The notes under the pieces: generated by a model
Told to the model about the DNA's origin: nothing
The model's input: only the letters and a program-made list of their open reading frames with translations
Database searches by the model: none
Source of the DNA: a virus
Lineage: Duplodnaviria > Caudoviricetes
DNA: 64,000 nt
Direction: 5' to 3' (one strand)
IMG/VR virus record: IMGVR_UViG_3300028591_000094
Coordinates: 96,001-160,000 of that record
In this document: positions 1 through 64,000 of the stretch, one piece after another
How the letters are laid out: every line of letters starts with the position of its first letter
Numbering within the stretch: the stretch's first letter is position 1
Made by a program: the position numbers and the translations under genes

Positions 1-153
1 TTCAGTTAGTGTTGTTCCGACGTTTTCGTTAATGAATTCATCCGCCACGCTCGACGTTGTCTCGGTTTTCTTTGTTGTTTTCTTGGCTGGTGTTTTTGGT
101 GTAACCTTCTTGCTTGCAGGTTTCGCTTCCTTTTTTGATTTTGTTGTTGCCAT
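1..153 (-). CDS. Partial hypothetical protein with Lys/Thr/Pro-rich N-terminus (runs off the window)
   Basis: ATG at 153; translates MATTKSKKEAKPASKKVTPKTPAKKTTKKTET..., open to position 1; ATATTTAT motif at 162-169. Confidence 0.75.
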   Translation of the reverse strand, partial: MATTKSKKEAKPASKKVTPKTPAKKTTKKTETTSSVADEFINENVGTTLTE

Positions 154-187
154 GTTCTTTAATAAATATTAAATAATTATTTTTTTC

Positions 188-892
188 TTAGTATAAGTCC
201 TTGAATTCAGCATACGATTTATTTGTCATAGCCTTGAACTGAAGTTTCTCAATTCCAGTGTCTTTGATTTGACGTACACGCTCGGGGGTTAGGTTGATTT
301 CCTTACTGATTTCCTCCAATGTTTGTTCGGGGGCGCCGTTCAATCCGAAATATGCCTGCAGAACTCTGTATTCACGTTTGTTCAAACAGGACAGAAGTTC
401 GTTGATTGCGTTGTTTCTCCCCTGTGCCTTGCTGACCTCTTCCTCGAAGTCGTAGTTGATGGTGTCAACATTGTTCGTCTCATCATCAAAGATGTAATCT
501 TCCATGTTGGTGAATTCCTTGTCATACCCACTGCTGTCAATATACGATTTGATTGCCTGGGTAATCCACCAACGAGCATAAGTGATAAACTTGGTTCCCT
601 TGCTCGGGTCGAATTTTTTCGCGGCGGTCATCAAACCGATATTCCCTTCTGACACCAAGTCATATACAGGAAGACCGCACCAAGCGAATTGCTTGGCAAC
701 GGTCACTACGTATTTGAGGTTGGCAGTCACGAGTTCATTCAGGGCATCTTCATCACCCTCCTTTATTTTCATGGCAAGTTCGCGTTCCTTTTCACGCGAC
801 AACCCTTTACTGTGTTTTATCACATCACAATAATTCGCTAAATCAGTCAAATTGCTTTCATCATACATCATTTTTATGAAACATATATTCAC
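188..892 (-). CDS. Phage-encoded sigma70-family RNA polymerase sigma factor (start may be ATG 871/868)
   Basis: Region 2 LVTANLKYVVTVAKQF...DLVSEGNIGLMTAAKKFDP...KFITYARWWITQAI; region 4 TLEEISKEINLTPERVRQI. Confidence 0.93.
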   Translation of the reverse strand: MNICFIKMMYDESNLTDLANYCDVIKHSKGLSREKERELAMKIKEGDEDALNELVTANLKYVVTVAKQFAWCGLPVYDLVSEGNIGLMTAAKKFDPSKGTKFITYARWWITQAIKSYIDSSGYDKEFTNMEDYIFDDETNNVDTINYDFEEEVSKAQGRNNAINELLSCLNKREYRVLQAYFGLNGAPEQTLEEISKEINLTPERVRQIKDTGIEKLQFKAMTNKSYAEFKDLY

Positions 893-925
893 TTATTCTA
901 AATATATAGTTGATTTTCAAAAATA

Positions 926-3346
926 TCACTTGATTTTTGAAACATTGTTGACTTTTGTAACAGTGATTCTACCCCCATCATGCCAGTCAGCAATATCCTC
1001 GTTGTGAGTTATGTTCAAGATGAAGTCATAGTTAGCCACAATGCGCTTGAATATCTCATGCACGTTCTCGAGATTGCTGGCGGCTGTCTGACCAAGAACC
1101 TCGTCGGTGCAGAGGAAGTTGGGTTTAGACATGGTGCTGATACTCGCCAGAGCTGAACGCAACGCCAGGGATGCCATAGTTTCTTCAAAACCTGAGCCAG
1201 CAATAGCCAAGTCCATCTTGACACCGTCTCGGCTCATATTAATGTTGACGTTGTTCTTGTCATCAATCTCCAACTTTACCTCGAAGTCACAGAGACCGTT
1301 CAATATGCGGGCAATCTCGTTGTTGAGTATTGGAAGGGCTTTCTTCAAGACCAACTTGACAATACCATTCTTGCCCACAAGTTCCTGATAGACCGCCCAA
1401 TTGCGCTTTGTCTTTTCCTCCTCAACCAGTTTGTCTATTTTTTGCTGGCACTCCTTGATTTGCGCGTTGTAACGCTCAATATCTTTCTTATATCCAGCAA
1501 TCTCACCAATCTTGGCGTTTACTATGCTGCGTTCGTTGGCTATGGTTTGGTTGATATTGGTAATGTCACGGTTGACCTGGTTATTGTGTGCTATGTTTTC
1601 CTTGTTCTGTTCAATACTAGCGAGAGTCTCCTTGTTTTTGGTGATTTCAAGGCTCAGTTTGTCAATATTAATCTGCAAAGCATCGCGCTTGTTTTCTATC
1701 TGAGCTTTTCGCGTAACAGTTCTCTGGTTTTCAGCCAGTTCCTTTAATTTAGATTCGCATTCATCCAGAGCTTTCTTGTTAGCGGTATCCCTCTCGACCA
1801 CCTTGCAATCCTCAATCTCTTTTTTGATAGCGTCCATGCTCTTCTGAAGTTCCTGAATATGATGGTCATGAAACTCACCGTCAAGCTTTTGACCGCAAGT
1901 GGGGCATATGCCTTGTTCAAACAGTTTCATAGCCTTGGTTTTCTGCTCTTTCACGGCATTGAAACGTCCTCTAAAATCCGCCTGTTCACTTACTATACAT
2001 TCCTTTTCTTTCTGTAGTCTCTTCTTTTCCGCTTCGACAGTGTTTTTATCGTTCTCATCGTAAGTGACATTCTTTATTTTGTTATATTCAAAGTTGAGCT
2101 GAGCAATTTCACCTTGTTTTACCTGTATTGTTCTTTCGGACTGTTCAATATTGTTCTTAACTGTTGTAACATCAATGGTGTCGAGATTGTCTGCTATCGG
2201 TTTGAGGTCTTTCCGTCTAGCCTCCATTTTTTGTGTCAATTCCTCAATGTTTTTGCTAGCTGTTGCCTGTAACTCCTCTGCCTGGGTTATTTTTGTGTTG
2301 GTATCCTCGATAACTATATTATAGTCGTTGATATTATCTTTCAACTCAGCCTGGTTGTATGTGTTCGACAGCAACTTTGATTGGTAGTTGTTTTTCCACA
2401 GTTTTTTGGCTATCTCTTCCTTTTCCTCGAGAGTTTGCAAACCCAGCCAGCGTGAATACAAACGACCACGGTCTGTCACGCCCATTCTGAGCAGACTGCC
2501 GAGACTATACTGTGTCGCCGAGATAACCAAGTTAAAGTCGTTAACATCGCCGACGGCTTCTTTGATAATATTGTTTGTCTGGGTTGTACTTTCGCCCTCA
2601 CAGTTTTCAATGAGTTCGAGATTGTCGCCAGTCTTCCTGTAATATTCCAGGGTCTGCTTGCATTTGCTCTTCTCGGTACGTTTCTTAAGAGCAGGTCTGG
2701 ATATCGTGCGGCGGATGACATAGTCGATTCCATCAATCTCAATCCCAGCCTCAACAACAACCTCCGTTGCCTCTGGCAGATACTTGTTGAATACACTGTC
2801 AAGCGTTGGGGATTTTTCAGCTTTACCAAACAAGGCAAATCTTAAGAGGTCGATGGCAAATGTGGTTTTACCACCCTGGTTAGCTGGTTCACTGTTCAAA
2901 AGCACAAGACCGTGCAGTTTGGAAAAATCGAAATAGTTATCTGGACCGTAGCTCAGATAGTTCGACCACTTGACATACTTGAACTTATAGTTCTTGTACT
3001 TAGAGTATTGGTCAAAGTTAATATATGAATTAACCTGATTATCGATTACATCCAAATCCTTCCAATCAACATCAGTGATTTTCTGAAGACTTAAATAATC
3101 CTGCATCAGGCTTTTCTGGAACCCAGCATCCTGGATATTATTAATGATGTCTGCAGCCAGTGATATCTTGTTTCCATCCTCGTCAACTGTAACTGGCTTG
3201 AATTCCACGTCCACATGGGTTATCGGCAGTCCGTACTTGGCTGCGATTTCATGTTTTAGTGTCTTGAGTTTCTCTTTGTCGTTGTAAACCTGAGGCATTG
3301 AAACCTCGACGACTATCCTGTCTGTCTTTAAGATGTTGTTTACCAT
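926..3346 (-). CDS. sbcC: SbcC/Rad50 (gp46-like) ATPase with ~118-aa N-terminal extension
   Basis: SNYLSYG, Walker A NQGGKTT, coiled coil with CPTC zinc hook, signature GSGFE, Walker B LCTDE, ITH loop. Confidence 0.93.
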   Translation of the reverse strand: MVNNILKTDRIVVEVSMPQVYNDKEKLKTLKHEIAAKYGLPITHVDVEFKPVTVDEDGNKISLAADIINNIQDAGFQKSLMQDYLSLQKITDVDWKDLDVIDNQVNSYINFDQYSKYKNYKFKYVKWSNYLSYGPDNYFDFSKLHGLVLLNSEPANQGGKTTFAIDLLRFALFGKAEKSPTLDSVFNKYLPEATEVVVEAGIEIDGIDYVIRRTISRPALKKRTEKSKCKQTLEYYRKTGDNLELIENCEGESTTQTNNIIKEAVGDVNDFNLVISATQYSLGSLLRMGVTDRGRLYSRWLGLQTLEEKEEIAKKLWKNNYQSKLLSNTYNQAELKDNINDYNIVIEDTNTKITQAEELQATASKNIEELTQKMEARRKDLKPIADNLDTIDVTTVKNNIEQSERTIQVKQGEIAQLNFEYNKIKNVTYDENDKNTVEAEKKRLQKEKECIVSEQADFRGRFNAVKEQKTKAMKLFEQGICPTCGQKLDGEFHDHHIQELQKSMDAIKKEIEDCKVVERDTANKKALDECESKLKELAENQRTVTRKAQIENKRDALQINIDKLSLEITKNKETLASIEQNKENIAHNNQVNRDITNINQTIANERSIVNAKIGEIAGYKKDIERYNAQIKECQQKIDKLVEEEKTKRNWAVYQELVGKNGIVKLVLKKALPILNNEIARILNGLCDFEVKLEIDDKNNVNINMSRDGVKMDLAIAGSGFEETMASLALRSALASISTMSKPNFLCTDEVLGQTAASNLENVHEIFKRIVANYDFILNITHNEDIADWHDGGRITVTKVNNVSKIK

Positions 3347-3351
3347 ATATT

Positions 3352-3362
3352 ATTAATATACG
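3352..3362 (-). promoter_or_regulatory. CGTATATTAAT putative early/middle promoter
   Basis: Recurs at 4791, 5723(+), 36609, 41371 and 43429, always upstream of a gene in the sense orientation. Confidence 0.7.
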
Positions 3363-3368
3363 AAAAAA

Positions 3369-3433
3369 TTGCGAACATTTTCCGAAATAGTACAAATTTT
3401 TGCAAATATTTCGGAGTTGTGCGCAAATTTTTG
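3369..3433. repeat. Imperfect inverted repeat plus 11-bp direct repeat upstream of sbcC
   Basis: tccgaaata (3381)...tatttcgga (3407) flanked by ttgcg/cgcaa; caaatttttgc at 3393 and 3423. Confidence 0.6.
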
Positions 3434-3453
3434 CTATCAACTAACCATTTCGG

Positions 3454-3789
3454 CTATTTCGAGGCTAAAACCTTAGTTTTACGTTTCGGTTTTTCCTCTG
3501 TCGGCGTCTCTGATGGCTGTTGGTCTGTGTTTTCTTTCAATTCAACAACTGGGGGCTCTGGCTTTGGTGTGCTCTCGGTCTTCTTTTTTGTGGTGGTCTT
3601 GCGCTTCGGCTTCTCTTCCTCGGTTGGCTTTGGAACAAGTTTGTCGTTCAGGTCACCGTATTTATCCAGGTTAAATTTGTCCCGAAACGCCTTTACTATG
3701 TATTTCTGCATGTCGGTCTCGGTCATGTTGTTGGCTTGCGCCCACATCCGAAAATCGTTATAAAGTCTGTCTTCTATCTCTATGGTCAT
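3454..3789 (-). CDS. Hypothetical protein, possible RHH-like N-terminus and K/T/P/E-rich tail
   Basis: 111-aa ORF in tight operon; duplicated PTEE(E)KPKRKT motif. Confidence 0.75.
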   Translation of the reverse strand: MTIEIEDRLYNDFRMWAQANNMTETDMQKYIVKAFRDKFNLDKYGDLNDKLVPKPTEEEKPKRKTTTKKKTESTPKPEPPVVELKENTDQQPSETPTEEKPKRKTKVLASK

Positions 3790-3791
3790 TG

Positions 3792-4787
3792 TTATAACAT
3801 GTTTAATTCAAAATCAGTTAGTTTTCTTGCGCGACGCATCAATGATACGATACCTTTGGCTCCGTAATCCTTGTAATAGTCCGAAGCGTCATACCCATCA
3901 GGGCATTCTATGACTCTTACCATCCCAGGAAATGTATTATTAAGGAATTTATACATTTTATATGCGTCGGATATTGCATCATCGTCCAGGAAGATGTTGA
4001 TTGTAGAATGCACCCTTGCAACCAGCTGTTTGTACACCTCGCACTGTTCATCCAGGGTTTTGCCCAACAGTGGTATTGAGTTTGGTACCACAATATGGTC
4101 GAACGGTCCTTCCACCAGAGTTATGGGCTCATACCAGTTTATAAGGTATTCATTGAACACTATACTCTTTTTGTCAACCAATGGATTGTATATCTTTGTC
4201 CAGCCCTCACCAGTGTAATCTCTAGCTATCCAGTAGTTCAAATCGCCGTATGCGTTATATGACGGAATGACAATTCTATTCGAATATTTTCCATGATAGC
4301 TTCCAATGTAACCTATATTGAACTTGGATATAATATCATCCGTTACACCTCTTTTATACAAATATTCCAATGCTCTCAGACACTTCACATCATCATCCGC
4401 GATTAACCTGAAACCTTTCGGCAGTTCCAATGTTTCGTCGCTAAGCAGATTGTCGATAGCCTCCTTTGTTGACCCCGACAAGGTAAACATTTGTGTCTCT
4501 TTGATAGCATTCAGTTCCTCCTTGTATTCAGCCACATCAAGCGGAGTTCCGTATGTCTTGATAACCCTGGCGAGTTTGCCGTGGTATCCACACCGCCAAC
4601 AGTGACCCCACAAACCATCCTCGCTAATCTGAACCGCAAAGTTGTATTTGTTGTCCACCTGACCCTTTTCATCAGCACAGCACGGGCAGTTGTATTCATA
4701 CCATCCCCCACTGCCACTATAGTCACGCTTGGGCGTACCGAGGACGTTGTCAAGAATATGTTTTATATTGTCGAAACTATCGTTCAC
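3792..4787 (-). CDS. dnaG: DNA primase (zinc finger + TOPRIM)
   Basis: CPCC...HCWRC zinc finger; EYLYKRG, RIVIP, LVEGPFD, FLDDDA motifs. Confidence 0.9.
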   Translation of the reverse strand: MNDSFDNIKHILDNVLGTPKRDYSGSGGWYEYNCPCCADEKGQVDNKYNFAVQISEDGLWGHCWRCGYHGKLARVIKTYGTPLDVAEYKEELNAIKETQMFTLSGSTKEAIDNLLSDETLELPKGFRLIADDDVKCLRALEYLYKRGVTDDIISKFNIGYIGSYHGKYSNRIVIPSYNAYGDLNYWIARDYTGEGWTKIYNPLVDKKSIVFNEYLINWYEPITLVEGPFDHIVVPNSIPLLGKTLDEQCEVYKQLVARVHSTINIFLDDDAISDAYKMYKFLNNTFPGMVRVIECPDGYDASDYYKDYGAKGIVSLMRRARKLTDFELNML

Positions 4788-4790
4788 AGT

Positions 4791-4801
4791 ATTAATATAC
4801 G
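4791..4801 (-). promoter_or_regulatory. CGTATATTAAT putative promoter, 3 nt before the primase GTG
   Basis: Exact motif copy. Confidence 0.7.
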
Positions 4802-4816
4802 GAAAAAATTAAAAAG

Positions 4817-4852
4817 AAAAAGCGGGCTAACTAAAAAAACTGCCCGCTTTTT
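4817..4852. terminator. Rho-independent terminator
   Basis: aaaaagcgggc...gcccgcttttt stem with A/T tails, downstream of the ruvC-like gene. Confidence 0.75.
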
Positions 4853-4885
4853 CACAAAACTGCACAATAACTCAGCAAAACAGTT

Positions 4886-5668
4886 CTAAACTGTAATGGT
4901 CTTGGTGAAAGTCTGTCCGCAGAACTTGTATGAATATGTCACCGTCGAGCCCTCCGAACTGACGTTTGTCACCTCGGGTTCGGTGCCGTCGTACTTGAGT
5001 TTGCCAATATAGCCGAGTACGCATATCAAGCTGTCCGACGCATCGAAATTCTCCGTGCTGAGCTCATTTTTCGAGTTGTAAACCCATTGGATGCCAGGGA
5101 ACAATTCCGAAATATAATTCCACAGAATCATTTTCTTGGCACAGTCGAACGGATAGGCACCGAAAAGAACGAGTTCGTTGTTGTTGACCGCTTTCATGAT
5201 TTTCTTCATTGGATACACATCACCCTTCTTGTTGTATTTTCTGACAGCCATCAAGCTTGGAACACCGTACATTCTAGCGTCATATGACGATATAAACTCG
5301 GGAACGATACCCAAGAGGTTGTATAGTCGATAGGCAACCATGCCGTTGTATTTCAACAGGACGGCAACTGTGTTCTGGTTGTTTGAGCCGAGAAGCGGTT
5401 CCTCAATCACAATATTGGTGATTTTCGTTGTAACCGCATCGTCAACCACCTCCAGTAGATGGTTGTCTTTCAATATCTGTTCAAGTTTCTCCATGAATAA
5501 GTTACTCTTCAAGAAGAGAGCCTCGATACCTTTTATTTTGGCTGATATTTTGGGGCGCAAGTGTGTAACAAGCAACGGCTTAACTACATCGTTCTCATCC
5601 ACATATGCAATACTCACACCTGTGCAGGTGGTTGATATGTCTAATCCAAGAATTATTCTGTTATCCAT
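4886..5668 (-). CDS. RuvC-like Holliday junction resolvase
   Basis: ILGLDISTTCTG, IVIEEP and FDASDS acidic motifs of the RNase H/RuvC fold. Confidence 0.8.
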   Translation of the reverse strand: MDNRIILGLDISTTCTGVSIAYVDENDVVKPLLVTHLRPKISAKIKGIEALFLKSNLFMEKLEQILKDNHLLEVVDDAVTTKITNIVIEEPLLGSNNQNTVAVLLKYNGMVAYRLYNLLGIVPEFISSYDARMYGVPSLMAVRKYNKKGDVYPMKKIMKAVNNNELVLFGAYPFDCAKKMILWNYISELFPGIQWVYNSKNELSTENFDASDSLICVLGYIGKLKYDGTEPEVTNVSSEGSTVTYSYKFCGQTFTKTITV

Positions 5669-5722
5669 GTTTTTTTTTATAATAATTTAATCAAAATCGA
5701 TAACATTTTCAAAAAAAAAATG

Positions 5723-5733
5723 CGTATATTAAT
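5723..5733 (+). promoter_or_regulatory. CGTATATTAAT putative promoter, 5 nt before the sbcD ATG
   Basis: Exact motif, orientation flipped together with the gene. Confidence 0.72.
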
Positions 5734-5738
5734 AATGT

Positions 5739-6566
5739 ATGATAAAGAAAGTTTTACATCTGGCGGATTTGCATATCCCCAACAATTGCGACAATCGTCC
5801 TTATGAAGAAATGCTAAAGTCATTTCTCACAGAATTACATCACAATGAAATTGAAGGGTTTGACCCCGAAACCGTACGCATCGTCATTGTCGGCGATATC
5901 TTTGAAAACAAGATACGCACATCAAACGAGGCTCGCGGAATGTTCCACAAGTTTTTGAACATCTGCAACCTTTTATGTCCAACCTATCTAGTAGCGGGTA
6001 ACCATGACATGTTGGACAACAACCACGACAGAGTTGATTCTATCGCCCCGACATTTGACATTGAGGGGGTTGGATACGACAATGTGCATTATCTCGACAA
6101 GGAATGCGACTACAAGTCAGGCTACCTGGTTGATGATAACGTTGTATGGAACCTTCTTTCAAGATACAGCGACTTTTCACCCACTAATATTGCTCGAGAC
6201 CAATTCCCCGACAAACGTATCATCGGGCTTTATCACGGGGATATTGTCGGCAGTGTTACTGATACTGGAAGAATGAGTGAAAGCGGTATCGACCCGCAAT
6301 TATTTACCGAATGTGACTGCGTCATGGCTGGTCACATCCACAAATTCCAGGAAATTAAAAGAAACGGCGTACCTTTTGTTTATTCAGGTTCGGTTTTCCA
6401 ACAAAATGCTGGAGAGAACGTAACTGGTCACGGGTATGTTGTCTGGAACCTTGAGGATATGACGTATCGCCATGTCGATGTTGAGAATAAATATCGAACA
6501 TTCAAATTCAAAGTTACATCATACGATGACTTCAATAATGATGTTGAGGAATTAATCAACCTTTGA
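5739..6566 (+). CDS. sbcD: SbcD/Mre11 (gp47-like) metallophosphoesterase nuclease, catalytic domain only
   Basis: ADLH, GDIF, AGNHD, YHG, AGHIH, YSGS motifs; only plus-strand gene; overlaps the 6552 gene tail-to-tail by 15 nt. Confidence 0.9.
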   Translation: MIKKVLHLADLHIPNNCDNRPYEEMLKSFLTELHHNEIEGFDPETVRIVIVGDIFENKIRTSNEARGMFHKFLNICNLLCPTYLVAGNHDMLDNNHDRVDSIAPTFDIEGVGYDNVHYLDKECDYKSGYLVDDNVVWNLLSRYSDFSPTNIARDQFPDKRIIGLYHGDIVGSVTDTGRMSESGIDPQLFTECDCVMAGHIHKFQEIKRNGVPFVYSGSVFQQNAGENVTGHGYVVWNLEDMTYRHVDVENKYRTFKFKVTSYDDFNNDVEELINL

Positions 6567-7490
6567 AGCAGTACCGCGCTGCAATATTGTGATATCCATA
6601 AACTGCAGCGAATTGGTCTTATTAGTAAGCCTTAAAGTGCAATATCTGTCCGTAAACGGGTTGGTGGACTTAGCCTTAAGTTTTATCAACCCTGTTTTAT
6701 TGTCAACGGTTAACCATTGAGCCATCAATGAAGGCACCAATTCCCTGTTATCAATCAGTGTATATTTGGTTACAGAATCAATCCTGACATATGTAGTTGA
6801 CAGTATTTTAATAAACGCCCATTCGTTTTTGTCAACCTCAACCACCATCTTGTCGCCAATGGTGTAAGATTTGCCGTCGTATTTAAGCCATAGATGACCT
6901 ATTTTATCATTTTTGGTGACCTGGATTACCGTGATTGTCTTTTCCAGTTTGGATTCATCGTATGGTATGCTGCGGGCTTTACAATAACTAATAAAAGCGT
7001 CAGCATCCGAATGACGGATAGTGAACGTACCACTGACGTTTTGTGGGATGTGAAACAAAAAGTCATTGTATGAGTCGCTGTTGTCCCACACCATTTCGAA
7101 ATATTGCGCAATGTCTTTACACAATGGTTGTTGGGTAGGTCCACCGTAAACCGTAATATATGTGTCAAATGACGGTTTGTTCTTATATTCGTCTTCGTAT
7201 ATAACAACGTTGGCACCACACTCGACACTCAGGTCTCTATAACCTGTCTGTTTAATCTCCAATTCTATTGTATTTCCGAATTTATCAAATATTTTGACAA
7301 CACAGTCCCTGTCGCGGAAATCATATGTCTTGTCAACTGTAACATCAAGTGTGGTCATCCCCCTTTCCGTTTTCACCCAGTCGGCATCACATTTATACCC
7401 CCACGGAAGATTAGTGCCACTTATCTTAATCTTCTGTGTGTACTTGCCACCAGCCCAGTTGAATGATATTGTCTTACTCATCGTCATCAA
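6552..7490 (-). CDS. BACON-domain putative virion adhesin
   Basis: DADWV...LDVTV...RDC.VKI...IKQ and QWLTV...NPFTDRYCTLRL...ILQ match the BACON W/N/R/Q pattern. Confidence 0.65.
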   Translation of the reverse strand: MMTMSKTISFNWAGGKYTQKIKISGTNLPWGYKCDADWVKTERGMTTLDVTVDKTYDFRDRDCVVKIFDKFGNTIELEIKQTGYRDLSVECGANVVIYEDEYKNKPSFDTYITVYGGPTQQPLCKDIAQYFEMVWDNSDSYNDFLFHIPQNVSGTFTIRHSDADAFISYCKARSIPYDESKLEKTITVIQVTKNDKIGHLWLKYDGKSYTIGDKMVVEVDKNEWAFIKILSTTYVRIDSVTKYTLIDNRELVPSLMAQWLTVDNKTGLIKLKAKSTNPFTDRYCTLRLTNKTNSLQFMDITILQRGTASKVD

Positions 7491-8169
7491 AACTTATGCC
7501 GTTGTTATGAAAATCATCATATTGCACCTTGATGTCCCAGGTGCTTGTTCTATCGTTTTTGTGAAAAAGCGTTATCACGTAATACATTTGCGGATACATT
7601 GCAATCTGACCGAAATTTCTTACAAGCAAACGGTTCTTGTTAATCTTTTTCAGATATAACCCATTGTCATACGGCACCTCGCGATATTCCGTGTCGGTCG
7701 CTCGCTTAACAAACTCTTTCACTATCTTGATGCCGAAATCCTCCAAACCGCCCTCTGTTGTAACTGTTACCGTCACTGCAGTGGAATCTGCGTCGTCCTG
7801 GTCTAAAAGATTGTCGAATGTAATTTCTGTTCGGTCGGCTGATATTGGATAAACTCGCGCTTCCTGTTCGATATCCAATGTAAATTGAGCTGTATTATCT
7901 ACATTGTGAGTGAAAACCAGGCGGGCGTTCCTTGAATCGTGTCCGCAGTTTTCCTTCATTGTCAGTTTTATGTGGTTTCGGTTACGCTGGAGGTCAATCC
8001 ACTTGCTCTGGTATACATTTGAGACTGTGAAATGGTTTAACAGTTCGCTGTTGTCACACAGAACAACAATATCATATACACCCTTTTCATAGCCGCATTG
8101 GAAAAAGTGCTCTGGTGTGAAGGTGTCTATGTATGTTTCGTTCTGGAATCGTATACCTATTGTAGCCAT
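7474..8169 (-). CDS. BACON-domain putative virion protein
   Basis: SKWIDL...KENCGHDSRNARLVFT...IEQEA. Confidence 0.62.
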   Translation of the reverse strand: MATIGIRFQNETYIDTFTPEHFFQCGYEKGVYDIVVLCDNSELLNHFTVSNVYQSKWIDLQRNRNHIKLTMKENCGHDSRNARLVFTHNVDNTAQFTLDIEQEARVYPISADRTEITFDNLLDQDDADSTAVTVTVTTEGGLEDFGIKIVKEFVKRATDTEYREVPYDNGLYLKKINKNRLLVRNFGQIAMYPQMYYVITLFHKNDRTSTWDIKVQYDDFHNNGISFDDDE

Positions 8170-8182
8170 GGCTTAAAATGTG

Positions 8183-8851
8183 TTAGGGCTGGATTAGGTC
8201 GTTGTCATGGTCAAGGTCAGCAGCCGCTGGGGTGTCACCACTAATCGGGTCGACTGTCGGGGTGTTATCATCACCGTGATATGTTGGTGTTGGGGTGTCC
8301 TGATTAGAATACTGCCACACTGGGCGTAAAGTTACTGTTATTTCATTTTCACCGTCAGCCCAAAATGTGTCATTCACGTTTACAGTTGGATACACCGTAT
8401 CATCTGAACGATACCAGCCCAAGAAGGTGATACCTTCAGATGGAACAATTTGTGGATAGTGAGCCTCAGTAATGTTTGCTCCTTGTTGCAAGTAAAGGGT
8501 TGCTTCAACTGACGATGGTGTTTGTCCGTTGAGAAATACAACCTTAGCCAGTGGAGTTATTTCAGGACTAGCTTGATAGTAAATCCGATACGCAGCCGCT
8601 TCAGGTATACGTTCTGGGGTTACACCAGTTAATGTGCGTCTTTTGTATCCATCTATTATATTCCCTTCATTATCATGTGTGTGGTATAACGCATCATTAT
8701 CAGAAAATTCCAACGGGACTTCTAATTGATACGCCTCTTGCCAGTCATACCTCTGTTGAATGCAACTATCTCCAAGCAACATGGTGCTTGTACTTTTTAA
8801 TATTATTCGAAATTCGGTGCTACCCGTTAAATTATCCAACGCTCGTCTCAT
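8183..8851 (-). CDS. Putative structural protein with InlB B-repeat (Listeria-Bacteroides repeat) domain
   Basis: KVVFLNG...GITFLGWY...VTLRPVW. Confidence 0.6.
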   Translation of the reverse strand: MRRALDNLTGSTEFRIILKSTSTMLLGDSCIQQRYDWQEAYQLEVPLEFSDNDALYHTHDNEGNIIDGYKRRTLTGVTPERIPEAAAYRIYYQASPEITPLAKVVFLNGQTPSSVEATLYLQQGANITEAHYPQIVPSEGITFLGWYRSDDTVYPTVNVNDTFWADGENEITVTLRPVWQYSNQDTPTPTYHGDDNTPTVDPISGDTPAAADLDHDNDLIQP

Positions 8852-8872
8852 ATTTATTCTATTTTTTTTTAG

Positions 8873-9628
8873 TTATTCAACAATTTCAAGTATAATATTT
8901 TCAACCTCAGGACTGTAGTCAACATCCAGTGTCCATAATGGTGTGTTTTCTTCCACTGTTAATTCTGTAATATTTTCGTCCCCGTCCACAATCACGGAGT
9001 ATGTCGGGTCGGGTACTATCGGTGTGAAGAAAGCTGTCAAACTCATGTTACCCGTCACAATAATTTCATGTTCCTGAGCCCCAAAATCACTCCAATAGGC
9101 AAACTTATATCCTTCATTCGGAATGGCGTTCACTATGACGGTTGTGCCATATTCGACGGTTGCTGTTGCTTCATCACCATCTATTTGGGTTACACCGCTC
9201 TCAACGGGACTGACAACGGTAGCGACGGTGTATTCCTTGGGTTCCCATACAGCTGTCAGTGTAATATTCTCAGTTGGTGTGTAAGGAAACTCCACCAACT
9301 CATACTCTTCACTCTCTTCCTCCAACGGCAACGCCCAGCCAATGAAATCATATCCGTCCTGAATGGTTATCGGCGCGGACTCTACATATGTACCCCTTGC
9401 CACTAATCTGTCGCCTACGTCAGTACCGCCGTTACTATCAAAACTCACGACTATATAAGTGCTGGCACCACCGTCACAGGCGCATAAATTGTCCCTGATA
9501 TATTCAGCATAATTTTCAAAACACTCACCATCACATATCAAAGTAGCCCCGTACGCCTCATTGATTGCTGTCGCTATATCTTTTTTTATATCACTAATTT
9601 GATTTATTAAATCAATTACTGTTGCCAT
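8873..9628 (-). CDS. Putative fibre-associated protein with two InlB B-repeat-type domains
   Basis: VSFDSNGG...GYDFIGW...ITLTAVW and YGTTVIVNAIPNEGYKFAYWSD...SLTAFF; N-terminal INQISDIKKDIATAI helix. Confidence 0.72.
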   Translation of the reverse strand: MATVIDLINQISDIKKDIATAINEAYGATLICDGECFENYAEYIRDNLCACDGGASTYIVVSFDSNGGTDVGDRLVARGTYVESAPITIQDGYDFIGWALPLEEESEEYELVEFPYTPTENITLTAVWEPKEYTVATVVSPVESGVTQIDGDEATATVEYGTTVIVNAIPNEGYKFAYWSDFGAQEHEIIVTGNMSLTAFFTPIVPDPTYSVIVDGDENITELTVEENTPLWTLDVDYSPEVENIILEIVE

Positions 9629-9631
9629 AGT

Positions 9632-10414
9632 TTATGTATTTACGTTTTCGCTATTATTATTGCAATCTAATATCCCATGTAGTCCTGATTCAACCTCCTC
9701 ACAGTTAAAATCAGAAACGAATTGGAAGGGTTGCGGTTGACACTCAAGAACACTCTCTAATGCAAGGTATATCAAATATTCATCGCACACTTCACAGCCA
9801 CCATACGTCCTACATTTGGTCTTCACAGCACTAGTTAAAGTGCGGTCATATTGAAAAAAATCTCCCCTTATTACATCGGCGTTTGAACTACATGTATTTG
9901 CTTGGTATTTATTCTTACAATAATACACTTCATTATAATATATAACAATTTCACCTTGTTTATAGCTGGTTCTATAATCCAACGGTGTTATAATATCACA
10001 TATGTCACAACACGTTGTCATTTTACGAAAATGCTCTCTATCGTCCTGTGGTCTTTGTGATTGAGCCATATAATTTTCAAGGCATTCCCAAAAAGTCACA
10101 ATATACTCTATATCAACTCTTTCGGCGTAAACAACAGTATCCCCCCTGAAGTAGTCTAAACCCTGATGATAAAATTTGATTTTATGACAATCGTCTTGGC
10201 ACTTACAAGTAATAACAGGATAAACGGATAGTCCACATTCCTCAATCACCATCGTTCTCGGATTGTCGGTATTACCATCAAGCCATTTGTCAAAAACATA
10301 TTGGTCTTGAAATTCTCTACTAAGTGTAAAGTGCACAACGACAGTATCCCCAACACCAAAAGTGCCTGTCAAAGACTCTATTGTAACAATACCGTATGTT
10401 GTTCTAAATTCCAT
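9632..10414 (-). CDS. Cys-rich structural protein with B-repeat-like and CBM5/12-like modules
   Basis: YVFDKWLDGNTDNPR; YFRGDTVVY; YKQGEIVIYYNEVYYC; 16 Cys in 260 aa. Confidence 0.6.
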   Translation of the reverse strand: MEFRTTYGIVTIESLTGTFGVGDTVVVHFTLSREFQDQYVFDKWLDGNTDNPRTMVIEECGLSVYPVITCKCQDDCHKIKFYHQGLDYFRGDTVVYAERVDIEYIVTFWECLENYMAQSQRPQDDREHFRKMTTCCDICDIITPLDYRTSYKQGEIVIYYNEVYYCKNKYQANTCSSNADVIRGDFFQYDRTLTSAVKTKCRTYGGCEVCDEYLIYLALESVLECQPQPFQFVSDFNCEEVESGLHGILDCNNNSENVNT

Positions 10415-10422
10415 GATTCTAA

Positions 10423-13299
10423 TTATTTCTGTTCAAAATCCTTTAATATAAATATTGTCGTGCTCGGTATCACCTGGGTAAGGTACTGCAGGATTATGCC
10501 ATAGAAATATGTGTTGAACATCGCCTGTGTCGATACACACATTTTCATCTTATTGCGAAGAATCAACACCTTGCTCGGAAGGTAATATTTCTCACTCTCT
10601 GGTTCCTCATCTTCACTAATTCTATTTACAATTTTTTCATCGTAGGTTTCCGTTACATCGAATCTGAATCCGCTCACGGTATAACAATCGTCAAGGTTGG
10701 AATAACCGTAGTGCTCGGCGGCATATTTGAACGGCTCGTTGATATATTCGTAATACTGGTTGCCTAAATCATACGCCATATATCCAACGTGTGGGTTGTT
10801 TCCAAGATTGTTTAATACAATACTATCCATGTATTGGCACAGAAGGTAGTCATCATAAGTGCATCCGATTGTCAACTCACTGCTGTTGCATAAATCATTG
10901 TAGTCTGAAACACTTACACCCCCCAGTTTCAACGGAACGTTCTTCCAGCTGGCGAATAGTTGGGGGTTGTTGGTGTTTATGAGCTTGAAGAAGTGCGATG
11001 TTGTAGTCGGTACAGTCTCAATAAACTCGGTCAGGTCTGACAAATCCATGACATAATATATTGTCTTTTCCCCAACGGTGTAGGCGTTGATTGCTGTGAG
11101 TGCTGTCACGTTCTGGACAACCTCCATGTACGGAATAGTCTCCCTATAATTGTATTTCTCGCCAATAGCGTCACTTACATCGTACTGGCGTATGGAAACC
11201 GATTTACCCCAACCGCCCTTTGTTTCAAACTGGACGTCACCGTCATATATTTTATCCTGTGTGAAAAACGGTACAATGTAATAGTCGTTGTCTATATAAA
11301 GCGTCTTGAGGGGCAGACCAGAAAATTCATCGTCATCATAGTTTATCACTATGTTCTTAGAAGCGTTGTAGTTCTGGCAAAATTCACCATAAGTGAGATA
11401 GGTAATCAAGTCATATGTGTTCACACCTATCTTAATGAACGGCGTACTGTTTTCATCAAAAGTATAGTTTTCGTGCGCCAGATATTCCTCGATGGTGTCA
11501 TATTCATCCGACAAATCAACATAGCCATCGTCTGGGCTTGGGTTATAGTTCGGTGCATAATGGTAATAAATGTCGTCGCGGCGTTTCGGAACAACTGAAT
11601 AATATCTTTCTTCAATCTCAAACTCATCAACACCAAAACCAAACAGCGCAAGCACTTGTTCAACCGCCTGTTTGGTACCCTTTGTTCTAAAAATATCACC
11701 TGAATTTAAGACAAGCTTTCTCATGAAGTTGTTGTCCACACTATTCTGAGTCACCTGCTCGGGGTTAGTCGTATCAAACCACGTCTGATGTTCGGGAAGT
11801 GGTGTTTCTTCGGTGACACCGTCTATAATCCACCTGTTATCCAGTTTAGATAGGTTGTCCACAAACGCAGTTGATAGCGCTATGTTGTCATCGTTGTTCA
11901 GTTTAGTTGAGCAAACCTCCCAGCCGCGCAGTTCCGCTTTGTCGGATAATTCAGCACTCCCAATATTGTTAATACCACCATATGTAATGACATTCTTCAA
12001 GGAAATTGCGTCTATGTAGCGCTTTACATCGTCGAAACTTCTACCCCATATACGCAAAACGTGTTGCATTCTGGTGCCGCCAAGAATATTTTCCTGTTCG
12101 TCCCCCTCCACATATTCTCTTGTGTATGTCCAGTCAAACGTTTTAACGGCCTCGTGAGTCATGTTTCGCCAGATATTGTCACACCATAGTGAATCCTGCA
12201 GACTACCAAGATTGTATAAATCGTTAACATAGTTTTCAAATCCAACAGTGTCGATTAATACACAATAACCGTCACTCGGCCATACATAAGCTCGTTCGGC
12301 ATAGTAGTAGCCTGGACTGTTGTTTGGCATTTGGATGGGGGTTACTAGTCTGGCATTGTATTGAGGCATGGTTCTTCTGTTTAACAAAACTACCTCAAAA
12401 CCATCCAAACTGTTGAAGTAGTTTTCTATCAGTTCATTGTTGGGTTGTAACGTTAGCCCTTCAATGTCGGTACACCACAGCACACCTTCTTCCATCTTGA
12501 GTCCGTAGATGTGCCCAGTAACCGTTGTTGGTTCTAGTGGAGGCGTATCACCCACAGTGATACAGGTATCAGCCTCATAAGTAAACGTAATGTCATAAAT
12601 TACAGTATATGATGGGTCGCATTCGTCGTAAGGTTTAATCCACACATCCCAGCTGGTTATTGGATTGCCTTTGATGAGATAACTACCCCATGACATTGGC
12701 AGGTTTCGCAACTGGTTGTCGTATTCGCCAAAAGTAACATTCTGTCTGTAAAAATCCAGGCTGAATGGATTTCGCATTGCAAATATACTGACGTTGTCAG
12801 GCACCTGGGTATATGTTGCAGCGTAACTGTGGTGACCGTCGGTGATAATTCTGTCGAGGTACATGTATGCACCCTCGTTTTCGATATAACGTGAAACTCC
12901 AGACGTTGTCGCCCACGCTCTCCCTGGAAACCATTTGATTATATTTTCAATGGAGGCTCTGATTAATTCCAGCGCCGACCCGTAGTAAGCGTAGTCCCTC
13001 ACATCATTGCTTGGGCTCAGATTTGAAATATTGTTAACTTCATCGTTCACCGTCGGGGATAAATCCTCGATAGTATAAGCGTCGCTCCACGGCGGAGTGT
13101 TATTACGTTTTTTGGTTCCTGGTAGGTTGTTGTCCGTAAACAGGAAATTCGAGTCGGCGTATATCTTGCGCTTACCCGACTCGATTACATGTCGCTCACC
13201 CAGCGTACCCCAATCCCTCTCGAAAATAACTCCTTCGTTAGTGTCCTGGTGTAGCTTACGGTGAAGATAGTTGCTATATGTTTTACTGTATTTTCCCAT
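10423..13299 (-). CDS. Baseplate wedge protein (gp7/P2 gpI-like)
   Basis: IFRTKGTKQAVEQVLALFG fits the gpI-type KGT motif; lies in the structural cluster. Confidence 0.6.
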   Translation of the reverse strand: MGKYSKTYSNYLHRKLHQDTNEGVIFERDWGTLGERHVIESGKRKIYADSNFLFTDNNLPGTKKRNNTPPWSDAYTIEDLSPTVNDEVNNISNLSPSNDVRDYAYYGSALELIRASIENIIKWFPGRAWATTSGVSRYIENEGAYMYLDRIITDGHHSYAATYTQVPDNVSIFAMRNPFSLDFYRQNVTFGEYDNQLRNLPMSWGSYLIKGNPITSWDVWIKPYDECDPSYTVIYDITFTYEADTCITVGDTPPLEPTTVTGHIYGLKMEEGVLWCTDIEGLTLQPNNELIENYFNSLDGFEVVLLNRRTMPQYNARLVTPIQMPNNSPGYYYAERAYVWPSDGYCVLIDTVGFENYVNDLYNLGSLQDSLWCDNIWRNMTHEAVKTFDWTYTREYVEGDEQENILGGTRMQHVLRIWGRSFDDVKRYIDAISLKNVITYGGINNIGSAELSDKAELRGWEVCSTKLNNDDNIALSTAFVDNLSKLDNRWIIDGVTEETPLPEHQTWFDTTNPEQVTQNSVDNNFMRKLVLNSGDIFRTKGTKQAVEQVLALFGFGVDEFEIEERYYSVVPKRRDDIYYHYAPNYNPSPDDGYVDLSDEYDTIEEYLAHENYTFDENSTPFIKIGVNTYDLITYLTYGEFCQNYNASKNIVINYDDDEFSGLPLKTLYIDNDYYIVPFFTQDKIYDGDVQFETKGGWGKSVSIRQYDVSDAIGEKYNYRETIPYMEVVQNVTALTAINAYTVGEKTIYYVMDLSDLTEFIETVPTTTSHFFKLINTNNPQLFASWKNVPLKLGGVSVSDYNDLCNSSELTIGCTYDDYLLCQYMDSIVLNNLGNNPHVGYMAYDLGNQYYEYINEPFKYAAEHYGYSNLDDCYTVSGFRFDVTETYDEKIVNRISEDEEPESEKYYLPSKVLILRNKMKMCVSTQAMFNTYFYGIILQYLTQVIPSTTIFILKDFEQK

Positions 13300-14222
13300 T
13301 ACGAATTTTTAATTTCATCCAAATCAAGACTTCTGTCAATGTTATTCGACTTATCAAGTTTAGCTTCCGCAATATTCTTTCTATGATAGTTGTCCTTCAC
13401 GGTCGAGTATTCCATCTGTTTGTAGATTTCTCCGTCGAAGTTGTATGTGGTAACCCTACCGTTCTCAAGGTTACGTATTTGTTCACCCTCAAGCATGTAA
13501 CTGACTGTTTCAATGTCATGTGCTGTTATCTCCACCTCAACACAAACTGGGTCGAACTTCGTGTTCTTGATTATAATCGTCTGGTTTGGTGTACCTATGT
13601 ACGGTCTTGCGTTACTCTTGAATGACGGGGCGGTTGACGGTGTCAGTGTTATAAACGACAACGAACCGCTTGAATTGTACCTATAACCGTTGGAGTTGGT
13701 GTTGCCAGATGTTAAGTTCTGGGAAACGGGCTCACAGAAGCCGTTGCTGGTTACAATTCTGAAATATTCCTGTCTCATATTTCCGCCAGCGTCAGCATTA
13801 TAATCCATGTACTCAATACGATAACCAGTTAAATTATCATCACCGAAGAGTGTGCGGTATTCAGGTATGTCGTTCATGTCAACCACAATGCCTCTTATGT
13901 CGGGATATGCAGCCAACGCACCCACATCTTTGATGGTGCAGGTAATTTCTTTCGGCACAATGTAGATTGTATAGATACCCACGTTTCCGAAAATTGTTGC
14001 AGGAAGTTTGAGGGTGTACATACCAGGCAATCTCATATCCCCATCCTCGTGCGGGTCAAGGGTTGCGGGACTAAGAATTGATGACGGGTCGCTTATTGGG
14101 CGAAATCCAGGATAAGCTGAGCTGTAGCTGCTTCTTGTCGGCCTGTAGTAGTAATATATGTCAACATCCGTAGCTGGATTGAAGATTGCTTGTTTGACTG
14201 TTCCGTATGTATTGTTTGCCAT
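13299..14222 (-). CDS. Virion structural protein (baseplate region)
   Basis: 307-aa ORF coupled to the 958-aa gene; late-type motif upstream. Confidence 0.7.
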   Translation of the reverse strand: MANNTYGTVKQAIFNPATDVDIYYYYRPTRSSYSSAYPGFRPISDPSSILSPATLDPHEDGDMRLPGMYTLKLPATIFGNVGIYTIYIVPKEITCTIKDVGALAAYPDIRGIVVDMNDIPEYRTLFGDDNLTGYRIEYMDYNADAGGNMRQEYFRIVTSNGFCEPVSQNLTSGNTNSNGYRYNSSGSLSFITLTPSTAPSFKSNARPYIGTPNQTIIIKNTKFDPVCVEVEITAHDIETVSYMLEGEQIRNLENGRVTTYNFDGEIYKQMEYSTVKDNYHRKNIAEAKLDKSNNIDRSLDLDEIKNS

Positions 14223-14242
14223 GTAATTATAATTCTTTTATA

Positions 14243-14250
14243 ATAAATAT
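14243..14250 (-). promoter_or_regulatory. ATATTTAT putative late promoter
   Basis: Same octamer precedes many structural genes (162, 20811, 28802, 42816, 51230, 59533) and the HEG (63542). Confidence 0.6.
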
Positions 14251-14283
14251 AACAAACCGAAAAATCAAAAGCAATTTTCACTA

Positions 14284-16035
14284 TTATGATTGGGATTGAA
14301 TGTTAAAATATCCGTTATTTGAATAATTCTCCAAATCCGAAAATGTTTTCACTTCACCGAGTTTCATATGTCTTTCCCAGGCAGCGGCATTACCCCTGCC
14401 AACAAAAATATCAGCCTTGACGAAAGGAGGATAACTGATGCCTGTCAAATAATCCACCTTTGTTATTGGCGCCACCAACGCATCACTGGTATTTATTCCT
14501 GTTGTGTTGTATGCACTAATATTTGCTTGATAATTGGCAGGTAAGCCGTTAACTAGCGCTGTTGTTGTCACCATTGTTGAAGATGTGTCAAAAGCACCTT
14601 TCATAAACAAGTGGTCTGCATCAGGAGTGTGGCGATTGATGAAATCCTCGAAATAACCGTCGGAAATCAACTGTGCAATATCACCGTCCTCTGGATAATA
14701 GAAAGTTTCGGTGTATTCGATACCATGAAAATCCTCATCATTGTATCGGTACTCATCGTAGCAATATCTGGTGTTGTTGTCGTCGTCGGTTGTTATCTGT
14801 ACGAGTTTTGCCTTCAAATTGGCACCGATTATATAATGAAAAGTAACAGTGTGTTCGTTTTCATCATATTCTATATTGTTTATGATATCACCATAAGCCA
14901 TTAAATGGGTCTCATACTCACCTAAAGCCTGACTGCGCTGATAACCCTCCTGCATGACAATATTCCCTAGTGCATCGGTTGTTGTCTCATAATGACCCAG
15001 GTTTCCTATTTTGTAATACCATAACCAATCCTCACCAGTTGGAGGAATTTCGATATCGCCAGCCGTATTGAGATATGTCGCTTGCTTTCTGAATCCAGTC
15101 AACTTGCTGTCTGATGTTCCTTCAATCTCAAATGTTTCATCAACATCTTCAAAAGTTTCTGTTAATAATTCAAAATGGTCGTCATCAAACTCGTATTCCT
15201 CATATACTACGTTCCATTTACCAATGGTACCAACATCAACCAACTCCCCGTCCTGATATTCATATACACCCGTACAAACGTAGGTTCTGTTATTGTATGT
15301 AACCATGTCGCCATGGAAATATCTGTATTCAGGCTCCCAGAAATTAACGTAAGTTGACAGATATCCTAAGTCGTTTTCAGTTGAAACTACGCAGAAGTTC
15401 ATGCCAATCGATAAAGCGTCAGGTTCGGCGAGTGTCAGCAAATAAGCCGACCGTTCCGCGGCCTCGGCGCACTTGCTCTGGTAATAGTCGCGCATGGTGT
15501 CGCCACCCATTCTCTCGTACTTGGTTACCAGACATTCCAACTCACAGTTGATGTCACCCGTAGCCTCCTTAAACTCCAAGTATTGGGCTACCATAATACT
15601 AATTTGCTGGTATTCATTATATAATCGAGCCACTTCCGCTAGATAATTGTATTGAGGCACCAAATCACAGGTTTCCCAATCAATATCCGCATCAATATAA
15701 AACTTTCCAATACAATATTCCATAAACGGAATGAAGGTGTCGTCATTGGCAGTGTGCCCGTCATACCTCTTGTAATACTCCATCATGGTTCTGTATGTAC
15801 AAACATCGCTACCTTCCAACGGAGTTGACAATAATCCTGTATCATCATACACAACCAGATTGACATCCTCAGGCAAACGTATTGCCGACACAATGTGACC
15901 ATAACATCCAACGCTCGAATCCGCCGCGCTGTGTACGTGGCAAATATCATTATCGTCAAACTCCAGGTAAGGAAACAGTCCTGGTGTCCTAGATTTCAGT
16001 TCTTCTTGTCCTATGTTAACCTTGATTGTATTCAT
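14284..16035 (-). CDS. Acidic structural protein with CBM5/12-like module
   Basis: 583-aa ORF; WEPEYRYFHGDMVTYNNRTYVC. Confidence 0.68.
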   Translation of the reverse strand: MNTIKVNIGQEELKSRTPGLFPYLEFDDNDICHVHSAADSSVGCYGHIVSAIRLPEDVNLVVYDDTGLLSTPLEGSDVCTYRTMMEYYKRYDGHTANDDTFIPFMEYCIGKFYIDADIDWETCDLVPQYNYLAEVARLYNEYQQISIMVAQYLEFKEATGDINCELECLVTKYERMGGDTMRDYYQSKCAEAAERSAYLLTLAEPDALSIGMNFCVVSTENDLGYLSTYVNFWEPEYRYFHGDMVTYNNRTYVCTGVYEYQDGELVDVGTIGKWNVVYEEYEFDDDHFELLTETFEDVDETFEIEGTSDSKLTGFRKQATYLNTAGDIEIPPTGEDWLWYYKIGNLGHYETTTDALGNIVMQEGYQRSQALGEYETHLMAYGDIINNIEYDENEHTVTFHYIIGANLKAKLVQITTDDDNNTRYCYDEYRYNDEDFHGIEYTETFYYPEDGDIAQLISDGYFEDFINRHTPDADHLFMKGAFDTSSTMVTTTALVNGLPANYQANISAYNTTGINTSDALVAPITKVDYLTGISYPPFVKADIFVGRGNAAAWERHMKLGEVKTFSDLENYSNNGYFNIQSQS

Positions 16036-16036
16036 C

Positions 16037-17752
16037 TTAGAATGCTACTCTTGCTTCGTATAAGTTTATGTTCAATATATTATTACCCCTTAAATTATAT
16101 CGTTCTGGGTCTGGATAATATATGTGGCGATTATTGACTTTATCGTATTTGTAAAGAAATTTAATGTATGAATACCGCAAATACTGCTGGATTCCGTAGC
16201 CACCGTTTGCCCAGTCGTGAATGATTTCCGTATTTGTCTTAAATCCTTGATGCCCGTCAATGTTTATGTCGTTGTACGGCGCCATGAAAGGTATTGTTCG
16301 ACCGCATCCAGCGTGGTTCAAGTCAACTTTCATGTATATTGCCTCAGGCATTATACCGTTGTCATTGTCAGCCCATAGGTATAAATAAAATCCTTCACTT
16401 GAATTATTTGAAGCAAATTTGTTTTGTACAGCAAACTGGGCGCTGAGACGATGGTTTTCAATAACCTCATCGCTGAGTTGTTCTGGTGTTAAACCCAATG
16501 CGTCCCTCAAATTAACGGTATTTACCTCTCTGTCAACACCAATACCCCTGGCAGGCGTCCAGTCATCATAATAGTAGGCATCAAGGAGACTGTTGCCCAA
16601 TGTTTTGGAATAGAGCTTGCCCGTATCAAAGAACACTGTTGAATAAGCTAACAAGTTTTGGGAGCCAGGATTCATGGAATCATAATAAGTAAGACGGAGA
16701 AATGTCTTTTTTAACTTGTTTTTCTGATATTTGACATCGCTTGTTGTAAAATTCAGATATGACAATAAATCCGCTTGATTATCCTGGTCTGAATATGAAT
16801 AGTATTTGGGTTCGTGGGTTCCGTGTCTTGAAAAATTCCAATCGTCTTCATTTTCCACTGTCCAGTCGGCGCCGCTGTGGGCTCTAAGGTGCAGGTTGAA
16901 ATTAATCTGCAACACATCGTGCATTTCATTACCATCCAAGATAATTGGCGAATAGACTCGTTTTTCCATGTCGGTTGGGCTGTTGATTGCATTTTCAGTC
17001 TCGTTCTCTATGAAATATTCCCTTATATTTTCCTCACTGTACAATCTAATGTCACCGTCTGTCTGTATTGGTATGTTCACACTCACCTTGTATCGGTTTA
17101 CGTAGACATCCAGCCCATTCATAGTTGATAGGTAATAATCCCACTTTACCTGGGGTCTCGTGAACTGTATTCTTTGCGGGAGCCCGTCTATATTGCCGCC
17201 CTCGGCAGGAGTCCAGTCTGGAAACAGAATCTGTTGACAAGCCTCAATGTTAGGCGTTGTCGGGTCGTAGACCCATTTTAAGGTTTCACAGTCAATGACT
17301 TCAGCATTACTGATAAACACATATTCGCTGTTGTTATACACTAAGTACAATGTGGCACTGTCGCCAACTCTGTAATGATGCGTGGGGGTGAAGTCGAAAT
17401 ACCAATATATCTGATTGTTTTCCTCCTTTATATAAACATTACTGCAGTCCAGTGTCTTATATTTAGACGCGATTACACTGAAAGTATTGTTAAATTCGTC
17501 AGCTGTTGCAACCTGAAGATAAGCAACGTCGCCCTCCTCCTGAGTCTCGTTTATAATATCGTTCCAATAAGGTACCGTGGAGACGATTTTTAAATAATCC
17601 CCCACTTTGAGATTGTGCGGCTCATCACAAGTGAACATGACACTAATTGAATTACCGTCAGTATAACCATAGTTCTCCAATTCAATGTCACTGAACGGGA
17701 TTTGTTCGGTGTCACCGCTAAACTCATTTTTCGATATTTGGAACTTTAACAT
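16037..17752 (-). CDS. Virion structural protein
   Basis: 571-aa ORF in a coupled structural operon. Confidence 0.68.
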   Translation of the reverse strand: MLKFQISKNEFSGDTEQIPFSDIELENYGYTDGNSISVMFTCDEPHNLKVGDYLKIVSTVPYWNDIINETQEEGDVAYLQVATADEFNNTFSVIASKYKTLDCSNVYIKEENNQIYWYFDFTPTHHYRVGDSATLYLVYNNSEYVFISNAEVIDCETLKWVYDPTTPNIEACQQILFPDWTPAEGGNIDGLPQRIQFTRPQVKWDYYLSTMNGLDVYVNRYKVSVNIPIQTDGDIRLYSEENIREYFIENETENAINSPTDMEKRVYSPIILDGNEMHDVLQINFNLHLRAHSGADWTVENEDDWNFSRHGTHEPKYYSYSDQDNQADLLSYLNFTTSDVKYQKNKLKKTFLRLTYYDSMNPGSQNLLAYSTVFFDTGKLYSKTLGNSLLDAYYYDDWTPARGIGVDREVNTVNLRDALGLTPEQLSDEVIENHRLSAQFAVQNKFASNNSSEGFYLYLWADNDNGIMPEAIYMKVDLNHAGCGRTIPFMAPYNDINIDGHQGFKTNTEIIHDWANGGYGIQQYLRYSYIKFLYKYDKVNNRHIYYPDPERYNLRGNNILNINLYEARVAF

Positions 17753-20700
17753 GTTGTAACACTTTCATCTTTATATTCATAAATAGACTGTTCTGTATTT
17801 ACCTCACTCTTCGGGTCTGGTAAAAAGTCATTATAATACAACCCGTATTTTCCAAACATATCCTGCCTGTTCAAAAAGAAATTTATTGATTCGTCGATAT
17901 AAAAGCAACCGTTAGCAAAGGTATATGTCGGCAATGTTTCATCTGTGTTATCAACATCCCATGCATTGACAACATCTCTCCAAATGTAAGTTGCGGTTCC
18001 AGTTTTTGTTGCATATGACGGTATCTCCAAATTCTCGCGGCGCACAACATATTGACCGTTGTTTATACCATCGCATATCATTATCCAGTCTCTATATCTG
18101 GCTGAGGGTTCATTGCGGCTAATCTTGTTGATGACGAAATTGTAGGCGTCCAGTACGGTCACCACATCCAGCCACCACTCGTCACCACTTGCTCTGTCGC
18201 GCAACAGTATGCGACCACCAGTCACATTGTGTTTTAATCTGGTCTGAATTTTGATGAAGATGCCATTGGCTTGTATCGGTTCGGCTTTATATACATCAAC
18301 CACCTTGTGGGTTGCCTGGTGCACACTGCCATATCCTTTCAGTCTCAGGCGATAGTGCGGTTTATAGTAATAGCCCTCAATTCGATGAGTTACCGTTGAG
18401 GGGGCTTCTCTTGTATCTACATGAAAGTTTCCCAAGAGGTCGTCAGAAGTTATTTCATCATACTTTACAATATACTCACTGTTGGGTTCCATCTCACGTT
18501 GCATTGTATTGAAACGGAAGTTAACGTCACACAGTGGAGTTACCTCACATCTCCAGGGGCAAACCTCAACTACATCACCATAGAACCATTCATCGTTGAT
18601 TGTAATGTCGGTTTTATCTCCAAGGGTTTGGTGAATGCCGCTTGCATCGTTATGTATCAAGTTAACATCGCCAAGTTCCCACATTTTATCTAGTAAGTTT
18701 CTGGAGTCGTCAGGCAAATGAAACAATTTGAAGCCACAGGTTACAGGCCCGAAGCAGTGTGAGAACTCCACGTTTTCACTGTCATACCTCTGTTGAGTGT
18801 ACCATTCATCATGCCCCCTGTTGGTCTTGACTATTGTGACGTATATGTCGGTGAGCTTATTACCCATGCCGTCGGTTAATCCCTCAACATTTATATTATC
18901 GGTAAACACCGCCTGAGCTATACCGTCGCCATATATTGTCTGTGAAAACGCCAACGGATACTGTTCATTCTCGAAATTGAAATCAACTTTTTCGCGCTGC
19001 TGGTTGGTTCCGTATTTCATGTTCGGAACTTTCTTGAACTTTCTCACATAGTATGAGCACTCGGACGCTCCGTTACTCCTGGTAAAACGGAAACTAATGT
19101 AGTCCCTCCATAACCCGCCACCCTGCGACGGGGTTATATCAGCGTCGTCGTCGCCCGTCTTGAACGCACTGTTTATTATCTGACGTATAAACTGGTTGGC
19201 GTCGACGGTGGCTGTATGATAAGGTGTTTGTAAATCATGATTATACAACTCATAGAAAACACCATCCTTTGCTATATAGCGCTCGTTCTGGGATGGAATG
19301 TTTGTTAACCCGTATGTATCACTATAATATTGAACATAACTGTTGTTGTCACCGTCGGGAAATACGTCGAAACAATCCGCAAAAGTATCGGTTGGCATGT
19401 AGTCGTAGGTGCATATGTGTATTGCGTCGTTGTTTCTAACCAGATTACCCTGGATATATTCCTGGTTAGAATTAAAGTATTCAATATCATCCAGAACAAG
19501 CGGTTCATAGAAATAATCCTTTACATAATCCCAGGCTGTGTAGTTGTCACCGTCATGCTCTTTCGGCGTTGCAAAAATAGTATCCAGTATGGAAGTGTCC
19601 GACAGATAGAAATAATAGTCCTGATATTCAGCGTTCAGGTTGCCGATGCCAACAACCCTGCATTCTTCCTTCGTTTCATTTTCCATTGGGTGCCAGTGAC
19701 CATTTTCCTCATCCTCGTTATAGTATAGGTGTATGTAGTCATCGACTTTTAGATTGTGTTTTGTGGCTGTCCTGAAAAGAAGGTAGTTCTCACCCTGTGG
19801 TCCCATGACATATTCAGCACTAACAATCAACAAAGCGTTGGTGCTACCATCCTGAACCAGTTTGAAATCCTTTGTTTCTTCACCTACCATTGTCTGTACG
19901 GTATATGTTGTGCAGTGTTCATATGGATATGTTATCTGGAAATCCCAGTTACTCTCCAGACGGTTCCTGTATTTGTTGTATTTCGGAATAAAAGAGAACA
20001 GTGTGCGGTCTGGATACATGTCAACAAACCCACAGTTGCTTTTATTGTTCAATGCCCGACTGATATTCATGTCATGGCCTTCAGCATTTTTGGATGGTAT
20101 TGTGTTAGTATTATAGAATCCAAACCATCCGTTCTCTTCCCTGAGGTTTTCGGTAGTCGCATCATTATTCTCAAATGAAAACACGTCTTCCATATTATAA
20201 AGATGTTTTGACTGCAGTAGTGTGTCTCTTTCACTGTTGCGCGTACATTTTTCCACCTCTTCACCACTCTGGGTGCGCATATAGTCCTCGATGGTGTTGA
20301 AAGTGTCTTCGTTGGTATTATTCGGCAGTCTATTCACTATCCTGTACGTCTTGTTGCGAAGAATATGATTGTTGAAAAAATCCATGCCAGGATGATATTC
20401 GTAGCCAAATTTATCCTTGGAGTACTCTGTGTTGCGAATCATATAGTACGGAGTAAGACCATTCCTCTTGCCAGAAGCACTGGAAATATCTGGGTCTTGC
20501 GCACTCGATGATGGGTTTTGTTCAGTAACAACCCTAACGTCCGACGACCCTTCGTGTTTTATAATCTCAGTACATGGGTTGAATAACACATTCGTACAAT
20601 ACGGATTGACAGTAAGGATTAATCGATAGTCTTTGCATTCCTCACGTTCAAACAAGAAACGCTCATTCAAGTCCAATGTACCAACAGTTGAACTATCAAT

Positions 20701-20805
20701 CAACGGACTTATATTACGTGTAATATTGACATTCAAATATTTGTCATCCTGAACAGCGTTGATTGATTTTCTATTTCCTGCTAATATTTTGATTGAATCA
20801 TCCAT
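17746..20805 (-). CDS. Large virion structural protein with CBM5/12-like insertion
   Basis: 1019-aa ORF; FNSNQEYIQGNLVRNNDAIHIC; late motif at 20811. Confidence 0.68.
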   Translation of the reverse strand: MDDSIKILAGNRKSINAVQDDKYLNVNITRNISPLIDSSTVGTLDLNERFLFEREECKDYRLILTVNPYCTNVLFNPCTEIIKHEGSSDVRVVTEQNPSSSAQDPDISSASGKRNGLTPYYMIRNTEYSKDKFGYEYHPGMDFFNNHILRNKTYRIVNRLPNNTNEDTFNTIEDYMRTQSGEEVEKCTRNSERDTLLQSKHLYNMEDVFSFENNDATTENLREENGWFGFYNTNTIPSKNAEGHDMNISRALNNKSNCGFVDMYPDRTLFSFIPKYNKYRNRLESNWDFQITYPYEHCTTYTVQTMVGEETKDFKLVQDGSTNALLIVSAEYVMGPQGENYLLFRTATKHNLKVDDYIHLYYNEDEENGHWHPMENETKEECRVVGIGNLNAEYQDYYFYLSDTSILDTIFATPKEHDGDNYTAWDYVKDYFYEPLVLDDIEYFNSNQEYIQGNLVRNNDAIHICTYDYMPTDTFADCFDVFPDGDNNSYVQYYSDTYGLTNIPSQNERYIAKDGVFYELYNHDLQTPYHTATVDANQFIRQIINSAFKTGDDDADITPSQGGGLWRDYISFRFTRSNGASECSYYVRKFKKVPNMKYGTNQQREKVDFNFENEQYPLAFSQTIYGDGIAQAVFTDNINVEGLTDGMGNKLTDIYVTIVKTNRGHDEWYTQQRYDSENVEFSHCFGPVTCGFKLFHLPDDSRNLLDKMWELGDVNLIHNDASGIHQTLGDKTDITINDEWFYGDVVEVCPWRCEVTPLCDVNFRFNTMQREMEPNSEYIVKYDEITSDDLLGNFHVDTREAPSTVTHRIEGYYYKPHYRLRLKGYGSVHQATHKVVDVYKAEPIQANGIFIKIQTRLKHNVTGGRILLRDRASGDEWWLDVVTVLDAYNFVINKISRNEPSARYRDWIMICDGINNGQYVVRRENLEIPSYATKTGTATYIWRDVVNAWDVDNTDETLPTYTFANGCFYIDESINFFLNRQDMFGKYGLYYNDFLPDPKSEVNTEQSIYEYKDESVTTC

Positions 20806-20826
20806 CCTTAATAAATATTGAATTAT

Positions 20827-23800
20827 TTAGTTTACATAGTTTACAGTTTCCTCAGTAAAACTCCAGTGTGAGTTATTAATTAATTCATCTTCAGTTGATA
20901 TAGTACCATCTTGAGTGAAAGCGCAACAGTATTGAATACCTGTTATATCAGTTATCCAGACTCGTTGTCCTGCGACCAGGTCAATCGGTGTAGTTGGTGG
21001 GACAGTCACTTTAATTGACACGATATTCCACGATACAGTATAACCCGTCCTGTCTGTACCGCTACTACCGTTCCAGTCTGTGTACCACTTATTCTCAATA
21101 CTAACAACATTCGTATCTGGTTCTAGTATATTTATGTTTTGGCTGTATAAAACAGACTCACCATCTCTTATTTCAAAGGTAAATGGATAATTGACCAAAT
21201 TTTTCAGCTCGTGTATATCAGCAATATCATTGTCGCCAACCATTTTAAAATGGTCTTGGTCTGTTGCATCTGGTGATTTATATGTTTTGATTCGAGGTGT
21301 TATATATATATCTTGTTTGTATGGTGTAAACGATGTACCAAAATTATTGTAATCTATATTTGCAATACTCCTTAATCCGACAGTCTCAAAAATAGGCGAA
21401 ATGAGACGGTTGTTTCCATTTTCATTTTCATATTCAACAACGGCAAAGAACTTCCCCGTTGGTGGGTAATTTCGAATATCCAAGTTGCACGGGAACTGTT
21501 GTTCGGTTTTATAATCAACACGATTCGACCAGCTTGTCTCTGTTGAGTATAAGTCACATACATCCAATCTAGTGTTTGGTTCGTATATCTGAGGTAGTGT
21601 TGTATACCTATATTGACCAGCTATGCTCTGTAGTTCATCCAACGGATAGAGCAATGTGTATTCATCAACAGATTCATCACCTGCTTTTACATAGGAATAT
21701 ACAGCAATATTTCCTCTGATATTATCAGGATTGGTTAATGACAAATGCAGTTCGTCAGGGTCGTCAATATAATATTTGTGAGAATGCAAGAATTTTGTCC
21801 CCTCGAATGTGATGGCGTTGCTATCTAGGTATTGAGTGTAGCTGTTGCCGTATCCGTCGTTAGATGTAAACGAATTGCTACCGTTTTCTATTTGAGTATA
21901 TTGGTATGTTGGAGTGTAATTTGAGTTATACACATATTCACCGTAAATCGCATCGTTTGTTCCATTACCGCAATATATTAACTGGCGAATTTCGCTATCC
22001 TCGATAGTCGACTGTTCGGTCACCGCAACACTGAAATTATTCTTAACTATATTGGGGTGGTGTGACAAACTGTTACAACAATACCCAGCGGCAAATCCGT
22101 TCATATTGATGTACTGTGGGTCAGTCAAAGTCGTATTACCACCATCCATATACAATGGTATGTCGTTGAGCGGATGCCAAACACGAACAAAACTGAGATA
22201 TAATGGTTTGTTAAGGAAGTGTACACCGAACAGCTTGTCAATTCTTACCTGGTCTGGGTATCCCGACTGTTCATTGTCAAAGTTATTTATACCTTCACTT
22301 ATCGAAGCTGACGGTAAAGCTATATTGTTATTATCCTTTATTGCAACATAGTATGGATATTTATAGTTATTGTTATTGTCCATGTACGGTGTGTATACCC
22401 AAACGTCATTCACCAATGTTTTCATGAGTGTTGGAAGATAGAATACAGTTTCATTTTCTTCTAATCCAGCATCCAGGATAAACTTGACTCCAAGTGTCGG
22501 GTCTTGTGTTGGGTTGCTGTTTGGAACATCCACTCGCCCAATTACCAAGTATTTCACTGGCGGCTCGTTTGAACGATAAGTTACCCGTAACTGTGTATTT
22601 TCTTTTCCAATACGCAATGCGCCTTGTAACTGTTTCGAGAACTCTTTTCTCATTTCGACCACCCTGTTTAGTTCCGCTATAACATCCAATATCTCCTTGG
22701 TTGTTAAACCTTGGAAATCAGAATATGCATTATCCAGATAGTTTAAAGAGCCGTTTATATCCTCGGTAACAATAACCTCGTGTGTGTCTATGGTTTCGTA
22801 GTCAGTTCTAACGTAACTATCCAGTTCGATAATGATTCGGCGCATCAAATAAACCGTGTCTTGGGTTTGGTCTACTGTGTGAATACATGATATTTGCGGA
22901 TATGCGCCATCCCCCCAGGCATTGGTGATTTCACCCCACCAGTCGCTGTTAATACAGTAGTCGGCTGTCCATGTGTATGGTGTTGAACAATCAACACCAG
23001 ACCAAATGTACGACGCACCGTTACCATCATAATCATCACCCAATGCGATAGCGGTATTCTTAATAATTTCCAAATCCGTCGATATTTCCAGAGTGTCGAT
23101 GGGATGGGCTGAGTTGTTATAATAGTAATGACCTATATTGTCAACATCATCCCAGCCATACAGGTTACCCCCATATGTCATATTTTCCAAACTAATATAA
23201 GAGACTCCGTTTTCGTTCCAACCACTTCTGAAGTTCCTTATGTTGTCATAGTCAATACCATTAATATACATATTGAACAACATTTCGGACACCAAGACGA
23301 CTATTTTTGTTGAATTTCCACTGTCTTCATATATATCCGTTTCAGTTTCACATCTCTGAGTTATTGTTATTTCGTATTGCTGGGTACCATATGGTACGCC
23401 GAAATAATATTCACGCCTAGTTTCATTATAACCTAAATATCCGCTTCCGCTGCTAATAGGTATTGAATTGGTTACTATAACATCACACCCATTGTATGTG
23501 TCACCAAAAAATGTGCTATTTACAGGTCGTAACTCTATCTTGAAATTAGATACGTCAGCGTCGATATTTCTTACAATAATATAGCCCCCAATATCCCTAA
23601 CAACCTCTTGAATCTGGGTATCTATACCACCTTGGTTGGCGATGGCGGCAAATGTTTGTGTCCAATCAATCTGGTTGGAACTGTCAAGCACCGCAAAACG
23701 GTTTTCTAGTTCACCGTTTTTACACGTAAAAGCATGCGGGTCGGCAATAAAGTTCACTCTCGGGGCCTCGAACGTTATGTCATCCGTGTACTCGTTACCA

Positions 23801-26800
23801 TTACCGTCGGTGATGACAATATCATATGTACTATTCGGTATACATTCGTTTAGGTGAGATATGTTTTGTACGTCATACCAAGGATAATGACTATATCCGT
23901 TTGGCGCGTTTTCGGTACTACCAATGTAAAACTTCTCTTTGGTAACATTATTTATGTAATAAACAATATCAGGGTGGTCACGGTTTATTAATGTAATTGA
24001 AATCGGAGTATCCATATATACATTAAACGCTATATAGCCGTCGCGTATCTCAATGAGTTCCTGACACCATGAATTACCATTAAATGTTATATCATATGCT
24101 GGGACGATATTACTTTCCGTAACACAGTCGCTGAAATATTCTGTGTTAAATTTATCAAGTGCTGTACTACCCTCTTTTAATCCAAAATAAAAATAGAATG
24201 AGTTTTCATATCGCGGTTGCCTTAAACCAGCTGTAACGCCAGACCAGCCACCAACTTTGTGGTCGTGCTCATAAAAATATATTTTTTTATTATGAGTATC
24301 AGCAAAATTAACTTGTTTTTCGTAATTACCATACCTGAAATTCAAATAAGCATCACTTGATTTTTCCAAATTATAGTTGTCCCTGTAATTAGGGTGACCT
24401 CCATTGTGCTCATTACACACACCTGTTTCTGGATGTCCCATTTTACCATCTCTCACGGCACTTGAACTCATTATTTTGAAAAGTGAACCATCAAAATTAT
24501 CAACGTACAGGTGGTTGAAATCATATTCAATTCGTCCAGTGTTTGGATTGTATTTTGTTTTCAAGAAATTACCATTCAGGGTTGCAAACATGCTTCGGTA
24601 ATCCATATCATATATCTCATCATAAGATACAAATCCGTCTGGTGTCAAACGTTTTGTGTAATTATCGTCTATTTTGTCCTCGGTGAGTGGTTCGGTTGCG
24701 CTATTTATAGCATCCATGTCAATGATATCCTGGGACTCATCTAGCGATACACCTAACTCACATATTCTTGACAGGTTGATACATGATTTTGGTTTGGTGT
24801 AATGTTTGAAACAGGTTAGTCCATAAAACAATCCACCTGCATCATATTGTGTTGTGTTATAATTATCACCTTGAGCCCCCTGGTCGCACCCCAAGTCACC
24901 CCAGTCGGCACCTGTAAACTCACTGACTTGATTAATTTTTTTCTCAGTATCCTTTTCATTTTCACTACTACCGTCATTTACCCCACCCTCATCAGACTCA
25001 TTATTATCATAATCTTCTACCAATAAATCTGGCGGCATATTGTACGTTGTACTACTCAACGCTTTAAAAAACTGTGGAATACCATAAATATCACATGAAT
25101 TTAAACTACCCAGTAATACAATGTCTGTTGCATACAACGTAATAGTGTCCTTGTTACCATTCATGTCATAGTAAACTGGTTTGTAATACTGAACTCTGTC
25201 ACCTAACATTGTTTCCTTTTCATATATAATACCCGTTCTTACATGTTGATATGTTCTTGAATATTTATGACATCTGTAACCGTAGCAATTTTTCTCCGTC
25301 TGTTCTTTAAATGTTAAAGTTTCTATTCCTGTATTAGGGTCTTGACTACTTCCGAGAATTGTTCCCGAATCATCTTCTAACGCCTCTATACTGCCCATAT
25401 TATCACCACTGTTAGAAATAAAAGTTCTCCTGGGCACCATTGTATTATATAATTTTAATTTCTTTTTGTATTTGCCTTTCGGCATTAATGTGTTATCGTT
25501 GGCACAGTACTGGTCTTTAGCCTTCCATTTCACGCCGAGAATTTTTCTCTCAGGCTTAATTCTCCTATACCATAACGGAAAATATAATACACCGTTAACC
25601 CAATCGTTATAAAAATTAAACGATGTTACCTCATTCTCCTGAGCTAACTGGTTTTCAATGCAGTTATATACTTGTGCAATAGTCGCGTTAGAACATTCAC
25701 CACACTTATATTCTGTTGCCATAGCTACGTCGTGCCAAACGGTAATTAATTCCTCGGGTAAACCTGGTGCTATGCTATATACATCCCCTTCATCGTTTTC
25801 ACAAATATTGGATAGTTTTATACCACAATGTATTGAATATACTATAACAAAAAAAATCGCACCCAGACCACCAATTTGGTATTTGTAATCGCCTTTGGCT
25901 GTATTAAAATCCCAAGCTTTGACCTCGTTTTTGCATAAACTACCTAAATAATATTCAATGCTAATCTCTGCGGCTAGCTCTGATGGTTCATCCTCTGGAG
26001 TTGCACCATCAACCTCACTTTCCATCCTTTTTTCAGATTTCCATTTCCAGTCACCGTTAATATACTTTCTTCTTTTTGCAAAAATTTTTCTAACTACTTC
26101 TAAGTTACTTGTTAAACTTAATTCCACACACTTTACTCCAGCCTTATAAAAACCTAAACTTATACCCCCGATTATCCTATTCACGAAACTAGTAAGCATT
26201 ACAATAATTTTCATCAGTGTACACAGGAACATGTACGTGAAGTTGAACTTGATTCTGAGGTTGTTGAACGGCATTGGGTTGTTGTCGCCCGAATGATTGA
26301 CCATCTTTATACCCAAGTGTCTCAGATTGTTCGGAAGTCGACTCTTCTGTAGTCTTGGTATATAATTTTTGACAGTGTATACATTGTTCCACATCAGGTC
26401 GCGGAAATTCTCGTTCTTTGTTCTGGAACCGAATTCATAGTCGATAAGTTTGGTTGATGTGAAATCTGGGTATGAATCATCGGTACCACTACAAAGGTGT
26501 GGATTGTTAGGTATGAGATACCTGGCTCTCTTTCTTGCAATCATATCCCCAGGAGAATCGGCCATGTTGACTCTGAAACGTACCCTGGTGCGTGTTGGAA
26601 TACCTTTGTCGGGGTTGTCTGACAGAACCATGTTACCGAACTCGTCGGTTATGATATAATCGAGGTTCATTGGTATCTGGTAGCACCATACACCGTTCTC
26701 GTTGATAACCTTGTCACCCTGCACGGAATACTGTTCAACCTTACCGTCGTAAGTCTTGCGAATCATTTCAATTCTGCCCTCACCAGTCACCAGCTCAGAC

Positions 26801-27642
26801 ATCTTTCCTTGACCTTTGGCAGCAACACAGCGTTTGCTCAACGAGTTCTCACCAGTGTCGGTGATTACACTACCCATAAAGATACAGGTAGGTTCGAACT
26901 TATAGTCAAGATTAAAATCACAGCGGGTGATTGCTGCGTTGGTTGATGTATTAGTTGTATCGCCCCAGAAAGGATAGACATACACACTGTTGTCCTTGGA
27001 CATAATCTGTACAAGGGATGTCAGGTTAGTGTCTTTCTTGAACTTGGTCGGGCTGTCGAACAGGTTTGCGCTGTAGCCCTTATACATCATATCCCTAGGG
27101 GTTTGTGACAAGATACCGATATCGGATAGGTCGACATCCATGTGGATTTGCTGCATACCAACTGGAACACCATATATCATATAGTCGCCAGCATTGTTGG
27201 TTTTGGTTGTATATTTATAGTATTTGTCAAATATCTCAACCCAATCCTGGTTGTCCAGGACAATTCTCTTTGTAGGAAACGTACCTACGTTCTGATGACA
27301 CGCATCGTCGGATTCACTGGGAAGCAGATTGTATTTGATTGTAGCCCCGTATGTATCCTGTGGGGTTGTAAACTGATACAGAAGCCGATGTCTCATATCC
27401 TCGGTACCGTCGTATGGAACGAATACTGAAACCTTGGCGTTAGGTACACCGAAGCCGCCATTGGCTAAAACACGTCCAGCGACAACACCAGTGTTGGATG
27501 CCATAAGACGATAGGCGTTTGTCTGGTCTAAGGTCAGAGACAATATCTCGAATTTTTCAAATGTCTGGTCGAAATTTACATGGACAACCGCGTCCTGGTT
27601 GACTGTGGTTCTAATTCTGTATGATTTATTGTTTTTTCCCAT
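20827..27642 (-). CDS. Giant baseplate/tail-associated protein with N-terminal Ig/carboxypeptidase-regulatory-like domain and hydrophobic segments
   Basis: 2271-aa ORF; GVVAGRVLANGGFGVPNAKVSV...TNNAGDYMIYGVPVG; located next to baseplate genes. Confidence 0.7.
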   Translation of the reverse strand: MGKNNKSYRIRTTVNQDAVVHVNFDQTFEKFEILSLTLDQTNAYRLMASNTGVVAGRVLANGGFGVPNAKVSVFVPYDGTEDMRHRLLYQFTTPQDTYGATIKYNLLPSESDDACHQNVGTFPTKRIVLDNQDWVEIFDKYYKYTTKTNNAGDYMIYGVPVGMQQIHMDVDLSDIGILSQTPRDMMYKGYSANLFDSPTKFKKDTNLTSLVQIMSKDNSVYVYPFWGDTTNTSTNAAITRCDFNLDYKFEPTCIFMGSVITDTGENSLSKRCVAAKGQGKMSELVTGEGRIEMIRKTYDGKVEQYSVQGDKVINENGVWCYQIPMNLDYIITDEFGNMVLSDNPDKGIPTRTRVRFRVNMADSPGDMIARKRARYLIPNNPHLCSGTDDSYPDFTSTKLIDYEFGSRTKNENFRDLMWNNVYTVKNYIPRLQKSRLPNNLRHLGIKMVNHSGDNNPMPFNNLRIKFNFTYMFLCTLMKIIVMLTSFVNRIIGGISLGFYKAGVKCVELSLTSNLEVVRKIFAKRRKYINGDWKWKSEKRMESEVDGATPEDEPSELAAEISIEYYLGSLCKNEVKAWDFNTAKGDYKYQIGGLGAIFFVIVYSIHCGIKLSNICENDEGDVYSIAPGLPEELITVWHDVAMATEYKCGECSNATIAQVYNCIENQLAQENEVTSFNFYNDWVNGVLYFPLWYRRIKPERKILGVKWKAKDQYCANDNTLMPKGKYKKKLKLYNTMVPRRTFISNSGDNMGSIEALEDDSGTILGSSQDPNTGIETLTFKEQTEKNCYGYRCHKYSRTYQHVRTGIIYEKETMLGDRVQYYKPVYYDMNGNKDTITLYATDIVLLGSLNSCDIYGIPQFFKALSSTTYNMPPDLLVEDYDNNESDEGGVNDGSSENEKDTEKKINQVSEFTGADWGDLGCDQGAQGDNYNTTQYDAGGLFYGLTCFKHYTKPKSCINLSRICELGVSLDESQDIIDMDAINSATEPLTEDKIDDNYTKRLTPDGFVSYDEIYDMDYRSMFATLNGNFLKTKYNPNTGRIEYDFNHLYVDNFDGSLFKIMSSSAVRDGKMGHPETGVCNEHNGGHPNYRDNYNLEKSSDAYLNFRYGNYEKQVNFADTHNKKIYFYEHDHKVGGWSGVTAGLRQPRYENSFYFYFGLKEGSTALDKFNTEYFSDCVTESNIVPAYDITFNGNSWCQELIEIRDGYIAFNVYMDTPISITLINRDHPDIVYYINNVTKEKFYIGSTENAPNGYSHYPWYDVQNISHLNECIPNSTYDIVITDGNGNEYTDDITFEAPRVNFIADPHAFTCKNGELENRFAVLDSSNQIDWTQTFAAIANQGGIDTQIQEVVRDIGGYIIVRNIDADVSNFKIELRPVNSTFFGDTYNGCDVIVTNSIPISSGSGYLGYNETRREYYFGVPYGTQQYEITITQRCETETDIYEDSGNSTKIVVLVSEMLFNMYINGIDYDNIRNFRSGWNENGVSYISLENMTYGGNLYGWDDVDNIGHYYYNNSAHPIDTLEISTDLEIIKNTAIALGDDYDGNGASYIWSGVDCSTPYTWTADYCINSDWWGEITNAWGDGAYPQISCIHTVDQTQDTVYLMRRIIIELDSYVRTDYETIDTHEVIVTEDINGSLNYLDNAYSDFQGLTTKEILDVIAELNRVVEMRKEFSKQLQGALRIGKENTQLRVTYRSNEPPVKYLVIGRVDVPNSNPTQDPTLGVKFILDAGLEENETVFYLPTLMKTLVNDVWVYTPYMDNNNNYKYPYYVAIKDNNNIALPSASISEGINNFDNEQSGYPDQVRIDKLFGVHFLNKPLYLSFVRVWHPLNDIPLYMDGGNTTLTDPQYINMNGFAAGYCCNSLSHHPNIVKNNFSVAVTEQSTIEDSEIRQLIYCGNGTNDAIYGEYVYNSNYTPTYQYTQIENGSNSFTSNDGYGNSYTQYLDSNAITFEGTKFLHSHKYYIDDPDELHLSLTNPDNIRGNIAVYSYVKAGDESVDEYTLLYPLDELQSIAGQYRYTTLPQIYEPNTRLDVCDLYSTETSWSNRVDYKTEQQFPCNLDIRNYPPTGKFFAVVEYENENGNNRLISPIFETVGLRSIANIDYNNFGTSFTPYKQDIYITPRIKTYKSPDATDQDHFKMVGDNDIADIHELKNLVNYPFTFEIRDGESVLYSQNINILEPDTNVVSIENKWYTDWNGSSGTDRTGYTVSWNIVSIKVTVPPTTPIDLVAGQRVWITDITGIQYCCAFTQDGTISTEDELINNSHWSFTEETVNYVN

Positions 27643-27874
27643 TAATCCTCTTTAAAATTTTGCTTATATTGATACCGTGTCCAGTTACGAGACAATACAC
27701 GGCGTAGCACACCAGAAAAGGTATACATATAATAAGTAGAGCTGTCAATAAAATTACAATGAAAAACTTTGAGATAAAGTTAGCCGCCAACTGCACTCCG
27801 CGCCGCTCCTCGGTAGCCTCTCCGTCGGCGTATTTCTCGGCTTTCTTAGCCTGTTCTTTACATTTGCATCCCAT
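27626..27874 (-). CDS. Small membrane protein (N-terminal CxC, long hydrophobic segment)
   Basis: MGCKCK...FFIVILLTALLIICIPFLVCYAVYCLV. Confidence 0.7.
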   Translation of the reverse strand: MGCKCKEQAKKAEKYADGEATEERRGVQLAANFISKFFIVILLTALLIICIPFLVCYAVYCLVTGHGINISKILKRINGKKQ

Positions 27875-27921
27875 TTTTGTATAGTATTTTTATTATAATA
27901 TATACATATTTAGGAAAATAA

Positions 27922-27951
27922 ACAAAGGGAGACGACTTTAACCATCTCCCT
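27922..27951 (-). terminator. Rho-independent terminator
   Basis: agggaga...tctccct stem followed by T-rich tract on the minus strand. Confidence 0.65.
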
Positions 27952-27979
27952 CGATATTTGTAAGACTATGTTCGGAACA

Positions 27980-28777
27980 TTATTCCTGTGTCTGGTTCCA
28001 GTTTACTTGACCGCCTGTGCTTGTACTGGCGTTCTGCGACCAGCCTTGGTTGGGCTGAGCCTGTTTATTCTGAGGGGTCTGCTGGTGTGCCTGCTGTTGC
28101 TGAGTTTGTTGCTGGGGCTGTTGGTTTTGCTGACCCTGTTGACCACCCTGTTGGTTCTGTCCACCCATGAGACCTCCAATAATATTTTTACCTGTCTGGA
28201 GAATGTTTCCAAAGGGGTTACCGCCTTGCTGACCGTTACCGCCTTGCTGACCGTTACCGCCAAGCAATCCACCGAGGACGTTGCCAATTCCACCACCGTT
28301 GGAACCGCCGCCCAAGCTACCGATGCCAAGCAGTTGACCAATCATTGACGGGTTAAGGTTTCCGAGTATGCCACCGAGCATGCCTTCATCGATACTTTCG
28401 TTCATAGCACCGTTCATACCGCCGCCCTGTGCAGCCTGTTTCTTTAGTTTAATACTGTTCTGAATTTCGTTACCAAGTGCCATTGCAAACAGTTTCGACG
28501 TAAGAACTCTGTACAAAACACCGTTCTTGTCGAGTTTGAGCAGATTAGCAATCAAATCGACAGCCTTTTTAATCAGTCCGCTGCCAAGTAAACCACCAAT
28601 CATACCGAGACCGCCTTCGTCAACCTCTTCGTTGAGACCGTTGCAGGCAGCGCCGCATTCATTGGTTCCACACTCGTTGGTGCCGCATTCAGCCATTGAT
28701 TCGTTCATAATACGTATGACCGATTCGCTGATTAAGCTATGTAATTCCTTTTCAGTTAGTTTAACAACTTTTTTCAT
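27980..28777 (-). CDS. Putative internal head protein or polyprotein with MKKVxxLTE leader and G/Q/N-rich cargo
   Basis: Leader shared with the 31285 gene; tandem ATATTTAT motifs at 28802-28815; own terminator. Confidence 0.75.
   Translation of the reverse strand: MKKVVKLTEKELHSLISESVIRIMNESMAECGTNECGTNECGAACNGLNEEVDEGGLGMIGGLLGSGLIKKAVDLIANLLKLDKNGVLYRVLTSKLFAMALGNEIQNSIKLKKQAAQGGGMNGAMNESIDEGMLGGILGNLNPSMIGQLLGIGSLGGGSNGGGIGNVLGGLLGGNGQQGGNGQQGGNPFGNILQTGKNIIGGLMGGQNQQGGQQGQQNQQPQQQTQQQQAHQQTPQNKQAQPNQGWSQNASTSTGGQVNWNQTQE
28212..28261 (-). repeat. 18-nt coding tandem repeat (GGNGQQ)
   Basis: ttaccgccttgctgaccg, about 2.5 copies. Confidence 0.85.
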
Positions 28778-28832
28778 TCTTTATGCAATTGTTTTATTAT
28801 TATAAATATAAATATCATTTTGTTTGAAATTG

Positions 28833-30872
28833 TTATCTCTGTTTTACTCTTACACGAATGTCCTTCTCGGGATACTTGATTTCAAACATGGTGTCGATTG
28901 TTCCATACAGGGTCTTGTCACTGTCAAACAAGTCAATCTCGTTTTCATCAGTCTGTCCGCCAAGTGCATTGTAGTGCATCATGTCAGCACATGATTCATA
29001 ATCCACAAGCGACTGGTTAATTTCATCATCGGAATATCCGTCATCGGCACCGACTTTATTATAACAACGCAAGGCAATCATATTTACAACTCCGTCGAGT
29101 TTGGAAATCTCTTTCTCCAAGTCACCAAGGAAAATATCCTCACCCATCAAATGTTTTCTGATGTCCATATAGTCCTGGATAAGCTGTATGATGCGCTGAA
29201 TCACCTCGCTTTTGTCATAAGCTTTGTCGATATAGACGTTGCAGTCGAATGCCAGGTTGATTATCTTTCCAGAACGTATCTCAACAAAGTCGTTAACACA
29301 CTTGTATTCTTTCAGGTATTCCTTCATGTTATCAGCTACCGTTTCGGACAGCGGTGATGAAAGTTTACCCTGATAATCCAGACCTAGAGTGTAGATTACA
29401 ACCTTGTTGTTCTCTTCCACAACACTATATCTAAACGGAGTTCCATATTTCGGATGGATTTGGGACAGCTTACTGTAGTAATCCTTTAAAGTAACGCATC
29501 TGTTTTGCGCAGCTGAATTGTATTTAATTAAATACTTGATTTCCTCATCGGTCGGAGCATCTTTACCTCCATATGACGCTGTTGGGTTGGTGACTGTCAA
29601 GGTGTTCTTCACACTGGCTTTTTTCTTGGCGTCGTTAGGGTCGTTGCAATTACCCTCTATACTCATATTAAGATATGATATGGTTGACAGTGTGTCGGCA
29701 CCGATATTGGAGATTTCACCACCGCCAACGTGATAAAGAACAAACACTGTAGTTCCAGCCTCGGGCAAAACACCCATATAGTCGTTGGCTTCCATACGGC
29801 TCATCATGTATCTGGTAAACTCAGTAGCATCACCAGGTATTTCACCATAATAATTACGAAGTCCAGCGCCGAATATAATCTTAAGTTTTCCTGTGTCGGT
29901 AAATTCTGTTATAAATTTGTTTTTCAAACGTTTCCATTCACCTTGCATTGCGAACCTGATATCTTCGGTCTGTGGGTCACCGTTGTCGTCGATATATTCA
30001 AACGAGTCAATTGCCGTCCATACTGGGTTGTAATAACCGTTGTCTGTATTTTCGTCAACAACATATCCGAAACGATACTGGTCAACGAGGTTGACAACCT
30101 CAAAGTATCTCTGAACGGGCTTACCAGCCTGGTCTTTATACGACTCCAAATCAACATAGAACTCAGCGATTGTCGGGTCGTTGGAGAGACTGGTACCCTG
30201 TTTAACCAATATACTTTCAACGTTACAGATGTCCGAGTCGGTTAAAGTTATCGACATGAACGGTTCAATATCGGCGTTGCTGATAGTTTTACGATATATC
30301 TTGTTATGACCCGCCCGTGCAATACCAAGCTTTTTGTATGTGTAGTTGATAATATTGCCGTTACTGTCCCTGTTGGGAATAATCTGTCGATTTGATATTC
30401 CGTTTTCATCAAACTGGGTGGCAAAATCCATGTCAGCTGTAAGTTCGAAAGTATTTGCTCCATCAGAAAACAAAGTACCGCGTTTCACTTTAGGGCAATA
30501 ACTTTCATCAGGTATTGAAATGGTATTTCCCATGTTGTTTACAGCACTGGTATTCATAGGGATATTGCACGATAATTCAACCTCTACTATAGCACACTTC
30601 GCACCGTCGATTTTTAACCCGTTGGTTCTTGCTATATTCAACAGCGCACCACGGGAAGTACAACTGTCGATGTCGGTTTCCTGATAGTTTCTGTCAATCG
30701 CATTGCTCAGAACATCCGCAACGTCAGCCTGTATGTCAATCAGCCATTGACCGATGCCAGCGTCGTTGTAATTCTGGAATATGTCAGGATAATATTTCTG
30801 ACTTATATCAATCAAGTCGCTTCGAAAATCATCGTAAGTCCTGTCGAGGTATATTAACTTGTTGTCTGCCAT
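28833..30872 (-). CDS. Baseplate wedge subunit (T4 gp6/P2 gpJ-like)
   Basis: YLDRTYDDFRSDL, IARTNG, IIFGAG, GGKDAPTDEEIK...QNRCVTLKDY. Confidence 0.85.
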   Translation of the reverse strand: MADNKLIYLDRTYDDFRSDLIDISQKYYPDIFQNYNDAGIGQWLIDIQADVADVLSNAIDRNYQETDIDSCTSRGALLNIARTNGLKIDGAKCAIVEVELSCNIPMNTSAVNNMGNTISIPDESYCPKVKRGTLFSDGANTFELTADMDFATQFDENGISNRQIIPNRDSNGNIINYTYKKLGIARAGHNKIYRKTISNADIEPFMSITLTDSDICNVESILVKQGTSLSNDPTIAEFYVDLESYKDQAGKPVQRYFEVVNLVDQYRFGYVVDENTDNGYYNPVWTAIDSFEYIDDNGDPQTEDIRFAMQGEWKRLKNKFITEFTDTGKLKIIFGAGLRNYYGEIPGDATEFTRYMMSRMEANDYMGVLPEAGTTVFVLYHVGGGEISNIGADTLSTISYLNMSIEGNCNDPNDAKKKASVKNTLTVTNPTASYGGKDAPTDEEIKYLIKYNSAAQNRCVTLKDYYSKLSQIHPKYGTPFRYSVVEENNKVVIYTLGLDYQGKLSSPLSETVADNMKEYLKEYKCVNDFVEIRSGKIINLAFDCNVYIDKAYDKSEVIQRIIQLIQDYMDIRKHLMGEDIFLGDLEKEISKLDGVVNMIALRCYNKVGADDGYSDDEINQSLVDYESCADMMHYNALGGQTDENEIDLFDSDKTLYGTIDTMFEIKYPEKDIRVRVKQR

Positions 30873-30878
30873 TTAAGT

Positions 30879-31265
30879 TTATATTGTTTGTGATAATTCA
30901 TAATTATGTCTCTCACCATCCTTCTCCAATAATGAATATTGTAGCTTTACATTCAATCCCCTGTTGTCGTCAAACTCCTCAACCTCAACATTGTCAACCT
31001 CACAGTTGGAAACGTATTTCCTCACCTTCTCCTTTACCTCCAACACAACATCATCCCAAGTCTGCTGGTCGTTCGGTTCAAAAAGATATTGGATTAGCTT
31101 GGTTCCAAACAACGGGTCTCTCAACTTCTGCCCCTCTGGAGTGAAAATGAGATGAACCAGCTGGGATTTAACCTCGTCAGCTCGGGTCATATTCATATCC
31201 AGGAGATATTTACCGCTTTTTATCTGACACGGGAACGCTATGCCGAATTTCTGTGTTCTAGCCAT
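30879..31265 (-). CDS. Baseplate gp25/gpW-like sheath initiator
   Basis: GIAFP...VKSQLVHLIFTPEGQKLRDPLFGTKLIQYLFEP. Confidence 0.88.
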   Translation of the reverse strand: MARTQKFGIAFPCQIKSGKYLLDMNMTRADEVKSQLVHLIFTPEGQKLRDPLFGTKLIQYLFEPNDQQTWDDVVLEVKEKVRKYVSNCEVDNVEVEEFDDNRGLNVKLQYSLLEKDGERHNYELSQTI

Positions 31266-31284
31266 TGTTTAATTGTTTATGTGT

Positions 31285-31671
31285 TTAATCTGCAACACAG
31301 TTATCAACCAGGTTGTTCCAACTCTGCATAACACCCTTTACATAATGGTTGAAATTAGCGTTGTTACATTGGTTTGCCGCCTGTAACAGAGCTGTCTTAA
31401 ATTGTTGTGCCGCTTGTTCCATATTACAGTTCGCCATTGCCTCGGATACGTTTACACGTTCCTCTTGTGATAGTCCGTTACCAGTGTTAGGTGTGTTGGC
31501 AGTATTTTCGCTATTGCTGTTATTACTATTGCTGGTTGGCTGTACATTGCTCGGAGCGACCGCTGTCGAATGAAGCAGTTTCAGGAATCCCTCGTTGAGT
31601 TTCTGTTCCTCTAAAGCCTTCGTAATAATGCGGCGTATATCCTGTTCGGTTAAATGTATAACTTTTTTCAT
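31285..31671 (-). CDS. Putative internal head protein with MKKVxxLTE leader
   Basis: MKKVIHLTEQDIRRIITKALEEQKLNEG; TATTTAT motifs at ~31691-31701. Confidence 0.72.
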   Translation of the reverse strand: MKKVIHLTEQDIRRIITKALEEQKLNEGFLKLLHSTAVAPSNVQPTSNSNNSNSENTANTPNTGNGLSQEERVNVSEAMANCNMEQAAQQFKTALLQAANQCNNANFNHYVKGVMQSWNNLVDNCVAD

Positions 31672-31712
31672 CTCTTTTATTATATAATTTATAAATAAAT
31701 AGAGATAAAAAC

Positions 31713-31747
31713 AAAAAAGACTCTGTATGATAACAGAGCCTTTTTTT
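31713..31747. terminator. Rho-independent terminator after nrdJ
   Basis: aaaaaagactctgt...acagagccttttttt. Confidence 0.72.
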
Positions 31748-31767
31748 CTTTGTATGTGGTTTTACCG

Positions 31768-34191
31768 TTAACTGCAACGCGACCAGCCACAACTAGGGCA
31801 GTGGACACAACCTCCTTCGTTAACCAGTTTACTGCCACATTCTGGACACGCCTCATCGGTTTCGGTTGGCGCGATATATTTGGATAACACTCTGGAAATA
31901 GCTCTATTGAAGGAATTGATTCCGTCGTTGCACTTATCTTCCAGCTTGATGATATCTTCCAAACGCATACCAGTACGCAGGTTGCCGCTGACATGGAGGG
32001 CAACGTTACGGTATTCACGCTTTTCACTCCACTCCTTGATATTGTACACAGCGTTTTTAATGTTCTCAGTGTCGAGTTTGGTGAGCTTTCTACCCTCATT
32101 GACAATTTCGGAAATCTTGTCGATTTCGCCGAAGATGTCATAGTCATCACCCAGAGCGATTGCCACGTTGTCGATAGTGAGGATATCGGATTCAAATTTG
32201 TATTCTCTCTTTTTTACTCTGGTAATCTTGCCTTTGTGGTTCTTCACCTTCTGACAGTTGTCGCACGGGAGTGCAAAGAGTTCATATGGCTTATCGTTCA
32301 ACAAACCAACAATAATGATAAAGTTCTCACCCTGTACCTTGACCTGATAGTAGTCGGCTGGCAGAGTCTTCGGACGTTTCGGGGCGTTGACAGTGTCGAA
32401 CGTACCCTCCACCTCTTTCTTACCGCCACGGTTGAGGATGGCAAGACGCTTGCAGTTCTCACGGAACACCGTTACACCCTTCAACCCCTGTTTCCAGGCT
32501 TGCATATAAATGTCATACACATCGTTGACGGTCGCTTTCTCTGGCAGGTTGATTGTTGAGCTGATTGAAGCGTCGATATTTTTCTGGAGTGCAGCCTGCA
32601 TACCAACACGTTCCATCGGGGTTAACTCAGCCGAAGCTACAAAGTAGTCGGGTAGTTCGTCAAGCTTCTTGTTAATATATTCTTGGTCAAGATTATATAT
32701 GTCAATGTTATCACCGAAATAGTCCAGGACTGCTTGTGGGAATACGTTATATGACTGTTCACCAATCGACTTGGTGTCCCTGGTATAGTAGTAATCAAAC
32801 ATAGGTTCCCCGCCACCAGCGGTCGCGTTCAGCATTGTTGAGATGGTTCCCGTAGGAGCAATCGTTAGCAACTGGCTGTTGAGGGGGTATTTACCTTTGT
32901 ATTTCGGGTCGATAAACGGTTCCACTCTGGTTTTGTAGAACTCGGACTCAAACATTTTGTCATAGACAACACCTGATGTGTTGAGTTCACATGATTCCTC
33001 GAAAGCAGCAATCAGCATTGTATGCGTGATGTCATCGGCAGCCTTCTGTCCTTCAGGAGAACCATACTTGACGCCCATTTTCAATAAAGCACCTGCAAGG
33101 TCAAAGATGCCGAGACCAATTTGTTTATACTGACGGGCAGTCTGGCGCTGGACTTCAAGTGGATGCAGTTCAGTACCCTCCACCTGGATTTCATTCAAGG
33201 CTTTAGTTGCAATCTTTACGTCCTTTTTGAACTCGTCAAAATTAAACTCACCGTTTTCCTTTACATATTGATAAAGGTTCATTGAGCCTAACAAACACGC
33301 ACCACCGTCTGGGAGGGGTTCTTCGGCGCATGGGTTTACACCAGCATAAACAAAATCCTCGTTAGCCGACATAAGGTTGTAGTTGGAAATTCTATCCCAG
33401 TAGAGAATACCTGGCTCACCATAATCCCAGTTGTTTTTCGCCAATTTCATGAAAAGCTCTCTAGCTTTAACCTTGCGGAGATAGACAGGTCCGCTTGTGG
33501 TGTCAACCTTGGTTAAGTTATTATATTCCAGCGCGTCTTTCTCCTGATTACTGATTGTCATTTCACATGGCCAGTGGAGAATGTAGTCCTCGTTATTTTC
33601 CACTGCGGTCATGAAGTCATCGTGCATCCTCACCGAAATGTTGGCATTGGTGATTTGGTCTGTGTTAGCCTTGATATCAATAAACTCTGGAGCATCGGGA
33701 TGTTTGATGTCAATTGAAATCATCAAAGCACCACGGCGACCGTGCTGTCCTATCGTACCAGTCACATTGTCAAAAGTTTTCATGAATGAGACGGCACCAG
33801 TAGTTGTCTTCGCGCTGTTGTGGACGTCAGCACCAGCTGGCCTAAGTTTCGAAATGTCAATACCAACGCCGCCACCATATGAATAGGTGCGAGCCATCTT
33901 AGCTGCACAGTCGTAAATACTCTCGATTGAATCGTCAACCGAAAGTACGTAGCAATTGCTTAGGGTTGATTTAACACCTCGGTCTCTTAATCCCCTGTTG
34001 GAAATTATACGTCCGCCAGGGATGAATTTTTTCTCAAGAAACAGTCTTTTTGCATCTGGGTTGCCACCTGAAACTCGTTCAGCCCACCCGTTCAAGTCCT
34101 CATTCGGCTGAAGGTACTTCCTACTAACAATGTCAATGCCTAACTGATTGTTATTCAGCCATTTCTTTAATTCATTATTTGTGTTGTTCAT
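31768..34191 (-). CDS. nrdJ: Class II (adenosylcobalamin-dependent) ribonucleotide reductase
   Basis: SNCYV, RRGA, NPCAEEPL, CLLGS, TIAPTGTIS, GLKGVTVFR (no class I YY pair), C-terminal Cys ribbon. ATG 34191 preferred over the ORF-track GTG 34248. Confidence 0.92.
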   Translation of the reverse strand: MNNTNNELKKWLNNNQLGIDIVSRKYLQPNEDLNGWAERVSGGNPDAKRLFLEKKFIPGGRIISNRGLRDRGVKSTLSNCYVLSVDDSIESIYDCAAKMARTYSYGGGVGIDISKLRPAGADVHNSAKTTTGAVSFMKTFDNVTGTIGQHGRRGALMISIDIKHPDAPEFIDIKANTDQITNANISVRMHDDFMTAVENNEDYILHWPCEMTISNQEKDALEYNNLTKVDTTSGPVYLRKVKARELFMKLAKNNWDYGEPGILYWDRISNYNLMSANEDFVYAGVNPCAEEPLPDGGACLLGSMNLYQYVKENGEFNFDEFKKDVKIATKALNEIQVEGTELHPLEVQRQTARQYKQIGLGIFDLAGALLKMGVKYGSPEGQKAADDITHTMLIAAFEESCELNTSGVVYDKMFESEFYKTRVEPFIDPKYKGKYPLNSQLLTIAPTGTISTMLNATAGGGEPMFDYYYTRDTKSIGEQSYNVFPQAVLDYFGDNIDIYNLDQEYINKKLDELPDYFVASAELTPMERVGMQAALQKNIDASISSTINLPEKATVNDVYDIYMQAWKQGLKGVTVFRENCKRLAILNRGGKKEVEGTFDTVNAPKRPKTLPADYYQVKVQGENFIIIVGLLNDKPYELFALPCDNCQKVKNHKGKITRVKKREYKFESDILTIDNVAIALGDDYDIFGEIDKISEIVNEGRKLTKLDTENIKNAVYNIKEWSEKREYRNVALHVSGNLRTGMRLEDIIKLEDKCNDGINSFNRAISRVLSKYIAPTETDEACPECGSKLVNEGGCVHCPSCGWSRCS

Positions 34192-34248
34192 AAAAAAATT
34201 GATTAGTGAAATATAGTATATATAGTTGAAAAATCTTATTTTTTTCAC

Positions 34249-35676
34249 CTATTTTCTCTGACTATCTCGTATCTGTTTGGCAGTCGCGGTGTTATAATTT
34301 TGAGTATTATTTAACGCACTGTCGACGTCGTCTGTCATGGTACTGAAATCAAACTTCGTCGTACCGTTGTTGAATGTTACACCTAGGAATTCATTGCGCT
34401 TGATACGCCCAGGACGGAACTTGTTGATAAAGATATTAATTTTATCCTCAAGACGCATCGCCTCCGTTCTGGCGAACGAAATGATGACATGTCCAATCTG
34501 GACTTTCTTTACCGAACCACCAGCTTGACTCATGCCAACAATCTGCTGATTGAACGAGTCTTTGGTTCCCTGGACTGGGCACCATAAAGCAACATTGAAT
34601 TCGTGCGCTATTGCCTCCAGCTTACGCATGGTTATACCTTCCCTGGTATATTCTTTGTCCTCGATGGACGAGCCACGTTCAAGTTTCAAGCATTCAAAGT
34701 AGTCGACAACCACCATGTCAGGTTTAAAGCCTCTGGCTATCAACTGTTTTATTTTAGCCTTAAGGTCACTTGCTGAAAATTCTCCAGACTGAGGGTGGAA
34801 TGCAATCACATTGTCCTGTATCATTTGTTTCCACTCGTTCTGATTTATCATCTGAACAACAATCGGACGAATTTCAGGCTGACTAAGTGTACATGCATCA
34901 AAATCAGTCAGGAATGCATAGTATTTACGTTTGATGTTTACATCCTCATCTTCGAAATGAATATGTAGAACTTTATATCCTTTATAGTTATTTTCCTCAG
35001 TCTTGGTAACCGCTGCATTCGCTGCAAACCCTGTCGTAGCCGAGGTTTTACCGACACTAGATGGCGCTATTATAATACCAAGTTCACCCTTAGCCAAGCC
35101 ACCATAAAGTGCCTCGTCAAGTTTGTCGGCACCCGTAGGAATTGCACAACGATAATCCTCCTTCAGCGCATCCTCCATATTATCGAAGATATGGTAGCCA
35201 AGTTCAGTTTTGTTGTTACACTCTAAGGCTTTTTTGAATATATCCTCAATATCATAATATCTTTCATTATTTCCCTCTTGGATAATGTCTTGAGCCTCTT
35301 TGATTGCCTTAATAAGATTCTGTTGTTTGAAAAACTTTTCAGAGTAACCTTCAATCAAGTCAATACCGCGTGTGGTGATATTGCTGATTTTGTCCAACAT
35401 AGCTAAACACTGTTCCTTTTCAACAGCATTGCTTACTTTGCTGCGAATCAGAGTATCCAAATCCTTGTATGAAGCCACAGTTTCATTGAGGGCGTATCTG
35501 TCTTTCATGAAACCAACTATTCGGCGCAGGTGTGCCACACTGAACATATTTTGGTTTATGATAGGCTCAAGTCCAATGAAAAACTGCTGGTCTTCAATGA
35601 AACACTTGACGAGTTCAATCTGAAAATCTTCTCCTAAATAGCCTAAATCTTCTTTTTTCTCTAATACTTTAGCCAT
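34249..35676 (-). CDS. dnaB: Replicative DnaB/gp41-like helicase
   Basis: GGLAKGELG, Walker A APSSVGKT, HFED, Walker B VVVDY, KFRPG. Confidence 0.88.
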   Translation of the reverse strand: MAKVLEKKEDLGYLGEDFQIELVKCFIEDQQFFIGLEPIINQNMFSVAHLRRIVGFMKDRYALNETVASYKDLDTLIRSKVSNAVEKEQCLAMLDKISNITTRGIDLIEGYSEKFFKQQNLIKAIKEAQDIIQEGNNERYYDIEDIFKKALECNNKTELGYHIFDNMEDALKEDYRCAIPTGADKLDEALYGGLAKGELGIIIAPSSVGKTSATTGFAANAAVTKTEENNYKGYKVLHIHFEDEDVNIKRKYYAFLTDFDACTLSQPEIRPIVVQMINQNEWKQMIQDNVIAFHPQSGEFSASDLKAKIKQLIARGFKPDMVVVDYFECLKLERGSSIEDKEYTREGITMRKLEAIAHEFNVALWCPVQGTKDSFNQQIVGMSQAGGSVKKVQIGHVIISFARTEAMRLEDKINIFINKFRPGRIKRNEFLGVTFNNGTTKFDFSTMTDDVDSALNNTQNYNTATAKQIRDSQRK

Positions 35677-35707
35677 TGTGTTAACTGGTTATGTGTTGGA
35701 AGAATAT

Positions 35708-35741
35708 GGGAACCGCCGACATCGATTAAATAGCGGTTCCC
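35708..35741. terminator. Hairpin (terminator or RNA element) between the hypothetical gene and the helicase
   Basis: gggaaccgc...gcggttccc 9-bp stem; weak U tail. Confidence 0.5.
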
Positions 35742-35759
35742 GTTCAAGTACGTGTGTTG

Positions 35760-36557
35760 TTACGGGCGAACTGGACCGTATTTCTTGTTACAATACTCTC
35801 TCCAAGCGTTCACATAATCGCGGGCGTAAGCTGTATAAGCATACTTTTTGGATGTTTCTGGGTTAATACCCGAAACTGTTGCAAATGTAGCGTCAACTCC
35901 GTATTTGGTTGACTTGGTATACTGTTTTGGTGCCTCATTGTCACTGTTTGAACACACTTCGCAAATGCGTTTGATAATTTCAACCACGAGGTCGTCCTTA
36001 CCCGTGTTCATCAACTGTACCATTGGATACTGAGAACGGGCATTAGTGATATCTACGCTGTTACGGACGTATTTCGGATACTGGGAACCGTCCCATATTT
36101 CCTCATAGACAACGCGGTCGTCGACAATAAACAGAAATTTGAATGTTACGTCCCACGGCTGAACAAACTCAGTCTCATCATAGGGCTTTGGCTCGTATTC
36201 CACGTAGGTGACCTCATTTATAGGACAGCCGTTCTCGTCTTTAGCAAAACCTGTCATCTTGGTTCTGCAGTCCTGAGTACTACGGGTGAAAATACGACTT
36301 TTCGACTCCAAATCCCTCTTGATGAGCTGGACTATACCCTTTCGTTTGCCAAGATAGTCCATCTGCTCCTGCTTAGGACCACGATAGCCGCCAAGGGCTT
36401 CGAACAACTCCTGGGAGGTTAAGCTTTCGCTGTTGAAGCGGGGGATTTTGAAGTATCGCTGACAAATAATGTTGTCATTGACCTGTAATTGGAACTGAAA
36501 TCTTTCGCGATAATTACTATTATCTACTTTTTTTGGTGTTTTTACTGTTTCTTCCAT
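35760..36557 (-). CDS. Hypothetical protein in the replication cluster
   Basis: 265-aa ORF; CGTATATTAAT at 36609-36619. Confidence 0.8.
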   Translation of the reverse strand: MEETVKTPKKVDNSNYRERFQFQLQVNDNIICQRYFKIPRFNSESLTSQELFEALGGYRGPKQEQMDYLGKRKGIVQLIKRDLESKSRIFTRSTQDCRTKMTGFAKDENGCPINEVTYVEYEPKPYDETEFVQPWDVTFKFLFIVDDRVVYEEIWDGSQYPKYVRNSVDITNARSQYPMVQLMNTGKDDLVVEIIKRICEVCSNSDNEAPKQYTKSTKYGVDATFATVSGINPETSKKYAYTAYARDYVNAWREYCNKKYGPVRP

Positions 36558-36609
36558 GTAGAAGTTTTTAAAAGTTAAACATTAAGTTAATTGCTATTCT
36601 TCCTTACTA

Positions 36610-37791
36610 TTAATATACGTTTTTTTTCTCTCTATCTATCAAAAATCTGAATTCAGTGAAAAAATTTCCGAACCTGTTTTCGTCTTTCAGGTCGTCAATA
36701 TTGTATTTCATAAGTATTTGATAAAGATTCGACATTGTACGGTCTTCTGTATCCAGCGGGGCATACATTATCCCATCTAATGTCTTTTTAGCATCTCCTG
36801 GCATTAACGGGTGCCATAAATCAATGATTTTTTGATTGATTTCGTAGATTTTCTCACCCTGGATGCCATCTGTGGTTCTGTTTACTATGTTTTCAGCCCA
36901 TTTTAAAGGCTTTTTCTTGTCTTTTGCCCGTTCCTCGTTAATTTTCCTAGCACCTTCAACGACCTCTTCCAATGTTACCTTGCGCTGTTTGAACTCTGGG
37001 AAGTTCTCAAACAACGTCTTTTCGCCGACACCCTTAATACCTTTAATGTTATCAGAAGCGTCGCCGCATATCATCTTTTTCAAGACAACATTCTGGTAGT
37101 TGTATCCCATCTGTTCGGTATGATTACGACTATTGATAAAGCGTATGCCGCTTTCGTTTGGTTTCTTGATTGCCAGAATAACATCATCCTTACCGTCATT
37201 GACAGTACTTTTGTGTATCAGTTGTGACAGGTCTCGGTCATTGGAAAAAATGACAATATTTTCCTCTGGCTTTTTATGTGAAACATAATATCCAATGAAG
37301 TCGTCAGCCTCAGTGTCCTCACAGAGGCACTGTCTTATGCACAGTTCCTCGAGACATTCGATTAATATTCCGCGCTGCCAATGGAAATTCTCTTTTTCGT
37401 CCTCCGTTTTGGATGACTTGCCGTAAATTTTGTTCTGCATGTAGGCAATACGAGCGTTGACCTCTTTCATATAATCAGAAAGATTGTCATCATTGTAAGT
37501 TTTATCACGATTCGCTTTATAGTCTCTATAGAGGTTGTAACGGAGCTGACCCGAGTTTTCCGAGTCCCAGAATACATAAACATATCTGAAATTTCCTTTT
37601 TGTAGTAAAAGTTTCATCTGGAGCAGGAATGCAAACACAGCTCCAATCTCGCGACCGTCGCTGGAAGTCTTCTTGCTAGTGTGGAATACCATTTCAAGAA
37701 GACTTGACCCATCGACTAGTAACGTGTTGAACGTCTTTACCCCAAGCTGGGGATTCTTTTCCTTTATATTATTTGGTATCGGCTGGCTCAT
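36610..37791 (-). CDS. 5'-3' exonuclease/flap endonuclease (T4 RNase H / PolI 5' domain-like)
   Basis: LLVDG, VFWD, YKANR, EADD, SNDRDL, H3TH GDASDNIKGIKGVGEKT. Confidence 0.92.
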   Translation of the reverse strand: MSQPIPNNIKEKNPQLGVKTFNTLLVDGSSLLEMVFHTSKKTSSDGREIGAVFAFLLQMKLLLQKGNFRYVYVFWDSENSGQLRYNLYRDYKANRDKTYNDDNLSDYMKEVNARIAYMQNKIYGKSSKTEDEKENFHWQRGILIECLEELCIRQCLCEDTEADDFIGYYVSHKKPEENIVIFSNDRDLSQLIHKSTVNDGKDDVILAIKKPNESGIRFINSRNHTEQMGYNYQNVVLKKMICGDASDNIKGIKGVGEKTLFENFPEFKQRKVTLEEVVEGARKINEERAKDKKKPLKWAENIVNRTTDGIQGEKIYEINQKIIDLWHPLMPGDAKKTLDGIMYAPLDTEDRTMSNLYQILMKYNIDDLKDENRFGNFFTEFRFLIDREKKNVY

Positions 37792-38086
37792 CAGTTGCTT
37801 TTTCAGGATTGGGAGTTGATGCGGGCTTGTTGTCGGCTAGATAACAGAAAATATTACCTTTTGGGTTGATAAGGATGTCCTTTTCCATATCCAGGTTGTA
37901 CTTATAAGCCTCAGCCTGGTATTCCTCTTTAGTTTTGAATACAACCATCTTGGGGTTGTCGTTCGGGTTGTTCTTGCCTTCCGTATAGCCTGTTAACATA
38001 CGGAATGTCTTGTGACTGATTTTTTCACATTTGTCTTCCACGAGGTTAAACTCAACCTCATCCTGTTTTACTAGATTTACTTTCAT
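37769..38086 (-). CDS. Hypothetical protein
   Basis: 105-aa ORF filling an operon gap. Confidence 0.7.
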   Translation of the reverse strand: MKVNLVKQDEVEFNLVEDKCEKISHKTFRMLTGYTEGKNNPNDNPKMVVFKTKEEYQAEAYKYNLDMEKDILINPKGNIFCYLADNKPASTPNPEKATDEPADTK

Positions 38087-38133
38087 ATTTTTTTAGATGT
38101 TAATTATTATTTCCTTTTACAGATTGGGGAAGA

Positions 38134-39345
38134 TTAATCATCCTCCTCAACCTCACCGTATTCGATATCGGATTCGTTGACATCGAGTTTACCGCTGGCG
38201 CGATTTTGAAGTTCCTTCAAAATGTTGCCGACATGTTCTTTCTTGTAGTCCTCAAGACTATCAGGCGAAATGAAGCCAGTATCCGTTGCAACCATCGGTC
38301 CTTCGTAACAAACGTTATGCGGGGCGTCAAGATGGTTTTTCAAAATCTTGATTTTGGTTTCAGTGGCATAACTGTAATTAACGCCTTTGGCTGTTGCGGT
38401 AAGACGTTTTACACCGCTAGTCAACTGACCGCCGAGCAGGATTTCCAAACGAGTGGCATACTTAAAAGCGTTACCGCCTTTGGTTCTCATAATTGGAGGC
38501 CCTACGGGTGAAGTTGTATTATCCATCCAAACCTTATTGATATAAATAAACGTGTTGGTGTACTTGCTATCCATCTTCCTAGAGGATGGAATAAGGTTGT
38601 TTACAATCTTATTGAACGACACTGACAGAGCACCAGCTGCCCACATATTATTAGCTGAAAGTGACTTGTACTCCTTGAAGCAACCGATTGAACCGACTGA
38701 ATCCCAGATGAAAACCATATCCTGGTCAATCTCCCCGTCGCGCTGAGCTCTGATAAGTTCCTCCATGCAGTGGGCGATGTCCTCAAGTACAGCCTCTCCG
38801 CGGTTCTTGTTGGTCTCCTTGCCAGTGCTGTAGTCGAATGTACCGTAAAGTTCAGCTAGCTTGGTTGTGTTGAAATAAAGGAAGTTTCCTTCCCAGTTCA
38901 CGATACGGTTCTCTGTGTGTGTTGTCACCTCTCCTGTGTCTGGATTAATATCCTCAACCTCCACATCATCATAGACTGGTGTAGCCTGAAGTCCCATGTG
39001 AACCGCATATTCAAATGAAAACGCATTCTCTGTATCAAAATACACTGGGATTTTTCCCTGACGCTGGGCTGCTACCATTGCATGGTTGATAAGTGTGGTT
39101 TTACCTGTGTTGGAGTGACCAATAATCGACGTTATATAACCAACTGGGATGCCAGGTAGTTTGGTTGCGTCCTGGAACGCCTGGGGCATGTACAGCCAAT
39201 CCATCGGTTTGTCGGCGTTGCTAACCATATCAACGTTTCCTTTTTTGGAACTGTCCTTGACGTAGGTCATGCCCATTTTTTCCTTAAATGCTGCAATTCC
39301 AGTCTTCTGGATACCAGCACCTTTCTTTACTGCTTGTTTTGCCAT
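38134..39345 (-). CDS. recA: RecA/UvsX-like recombinase
   Basis: Walker A GHSNTGKTT, FDTE, Walker B FIWDSVG, KGGNAFKY, KNH. Confidence 0.88.
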   Translation of the reverse strand: MAKQAVKKGAGIQKTGIAAFKEKMGMTYVKDSSKKGNVDMVSNADKPMDWLYMPQAFQDATKLPGIPVGYITSIIGHSNTGKTTLINHAMVAAQRQGKIPVYFDTENAFSFEYAVHMGLQATPVYDDVEVEDINPDTGEVTTHTENRIVNWEGNFLYFNTTKLAELYGTFDYSTGKETNKNRGEAVLEDIAHCMEELIRAQRDGEIDQDMVFIWDSVGSIGCFKEYKSLSANNMWAAGALSVSFNKIVNNLIPSSRKMDSKYTNTFIYINKVWMDNTTSPVGPPIMRTKGGNAFKYATRLEILLGGQLTSGVKRLTATAKGVNYSYATETKIKILKNHLDAPHNVCYEGPMVATDTGFISPDSLEDYKKEHVGNILKELQNRASGKLDVNESDIEYGEVEEDD

Positions 39346-39355
39346 AAATCTTACA

Positions 39356-39679
39356 TTATTGATTGATTATGTTATTTTCATTTTCTGGTTTGGAACCGTT
39401 TTCTATCATTTTGTCAACTGCTTGTGATAGTCTTGTCATGAGTTCATTGGATTTTTCTTCCATTTCATTTATCCTTTCCTCGGTTAGGAATTGCGGGTTG
39501 ATACACTCCACTCTTGTTGTTCTGCTTTCAGGGTCGGGAATAAAATAAAACTCCACACTTTCATCCTTGCCTCTCGTTATACAATCCGCAATTTCCGACA
39601 TATATGCTGGTACATCGCTATCGCAAATGCTTTCTACTCCGATATAAAATACTAATATAAGTTTGTCTTTGAAATTCAT
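39356..39679 (-). CDS. Hypothetical protein
   Basis: 107-aa ORF in operon. Confidence 0.72.
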   Translation of the reverse strand: MNFKDKLILVFYIGVESICDSDVPAYMSEIADCITRGKDESVEFYFIPDPESRTTRVECINPQFLTEERINEMEEKSNELMTRLSQAVDKMIENGSKPENENNIINQ

Positions 39680-39692
39680 GAAACTGTGTTGT

Positions 39693-40298
39693 TTATTCAG
39701 TTATTTCACTCAGTTTTTCCTTGAAACATTTTCGACACATTGGGGTATACATCTGGTTTCCTCCAATCTGTACCTGTTCTCCGTTGGTTACCACCTCCCC
39801 ATATTCATTCACCCTTGCATTGATTATCGCCTTGCGACCACACTGACACGAAACCTTAATCTCCTCAATATTGTCTGCAAGTTCGAACAATCTCTGACTC
39901 CCAGGAAACATATGTCCTGTGAAATCGTTTCTCAATCCGTAACACATAACGTCGATATTAAGCTGGTCGACAATGTCAGCCAACTGTTCCACGTGAGCGG
40001 GTGTTAAGAACTGAGCTTCATCGCACAGAATCCATTTTGGTGATGAGCCTCCCATAGCTTCGGTGTTAATACAATATTCGTTGATGATATCGTATATGTT
40101 GTCGATATTCCCTATTGACAGACAGGGTATCTCGATACCAATACGAGATTTAATTATATCAGCACCGTCACGGGTATCCACTGCGGGTTTGATACACAAA
40201 ATTGATGTACCGTTTTCTAGGAAAGAGTGTGCCTTCATGATAAGATGAGCACTTTTTCCCGCGTTCATTGTGGAAAAAATAAAATAAAGTTTACTCAT
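39693..40298 (-). CDS. tdk: Thymidine kinase (TK1 type)
   Basis: STMNAGKS, KPAVDTR, DEAQFL, CYGLRNDF, CQCG...IGG...CRKC. Confidence 0.95.
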   Translation of the reverse strand: MSKLYFIFSTMNAGKSAHLIMKAHSFLENGTSILCIKPAVDTRDGADIIKSRIGIEIPCLSIGNIDNIYDIINEYCINTEAMGGSSPKWILCDEAQFLTPAHVEQLADIVDQLNIDVMCYGLRNDFTGHMFPGSQRLFELADNIEEIKVSCQCGRKAIINARVNEYGEVVTNGEQVQIGGNQMYTPMCRKCFKEKLSEITE

Positions 40299-40309
40299 TA
40301 GGAATTTTT

Positions 40310-41293
40310 TTAGAACGGTAAATCATCTTCAACTTCTTCTTCCTGGACTGCTGGAGTCTGGACTGGCTGTTCCTGAAGCGCTTGTTTTGCTTTCTCTACA
40401 ATAGCCGCCTCTTCCTTTTTCAATTCCTCAGGGTCTTTCCATACAACAAACTTGTTTTCCTCTTTGCTCCATACTGGCGACTCGCCGTCAGCAACAATCT
40501 TCAGATAGTCATATGATTTGCTGCGGTACATATCCCTCCAGTCTTTCGGGTCGTTTACCCAAGCGTCTATCTGTTCTTGTGTTTCAGCAAGCGGTGTTGG
40601 AACCACATCAGCGTCGAGACTGATAACAGTCTTGGCTGGCGCTCCTGGAGTCGGGTCTGTATCTTGGGTCAAAGTCAAAATGATATCATACCCGTTTTTA
40701 TAATCGAACATGTCAATATTACGCTTCTTGCGCAATGTGTACATATTCAATAGCTGGTCGAAAATTCCGCTACCATCATCGCGTTTGTTGAAACGCCAGA
40801 ACTTGATGCCTTCAGCCTCATGACCGCGTTCAATGACACGGACAATATAGGCGGTCTTGGAATCATATTTGTAAGCCTGTTTACAAACGGCTTTCCGTTC
40901 CGCGCTTTTCTCTGGCAACTCGTTTGCCTCGGTAAAAATCTCAGTCATGCGGTTGCATAGCGGGCAGCCTCGTTCATCATGTTTGTCGAGGTGCGGGTCT
41001 TTGAGGCAAATAAATGATTTGAATTTACCGTTAGATATGGTTTTAGCTCGCTGTTGCTTCTCATTCAACATAATGGAATGAACTTCAACAGGAATTGCTA
41101 CCTTATACCTATCATCAATATCCTTGGTAAGGACTATGCGAACCTGAATTTCGCGTCTGTCTTCCCCCTCGTTCAGTCTTGTGTCTAGATAATTATCGGT
41201 ACTGAACTCTGTTTTTGGGGTTTTAGATGGATTGTTTTTTGGCTTCTGTCTTCCTTCATCGAACAAACCGTTTTCATTTACATCTTCTGTCAT
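40310..41293 (-). CDS. Single-stranded DNA-binding protein (gp32-like)
   Basis: C...H...CPLC zinc site, KFWRF, GYDIIL, acidic tail EEEVEDDLPF; both promoter motifs upstream (41339, 41371). Confidence 0.8.
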   Translation of the reverse strand: MTEDVNENGLFDEGRQKPKNNPSKTPKTEFSTDNYLDTRLNEGEDRREIQVRIVLTKDIDDRYKVAIPVEVHSIMLNEKQQRAKTISNGKFKSFICLKDPHLDKHDERGCPLCNRMTEIFTEANELPEKSAERKAVCKQAYKYDSKTAYIVRVIERGHEAEGIKFWRFNKRDDGSGIFDQLLNMYTLRKKRNIDMFDYKNGYDIILTLTQDTDPTPGAPAKTVISLDADVVPTPLAETQEQIDAWVNDPKDWRDMYRSKSYDYLKIVADGESPVWSKEENKFVVWKDPEELKKEEAAIVEKAKQALQEQPVQTPAVQEEEVEDDLPF

Positions 41294-41400
41294 TTTAACT
41301 ATATATTAATCACTTATTATTTTGCATTCTATACTATTATAAATATGTATATTTTCACTTTTTCGCTATTATTAATATACGAAAATTTATCAAATAACAC

Positions 41401-41430
41401 AAAAAAAGCGATACATTTCTGCACCGCTTT
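41401..41430 (-). terminator. Rho-independent terminator
   Basis: Minus strand aaagcggtgcagaaatgtatcgcttttttt. Confidence 0.72.
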
Positions 41431-41455
41431 GAAAAAAAAGAAAGGAGGTTTTGTT

Positions 41456-42343
41456 TTAGTTTACAAAATAGTCTTTCAGTGAACGATTAGCTTCGTTTAA
41501 TGAATCCTCGTAGCTCTTGTCAACCAATCTGTCATTGACATTGTCGATGTCCGACTTCTTGATTTGGTACTGTGGTGCATCGTTGTTTGCTGTTATATTG
41601 TAGTGGTTGTTGATATCCTTGAATTTATCCCAGAATTCCTCAGGTTTCTGGTCAAAAGGATTGCCGCCAGCATACAGACGTACATTCATCGTTTCTTCCT
41701 CGGTAGGATTGCGCTTAGCTATTTCACGTTTCAGCTCTCCAATTTTGGCGTCGTTTACATCCAATGCCTGGTTGAATTTGTCAATAACCTGCATAAGGTT
41801 GTCAAACTTTGAATTGATATCATCCAAGGTGGCTTGCTGTTCCTCTTGAGCATTCTGCATGCTTTCCTGTGCATCGGTTAACGCGGTTATGTCAACTACA
41901 TTGTCGTTCGGACCTGGCTGAGCACCACCCATGGCATTAGGGTCGCCCATAGCATTTGGGTCACCACCCATTGCCATTTCAGGTGTTGGTTGACCACCGA
42001 TAGCGTTCGGGTCGCCCATGGCGTTAGGGTCGGCACCAGCTGCATTCGGGTCACCGCTAGCTGCATTCGGGTCACCGCCCATCATATTTGGGTACCCACC
42101 CATCATTCCAGGGTCGCCGCCTGCAGGAGTACCACCCATTGCATTGGGGTCACCACCCATGGCGTTAGGGTCGCTACCCATGGCGTTAGGGTTGGCACCA
42201 GCTGCATTAGGGTCGACACCAGGAGCTGGGGCGCCGCCAGCCTCACCAGCCTCATTATTTCCATCATAGAATGAGTATTCAAACAAATGCTGCATTCTCT
42301 GTCTGGTTTCCTGGAGAAGTTTTTCTTGCTGTATCTTATCCAT
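41456..42343 (-). CDS. Putative prohead scaffold/core-like protein with GGDPNAM repeats and coiled coil
   Basis: 295-aa ORF; low-complexity tract then heptad-like helix; late operon. Confidence 0.65.
   Translation of the reverse strand: MDKIQQEKLLQETRQRMQHLFEYSFYDGNNEAGEAGGAPAPGVDPNAAGANPNAMGSDPNAMGGDPNAMGGTPAGGDPGMMGGYPNMMGGDPNAASGDPNAAGADPNAMGDPNAIGGQPTPEMAMGGDPNAMGDPNAMGGAQPGPNDNVVDITALTDAQESMQNAQEEQQATLDDINSKFDNLMQVIDKFNQALDVNDAKIGELKREIAKRNPTEEETMNVRLYAGGNPFDQKPEEFWDKFKDINNHYNITANNDAPQYQIKKSDIDNVNDRLVDKSYEDSLNEANRSLKDYFVN
41926..42222 (-). repeat. Degenerate 18/21-nt coding tandem repeat (G)GDPNAM
   Basis: Recurring catggcgttagggtc / tgcattcgggtcaccg units, about a dozen copies. Confidence 0.9.
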
Positions 42344-42347
42344 TTTC

Positions 42348-42506
42348 TTAGTCGGTAAGCATTACTTTATTATCCTCAGTAATCAGAATCGTGCTATTAC
42401 TGGTGCGTTCGAACAGACCGTTATCTTTCTTCATAACCTTAACTTTCTTTTCGGGAAGTTTCTGTCCGTCAAGAATATTGTTAACTCTAGTAGCTTTGTT
42501 GTCCAT
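42348..42506 (-). CDS. 52-aa small protein missed by the ORF track
   Basis: MDNKATRVNNILDGQKLPEKKVKVMKKDNGLFERTSNSTILITEDNKVMLTD*; fills the gap with 4-nt spacers on both sides. Confidence 0.75.
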   Translation of the reverse strand: MDNKATRVNNILDGQKLPEKKVKVMKKDNGLFERTSNSTILITEDNKVMLTD

Positions 42507-42510
42507 TGTA

Positions 42511-42795
42511 TTATTGATTTTCTTCGTTATTATCGATTTGTTTGAGTTCCGACTTCGGGGTCATGATGTCCTCTGGCTCGGATATAACTGGTTTTTTTGA
42601 ACCTCTTTTCTTCTTCTCGGGAGCTGGTTCGTCTATCTTGGTCATTGAACCTTTGGATATTGTGCTCGCATCAATAGCGGCAACAGTTTTTGGTGTTGCC
42701 TTATCTTCGCGCTTGGTGGCACGCTGATGTACTCGACGATTGCGAGTATGCTTTTCGATAATTTCTCGCTTGGTTACTCTCTTTTTCTTCAACAT
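42511..42795 (-). CDS. Small basic protein
   Basis: 94 aa, K/R-rich; ATATTTAT at 42816-42823. Confidence 0.72.
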   Translation of the reverse strand: MLKKKRVTKREIIEKHTRNRRVHQRATKREDKATPKTVAAIDASTISKGSMTKIDEPAPEKKKRGSKKPVISEPEDIMTPKSELKQIDNNEENQ

Positions 42796-42825
42796 ATATA
42801 TCTAATTCTTTAATAATAAATATCA

Positions 42826-43425
42826 TTATCTTTGAAAATATTCATATAACGGTAATATATAGTGTGTATTTCCACCAATAACCTTCCTAATGTCGCCATC
42901 AATAAACGACGTGTCGTGAATGAATTCCCCGTTTTTGACAAGTCTGATGACTTTGTTTCTGTAAATACCAAGATACTCACACAGTGTCAGTGAAATACCG
43001 AATATTGTCTCATACTGTTTACTATAAATAAACATGAAGTTTTTGTTCCTTGTCAGGAAAACCACCTTGTGTGTTGAGCCTTTAGCAAAACTAATCATTT
43101 TTTTGATGGAATTCAAACGGAAATTAACCAAATCGACATATACATACTTGATTTTGTTCATTCTAGACAGGATTGTGAATTTGAAGAACTCCATTATGTC
43201 GTCCTCGTATTCACATCGCCGCTCGGTCTTGGAAAATGTCCACCATATGTTATCATATCTCTTAGTGAGGATGTTGACCTGTGGGATGTACTTCTTCGCA
43301 TTCTCCCAACCAATAATCAACGTTGGCACCCCTTGGATTATATCATCATAGGAGTTAACCACATTGAAAATCTCGCTAAATGTATTCTGTTTACTACTGG
43401 TTACTATATTACCTAGTTTTTCCAC
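42826..43425 (-). CDS. Hypothetical protein
   Basis: 199-aa ORF; GTG start 3 nt after CGTATATTAGT (43429-43439). Confidence 0.75.
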   Translation of the reverse strand: MEKLGNIVTSSKQNTFSEIFNVVNSYDDIIQGVPTLIIGWENAKKYIPQVNILTKRYDNIWWTFSKTERRCEYEDDIMEFFKFTILSRMNKIKYVYVDLVNFRLNSIKKMISFAKGSTHKVVFLTRNKNFMFIYSKQYETIFGISLTLCEYLGIYRNKVIRLVKNGEFIHDTSFIDGDIRKVIGGNTHYILPLYEYFQR

Positions 43426-43446
43426 ATTACTAATATACGAAAATTC

Positions 43447-46400
43447 TTAGAAACATAGAACATTCGACCAGGTAAAATTAGATTGTGGTTTTCCGAGTTT
43501 CCAATAATATGTATTACTCTTGATTTTCTTATTGCTACCGTTCACTGTTGTTCCTGCAGGCACCTTACACCAACCATACTCCCAATTTCCTGACGAACTA
43601 AGATAGATTGCGTTCTTGACGTTTAATTCCAACATTTTTGTCTGCAAGTCAACCAACCTCATTGCATTGTCACAGACAATTAGTGCTAATTTACCGTTTT
43701 TCAACTCTGCAAGTGCTCGGCAATGGTGTTGTTCTGCCATGTTGGTAAAAACTTTAGGTGTTTTACACTCTCTCCCGTTTTCTATAAGCATATAGCCCTG
43801 AAATGCACAGGTAATTCTATCGGACTGGTATTGACCTGGATTGATTGTTAACTCCGTTGGTAAACCTGAACAAGTGTGTTTTATATCATTTATATAAGAA
43901 AGGTTATTGTTATAGAAACAAAACGACCCATCATTATTATATATGAAACCGCCTCCACCACTATATTTAAACAATTGACCAATACTTCCTTCTGTTACGA
44001 ACATACCCTTTGGTTCAAACTGAGAATTACCTAAATTCTGACTCTGTGCAGCCTGTGTAACAGCCTTGTATTCTGAATTAGCTCCAGGAAACTGTGGTTG
44101 GTTGAAACTCTTTATTTTCAAATGCAACGGGCTTGTTATCTCTTGGACAAACAAGTCGTTGGTTTGATTACTCGGCGGAGTTATAGCACCACTGGCTGGG
44201 ACATCACTGGTTATCGCCAGGGTATTCGTGGTTGTTTCGGTTTTGTGCTCAACCTGTTCTATCTTAACAGCTGTGCACATAGCATGGTGGGTGTACACGT
44301 CGGTACCCTCGCCCATCATGCTTGTCTCAATCATTGTTACCTGGACTTTATTGTTTGGTACAGTACATGTGGTACTCTTGTCAGCCTCATTGTCTCCGCC
44401 CTCGGCAACATAATGGTGACCGTCGTGCATACCTAGATAGATAGCTACGTGCATGTGTTTGCCTTCAATGTTGCCGTTATGATATCCGAATAAAATATCA
44501 CCCACTTTTGGATGAGTGCTGGTTGCCGACAGGGAAGCCCAGTTGTTACTCTTGCGCGGACGTTTCTTAAACATAATCATATTCCATTTACCCGAGCTGT
44601 CTAACTCGGTGAACATGTTTGTTCCGTTTTCATATGCTAAATTATGATTTATGTCAACATTGAACGCCTTTTTATAAACTTCCCTTACGAATACATCACA
44701 TAGCATTGGCTGCCCAATATAACTATTGATTACTTCGGATAGTTTGTTGTCCATAATATCCAGTTCGTTACCATCGGTTGTCCGTATAGTTTCGCCGTTA
44801 CGAGCAGTATCTTGGTCTGAGTTTACAGTCTGATTCGTACCATCACTTTCTTTGTTGATGGTGGCAAACCACGATGTGGCGAATGGTTTCTGTACTTTGG
44901 ACATCTTCATCCCAGTAAAGGTTGTAGTCATGTTGCCAACAGATATGTTGTGTTCAACCTTTATAATCATGTAAGTACCCCTGAACATTGGCACGTTCAT
45001 CAACTGGAAGTACATAAGTGGCTGTATCTGCATATTACCCATCATCTCAATGGTGACTATGTATGAATACGCTTGATATATTGAGTATATGTCCTGACCG
45101 TAGAATACAAGTTTCTTTTTACTGCTGTTGCCGAGTTCGGCTATCTGAGCGAGCGCCCTTGCCGACTGTTCGGTCACTTGGTGGGTATCCATGCCGACTC
45201 TGATATTTTTCCATAAAGCGTTATCCTGCCTTGAATATGCCACACCGAAAGCTGGTACCTTGAACCCCATACGGCTGTCGTTTCTGAAACGTTTCTTTTT
45301 TCCTACGTTTGCGTTTGGGTTGTAGTTGAATATACTAGGCGCCACCTTGGTACCTTCATCATAAGACCAAATATCAAATGTGTCTGGTACAAATCTGTTT
45401 CTGTCTTCAGTTGACAGCGATTTAGCCGAATGCGTATAGACAACGACAAATTTGTTCATGATTTGTGGTTCGCCAACTTGATTCGACGGTATCGGTACGA
45501 ACATATTTCGGAGGCTTCTCCACATTTCTCCCTCATCATCTGAACAGAAGTTGGCAAAGTCTGGGAAGTTAAACATTGCACAACGGTGGTGACTGGCAAT
45601 ATTACCTAAATGAGTTACAACATTATGACCGCTTTTTCTGTCATCTAATACATTACCTTCATATTGTTCAAGGAGGAGTCGGCAATTCAGCCTCAACTGT
45701 CCTGCGATGTTGTTGTAGAATGTATCGATGAATAGAAAGTTATTGAAAAAATTACCAACCGTGAAAAAAGCGTTATCTGATGCATTTTTACTGTTGTAAA
45801 ATCCGCAGAACCATCTATCCCACAAATTTTTTAACAATGCGTATATCTCACATTTGAAATCATATTCATTACTTGACGTTTCCTCTTCAATCTTGGAAAT
45901 GCGTCCACTTACTTCGGGGTCTTGTTTGATATAATAATTCAAGGTATTACAGAATCCGTCCAAGTAACTCTTGTAGTTAGCTTGGTATATGCTACCGTCG
46001 TTTGGAGTGAACTTCTGATTCATACCCGTAGTTTGAACCAGAACTGGCTGTGAAAATGCTACATTATAAAGAAACATTCCACCTACCGTGTTGTCTTTGT
46101 CTTCAACATAATAGAGGGATAAGGCATTGTCTTCAATAAATCCCATCGAATAATTGTAAGCGAAACCCGATATCGACACCATATTATTCGAACCTAAGTC
46201 TATCTCCTTTGTCCCAAGCAGATATTCGAACGTCAATTTCAGGTTGTTTTTTACCCCCGACTGAGTCAAGGTCTGCATGATGCCACCGAGTTTTTTATAG
46301 TCCATCTTGTACTCAACGGTCGATGTCGGGGCGTTACCTATGTATGTCACTTCGCCGTTATTTTGTGAAGTACTACCGTTTTGAGTGGTAACCTTGTATT

Positions 46401-47637
46401 TTAGTTCAATTCCCTCGAGATATTTTGCATAAGTATGAACGAAATCCAAAAACTTATCAACAAGCATGTTGGCTGTATATTCATCCATCTCTTTGTTAAC
46501 AAACTTCTCATATTGAACATTATATACATTGGCACTTCCCTTGGCGTATGCTAACTTATAATATTCCCCGTCCTGGCGGAATAATGGGTCGTATGGATAT
46601 TCAGGCTTGCTATATAACTGATGATATGTTTCCACACCATTCTCCACTGTTGTATATCCATATTCAACAGGGTCTGTGTTGTTGTGCGACTCACTCCATC
46701 TCTTTCTCCAAATCAATCCGCCTAACAATAACACATAGCCACGCGGTACCAGTTCTACACCACCATGCTTTGCATTTTTGTTGTTGAAAAACCCTCTTTC
46801 CAGTACATTATCGTAGCTGAATGGTATTGAATGCAAGAACAAGAGACATTTAACACACTGGCGCTTTGTCACTGCATCCGTATTGATATCGTCCTGTTGA
46901 TTATATATGTATCCATTCTGTAAATAGTAGAACGGGTCGGCTAATAGAGTTCTCTCATTCAGTTTATTGTTTTGAAATGCATATATTATGTTTTGGTGTG
47001 CATGTACAAACTTTGCTAACTCATCGCGTTCAGATTTGTGTGGACTGATATATCTGGTTTGTTTGAGAGCTGAGTCGGTTGCCAATCCAACGTTCGAGCT
47101 AGCGACGCTACAGCCAACACCTTCCGTACCAGCACGTTTAACTCTTTGACCGTGTAAAAACTGTTGATAGTTTGGCGAATTAACCAGCCAGGGAAATTCA
47201 TTGATTAGTCCCGTATCTCTTAACCATTCTTCCACATTGAACGACGGACAAGCTTTGGCTGCAAATTCATAGTGTCCGTGAACTGTCATCTGGGTGTTTT
47301 CAACATCCCTGTAGTGGATAAGTTGACTACGAACAAACTGATATAATGTATTATTCTGTTGATATGTTCTAGTGTCTTTTGCTTTCGTACTGTTAGCTTC
47401 ACATCCACCAATGTAGCATACACCTATTGACCGTGCGTTATAGTTAGCAGTGTGGGCTCCGCCGTTAGCAAGTGGACGGCCTTCATGTAAAGAACCGTCA
47501 CGGTAAATAACATAGTTGTAACCAATATCCGTCCAATGGCGCTCGTTGATGTGCCAATTTCTTATTTGTTCAACTGTTACATCCTGTCCTTCGTGTGTCG
47601 CTGAACAGTGTATTATGAGCATATCCTTCTTAGCCAT
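43447..47637 (-). CDS. Multidomain tail lysin / hub C-half: Amidase_2 + hub-like + NlpC/P60 (CHAP-like) + phosphodiester-glycosidase-like
   Basis: IIHCSAT...DIGYNY...GAH...SIGVCYIGG...HGHYEFAAKACPSF; YMIIKVEHNI..NMTTTFTG; LCDVFV...GDILF...HVAIY...AE; RALAELKNGKLALIV...NAIYL. Confidence 0.8.
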   Translation of the reverse strand: MAKKDMLIIHCSATHEGQDVTVEQIRNWHINERHWTDIGYNYVIYRDGSLHEGRPLANGGAHTANYNARSIGVCYIGGCEANSTKAKDTRTYQQNNTLYQFVRSQLIHYRDVENTQMTVHGHYEFAAKACPSFNVEEWLRDTGLINEFPWLVNSPNYQQFLHGQRVKRAGTEGVGCSVASSNVGLATDSALKQTRYISPHKSERDELAKFVHAHQNIIYAFQNNKLNERTLLADPFYYLQNGYIYNQQDDINTDAVTKRQCVKCLLFLHSIPFSYDNVLERGFFNNKNAKHGGVELVPRGYVLLLGGLIWRKRWSESHNNTDPVEYGYTTVENGVETYHQLYSKPEYPYDPLFRQDGEYYKLAYAKGSANVYNVQYEKFVNKEMDEYTANMLVDKFLDFVHTYAKYLEGIELKYKVTTQNGSTSQNNGEVTYIGNAPTSTVEYKMDYKKLGGIMQTLTQSGVKNNLKLTFEYLLGTKEIDLGSNNMVSISGFAYNYSMGFIEDNALSLYYVEDKDNTVGGMFLYNVAFSQPVLVQTTGMNQKFTPNDGSIYQANYKSYLDGFCNTLNYYIKQDPEVSGRISKIEEETSSNEYDFKCEIYALLKNLWDRWFCGFYNSKNASDNAFFTVGNFFNNFLFIDTFYNNIAGQLRLNCRLLLEQYEGNVLDDRKSGHNVVTHLGNIASHHRCAMFNFPDFANFCSDDEGEMWRSLRNMFVPIPSNQVGEPQIMNKFVVVYTHSAKSLSTEDRNRFVPDTFDIWSYDEGTKVAPSIFNYNPNANVGKKKRFRNDSRMGFKVPAFGVAYSRQDNALWKNIRVGMDTHQVTEQSARALAQIAELGNSSKKKLVFYGQDIYSIYQAYSYIVTIEMMGNMQIQPLMYFQLMNVPMFRGTYMIIKVEHNISVGNMTTTFTGMKMSKVQKPFATSWFATINKESDGTNQTVNSDQDTARNGETIRTTDGNELDIMDNKLSEVINSYIGQPMLCDVFVREVYKKAFNVDINHNLAYENGTNMFTELDSSGKWNMIMFKKRPRKSNNWASLSATSTHPKVGDILFGYHNGNIEGKHMHVAIYLGMHDGHHYVAEGGDNEADKSTTCTVPNNKVQVTMIETSMMGEGTDVYTHHAMCTAVKIEQVEHKTETTTNTLAITSDVPASGAITPPSNQTNDLFVQEITSPLHLKIKSFNQPQFPGANSEYKAVTQAAQSQNLGNSQFEPKGMFVTEGSIGQLFKYSGGGGFIYNNDGSFCFYNNNLSYINDIKHTCSGLPTELTINPGQYQSDRITCAFQGYMLIENGRECKTPKVFTNMAEQHHCRALAELKNGKLALIVCDNAMRLVDLQTKMLELNVKNAIYLSSSGNWEYGWCKVPAGTTVNGSNKKIKSNTYYWKLGKPQSNFTWSNVLCF

Positions 47638-47642
47638 GTTAG

Positions 47643-47834
47643 TTACTGTTGTGGGTTATTAGGAAAATCTGGCAAATATTTATCCAACTTATCATCTGTT
47701 GGCATATAATCACGAAAATTGGAAATGTATGTAGTAACTGTGTAAGCATTGTCTTTATTGTCGACTGAATACGCAGTTTTCTTTTTATCCTCACTCGGGT
47801 CGGTCACTGTTAATGATATGCCTGATTTTCCCAT
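47643..47834 (-). CDS. 63-aa hypothetical protein between the hub halves
   Basis: ORF spaced 1 nt and 5 nt from its neighbours. Confidence 0.55.
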   Translation of the reverse strand: MGKSGISLTVTDPSEDKKKTAYSVDNKDNAYTVTTYISNFRDYMPTDDKLDKYLPDFPNNPQQ

Positions 47835-47835
47835 A

Positions 47836-50800
47836 TTATAGTTTTACTTTGTTTTTAAAATTCTTTATGAAAGCCTTTGTCTTCTCTGCGGTTGTTATAT
47901 TGCAAACGCCGTCGGGTATCGCTGCACCGCGACATATTTTGGATTCGCTGTCGGATGCAAGACTTTCTTGGTATGGTTTATAATTGTTTTTGTTGTTGTT
48001 TTTGTAGAAGCTAAGGCAATGGGAGTCAATTAGCCAATAGTCGTCAATCAATCCCTTGATTTTATCGCCAGTCATTGTTCCAACTGGTATATCTCCATTG
48101 GTTATCTTGTCATATTGTTCAAAAATGGAACTCTCCATGAATTGGTTGCTATCCATCGTCCCATTATCATTTGCACCATCTACATCAAACATCTGTGTGT
48201 TGAGATATTCCTGGACTTCATCACTAGTGTTATCATTATCCCGCAAGAAATCCTCAGTCTTTTGAGTAAATATGTAAGCTGAGTCGTTAACATCTTTAAC
48301 CTTAAAATTATTGTCAACCCATTCGTAGTCATTCTTCACCGAATCGGAATTGAAATCAACATACTCGTTCATCGGCACGATACCGCCTTTATTCTGGGTA
48401 TACATGTATACGTAGTCCAGTTTATCACTACCGTTTTCTTTAAATACTGGCTGTCTGTCATTTGTTACTTTAGCAAACTCAAACGAATATGTATCGCTAC
48501 GCCCAGTGTTCTGTAGAGTAACGACGTTTAACAGTTCACTTGCCAAGTCTTTACCCTCACTGGCAACCTTGTTCAATTGTACCAGTTTATTCATTGATGG
48601 TGCCTGATTTACCAAATTGTAGGCATCCATTGCACCGAACTTGGCGGCAACATCATCAGTTACCTGTTCTCCATGGTGCAACTGATTAAATATAGCCTCC
48701 GCTCTGAGCGCTGTGTATAATGCCATATTCTCCTTAGAAGAATAAACATATGATGGAATATTTCGTCTTAAATCGCGCGGAAGCAGTGAAAAGTGAGCAA
48801 TTTCATCATTGCCTTGGTGATTAAGTTTTTCATTTCCATCCCTCTTGGATAGTAGAATATCCTGCAAGGCTAAAAACAGTTCGTCAACCAATACCTTTTC
48901 CTGCCACTCGGTTGGTCCGATAAAATTGCCAACCCACCCGTCGAACTTAGTATCTTTTGTCTCAACCATCTGTCGCTGTTCGATTTCTTCTGCAGTTCCC
49001 GTGTATTTCCGATAAACAGCAGGAAACGGCGGAACCTGTTTGGTTGTGTATGACGGCACGTCGGTTTCAGTATCCAAGTTATATATTCCCAGTTTTGCTG
49101 GTTTGCGTAAACCGTTGTCTATCTCCTGGTAAATGGCGTCCGCGGTTTGGTTGCATAAAGCTACAAAAGTTTCAAGGTGACACATTACAATCTTGAAATA
49201 CCCTCCGATATAAGGTGTGAAACCTACAATATCCTTGATAGTTTTATGTTTCGTATTTCGTAATGTTTCAGTATATTCCTTTCGCTTAATTTTCAAATCT
49301 GTCAACACTTCGCCGACCTTGGATGTAATTCCATGGAAATCAATGACGGCGGCATATCTTGCATAATTTGAACCGCGTTGCGACCACTCCCATGTTGAAT
49401 AATTCTTATATATCTGTTCCGAAAGAGCGGCAGGTATTGACATTTCCTCATTTTGACTGTCGTTATAGTATTTAACCTTAACATTCAAACACGAGGTTTT
49501 GTCTTGTATTATATTGCCGCTCGTTTTATTGGACTCTCCGTCAAGAGCAGTCAAAACATTGATACCAATATCCTCGTTGTTATTTTTATATTCAGTAAAA
49601 CTGCTTATACTAACCGTACCTGGTTGCCATTCACTCCATTCGCCAGTATTTCTACAATTGGGTATCAATTTCGATGTGATTTCCAGCTCTGGGTGTTTGT
49701 ATTCAAAATCTTCGATAGCATTGCCTAGGGCGTTGTATGTTGAAGTAATCTCGTTGTTGATTGTAATTGTTTTGGATTGCGAATGTATCATCATCACCTC
49801 AGTGTCCGCTGTAACGGCTGATGTGATATATTCTATACCGTAGGCGTTCTGGATAGCAGTTTTCAATGTGTTGATGTAGCTGTTGATAAGGGTTAAATCT
49901 TCCTCGACCTGGTCGTAGTCGTTTATGGACGTTGAAATAGCTTCATCTAACAATATTTCCGACTCGTCACTATCACCTATCTCTTCGATAGCCGCTTTCA
50001 CATTTTTATAAAACTCATACAGTTTGAAAGGGGGTTCAATTCGAGTGTCCTCATCATAGGTTATCATCCAGCCATTTGAATTGTTGGCTTCCGCTATTCT
50101 CACCTGTTCGTCCCAATAGGCACTTCCTCTTTTTGTTAATGGGGCTGCTACTATATAATCGAACGGAATATCACCCAACACCCCATACTCATAACCAATA
50201 AATTGAACTGTTATCTCAAAATTACCAGTACCTGAATTAAATGTACCTATAAAATTCGAACACGTAAGCTGATATGTAACATCCTTCCCGTAAAAACCTT
50301 TCACCTGGAGTTTGAACCGAGGATAAGGAAAGGTAACGAAACCGCCAAAGATATTGTCCATTATTTTTCCATCTTTGTCGAGCTCCAAATCTTTCAGATT
50401 GCCGTATTCGTTGTGTGTAGCTTCCTCTCTCCCAAAGAATCCCGCTCCGCGAATGTCGATAAACTTGATTGTCACATGTGGACAGGTATAGTTTGCCATT
50501 GAAATGGAAATGCTTTCAATCTGCAAACCTTCAACAAAATTCCGTTTCTTTACTTCGTTGAAATCAATATTTGTATAATCAGTTGTGAGATAGTTGTAAT
50601 TGTCAACATCCTCGCCCTGGAGAAATGAAACATATTCGTTTCCCTTACTAGCTTTCATCAAGTCGTAGCCAATGGCTATTTTGTCATCCCTGTCGGTACC
50701 GCCCGCCTGGTTTTTGAGACGCGACGGTCTTTCCACTATCAGATTACACCAGATGCTATAATCGGTATAGTCTGGTGTCATCGGTACACCGTTAATGTGC

Positions 50801-50868
50801 CCGTGAACATCGTTCGGGTCGATATAGACAATTCTGTTGTTTTTTACTGTGTTCTCTATTTTTGACAT
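47836..50868 (-). CDS. Baseplate hub protein, N-terminal half (gp27-like, tentative)
   Basis: LQIESISI...PHVTIKFIDIRG...YPRFKLQVKGFYG; follows the gp53/LysM gene. Confidence 0.6.
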   Translation of the reverse strand: MSKIENTVKNNRIVYIDPNDVHGHINGVPMTPDYTDYSIWCNLIVERPSRLKNQAGGTDRDDKIAIGYDLMKASKGNEYVSFLQGEDVDNYNYLTTDYTNIDFNEVKKRNFVEGLQIESISISMANYTCPHVTIKFIDIRGAGFFGREEATHNEYGNLKDLELDKDGKIMDNIFGGFVTFPYPRFKLQVKGFYGKDVTYQLTCSNFIGTFNSGTGNFEITVQFIGYEYGVLGDIPFDYIVAAPLTKRGSAYWDEQVRIAEANNSNGWMITYDEDTRIEPPFKLYEFYKNVKAAIEEIGDSDESEILLDEAISTSINDYDQVEEDLTLINSYINTLKTAIQNAYGIEYITSAVTADTEVMMIHSQSKTITINNEITSTYNALGNAIEDFEYKHPELEITSKLIPNCRNTGEWSEWQPGTVSISSFTEYKNNNEDIGINVLTALDGESNKTSGNIIQDKTSCLNVKVKYYNDSQNEEMSIPAALSEQIYKNYSTWEWSQRGSNYARYAAVIDFHGITSKVGEVLTDLKIKRKEYTETLRNTKHKTIKDIVGFTPYIGGYFKIVMCHLETFVALCNQTADAIYQEIDNGLRKPAKLGIYNLDTETDVPSYTTKQVPPFPAVYRKYTGTAEEIEQRQMVETKDTKFDGWVGNFIGPTEWQEKVLVDELFLALQDILLSKRDGNEKLNHQGNDEIAHFSLLPRDLRRNIPSYVYSSKENMALYTALRAEAIFNQLHHGEQVTDDVAAKFGAMDAYNLVNQAPSMNKLVQLNKVASEGKDLASELLNVVTLQNTGRSDTYSFEFAKVTNDRQPVFKENGSDKLDYVYMYTQNKGGIVPMNEYVDFNSDSVKNDYEWVDNNFKVKDVNDSAYIFTQKTEDFLRDNDNTSDEVQEYLNTQMFDVDGANDNGTMDSNQFMESSIFEQYDKITNGDIPVGTMTGDKIKGLIDDYWLIDSHCLSFYKNNNKNNYKPYQESLASDSESKICRGAAIPDGVCNITTAEKTKAFIKNFKNKVKL

Positions 50869-50871
50869 CTA

Positions 50872-51207
50872 CTATTCCAGTTCATCAATGTTATGTTCAT
50901 TAATCCATTGGTTTGCGGCGCTTTCATATCTGTTTATCGCATCGTCTAGCGGATACGGTATTCGTATTGTAATGTTGTCGTTGATACTAAACTCATAGGC
51001 ACCCAGTCCAGGGTTTGCCTGCAATATCAACCAACCATAGTTCGGGTCGCCGTAATATTTATACGACAGACTATCGAATCTCATCTTGTCTTTCTTAAAC
51101 GTAATATATAAGTCTGACCCTGACGGTTTAATTTTTATAAAAGGCACTTTTGACCAGACTTGACCATCGGTTCTGAATTTTTCATATCTATTGTAATAAT
51201 CAGCCAT
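50872..51207 (-). CDS. Baseplate LysM-like protein (gp53/P2 gpX-like)
   Basis: RFDSLSYKYYGDPNYGWLILQANP...IRIP. Confidence 0.82.
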   Translation of the reverse strand: MADYYNRYEKFRTDGQVWSKVPFIKIKPSGSDLYITFKKDKMRFDSLSYKYYGDPNYGWLILQANPGLGAYEFSINDNITIRIPYPLDDAINRYESAANQWINEHNIDELE

Positions 51208-51244
51208 ATTAACACTTATATAATATAATATAAATATTTAAGAC

Positions 51245-51278
51245 AAAAAAACAAGGGGATTCGACTATCAAATCCCCT
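51245..51278 (-). terminator. Rho-independent terminator
   Basis: aggggatt...aatcccct with T-rich tail on the minus strand. Confidence 0.72.
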
Positions 51279-51287
51279 CATTTTCTT

Positions 51288-54200
51288 TTAAACTTTTGTT
51301 TCGTTGGTTGTCTTGGTGCCTGTATCTGTTATCTGAGCATATGTCGTCATTCCTTTTTCCTGATAGTTCTGTGCTTTGAAAGCATATGATTTGGCTGTAT
51401 CAACTTTGTTATTGCCAGCACCGCCCATCGTCTTCCAGTTGTCACCCTGGTATTCAACCCTATCCGCACGATTGTCGTAGAAACTGGTATTTGCGTAATA
51501 GTTAAACGACATAGCGTTCTGGAGTCTTCTAACAGGACCTGTAATATCACCGCCTCCAATAAACTTGAAGTTAATGTTCACTTTGCACAACATCGGCTGC
51601 ATTCCGTTGCCTTCAGGGTTTAAATCCCATTGCAGTCCATCAGAAACACTATAGTCAAAAGATATTGAGTCAATAACAATCAGTTGATTATAAAAATCAC
51701 CGAGACGTAATACGCAGTACGGAGGTCTACCAAATGCTAAGTTATTGGCTGTCTTGCCACTTAAATCTGACATTGTCTTGGTATTACCCTGTCTGGTACA
51801 CTGTTGCAGGAATGTAAGTCTAGCATTAAACCCTTCTGGTGTCATTGAGTGGAACGCTGGGTTAAAATATTTGATTTTATCCTGCAGTTTATCGAAAATA
51901 AACGGGTTGTCAGCAAAGAACTGACGATAGAAGTGGTATTCCTGGTCATATCTGAGTTTATTCCAGTCTCCTTCACCCTTCTTGGCGTCAAATCTTGGTT
52001 GTATTGGGTCTTTACCTATATTACAGAACTGAATAAGTATACCGTCTCCCCTGTCAACCCAAATATTGTCACATCCCTCGGTTTCGGTTGGGTCAGTATA
52101 ACTATTCTTTTCAATCATTTCTTCCTCACTGACTTCTTTCGTACAAGTGTCACGCACGATACCGTCGGCATGTTTCACTTGTTTTATATTTTCCAATACC
52201 CGATACATTGCAATGTATCTTGCAACCACATCTATGTCGTCATGTCCTGTCAGCCCCTCGTTAACCAATAGATTTAGATATGAATATTCATCTGAAGTTA
52301 GAAACGACGAAGCGTCGATACGACTGTTAACTAAATCCACGAGATTAGTGTTTTCTTCTATACTGTTAATAATGTTTTCAATAGTCTCTGTATTACCATA
52401 TGACCATATTGCACTATACTGACTGTTATAGTTCGGGGTTTGTGGCTCGTAAGTTAATTCACCAACAATATCCTGACGTAATTTATCCTCAGTCCAACAT
52501 AAACTCTTGGCTGCTTGTTTCTGTAAATTAAAGTCTTCCGACATAAATATCAGTGAGTTAATGTCACAATCCGAAGATATATCCCAATCCTCTGCATTAA
52601 ACGGATGTTGTGCAACCGTCTTGTTACTAAAGTCGTTAACAATTACATAATATTTTCCATCGTGACAACACACGTCACCAGCAACCGCTTGACTGACTGA
52701 TGTACTGGTTGAATACATGTAATTACCATCAAACTCACCGTTTCCGTTACAATCGGTTATTATTAAATAATATATTGCACTAGAAATGTCTATGTCCCAA
52801 ATTTGACGTTCAACACCGTTTATATCGGTAATTGCAATATAATAAGACCCTTCATAATAGCACGCATGGTCTGGTGCATAGTTTGTGAATGGCGAAAAAT
52901 CTTCAACGCTGGTTTCGTGCATCCAGTCTGGCGTACTTGGAGGTGCCTGCATTGTAGATGAAACAGCGCACTGATAAAGTTCGTGATTTCTTTCAACCCA
53001 GTCGCCAGTGTGATAAACAGTCATTGAATTATATAAATCAACTTCCATCCAATTATCACTCTCATCTGGTGTCTGAACTTGTGAATAAGCCTCTTCTTCT
53101 GAAATTAATCCTGTGCATATATGCCATTGATTGTCAAAAGCACATAGGTCGTCAATTTCAGCGTCGGCTTTATTGTTGACTATGTTGTAATTTTGATTGA
53201 AATAGTTTCTTAATTCCTCAACAGTTAGCTCATGCCAGTCGTTGTCATCCCAAGTCCAGTTCCAATACCTTTCAAGACATGCAAAGTTTTTATTTGCTGT
53301 ATAATATTCACTATTTTGCAAAACAATGTCGCCGACATCATATTTTGTCCAAAGACCAGGGGTGGTTTGTTGATTATTACTGGTTGAATATGATGCAGTT
53401 TCGCTATATTCCCCCTTATAATTGGGATTATCGCCAACAATTGACGCTCTGGTACCACAATACGGTTCCTGATTGAAAATGCCTATCTTGGTGTCTGTTG
53501 ATGTTGAAGTATCGATTATCTGTTTTTCATTCAGTATTACTTCGTTTTCAACACTTTCACCGTTTTCGTCAGTTTGAGCCTTCTGTTCATAGAACTTTGC
53601 ATCGGCATTTTTTCTATAATACGTCCAATCCGTATTAGCTCCAGATGGCGGGTCGATTTGGGTAAAACCGACATAACCATCAAACTCAGCGTTAGTATGT
53701 TCATGTAATTCGCCTTCAATATCCTGTACAGTCTCGTAAATATATCCATTGTATTTTACGTAAGTATGAGCTGGGTAACTTTCAGTTTTAACATATTCAC
53801 TAACTATAATTGTCTCCCAGAAATCAGTGTCAGTTATATCGTGGAAACCCGTGCAGTCGTCCTCTTCACAATAACCACAATAAAGAATGCCGTCATTCTG
53901 TACATAATCGTCGGCGCTGTATTCTGTCGTGGCTGACCAGAATGGAACCATTTTAAAATATTCCGATGAAGATTGGTCGACATCAGGATTGTTCTGTGTA
54001 CCAGCAATCGTCTTAGACGGACTGAACTTCATAACACACTTGGCGCTTCTGAATAATTTGGCATGTGCGCCGTTTACATCTTTCTTTTCACTCTCAGGAA
54101 CCTGAACGTCGGATTTAAATGTATCGTTTTCATTCAAACTATTCTCAACATTAGCCCATTTCGGGTTAGAGTGAATCCACGATACGATAGTCTGACTTCT

Positions 54201-56555
54201 GTTCTTGGCTAACGGTATGTTTCTAGATTGTTTACCGTGTTGATTCGATACACCGCAGCATTCTATACTTTCAAGTGTTCTATCTTCACTATTGCTGAAC
54301 AAATCGACAAGTTTCTTAACTCGTTCTTTACTTTCGTCGCTTAACTTTTCATATATGTAAGTGTAAACACCGCTCATATCCAGCACATCTGAGCTATACA
54401 TAGCTGCAGCAACCTCGGCAAAAGAGTAAAGGTTATCTGGGTCGTTCGAAAGTTCCCTGATATTATCACTAACCTCTAAATTATATTTGAAAGAACGATT
54501 ATCCCATAAGTTATATGTCTTAATAGTCTGGTTGACAGTGTTAACACCATTGTAGTCACCATTAACAAAACGCGGGGTTTTATCCTGTTGTACATGGTCG
54601 ATACGATAATACCATTTTTTATTTGGTTCTATCTGCCAAGTACCCTGGTTAGTATTTTTACCACCCTGTATAAACTCTTGGTTGTCATCATTAGTTGATA
54701 TTCCCATATCCCCCATTTCATAGCCAATTGCGGTTGGCATGTTTGTCGTGATATCAGTAAGACGTAGCTGACTGTCATGATACCCATCGGTTTTCTGGGC
54801 GTTGCGACCAGCAAGGAGATATGCGATAGCATCGACAGCAGGACCGTCTGGGTTATATCTACCGCTTGGGTTGGCTGGGGTATCCAGCACACCTGAATAG
54901 TTATTCGGGAAGAACATATAAAACTCAACCTTTTCTGGGTTGTTCTCAGGCGGTTGATTGAACACTGGGTCAGGCGGAAGAACCGCATCACGGTTGATGT
55001 TCTGTTCTTCAGTCATTTTCTTTTCCCCGAGAATACCTGGAATTTCTATCTGTTTGTATTCATCGGTCATCGGGGTCGGTTTCTCTATAATATTGTCTTC
55101 ATCCTCGTTAGTTGACTGCCCGTTCTTACCATTACCCATACAACCAGCAAAATAGCGCAAGTAATCAGTTTCGCTGGCGCCAGCACCGTCGTCAACCCCA
55201 CTAATCGCTCTGTTATTATCCCACCAGCTTGAATAATCAATTGACGATGGGTGGTCGGTAAGCATTATAAACGACAGGTTGCCACTTCGTTCAGAGTTGA
55301 CATATGTCCAAACGGGTTCACCTCGTCCAATGAACTCGTTTTGGTTCCATCGGGCGTTAGCAGTTTCGTTTATAGTTAAACCGTATGGTGGAAACCACAT
55401 AATGCGACCGCCAAACGGTCCTCTCTGTTCCCAAGATAATGCTTGTTCAAATGAATATGGGTCATAATCTTTCCATGCAAGGTTTTCAATTGAAAACATA
55501 CAAGACTTGGTGTGAATGTTTCTGCTTCCGCCACCACGATATTTAGGTGTAATGATAGGAAGACCTGTAGGAGGTTCGCCGTTTACCCCGCGTTGTAAAT
55601 CCAAGACGGAATTTTCCAATCTCCTGTTCTGGTTATGCCTTCCTCTCCAAGCATAGTCGTAGTTTTCACCGACACTGTCTTTGTGTTTGGATGGCTCATG
55701 CCCAACATCTCTTTCATCCCACTCAAACGCATTACCCCAGTAGTTGATGCCGCCGCTGTTAGCTCTCATTGTCTTTGAGAACCTATCATACATGTAGTGA
55801 TGTGTCCAAACGCGACAATATGGATTGTCATAACCATTAATATTATAACTACCCTGTCCATTCTCTGCGGACTTTGTTAATAAATTTCGTCCACGGGATT
55901 CGCCATATTCACTCCCGACCTGTCCCTCATAATAAATGTTTGGACTGGTATGGAAATTGGATATAATTGAATTGATTTTATTCTGTCTGTATAGAAGTTG
56001 TGTTTTATACAGGATTGAATTTCTATCAACCAAGCTTCCTGTAAAATGTAAACTTCCGTTGGTTACCGTTGTTCCGCCTGGTGCCTCACCCTCTCCGTTG
56101 AACTCCAATCCGTCGGGAGCGTCAAAGTATCTGTGAGAAACATTGAACAGATTTGGTCTGTTGCTTGTATTTGTATTTGCAAAACTTTGGCGTGTTGTTA
56201 TTTCCCCGTTACTTTCAGCAAAACGGAGATTAGTCATGAAGTCTATGTAGTTATTACCATCAGTGTATGATGGCTTCTGTGGCATGGTTCCGAAATTTTC
56301 AGGGTCACCGTCTATGTAGGCGTTTTCCCCGATGGTGCCTAGTGTTACCTCCTTTTCATGCAGATTACGCAACATATGTGCTTGCATATAGGCATAGTTA
56401 CGCATGTTAAAATTTCTCATGTCGTCTATGCGAATTGTTGTCAAATCTATCATCAAGCCTCTCACCATTGGAGCAAGGGTCAATATCCCGCCGATTGACA
56501 ATGTGCTGGCTATCATGTTGCTAGTCCCGTTCAGTATGTCTTGTAAATCTGCCAT
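51288..56555 (-). CDS. Tail tube initiator/baseplate protein (gp48/gp54-like) with OmpA-like and CBM5/12-like insertions
   Basis: WNQNEFIGRGEPVWTYVNSERSGNLSF and PPYCVLRLGDFY...IDSISFDY...WD..MQPM; follows the tape measure. Confidence 0.7.
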   Translation of the reverse strand: MADLQDILNGTSNMIASTLSIGGILTLAPMVRGLMIDLTTIRIDDMRNFNMRNYAYMQAHMLRNLHEKEVTLGTIGENAYIDGDPENFGTMPQKPSYTDGNNYIDFMTNLRFAESNGEITTRQSFANTNTSNRPNLFNVSHRYFDAPDGLEFNGEGEAPGGTTVTNGSLHFTGSLVDRNSILYKTQLLYRQNKINSIISNFHTSPNIYYEGQVGSEYGESRGRNLLTKSAENGQGSYNINGYDNPYCRVWTHHYMYDRFSKTMRANSGGINYWGNAFEWDERDVGHEPSKHKDSVGENYDYAWRGRHNQNRRLENSVLDLQRGVNGEPPTGLPIITPKYRGGGSRNIHTKSCMFSIENLAWKDYDPYSFEQALSWEQRGPFGGRIMWFPPYGLTINETANARWNQNEFIGRGEPVWTYVNSERSGNLSFIMLTDHPSSIDYSSWWDNNRAISGVDDGAGASETDYLRYFAGCMGNGKNGQSTNEDEDNIIEKPTPMTDEYKQIEIPGILGEKKMTEEQNINRDAVLPPDPVFNQPPENNPEKVEFYMFFPNNYSGVLDTPANPSGRYNPDGPAVDAIAYLLAGRNAQKTDGYHDSQLRLTDITTNMPTAIGYEMGDMGISTNDDNQEFIQGGKNTNQGTWQIEPNKKWYYRIDHVQQDKTPRFVNGDYNGVNTVNQTIKTYNLWDNRSFKYNLEVSDNIRELSNDPDNLYSFAEVAAAMYSSDVLDMSGVYTYIYEKLSDESKERVKKLVDLFSNSEDRTLESIECCGVSNQHGKQSRNIPLAKNRSQTIVSWIHSNPKWANVENSLNENDTFKSDVQVPESEKKDVNGAHAKLFRSAKCVMKFSPSKTIAGTQNNPDVDQSSSEYFKMVPFWSATTEYSADDYVQNDGILYCGYCEEDDCTGFHDITDTDFWETIIVSEYVKTESYPAHTYVKYNGYIYETVQDIEGELHEHTNAEFDGYVGFTQIDPPSGANTDWTYYRKNADAKFYEQKAQTDENGESVENEVILNEKQIIDTSTSTDTKIGIFNQEPYCGTRASIVGDNPNYKGEYSETASYSTSNNQQTTPGLWTKYDVGDIVLQNSEYYTANKNFACLERYWNWTWDDNDWHELTVEELRNYFNQNYNIVNNKADAEIDDLCAFDNQWHICTGLISEEEAYSQVQTPDESDNWMEVDLYNSMTVYHTGDWVERNHELYQCAVSSTMQAPPSTPDWMHETSVEDFSPFTNYAPDHACYYEGSYYIAITDINGVERQIWDIDISSAIYYLIITDCNGNGEFDGNYMYSTSTSVSQAVAGDVCCHDGKYYVIVNDFSNKTVAQHPFNAEDWDISSDCDINSLIFMSEDFNLQKQAAKSLCWTEDKLRQDIVGELTYEPQTPNYNSQYSAIWSYGNTETIENIINSIEENTNLVDLVNSRIDASSFLTSDEYSYLNLLVNEGLTGHDDIDVVARYIAMYRVLENIKQVKHADGIVRDTCTKEVSEEEMIEKNSYTDPTETEGCDNIWVDRGDGILIQFCNIGKDPIQPRFDAKKGEGDWNKLRYDQEYHFYRQFFADNPFIFDKLQDKIKYFNPAFHSMTPEGFNARLTFLQQCTRQGNTKTMSDLSGKTANNLAFGRPPYCVLRLGDFYNQLIVIDSISFDYSVSDGLQWDLNPEGNGMQPMLCKVNINFKFIGGGDITGPVRRLQNAMSFNYYANTSFYDNRADRVEYQGDNWKTMGGAGNNKVDTAKSYAFKAQNYQEKGMTTYAQITDTGTKTTNETKV

Positions 56556-56603
56556 TTATAATGAAACTTAATATATAATATATATATTATCAACTCTGAA
56601 AAA

Positions 56604-59507
56604 TTATACAGCTCCCCAGTTGAATTCGGTTGATGACGCACTTGTTGACAATTCGCTAGTCATTTTTGCTGCCAATTCACTTGCCAGCTGGCGTGCAAAC
56701 AGGTCTTTTGTCTTAATGTCGTCAAGTATATTATATGAACGACCGTTTTCGTTGAGTTTGATTTCCCCAGCAACCTGTATCTTAATATCATTGGAGCCAG
56801 CCTTTCTGACCGAACCATTCTGCTTGACATAGGAACCAATTTCCTTGATTTCCCCGAAGATACCCTTAAATAAAACGTCGATTGGTCCTCCGCTCTTCGC
56901 AAACATAAACTGGTCTTTCGGGTCTGGGTGTATTGTGTAAGGTTGTTGGAAATCACCAATACCATCTTCAGTTTCAGTCACTACGGTCGGTGTATTGGAA
57001 TTAGATTTGGTTCCATTGCCAGGTATGACACTGTCAATTCTTTTGCTTAAGTCGCCAAGTGATTTATCTAATTTAGTAAACGCCGCAGTTGTTGTGTCGA
57101 CCGCACCGCTTAGTCCTGAAAAAGCTGTTGTATTGTCTTTTCCGTCTCCACTAAACCAGCCTTTAGCATTATCCAATAATTTACCGAAAAAATTTTTACT
57201 AGTTTCTTCTAGTTTTTCACCCGTTGCTTTAATATTTTTACTAGTTTCTTCAATTTGGCTAACAGTTTCTTTTATAACTTGATTATAATCAACCGTACCA
57301 ATCACCTTATTCATTACAAAATCATTAAGAGCTTCTACACCTTTTGGAAATTCTACCATTGCTTTGTAGAATGTGTCATTCACACCAACTTTTTGCATAG
57401 CATTCAGGAAGCCTTGCATGATATTATCCAAAAGTCGTTCACCTTCTCCACCAAATACCTGCGCCGACAATTCTAATTGTCTTCTGTTTGCTTCGGTCAT
57501 ATAGTTAGTTGTTTTTCCGTAAGTCTTAACTATATTCCCCATGTTTTTGTTATAGAAACTCCTGTAATCCTCAGTCTGGGTTGAAATTGCCGCCTTGTTT
57601 ATATCTTCGGTTTGCACACCGATTCTTGCAGCAATTGCTTTCTGAACATTCAACATTCTTTCTTCATACCCTAAGGATTTCTGTGCTACCGCCAGCATTG
57701 CTTCTTCGTTATCCTCTGGTAATATGTTTTGAAGCATTTCTGGATGTTCGACAAGCGTCCTCATATCAAGGGTTTTATTGTCTAAAGTTTTTACTTCCCA
57801 TCTGCCTTCTTTTTGGTTATATGTAGCTCTGTTACCAATTGCTCTCTTTGTTTCATCGTCCAGTCCATACCCTTTCAGCTCGCGGTTGATTATACCTTGT
57901 TTGTTATTCTGGCGAATCATGTTCTTAACTTCCTTATCGTCCATACCGAGAGCGGCAGCACGCTGTTTAATCATGTAATTCTCATACCAACTGAACTCTG
58001 TCTCACCAGTTCTTTTGTTGAATGTGCCAGTGAGGTCGTTGAACATGTTAGCCATGCGATGAGCCATATCGCCTACGTCGGCGCCAGCATCATAAAGCAT
58101 GCCGAGAGGGTCGGAATATATTGCAGCCGAACCACCGAGAACCTGAAGTTTGGCTGAAGTTTCTAGAGCGTCGGATAGATTAGCACTTGTTAGTTTGTCG
58201 CTGAACGATGTGGCTGATTGTAGATTAAAACGTGTCTGGTTTGCCCACTGTGTTAACTTCATCATATTTTCCACGCCACCCTTGAAGTTGTATTTCTGAG
58301 CAAGTTGTAAATTGTTAACTAAATCTTTACTGAACTTCGAGGCTGAAAGTCCCATCTTTGTGATTGTATGATACATCCCCTGCATCATATCTCCAGCACT
58401 GTCGATGGATGTGTTAAATACATTCATTCCACCATATAGCTGTGCTGCTTCACCCTGTGACATACCAAACAAACGTTCTGTTCCAGCTATAACTTCCTGT
58501 CCACTCAGACCTAGTAATACATTACGCTCAGATGCGTCGCCGTATTGTCTTTGTGCTTCAATTAAATCAGTAACATTTTTACCAAAAATCTCACCCATAT
58601 GTTCACCCATTGCCATCATAGCAGTGGTATAAGCCTCGCCCTGGTTACCATAATAACCCATCGTTATGGCTAACTTGCGTGAAGCTGTATCAACTTTCAT
58701 CCAAGTTTCCTGTGTAGTTTGAACTAACTGTAACCATGGGTCTAACATTGACTGTGCTTGTTGAAGGAGTTTTTCAGTTATCTCGTTCGCAGCCTGCATT
58801 TGTGAAAGTTGTAACTTTTTCTGTTCAATATCAAGCTGCATTTGTGCATTTAACGCAGTGGCAAATGCACTGGCAGCAGTTTTTGACATTCCAGCCAGGT
58901 TTCCACTAATAAATCCACTTAGTTCACCAGTAATACCCGCCAAAGTTTTATCACCAAACATTGATGCTATACCTGTAATAGCTTCACTACTTAATGAAGC
59001 TGTGGTGTCAGCGACAGTATCAACAACAGCAACGGCAGCTCCAGTAAGACCATTCACTATTGTCGCCATTGTTGTTTTGACACCGATTTGAGCGCTGAGA
59101 TTAGCTGCTTTAATACTATTTTGCATTTTAACGTTTGCTAAAACGTTCTCTTGCATCATTCTAGTATTTTCGAAAGCTAACTGGTTGGCTGTCTTAGTAA
59201 AGCCACCAGTTATTGTCTTCATACTATTACCAATAACTTGTTGTGCATAATCCAGTTCACTGGATAATATGGCTTTACGGCGCTCAAATTCAACCCGATT
59301 AAGTTCAACTATTGTTTTTTCAAACGAATAAACAACGGTGATTATTTTATTTATCACCCCGCTTGCTTTATCATAAAAATTTTCAACCTTAGACTGTACC
59401 ATACTGGCAGCCTGATGTCCGTATTCGCTCGTAGATACGTTCGGGTCGCCTTTTTGTTGAGTTAATATATCCTCTATTTCATTCCAACTATGTGAATTGT
59501 TTGCCAT
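56604..59507 (-). CDS. Tape measure protein
   Basis: 967-aa helical A/M/Q/T-rich ORF between chaperones and tube initiator. Confidence 0.78.
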   Translation of the reverse strand: MANNSHSWNEIEDILTQQKGDPNVSTSEYGHQAASMVQSKVENFYDKASGVINKIITVVYSFEKTIVELNRVEFERRKAILSSELDYAQQVIGNSMKTITGGFTKTANQLAFENTRMMQENVLANVKMQNSIKAANLSAQIGVKTTMATIVNGLTGAAVAVVDTVADTTASLSSEAITGIASMFGDKTLAGITGELSGFISGNLAGMSKTAASAFATALNAQMQLDIEQKKLQLSQMQAANEITEKLLQQAQSMLDPWLQLVQTTQETWMKVDTASRKLAITMGYYGNQGEAYTTAMMAMGEHMGEIFGKNVTDLIEAQRQYGDASERNVLLGLSGQEVIAGTERLFGMSQGEAAQLYGGMNVFNTSIDSAGDMMQGMYHTITKMGLSASKFSKDLVNNLQLAQKYNFKGGVENMMKLTQWANQTRFNLQSATSFSDKLTSANLSDALETSAKLQVLGGSAAIYSDPLGMLYDAGADVGDMAHRMANMFNDLTGTFNKRTGETEFSWYENYMIKQRAAALGMDDKEVKNMIRQNNKQGIINRELKGYGLDDETKRAIGNRATYNQKEGRWEVKTLDNKTLDMRTLVEHPEMLQNILPEDNEEAMLAVAQKSLGYEERMLNVQKAIAARIGVQTEDINKAAISTQTEDYRSFYNKNMGNIVKTYGKTTNYMTEANRRQLELSAQVFGGEGERLLDNIMQGFLNAMQKVGVNDTFYKAMVEFPKGVEALNDFVMNKVIGTVDYNQVIKETVSQIEETSKNIKATGEKLEETSKNFFGKLLDNAKGWFSGDGKDNTTAFSGLSGAVDTTTAAFTKLDKSLGDLSKRIDSVIPGNGTKSNSNTPTVVTETEDGIGDFQQPYTIHPDPKDQFMFAKSGGPIDVLFKGIFGEIKEIGSYVKQNGSVRKAGSNDIKIQVAGEIKLNENGRSYNILDDIKTKDLFARQLASELAAKMTSELSTSASSTEFNWGAV

Positions 59508-59538
59508 AAGCCATTAAAAAATTTTTCTATATATAAAT

Positions 59539-59571
59539 ATAAGGGCGCCAGTTTTTAATGTGCGCCCTTAT
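59539..59571. terminator. Hairpin overlapping the chaperone stop codon
   Basis: ataagggcgc...gcgcccttat 10-bp stem. Confidence 0.55.
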
Positions 59572-59728
59572 ATTGTTCCTTCTCCTCCTGAGCCAGTTTG
59601 TTGTGGAGCTGGATGTACCCGCGTCGGTCTGCTACAGACATATTGTAAATTTCATCCATCGACAAATCCATATATTTGTGAGCTCTCCATATTTCCTCCT
59701 TTAATTGTTTCTCGTAGTCGCTATACAT
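59555..59728 (-). CDS. Tail assembly chaperone, second ORF (gp51 / gpT-like)
   Basis: EEIWRAHKYMDLSMDEIYNMSVADRRGYI; ATG 59728 overlaps the upstream gene end; frame is open further upstream. Confidence 0.72.
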   Translation of the reverse strand: MYSDYEKQLKEEIWRAHKYMDLSMDEIYNMSVADRRGYIQLHNKLAQEEKEQYKGAH

Positions 59729-61352
59729 TAATGAAAAGAGTTTCGCTGAGTCCAAGAAAGGTTTCAAACGAGCCACCTCCCTCTGACTCAGGAATATTTA
59801 CCGTTATTTTGAAATCCATACCAGGAATATTTTCATTAATATATTCACGGTATTTCTTAGCTTCGTTAGCCCTCATGTTTTCAATGTACTGTTTAATAAA
59901 GGCTTGGTCTGTGTTACCGTTGACCGAGACAGTGTTGGCAATCATTCGGTTGGTAACCGCGGTGTTATATAGAGCGTCAGTCTTCACGTTTTCAACGACC
60001 GCTATGTTTTCCGCCCATTCCTGTACGCCTTTCATTGTGTTATAGACGGTTTCAAGTTCCTCTGTGTTGTCACCGTCGGAAATCATAGCCAGGTTGTCGA
60101 GAATCTTGTTGCAATAAACCGTAATGTCGTGTGCATTTGTCTCGTTGTACATCTTCTTGATGTTTTCAACGAGTATCTCCTCCTCACCGTGTGAAAGAAT
60201 CTTGTACTTGATTTTATCCCCGTTGGTGGTTATATAATCAAACAAGCCGTTTTCGTCGCCTTTCAACTTAAACTCCTTGTATTTAAGCTTGGATAAATCA
60301 ACCGACGACTGGAATTGTTTTCCGTTATGGGTTGCAATAATTGGGTAGTCGCTTCCATAAGCCGTAGCGCGGAGCCATACAAGTATAGCATCGCGGTCGC
60401 CGTTACACAAATCTCTTACATGAATACGTTTGTCTAGAATTTTTCTCTCCAATATTATGTCTATCAAACTTCCATTGTTGTAGAGGTTCGGCGATGTGAT
60501 AAGGTTTTCGTCGGCAGCTGTGAGATACGCCACTGGTATTGCCTTCTGCTTGTTTGGATAACATTCACCATTGGACGGAAGTGGGATTACATCATACTGT
60601 ACATAACTTGGAATCTCTCTCGGGTCGAATCCAATGCACTCGTTGAGTTTCTCCTTGTTAAACGAAAGTGTCGGATTGACATCCTCGATGGATGAAATCT
60701 TGTCTGTTGTCTTAATCATCTCTTCCGACATTTTAATCTCAGGTTTTTTCTGAGTTGGGAGTGTAGACTGAGGCTGTGGTTCGGCAATGTGAATCTGCGG
60801 AAGATTATCCTCGTTCTTGCGTTTTTCAAGCAGTTTCTGGAATTCATCGTCAGTCATAGGCTTGCTGTCTGGGGTTGACGCCTCAACGGTAGTACCGCCG
60901 TTTGCCTTGTTTTTATTTAAATTGAAAAGTTTTTCTTTTAACAGTTCCATCTTGGTTTTCGGTTTTTCCTCAACAGCAATCTCGGCTGTGATGCCCATTT
61001 CTTTTGAAATATCCTTTTGATGGATTTGTTCGTCTGTAAGACCGCGCTTAACCAGACGTTGTTTGTATTCTTCGACAACTTGAGGGTCAACCTCATTATA
61101 TTTTGCGCTCTCAATTTCAGTTTGTGATGCCCTAAGATAGCTGCCACCCTTTTCAATATTTTGTCTCTTGGCAAAATCGATATCTCTCAGAAGGTCTTTT
61201 GTTTGGTCACTGTTTTCACCGTAATGTTTTATCACAGTCTCCTTGGCCTCCTCGAGCATTTCATTTGAAGCTCTCAATTGAGCTATCTGTTTTTCGCGCA
61301 CACGTCTTCTCTCTTCCAACTCTCGCTGTTGTTCTTCTTTATTTTTTCCCAT
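59721..61352 (-). CDS. Baseplate hub/tail assembly chaperone (gp26-like) with long charged N-terminal extension
   Basis: VIPLPSNG..Y...YLTAADENLI...GDRDAILVWLRATAYGSDY...INENIPG. Confidence 0.75.
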   Translation of the reverse strand: MGKNKEEQQRELEERRRVREKQIAQLRASNEMLEEAKETVIKHYGENSDQTKDLLRDIDFAKRQNIEKGGSYLRASQTEIESAKYNEVDPQVVEEYKQRLVKRGLTDEQIHQKDISKEMGITAEIAVEEKPKTKMELLKEKLFNLNKNKANGGTTVEASTPDSKPMTDDEFQKLLEKRKNEDNLPQIHIAEPQPQSTLPTQKKPEIKMSEEMIKTTDKISSIEDVNPTLSFNKEKLNECIGFDPREIPSYVQYDVIPLPSNGECYPNKQKAIPVAYLTAADENLITSPNLYNNGSLIDIILERKILDKRIHVRDLCNGDRDAILVWLRATAYGSDYPIIATHNGKQFQSSVDLSKLKYKEFKLKGDENGLFDYITTNGDKIKYKILSHGEEEILVENIKKMYNETNAHDITVYCNKILDNLAMISDGDNTEELETVYNTMKGVQEWAENIAVVENVKTDALYNTAVTNRMIANTVSVNGNTDQAFIKQYIENMRANEAKKYREYINENIPGMDFKITVNIPESEGGGSFETFLGLSETLFINV

Positions 61353-61357
61353 GACTA

Positions 61358-61972
61358 TTATTTGGTTAAGAATATTATTTCCTCCACAAGGAATGCAAAT
61401 GTGTGGTTGTTTACAATGTCAACCATCTTTGTATTTTTAAGCAACGCGCTTGAAGAACTGTCCTTAAACTTCAGTTTCAAGTCGCGTTTGGTGTATCCCG
61501 CCACTCTCTGTTCGTCGGTTAAATCTGGTGCCAGATTGATTTTTCTGGTTTCCCTTTTCCAAGCCTTAATTTCAGGCTCCAGTTCCTCGTTTTTTTCATA
61601 TATCGGCAATTGAAGGTCGATAATGAACATCTCGCCAGTCTGGTAATAGTTGATAAGAGTGTCAATATCCATCTCCCTGTTATTCATATCACGGATAAAC
61701 GCCAACGTTTCCGCCATATACACCCCCTGCTGTTTGAAGTTGGTTTTCTCCTTGGCACCCTCGTTGTTGATTGCCAAGTTTTGACCTAGTCTATGAATGT
61801 TTCTGTTGATTATGGGTTTATACGTCTGGTAAACCGACACCATCTTCTTATTATAGTTAGCCATATTCTGGCGCCATTTTGCATAGTCTTCCACCGCGCC
61901 GATTTCCTCACCGCAGTCGAAATCATGGTCGGGGTCTGAATAATTATACGGTACTAATAATGTTGCTTCCAT
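61358..61972 (-). CDS. Hypothetical protein
   Basis: 204-aa ORF, 5 nt before the next gene. Confidence 0.75.
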   Translation of the reverse strand: MEATLLVPYNYSDPDHDFDCGEEIGAVEDYAKWRQNMANYNKKMVSVYQTYKPIINRNIHRLGQNLAINNEGAKEKTNFKQQGVYMAETLAFIRDMNNREMDIDTLINYYQTGEMFIIDLQLPIYEKNEELEPEIKAWKRETRKINLAPDLTDEQRVAGYTKRDLKLKFKDSSSSALLKNTKMVDIVNNHTFAFLVEEIIFLTK

Positions 61973-62035
61973 TAAATCGTTGATATATAATGTTAATTAA
62001 CTATAATATATATAATCACGTTGAAAATTTCAAAA

Positions 62036-62293
62036 TCAATGAGGCTTTTTCCTGTTTTCTACAATTCTCTTTTTTTTCTCACCATTCTCGATGTATTTGT
62101 TCAGTTCTTCGAAAACCTTTTTTGGATTCTTTCTTATGTCATATTCCCATATTCTCAATAAAGGAATGCCGTGCAGGTCACACCACTTGTCTTTCAAAAA
62201 ATCCACAAATTTATTATGTTTCTGCATCGGGTTGAGTTTCTTTTCACCGATGACACGGGGGTCGGAGTGGTATTGTTTACCAGTAACCCCCAT
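62036..62293 (-). CDS. C-terminal half of split Vsr/DUF559-like endonuclease
   Basis: YHSDPR...DFLKDKWC..HGIPLLRIWEYDI; ATG at 62293 lies inside the upstream half. Confidence 0.7.
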   Translation of the reverse strand: MGVTGKQYHSDPRVIGEKKLNPMQKHNKFVDFLKDKWCDLHGIPLLRIWEYDIRKNPKKVFEELNKYIENGEKKKRIVENRKKPH

Positions 62294-62615
62294 CAATTTC
62301 TAGTATGAAACTAATCGGTACATTTTGTTTCTCCTGTTTTATACACTCTATACCGTCCTTGTTTTCCATTATAAACGGAATATTATCGTAGGCTGTGACG
62401 GCAAAGTCGAAAAAACGCCCAATATCCTTAGCTTCATATTGATAAATGTATTTAAGATTCAATTTATCCAGAAACTCATGAGCAAAATCGACTTCCAGCT
62501 GAGATGTACCGTACTTCTGTTGTTTCCGATTTGTTTGATGGGAGTTACCAGTTTTTGGTTTTTTTATATTTTTATTATTAACTTTAATTGTATTTTTAAT
62601 TGGTTGTTTTCTCAT
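62277..62615 (-). CDS. N-terminal half of split Vsr/DUF559-like endonuclease (copy B, intact)
   Basis: TSQLEVDF...YQY...FFDF...LEIDGGYW*. Confidence 0.75.
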   Translation of the reverse strand: MRKQPIKNTIKVNNKNIKKPKTGNSHQTNRKQQKYGTSQLEVDFAHEFLDKLNLKYIYQYEAKDIGRFFDFAVTAYDNIPFIMENKDGIECIKQEKQNVPISFILEIDGGYW

Positions 62616-63522
62616 GTATTTTAGTTATAATATCATTAATGTTATAATTTTTCTTGGTTATATAAATAATTTCAATGCCATGTTCATTACACAACTGTTT
62701 TTTTATTTCGTCTCTGTTTTTTCTTACTATATAATCTGCCATACCGCCAAAACGTTTTATGGGTAGATAATGTTGTTCTCCTTGTACTTCTATTGCTATG
62801 TTATAGTCTGGTAAAAAGAAATCTAAATATAGATTTTTTTTATATTTTAGCCAAGAAAATGTTTTTTGTCTTTCAATTTTTATGCACATATCACTTAATT
62901 GTAATCCAATATTCTCTTCCATCTGACTTTTATTTCCACTGTTACACCTTGGGCATCCTGCTCCGTTTAAATGATTCCTTGCGCTTTGATAGAATTCCCC
63001 GTGTTCGTGTTCATTTTTATCTAACACATGGCATATAATCAAAACTTTATTAGCGGCACCTGTATAATTACATTTACTGTAATCATATTTGTTATTATGT
63101 ACTTTTTGACATTCTTGAATAAACTGGTCATTTGATTTAAGTATATTTCCTGCACATAATTGGCATCCATATCCACTTAGTAAATCATTTGGTCTCGAAT
63201 AAAACTCACCATGTTCAGGACAACTAACACAAACCTTTGTTTTGTTATTTATATATTCAACCTTAGAATAATCATAATCAGGGAACTTTTGTTTACATTT
63301 TTTAATAAATTCATCTTTATTACTGCGTGTTACACCCTTACATATTGAACAACCATGACCTTGTAAATGGTCAGCAGGGCGCTCCCAGAACTCACCGTGT
63401 TTAGGGCAAATAATACATACTTTAGTTGTTGAGTTAATGTATTTCACCTTTGAATAATCATACTTATTCCCATGCACCTTTTGCGCTTTTTCAATAAACT
63501 CTTCTGTTGTAAGTTTTTTCAT
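62596..63522 (-). CDS. Free-standing homing endonuclease: three zinc-finger-like (DUF723-type) repeats + Vsr/EDxHD-like nuclease domain
   Basis: Three (K/D)YDYSK..Y....KV...C..HGEF.....(H/L)L.G.GC..C repeats; YLDFFLPDYNIAIEVQGEQHY; very AT-rich; ATG 63522 after ATATTTAT. Confidence 0.85.
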   Translation of the reverse strand: MKKLTTEEFIEKAQKVHGNKYDYSKVKYINSTTKVCIICPKHGEFWERPADHLQGHGCSICKGVTRSNKDEFIKKCKQKFPDYDYSKVEYINNKTKVCVSCPEHGEFYSRPNDLLSGYGCQLCAGNILKSNDQFIQECQKVHNNKYDYSKCNYTGAANKVLIICHVLDKNEHEHGEFYQSARNHLNGAGCPRCNSGNKSQMEENIGLQLSDMCIKIERQKTFSWLKYKKNLYLDFFLPDYNIAIEVQGEQHYLPIKRFGGMADYIVRKNRDEIKKQLCNEHGIEIIYITKKNYNINDIITKIHEKTTN

Positions 63523-63565
63523 TGTGTTTTTTAATATATTTATAAATATCAACAATTTAAAATAT

Positions 63566-63926
63566 TTATAATCCGCCGTCAACCTCAACCATAAAACTGA
63601 TTGGCACATTTTGTTTCTCCTGTCTTATACACTCTATTCCATCCTTATTTTCCATAATAAACGGAACGTTATCATAGGCTGTGACAGCAAAGTCGAAAAA
63701 ACGCCCGATATCCTTAGCTTCATACTGATAAATGTATTTAAGTTTCAGTTTATCCAGAAACTCACGGGCAAAGTCGACTTCCAGCTGAGATGTACCGTAC
63801 TTCTGCTTTTTGTGGTTTGATTGACGGTGGCTACCAGTTTTGGAACTCTTCGTTTTTTTCTAATTATTTGTCTTTTTAACGTCGGTAAAATTTACGACCG
63901 TTTTTTTTTATCGGCTGTTTCCTCAT
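63566..63926 (-). pseudogene. Degraded original 5' half of the Vsr-like gene (copy A)
   Basis: MRKQPIKK.../KYGTSQLEVDFAREFLDKL...FMVEVDGGL*; frameshift in the A9 run (63901-63909) and in-frame TAG at 63860-63862. Confidence 0.8.
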
Positions 63927-64000
63927 ACCATGTCTATTAAGTTTCTCTGAAATAATTAGTCAATTTTTCAAATGTAATATATTTATTAATATAAAATAAC

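Follow-up and report, generated by a model that had tools for sequence, protein, structure and literature searches.

The locus described here raises the question of whether a 265-residue protein, encoded among the baseplate genes of a huge gut or rumen phage, is made as a precursor for a head protease and, if so, what the protease would set free. The window, by which we mean the whole 64,000-nucleotide stretch that was analysed, belongs to a single 168-kb viral contig estimated to be 45% complete, and the protein itself has no match in Pfam or PHROG scans. Its open reading frame is laid out as a leader, an acidic spacer, a conserved core, a linker and a low-complexity tail, in that order (Table 1). 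We think it probable that the product is an internal protein of the T4 style, targeted to the capsid and trimmed there by the head protease; our confidence in this reading is limited because the protease is inferred from relatives and the evidence is comparative.

Table 1. Coordinates of the gene, its parts and neighbouring elements (positions are those of the window, residues those of the gene product)
Feature	Position	Strand	Basis
Whole gene, putative 265-aa precursor	27980..28777	-	ORF list and homologues P0001-P0021
Two overlapping TATTTATA motifs, 24-37 nt 5' of the ATG, candidate late promoter	28801..28814	-	Motif enrichment
Leader, residues 1-26, MKKVVKLTEKELHSLISESVIRIMNE, amphipathic helix, candidate capsid-targeting sequence	28700..28777	-	Recurrence among ORFs
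Acidic spacer (putative propeptide), residues 27-54, net charge -7	28616..28699	-	Sequence and charge count
Junction 1, LNEEVDE, residues 48-54, predicted cut E54|G55	28616..28636	-	Family alignment
Conserved core, residues 55-114, predicted basic Gly-zipper-rich helical hairpin, GGLGMIGGLLGSG...NGVLYRVLTSKLFAMALGNEIQNSIKLKKQ	28436..28615	-	Alignments, profile search and models
Linker, residues 115-131, closing in junction 2	28385..28435	-	Sequence; predicted coil
Junction 2 heptad, MNESIDE, residues 125-131, candidate second cut E131|G132	28385..28405	-	Sequence
C-terminal tail, residues 132-265 (134 residues)	27983..28384	-	Sequence and composition
Terminator-like hairpin, 12 pairs and a T run, directly after the stop codon	27925..27952	-	Sequence
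Another cassette gene that bears the leader, 128 aa, MKKVIHLTEQDIRRII...KLNE|GFL, with no further relationship to the first gene	31285..31671	-	ORF list and leader profile

Glutamate is found at residues 9, 11, 18, 26, 30, 35, 40, 50, 51, 54, 104, 127, 131 and 265 and aspartate at 53, 74, 83 and 130, so that residues 132-264 are without any acidic residue. The leader includes I-S-E at residues 16-18 and M-N-E at 24-26, and the spacer offers MAE30, LNE50 and VDE54 as candidate protease sites. The two junctions proposed in the first-pass annotation, LNEEVDE|GGLG and MNESIDE|GMLG, are present as written (residues 48-58 and 125-135), and a third copy of the heptad, MNESMAE, lies at the end of the leader (residues 24-30); the three heptads share 68-76% nucleotide identity and constitute DNA repeat family D2. 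When the tandem motif h-x-E-x(1-2)-h-x-E, with h being L, I, V or M, was counted in the ORFs of this genome and of one relative, its rate was 1.05 per 1000 aa, which corresponds to about 0.28 expected in 265 aa versus the three observed (Poisson P ~0.003). The spacer also contains four Cys within residues 30-45 (28643-28690, minus strand), arranged as ECGTN-ECGTN-ECGAAC with spacings of 5, 5 and 4; this stretch is not present in the homologues, and possibly reflects metal or disulfide chemistry, or mere repeat expansion.

The protein belongs to a family of which we found 19 homologues by word-based and exhaustive profile searches; tblastn added further members, from Lak megaphages and from an uncultured phage of 462 kb. 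Neither megablast of the region nor tblastn of the core against isolated phages gave a match, a scan of IMG/VR with the family alignment yielded no confirmed relative, and a protein atlas matched only unnamed viral clusters. Among 20 aligned sequences E54, G55, G61, Y89, S94 and G102 are invariant, and at junction 1, the best-conserved feature of the family, the P3 residue is always L, I, V or M and P2 is D, N or E; the same pattern is seen in Lak-A1 (IVDE|G) and in LR756500.1 (EINE|G), with a single Gly following the Glu in most homologues. The part that precedes this Glu-Gly is hypervariable, with lengths of 35-169 aa, and has a net negative charge (-3 to -16); the 62 residues that follow it form a conserved stretch of net positive charge (+1 to +9) that is free of h-x-E sites. 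One homologue, P0006, is a natural fusion: a full-length leader-bearing protein, about 115 aa long, precedes the core, and the point of joining is exactly the junction ...NENVDE|G.

Junction 2 has a quite different distribution, being restricted to the protein studied here and its closest homologue P0001, in which it reads LNESMDE|N with Asn after the cut; in the remaining homologues the site is missing, or the entire tail is. Conservation of the junctions in homologues had been offered in the first-pass annotation as a test of its proposal, and the outcome is divided: junction 1 is conserved in 19 of 19 homologues and in the two phage records, and junction 2 is not. The broader claim that this is a precursor cleaved after Glu by a head protease is supported, on comparative grounds, by junction 1, by the leader and by the fusion, although the idea of two separate cargoes is weakened by the lineage-specific nature of the second junction. 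That the site is a diverged copy of junction 1 in predicted coil makes a second cut at IDE131|G132 plausible, but because it is limited to this protein and its nearest homologue we would give that cut about one chance in three of being real.

The leader is not confined to this gene. Its pattern, MKKxxxLTExxL..IxE, was followed both by a regular expression compared with shuffled proteins and by a profile (A5) built from 17 leaders. The expression picks out 4 of this genome's 193 ORFs and 11 of the 256 ORFs of G002, the closest large relative, versus 0.26 expected in shuffles; in this genome the four are the gene under discussion, the cassette gene at 31285-31671 of the window, and the genes at 32529-33200 and 94563-94817 of the genome. 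Profile A5 detects 4-13 ORFs per genome in five genomes; G002 accounts for about 13 and G001, a complete relative, for about 10. Positions 16-18 read [IV]-x-E in 12 of 14 leaders, and the tag thus closes in hydrophobic-x-Glu; most of the 14 have a second h-x-E at positions 20-29, often with Gly next. The tagged proteins are otherwise unrelated to one another. In G002 small leader-bearing genes are situated between the T4-type portal and S77 protease genes, in the region that houses the prohead-core genes of T4, and beside the Gp23 capsid gene, and in G001 two such genes lie about 3 kb from the protease gene.

Two of the tagged proteins of G002 have recognizable domains: an EcoRI-type adenine methyltransferase (L034:2654-3649, minus strand; PF13651, 1e-90) and a lysozyme-domain protein (L046:3110-3916, plus strand), in which a leader ending in RVEE|G precedes a hydrophobic helix rich in Gly. 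Both are plausible candidates for injected enzymes, in the manner of the Dar proteins that phage P1 packages. A second leader-bearing family, of about 115 aa and with the motif QWKHEA..FMAGLRNGN..DPRYVY..HDDH, supplies the part of P0006 that is fused to the core; it is represented in G002 by a 117-aa gene directly upstream of the S77 protease gene (L046:15716-16069) and in another phage by a stand-alone gene (L005:8380-8721), and appears to be a second conserved cargo or core family. In this other huge phage five small leader-bearing genes (113, 173, 231, 176 and 168 aa) stand in a row at L005:8380-14283, broken by a 569-aa collagen-repeat protein, in what looks like a dedicated cargo cluster.

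Within the cargo family the MKK...LTE leader is present in the close homologues and not in the distant ones. Four of the latter begin MKTYNEY, MQTFNEW, MLSYNEF and METFIEY, resembling the T4 capsid-targeting sequence (CTS) MKTYQEFIAE. We considered whether such a start, expressed as M-x-[TS]-[YF]-x-E-[FYW], is a recurrent tag in LR756500.1 and Lak-A1, and rejected this, there being one true match per genome: in LR756500.1 the pattern matches the family member alone, and the match in Lak-A1 falls inside a 692-residue reading frame. For that reason we treat the likeness to the T4 sequence as no more than a lead. The Lak-A1 homologue (L054:3854-4180) contains an in-frame TAG, and when this is read as Gln the frame runs on into the conserved LLTSRL...G. 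This agrees with the known recoding of that phage (PMC8346664), and can be taken as a small independent confirmation of TAG recoding in these phages.

The gene sits in a baseplate module, between a Baseplate_J-like gene and a gene for an 82-aa membrane protein; the latter is followed by a gene for a giant baseplate or fibre protein of 2271 aa, and a gp25-like wedge gene lies further upstream. No S77 protease, Gp23 or T4 portal gene was detected in this 45%-complete contig, and a PHROG scan of ten of its large ORFs found no head genes. Searching with the Baseplate_J protein gave relatives that are 56-74% identical in it, among them contigs of 245-339 kb, and four of the five carry a Peptidase_S77 protease of the T4 gp21 type, the fifth being a 60%-complete record. 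Lak-A1 and LR756500.1 also encode an S77 protease; in Lak-A1 about 5 kb separate the protease gene from the homologue, which is upstream of it and has the same orientation. G002, whose baseplate-J protein is 72% identical, is collinear with this genome, sharing 93 of 193 ORFs at a mean identity of 56%, and has a head module of T4 type with a Gp23 capsid protein, a T4 portal, an S77 protease and a T4-type terminase; judged from this collinear relative, the missing half of the present genome very probably carries the same module.

The cargo family itself was not found in five related genomes, one of which is complete, in a search run with a positive control. At syntenic intergenic sites a leader cassette may be there in one genome and missing from its close relative: G002 has neither of those in the window (the gene discussed here and 31285-31671) and has a different one at 93913-94344, where this genome has 61 nt (110223-110283). 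This turnover resembles that at the polymorphic internal-protein loci of the T-even phages. The contexts of the homologues also differ widely, some being near terminase and portal genes, before a DNA polymerase gene or within a cluster of leader genes, and two distant homologues lie at the end of tail-fibre-like clusters. Each leader cassette at the presence/absence sites has a TATTTATA motif. There are 20 occurrences of TATTTATA in the window versus 5.2 expected, and the motif probably serves as a late promoter in this phage clade. It often lies just 5' of late or structural genes on the coding strand, for example at 28801-28814, 31690-31697, 51229-51236 and 59532-59539, the second of these preceding the second leader ORF. 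Elsewhere in the genome, at 33197-35779 (L004:3197-5779), there are genes for a dTDP-glucose-dehydratase-like protein, a radical-SAM protein and an FkbM-family methyltransferase, a cluster that is possibly for sugar or DNA hypermodification.

The two proposed products were also described in the first-pass annotation by their composition, and here its account agrees with ours. Its first cargo, which it likened to a cationic amphipathic helix, has a net charge of +3 to +5 and an amphipathic stretch with a hydrophobic moment of about 0.5 at residues 64-87, and its second cargo, noted for a Q/N/G tract and as acid-free up to the final Glu, contains 27% Gly, 24% Gln and 12% Asn. Residues 201-265 are 40% Gln and 11% Asn and have two charged residues, a composition that fits a prion-like tract; the tract is poorly conserved even in P0001 and is missing from most homologues. 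The start of the tail, GMLGGILG...MIGQLLGIG, is Gly-zipper-like and a diverged copy of the start of the core (DNA repeat D7). No segment of the protein reaches transmembrane grade, the maximum 18-residue Kyte-Doolittle mean being 1.09; among the homologues the 19-residue maximum is 0.95-1.79. Given this hydropathy, the lack of a structural match (see below) and the poor conservation of the tail, the further suggestion of membrane-active or self-assembling peptides travelling with the DNA is speculation.

The tail varies among homologues in both length and sequence, and appears to be fast-evolving low-complexity sequence. A perfect 18-nt tandem duplication at 28217-28252, read as two copies of GNGQQG in the tail, points to recent slippage in this low-complexity region. 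Two long ORFs, Leu-rich or otherwise odd, overlap the gene in other frames at 27968-28348 (plus strand) and 28003-28341 (minus strand); they are not genes but a side effect of its repetitive GGN/CAR codons.

The AlphaFold2 model of the full protein is poor (pLDDT 41.7), and at that quality it places helices at residues 9-29, 56-79 and 87-117, with the spacer and linker as coil, both junctions in coil just before helices, and the tail disordered. The compact homologue P0016 gave a better model (pLDDT 73) in which the mature part is a helical hairpin (pLDDT 75-88) and the junction is located at a helix break. Foldseek searches with the P0016 model against the PDB and viral libraries returned nothing significant.

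Processing after Glu by a head protease, together with loading into the head, has good comparative support, namely an invariant junction 1, an acidic hypervariable N-terminus, a leader shared by unrelated proteins (some of them encoded beside the S77 protease gene in a relative) and a fusion at the junction itself. In the scheme that we propose, the leader of about 18-26 residues would act as a capsid-targeting sequence that carries the precursor to the prohead's scaffolding core. There a gp21-type protease (MEROPS S77) that cuts after Glu in hydrophobic-x-Glu would cleave the leader and acidic spacer in several places. VDE54|G55 would be the final site to be cut, with release of the basic Gly-zipper hairpin, from residue 55 to about 115. 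The acidic propeptide would probably hold the sticky cationic domain in a soluble, inactive state up to its arrival in the head, and the lineage-specific IDE131|G132 site may, less certainly, detach the Gly/Gln/Asn tail. Our best guess is that the mature hairpin is an oligomerizing protein that associates with DNA or membrane and leaves the capsid with the DNA.

The elements of this scheme have precedents. The T4 CTS is removed inside the head (PMC8442874), and gp21 cuts after Glu at Ile/Leu-x-Glu motifs, such as ITE-6 and LTE-619 of Alt, with multiple cuts in propeptides being usual (PMC5694885). As in IPI, IPII, IPIII and Alt of T4, an N-terminal tag ending in hydrophobic-x-Glu is borne by unrelated, dispensable proteins, and the present case has in common with those internal proteins an S77 protease in the lineage, scattered polymorphic cassette genes and a basic mature part. 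Unlike them, it has a tag of 18-26 residues that is unrelated in sequence to MKTYQEFIAE, a long acidic multi-site propeptide between tag and cargo, and a cargo that forms a new family of predicted Gly-zipper hairpins, packaging and cleavage being predictions in the present case. Long propeptides with multiple Glu-specific sites are also removed from head-internal proteins of phiKZ, 201phi2-1 and SPN3US (PMC5694885). The ejection-protein propeptides of these three phages share that design with the scheme proposed here, although they are processed by S80 proteases at A/S-x-Glu sites, as opposed to S77 and a P3 of L, I, V or M, and there is no sequence relationship. Searches of the literature on the T4 system and on huge gut phages retrieved no description of the leader or the cargo family; the tag MKKxxxLTExxL..IxE and the cargo family thus appear to be new, and the scheme of targeting and processing is that known from T4.

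Targeting and cleavage could also be expected of an accessory of the prohead core or scaffold, whose fragments would serve assembly only, as with T4 gp67, gp68 and gp22, and would be expelled or remain inert rather than act as a delivered effector. The small leader-bearing genes of G002 occupy the portal-protease interval held in T4 by genes 67 and 68, and their products resemble the T4 core proteins (for the composition of that core see PMC5694885) in having several Glu sites; the protein described here likewise combines an acidic region with many potential h-x-E sites. We consider this account unlikely, since absence of the family from five relatives, one of them complete, indicates that it is dispensable for head assembly, and the region after junction 1 is strongly conserved and h-x-E-free, as expected of a product that survives; in being accessory and in keeping such a protease-site-free domain the family is unlike gp67, gp68 and gp22. 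Nor do we find it easy to accept that the protein is an uncleaved accessory or structural component, for example of the tail or baseplate, with the leader as an interaction or oligomerization helix and Glu-Gly as a helix cap. The location between the baseplate-J and giant baseplate/fibre genes speaks for such a role, as do the two distant homologues that end tail-fibre-like clusters and a contig (45% complete) without detected head genes. This too is improbable, however, in view of the very different contexts of the homologues and of the absence of the gene from the syntenic baseplate site of relatives, and a helix cap leaves unexplained the always-hydrophobic P3, the hypervariable acidic upstream part and the fusion at the exact junction.

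A membrane-acting role in the producing cell's envelope, either in lysis as a pinholin- or SAR-like hairpin or as a double-glycine-exported, bacteriocin-like peptide, would be in keeping with a hairpin that is cationic, Gly-rich and weakly hydrophobic, with GxxxG motifs, and with the G002 leader protein that couples a Gly-rich helix to a lysozyme domain. The leader pattern MKKxxKLTEKEL..I resembles, as we take it, the leaders of double-glycine bacteriocins, and we would similarly liken the amphipathic leader pattern to class II bacteriocin precursors; in these, as in antimicrobial-peptide precursors, an anionic pro-region is combined with a cationic Gly-rich peptide, a charge split that the present protein shares, its predicted mature part being GxxxG-rich and about 60 residues long. 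We nonetheless hold this role to be very unlikely. The Gly-Gly (or Gly-Ala/Ser) that bacteriocin leaders carry at positions -2/-1 is replaced by x-Glu in 12 of 14 leaders. Unlike a class II bacteriocin the protein has no Gly-Gly processing site, and it has no transporter or immunity gene and stands in a phage structural or head context; moreover, it lacks a transmembrane-grade segment, no endolysin or transporter gene adjoins it, and long acidic N-terminal regions are atypical for holins. Finally, the leader might serve not for sorting but for recognition by a modifying enzyme, for example a radical-SAM maturase of the RiPP-like kind, as this genome and G002 each encode one radical-SAM protein and the leader gene at 32529-33200 of the genome lies about 1 kb from the gene for it. 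The chance of this is very slight and we have rejected it: the radical-SAM gene is part of a sugar-modification cluster with the dehydratase-like and FkbM methyltransferase genes and falls below all peptide-maturase cut-offs, and the complete relative G001 has about 10 leader-bearing ORFs and no radical-SAM gene.

If the protein is indeed a capsid-targeted internal protein, a bolder extension can be imagined, albeit one that we rate as unlikely: huge gut and rumen phages, the Lak megaphages included, would package a safety-catch pro-peptide from which the head protease arms an injected membrane-perturbing or pore-forming hairpin, with the second cut in this phage adding a self-associating Gln/Asn-rich peptide. 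Should that be true, the armed hairpin would be a bacteriocin-like peptide delivered by the virion. The tag may also be of practical use, since the T4 tag is already employed for loading foreign proteins into capsids and this one, if it works as inferred, could do the same for the capsids of such phages. The capsid contents of huge uncultured phages of the gut and rumen are largely uncharted, and the rule of a leader followed by hydrophobic-x-Glu sites and then a cargo would let that cargo be listed from sequence, beginning with one cargo family that is shared with the Lak megaphages and has a sharp predicted cleavage site.

Follow-up and report, generated by a model that had tools for sequence, protein, structure and literature searches.

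The locus described here lies at positions 62036-63926 of the window, the 64,000-nt stretch of the Caudoviricetes record IMGVR_UViG_3300028591_000094 (record positions 96,001-160,000) that was analysed. It is carried by a jumbo myovirus, and all of its features are found on the minus strand, in the order decayed resident 5′ half (copy A), promoter-like motif, homing endonuclease gene (HEG), foreign 5′ half (copy B), spacer, and 3′ half. Copy A (63566..63926), a pseudogene of the resident 5′ half, starts with an ATG at 63926 and ends in ...EVDGGL, followed by a TAA stop at 63568-63566. Its N-terminal region matches the intact allele P0002 of the relative L358, compared to which it carries two lesions: a frameshift in a run of adenines (nine at 63909-63901, where L358 has eight) and an inserted in-frame TAG at 63862-63860.

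The left end of the cassette (63523..63570) consists of the in-frame TAA that closes copy A and an AT-rich leader, with a promoter-like TATTTAT motif (63548-63542) 26 nt upstream of the ATG of the HEG. This motif is enriched upstream of open reading frames (ORFs), preceding 10 of 43 where about 1 would be expected. The HEG (62596..63522) encodes 308 amino acids, comprising three zinc-ribbon modules of the DUF723/DUF4379 type and a C-terminal Vsr-like nuclease domain, and has a GC content of 0.24-0.35, compared with about 0.39-0.45 in the flanks. Its stop codon is overlapped by 20 nt, out of frame, by the start of copy B (62277..62615), a cassette-borne replacement 5′ half of 112 amino acids that ends in ...EIDGGYW and a TAA. 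Beginning at the KYGTS codons, the two 5′ halves are approximately 88% identical.

A 10-nt spacer (TAAACAATAC; 62270..62279), led by this stop and missing from intact alleles, separates the Trp codon of copy B from the codon for the catalytic His, and interrupts the contiguous DGG-aromatic-aromatic-H coding sequence that is the presumed target of the HEG. The 3′ half (62036..62269) is of the resident type and follows in the +1 frame, with 77 codons and a stop (HSDPR...KKPH), running from the His codon CAC at 62269-62267 to the stop at 62038-62036. Its first 170 nt are approximately 98% identical to the intact allele of L358. The Asp-Gly codons of copy B (ATT-GAT-GGG) create an ATG (62291..62293) in frame with the 3′ half, whereas copy A reads GTT-GAC-GGC at the equivalent position and has no ATG. 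The frames, stops, overlap, ATG, and copy A lesions of this layout agreed base for base with the original prediction.

The resident target is, as judged from its model, a Vsr/EDxHD-like nuclease gene of 193-196 amino acids. An AF2 model of the protein (pLDDT 80) had its top structural matches in 3R3P (probability 0.99), 1CW0 (0.97), and 3HRL (0.94), suggesting a Vsr-like fold with an E-x-D ... H-x-D motif, and E113, D115, G116, and H120 are invariant in the family. DUF559 matched weakly, in 8 of 41 family members, and sequence searches of the PDB gave no significant match. The C-terminal domain of the HEG models as Vsr/I-Bth0305I-like as well, and its residues D234, E245, Q247, G248, H251, D271, and K274 do not vary among 23 homologues. 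The earlier proposal that invader and target share one nuclease fold is thus favored by the models: I-Bth0305I (PDB 3R3P) and Vsr are the best structural matches of both, with weak Foldseek E-values of 0.005-0.02, and an E/D...H...D-type motif like that of EDxHD/Vsr-like homing endonucleases, among them I-Bth0305I and phage Hef (PMC3239194), is common to the two. I-Bth0305I differs in being intron-encoded, with NUMOD/HTH DNA-binding regions (PMC3239194), whereas the HEG found here is free-standing and carries DUF723/DUF4379 zinc ribbons. If the models hold, the locus would represent a selfish nuclease parasitizing the gene of another nuclease of like fold.

In the same syntenic slot, intact alleles of relatives are single ORFs of 193-196 amino acids that read ...EVDGG(F/Y)(F/Y)HSDPR..., the contiguous sequence that had been anticipated for uninterrupted alleles. 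The INPHARED phage records contained no DNA or protein match, and a single-protein scan of IMG/VR with the 3′ half found nothing. A degenerate junction-pattern scan of IMG/VR returned 89 stretches, with no real allele among those returned, while profile-pattern scans of IMG/VR and metagenomes gave almost only intact alleles because the pattern demanded an intact motif. The HEG family itself was represented in IMG/VR by 187 confirmed homologue stretches, with up to 5 per contig; flanking duplications were seen in L050 only, plus weakly in L052, L036, and L054.

Four independent assemblies (L359-L362) contain the same run of HEG, copy B, spacer, and 3′ half. From approximately codon 18 of the HEG to the end of the 3′ half, the tract is 98-100% identical to these assemblies, while its flanks are only 55-90% identical, and the unit is therefore mobile. 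The allele of this window is present in at least two genome backgrounds, and in pairs of near-identical genomes, divergent patches start exactly at the spacer. Spacer alleles have a HEG next to them in six lineages, whereas of approximately 58 syntenic loci with an intact allele, only one (L231) does. The HEG has been lost by internal deletion in L088 and L260, where the spacer is retained, and is itself decaying in L359, L360, and L362.

The two 5′ halves have had different fates. The HEG and the adjacent copy B co-diverge, with a pS of 0.35-0.9 and a pN/pS of 0.14-0.31, whereas copy A is broken or deleted wherever it was seen. In four relatives (L088, L089, L090, and L259), remnants of copy A end in ...GG-(Y/C), followed by TAAA, before the HEG or a HEG remnant. 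As copy A is shrunken and ends at the same codon in these other HEG-bearing relatives, the replacement of the 5′ half is intrinsic to the element and no assembly artefact. Divergence from intact alleles is greater in the 5′ halves than in the 3′ halves, and the latter are only 3-6% diverged from known intact alleles in three lineages. These comparisons establish how the element is built, that it moves, that copy A is decaying, and that the HEG and copy B are under purifying selection. They also support the original prediction in that the HEG arrived with a replacement 5′ half while the resident one decays, as in the frameshift and TAG of copy A and the remnants in relatives.

We consider it likely that the locus is a mobile HEG cassette, seated in the catalytic-motif codons (E-x-D-G-G-aromatic / aromatic-H-S-D) of a resident nuclease gene and bringing a replacement 5′ half and a stop-led spacer. 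The cassette consists of an in-frame stop closing the displaced 5′ half, the TATTTAT leader, the HEG, the foreign 5′ half, and the spacer. Copy A ends, cassette joints, and recombination patches all fall at the DGG-aromatic-aromatic-H codons, and from these junction positions and patches we infer that this motif is where the HEG cleaves intact alleles. Repair would then copy the cassette in, with the end of the copy A remnant and the 3′ half probably serving as homology arms, and the spacer would act as the immunity determinant that keeps the rebuilt gene from being cut again. The HEG beside an intact variant allele in L231 shows that the spacer is not the sole route to immunity. A HEG borne by an intron (group I or II) or an intein was considered and rejected, as an Rfam search of 61800-64000 gave no hit at E≤1 and the HEG forms an ORF of its own, preceded by a separate leader.

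The consequence of the cassette for the 3′ half was assessed from 14 DNA-verified spacer alleles (junction types), including the one in this window. Each has a spacer of 4-12 nt at this site, and all three frames occur: the 3′ half is offset by 0 in six, by +2 in six, and by +1 in two. Minimum free energy (MFE) folds were computed for 12 of the junctions and contained no shared take-off hairpin. A separate observation from these folds was a possible long-range pairing between the QNVP and HSD codons, which also follows from the conserved amino acids. Readthrough by a suppressor tRNA was rejected, since no suppressor was present among the 28 tRNAs of the genome and 8 of the 14 junctions are out of frame.

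One explanation is that ribosomes hop over the spacer. The peptidyl-tRNA would leave the codon before the stop (TGG or GGG), slide over the 4-12 nt, and re-pair with a cognate codon, so that translation resumes at a His or Tyr codon and yields a single-chain nuclease, with a truncated N fragment as the termination product. In most relatives, matched codons would allow such a short hop to restore the intact protein. No single mechanism of frameshifting or readthrough fits all three offsets, and the stop codon directly abuts the last sense codon in all 14 alleles. Likewise, 24 distinct protein clusters (90% identity) end exactly at ...DG[GSD]YW or ...DGG, none with a short out-of-frame extension. 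Take-off and landing codons are matched in 8 of the 14 junction types, 7 with TGG/TGG and 1 (L268) with GGG/GGC. TGG precedes the His codon in these seven, compared with 12 of 107 members of the intact family, while the GGC of L268 follows its GGG take-off codon at an independent site 6 nt upstream. The AGG, TGA, and TGT of other spacer alleles are never found at this position in the 107 intact-family members. No lineage has an incomplete 3′ half, and the pN/pS of these halves is not elevated (0.185 vs 0.171), which fits ongoing selection and a recent origin alike, and the overall layout parallels that of the MobA element.

Several features speak against hopping. Five alleles have landing codons that are only near-cognate (AGG in three, TGA, and TGT), and in this window, TGG take-off is paired with a noncognate TAC. 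The second TGG could be a by-product of the formation of the cassette end, the 3′ halves may be recent or refreshed by recombination, and a conserved hairpin around the spacer was not seen. On balance, we regard hopping as a serious possibility that falls somewhat short of an even chance. We would be equally tentative about its wider form, in which the spacers constitute a second, independently evolved HEG-linked programmed bypass, widespread in gut and rumen jumbo phages, where a tRNA(Trp) or tRNA(Gly) “micro-hop” restores the nuclease and the insertion immunizes the allele.

Alternatively, the rebuilt gene may be dead, with the spacer serving only to shield the cassette from self-cleavage and the N fragment alone, or nothing, being functional. 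The 3′ halves would then last through recent invasion and recombinational renewal from intact alleles, in line with their closeness to such alleles and their patchy replacement starting at the spacer. Some alleles (L263-L267) have degenerate landing codons and double stops, L266 has lost a nearly invariant His by substitution and has an altered C-terminal tail, and the HEG decay in three of the assemblies that share the unit points in the same direction. However, copy B has remained intact under purifying selection over deep divergence, while copy A decays fast in the same genomes. Furthermore, none of the 14 lineages has a stop or frameshift in the 3′ half, and the 340 nt of replacement gene would bring the cassette no gain if the gene were dispensable. 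A dead gene seems somewhat unlikely, yet it is a reading to be taken into account.

According to the original prediction, the 3′ half receives a start codon from the cassette, resulting in a two-chain nuclease. For this window, the ATG at 62293 would start a separate C fragment of 85 amino acids (MGVTGKQYHSDPR...) that assembles with the 112-aa N fragment. The ATG is indeed in frame here and lies 14 nt 5′ of the copy B stop, which suits termination-reinitiation. The break falls, in the modeled target, in the loop between the E113-x-D115 strand and H120, L268, the other +1 allele, has an equivalent in-frame ATG, and the occurrence of the allele in more than one genome background would accord with a working arrangement. 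As a general design, however, the supplied start codon does not stand: the ATG arises automatically from the Asp-Gly codons GAT-GGN, and is out of frame in 12 of the 14 junction types, this window and L268 being the exceptions. In the six in-frame alleles, the stretch from the stop to the catalytic His contains no ATG, GTG, or TTG, and a start codon is likewise missing from L257; in some +2 alleles, a GTG or TTG before the catalytic His could serve as a start. The NTE/CTE tails of split nrdA and topoisomerase genes are absent as well, making a two-chain nuclease improbable even in this window. Because the landing codon here is TAC rather than TGG, an ATG-initiated C fragment or no expression at all is the more likely outcome for the 3′ half of this window.

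Finally, it is highly improbable that the duplication arose in assembly, by fusion of a strain carrying the intact allele with a co-occurring strain carrying the cassette. The joint of copy A and HEG does occur in this record only (one assembly), and no second contig turned up when the HEG protein was looked up by exact match. However, copy A has the lesions of a pseudogene, which are unexpected in the intact allele of a second strain, and its remnants in the four relatives end at the same codon with the same TAAA leader.

HEGs are thought to enter coding sequences safely within introns or inteins or, more rarely, by splitting a gene into halves that assemble. The element described here suggests a third route, in which the resident front half is discarded in favor of a copy that the HEG brings along, together with expression signals; a handful of bases at the junction would then blind the element's own nuclease. 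The original prediction took mobE in nrdA of Aeromonas phage Aeh1 as its model, where a free-standing HEG likewise divides an ORF, no intron or intein being involved, and neither part of the target is lost. In that case, the resident halves have acquired NTE/CTE tails and assemble with each other, whereas here the resident 5′ half is discarded as a pseudogene and replaced. Each half of an nrdA-type split also needs a start of its own, which most alleles do not give the 3′ half. The recurring stop-led spacer with its often matched codons resembles T4 mobA/gene 60 more closely.

Parts of the arrangement are known from other systems. Free-standing HEGs of fungal mitochondria also introduce a foreign segment of the host gene, which takes over from the resident one and leaves it as a duplicated fragment (PMC6279837). 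At atp6 and cob, these leave partial C-terminal duplications, the 3′ end being replaced, often by in-frame fusion, while here the 5′ half and expression signals are replaced and a stop-led spacer is left at the joint. Repeated DNA-binding modules of the DUF723 type are shared with the T5orf172 HEGs of ICP1-like phages, which have CapR/DUF723 zinc-finger repeats and similarly lie at the borders of exchanged genome segments, but their nuclease domain is T5orf172/GIY-YIG-like rather than Vsr-like (PMC10448857).

The closest parallel is T4 MobA/gene 60, in which the HEG and an element-encoded replacement of a target segment (HomR) move as one unit (Bonocora et al. 2011, as cited by Manning and Atkins, bioRxiv 10.1101/2022.08.31.505936). 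In both systems, the HEG, the replacement segment, and a stop-led coding gap form a single mobile unit, the first codon of the gap is an in-frame stop, and the landing codon lies at or close to the end of the insert. The downstream ORF overlaps the HEG out of frame in both (8-32 nt in T4, 20-32 nt here), and loss of the HEG with retention of the gap is common. The gap shields the T4 element from its own nuclease, as it presumably does here. The differences are that the gap measures 50 nt in gene 60 and 4-12 nt here, that the take-off hairpin, SD-like element, and nascent-peptide signal of gene 60 were not identified at these junctions, and that MobA is an HNH nuclease, in contrast to the Vsr-like domain with zinc-ribbon repeats. 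In addition, approximately 15 codons are replaced in gene 60, against an entire 5′ half with a promoter-like leader here, the displaced resident half is a functional gene-39-like subunit in T4 and a pseudogene here, and the matched landing codon of gene 60 is absent from the allele of this window. The element is thus an analogue of the MobA/gene 60 cassette, not a member of it, and the likeness points to an insertion that provides immunity and that ribosomes may cross in a short hop. The gene 60 bypass has been described as unique (bioRxiv 10.1101/2022.08.31.505936); if ribosomes do hop these spacers, they would constitute a second natural bypass system, whose many short and diverse variants could reveal the minimal requirements for take-off and landing.

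The locus lies on the minus strand of a jumbo myovirus, whose 168-kb viral source record has an estimated completeness of 45%. It is flanked on one side by a divergently transcribed 130-aa gene, which adjoins a T4 gp19-like tail tube gene, and on the other by baseplate-region genes; an Rfam search of the region yielded neither an intron nor any other known RNA. Copy A, the resident 5' half of the Vsr-like target gene, runs from an ATG at 63926 to a TAA at 63568-63566, and its product ends in ...EVDGG-L. It is followed by an AT-rich leader with a TATTTAT motif (63548-63542), the 308-aa homing endonuclease gene (HEG; 63522-62596), and copy B, the 112-aa replacement 5' half (62615-62277), which overlaps the HEG end by 20 nt and ends in ...EIDGGYW before a TAA. 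The 3' half extends in the +1 frame from a His codon at 62269 to a stop at 62036, with an ATG at 62293 in the same frame. Two differences separate copy A from the closest intact allele (L358): a homopolymer run (63909-63901) is longer by one A, and an in-frame TAG has been inserted at 63862-63860. In copy B, 10 bases absent from intact alleles (62279-62270) separate the Trp codon from the His codon. With the coordinates and copy A lesions rechecked, the original prediction proved correct in every detail of this layout.

It had also anticipated a contiguous uninterrupted allele, which was found in IMG/VR and metagenomes as a single ORF of 193-196 aa in the same syntenic slot, reading ...EVDGG(F/Y)(F/Y)HSDPR.... 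The AlphaFold model of this intact protein (pLDDT 80) best matched the I-Bth0305I catalytic domain, Vsr, and a DUF559 protein, and places the break between the E113-x-D115 strand and the predicted catalytic H120. The HEG contains three DUF723/DUF4379 zinc-ribbon modules and a C-terminal domain whose best structural matches were Vsr and I-Bth0305I. Foldseek E-values were weak, and sequence-level searches of the PDB gave no significant match. As both models match Vsr and I-Bth0305I, target and invader would share a common fold, as had been proposed.

Among relatives (contigs or loci labeled L), the copy B protein recurs unchanged in four independent assemblies (L359-L362). They match this genome at 98-100% identity from about HEG codon 18 to just past the 3'-half stop, and at only 55-90% in the flanking genes. 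Judged by sequence comparison, the cassette is mobile and travels with its own 5' half. In these assemblies, the HEG start is replaced by an IS607-like unit (resolvase and TnpB), the HEG ORF is broken in 3 of the 4 (202 or 215 aa plus 48 aa), and copy A is missing. The unit encodes a 207-aa MerR/resolvase protein, a 548-aa TnpB, and a further ORF of 104 aa, and directly adjoins the HEG where its 5' end is truncated (L359:1-2640, L360:1-1640, and L361:1-1620, relatives of window 62036-63470).

Elsewhere, the truncated 5' half begins within the end of a HEG of 312-313 aa (L089, L090, and L259) or of a partial HEG ORF at a contig end (L258, L263-L265, and L269), and a HEG adjoins the locus in L257 too. 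Every HEG-bearing locus with enough upstream sequence has a second, upstream 5'-half remnant, consisting of the start codon and a few codons, an internal deletion, and the last codons ...I-E-(I/L)-(D/N)-G-G-(Y/C), after which come TAAA and the HEG leader. These remnants are similar to the local resident allele and unlike copy B. The succession of resident 5' half, HEG, and foreign 5' half is thus a property of the element itself, of which the window is the youngest stage, with copy A still nearly full length. Two truncated alleles without a HEG (L088 and L260) keep both the remnant and about the final 12 codons of the HEG, which was thus lost there by deletion. Identity to known intact alleles was lower in the 5' than in the 3' half, both in this window (85% versus 94%) and in L257 (78% versus 95%) and L364 (92% versus 97%), consistent with a foreign 5' half brought by the element.

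At another locus (L050:2346-4343), a small unrelated gene is present in two full-length, diverged copies (138 and 131 aa, with about 45% identity) on either side of a 389-aa HEG of the same family, and the HEG stop and the start of the downstream copy overlap by 10 nt. This is a hint that HEGs of the family habitually bring along a copy of the target gene that follows them. In many relatives, a related but longer HEG of 547-616 aa, with four zinc-ribbon modules and extra C-terminal domains, separates the gp19-like tube gene from the divergent 130-aa gene (L004:1617-3467, L088:1703-3364, L091:1806-3467, L259:248-1933, and L261:1294-2937). It accompanies intact as well as spacer alleles, and this genome has none at that position. 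At L263:990-1256, and likewise in L264 and L265, the interval from the 3' half to the next gene contains zinc-ribbon repeats left over from a second HEG.

The heptamer TATTTAT occurs 19 times on the window's coding strand, at most 80 nt upstream of 10 of the 43 ORFs (about 1 expected). Across the window's whole minus strand, it is strongly enriched 27-53 nt upstream of ORF starts (for example, those at 59507, 51207, 41293, 31671, 28777, 14222, and 10414), and it is probably a phage promoter element. Its position 26 nt before the HEG start supports a cassette-borne promoter.

We infer that the break falls at the few bases where copy A ends, the spacer sits, and recombination patches start. Copy A and its remnants terminate at the spacer position. 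In genome pairs 97-100% identical elsewhere, a divergent patch extends from the spacer about 280 nt into the 3' half (L089 versus L090), a shorter one of about 100 nt starts at the same point (L259 versus L260), and pS is 0.03 in the 5' half versus 0.78 in the 3' half (L088 versus L089). A second L089/L090 patch (73-87% identity; L089:2340-2520), reaching from about 60 nt upstream to 120 nt downstream of the HEG start, begins at the joint of copy A remnant and HEG leader, mirroring the first. When syntenic loci are compared, spacer alleles have a HEG beside them in six lineages; of about 58 loci with an intact allele, one does (L231, with the variant motif GSYYHGDPR). A seamless joint of copy B and 3' half would restore the presumed HEG target, which the few inserted bases would prevent.

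Two protein searches recovered 22 distinct 90%-identity clusters of truncated proteins ending exactly in ...DG[GSD]YW and two further ones ending in ...DGG, none with a short out-of-frame extension; one cluster, with 43 members, is spread over 75 contigs that reach 332 kb in length. Written as take-off codon, [spacer], and codon before the resumption point, the 14 junction types seen as DNA are TGG[TAAGAA]TGG (L088), TGG[TAAAAA]TGG (L090), TGG[TAAGAA]TGA (L089), TGG[TAAAA]TGG (L257), TGG[TGACA]TGG (L258 and L091), TGG[TGAAGA]TGG (L259 and L260), TGG[TGAAATCA]TGG (L261 and L262), TGG[TGACGACA]TGG (L269), TGG[TGAATATAA]AGG (L263-L265), TGG[TGACAAAACTAA]AGG (L266 and L267), TGG[TGACAAAA]TGT (L364), TGG[TAAAA]AGG (L368), GGG[TAGT]GGC (L268, site 6 nt upstream), and TGG[TAAACAA]TAC (this window). 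The frame offset is 0 in six types, +2 in six, and +1 in two. In all 14, the 3' half is an uninterrupted ORF, mostly reaching the conserved ...PH terminus, with altered C-terminal tails in L263-L267. In the intact family, TGG is the pre-His codon of 12 of the 107 members, and the other 95 have TAT, TTT, TAC, or TTC there; AGG, TGA, and TGT occur in none of the 107. In L368, whose short-subfamily spacer allele lacks a DUF723 HEG, an ORF for a T5orf172-like nuclease is located nearby, about 1.2 kb upstream of 2420-2704.

A tentative reading of the family, to which we give somewhat less than even chances, is that the ribosome leaves the codon before the stop and lands on a matched codon past the spacer. 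Such a hop would restore ...DGGYWHSDPR... or ...DGGYYHSDPR... in 8 of the 14 types irrespective of frame. Against it, landing codons are merely near-cognate in five types, the duplicated TGG could be a relic of the origin of the element's end, and the 3' halves are recombinationally young, so that their intactness and normal pN/pS (0.185 versus 0.171) are no proof of expression. That the rebuilt gene matters is best supported by an internal control: the copy B linked to a HEG is kept intact (pN/pS 0.14-0.31 over pS 0.5-0.9) and co-diverges with that HEG, whereas copy A, wherever it was seen, is broken or deleted.

In this window, whose allele occurs in at least two genome backgrounds, the pre-His codon is TAC rather than TGG, leaving tRNA(Trp) no cognate landing site; the 3' half closely resembles the resident type, with about 98% identity to L358 over its first 170 nt. 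For a TAC-to-TAC hop, the ribosome would have to take off ahead of reading the Trp codon; the product, DGGY-H, would be one residue shorter, with the spacing of the HEG's own Q-G-E-Q-H motif. The gene may also be non-functional here. The original prediction had instead proposed that the supplied start codon at 62293 yields a separate C fragment and a two-chain nuclease. That ATG is indeed in frame, which makes this route possible in the window, if improbable; it fails as a general one, since, in the in-frame alleles and in L257, the stretch from the stop to the catalytic His contains neither ATG nor GTG nor TTG. Neither readthrough nor a single kind of frameshift can restore the protein across types irrespective of frame, and the genome encodes no suppressor tRNA. 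Outside the window, a cluster of 28 phage tRNA genes, including tRNA-Trp(CCA), tRNA-Gly(UCC and GCC), and two tRNA-Tyr genes, contains an ARAGORN-predicted tRNA-like gene with a 6-nt anticodon loop and a two-base "anticodon" AT (G000:C1:61018-61090).

Parts of the element have precedents in mobE/nrdA, mitochondrial HEGs that leave partial gene duplications (PMC6279837), EDxHD endonucleases (PMC3239194), DUF723 zinc-finger HEGs at exchange boundaries (PMC10448857), and the T4 mobA/gene 60 element (bioRxiv 10.1101/2022.08.31.505936). No account of whole-5'-half replacement with its own leader, combined with a micro-spacer in a catalytic motif and a Vsr-like nuclease invading another, came up in the literature searched, and to that extent the combination would be new. 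The spacer family may represent a new bypass system. As in mobA/gene 60, a target segment is replaced by an insert-encoded copy, the gap opens with a stop codon, the insert's end would be the landing codon, the downstream ORF start overlaps the HEG ORF out of frame, and the HEG is often lost while the gap is kept. By analogy, the immunity logic would be the same, the gap keeping the rebuilt target uncut, as was shown for mobA/gene 60 and is presumed here.
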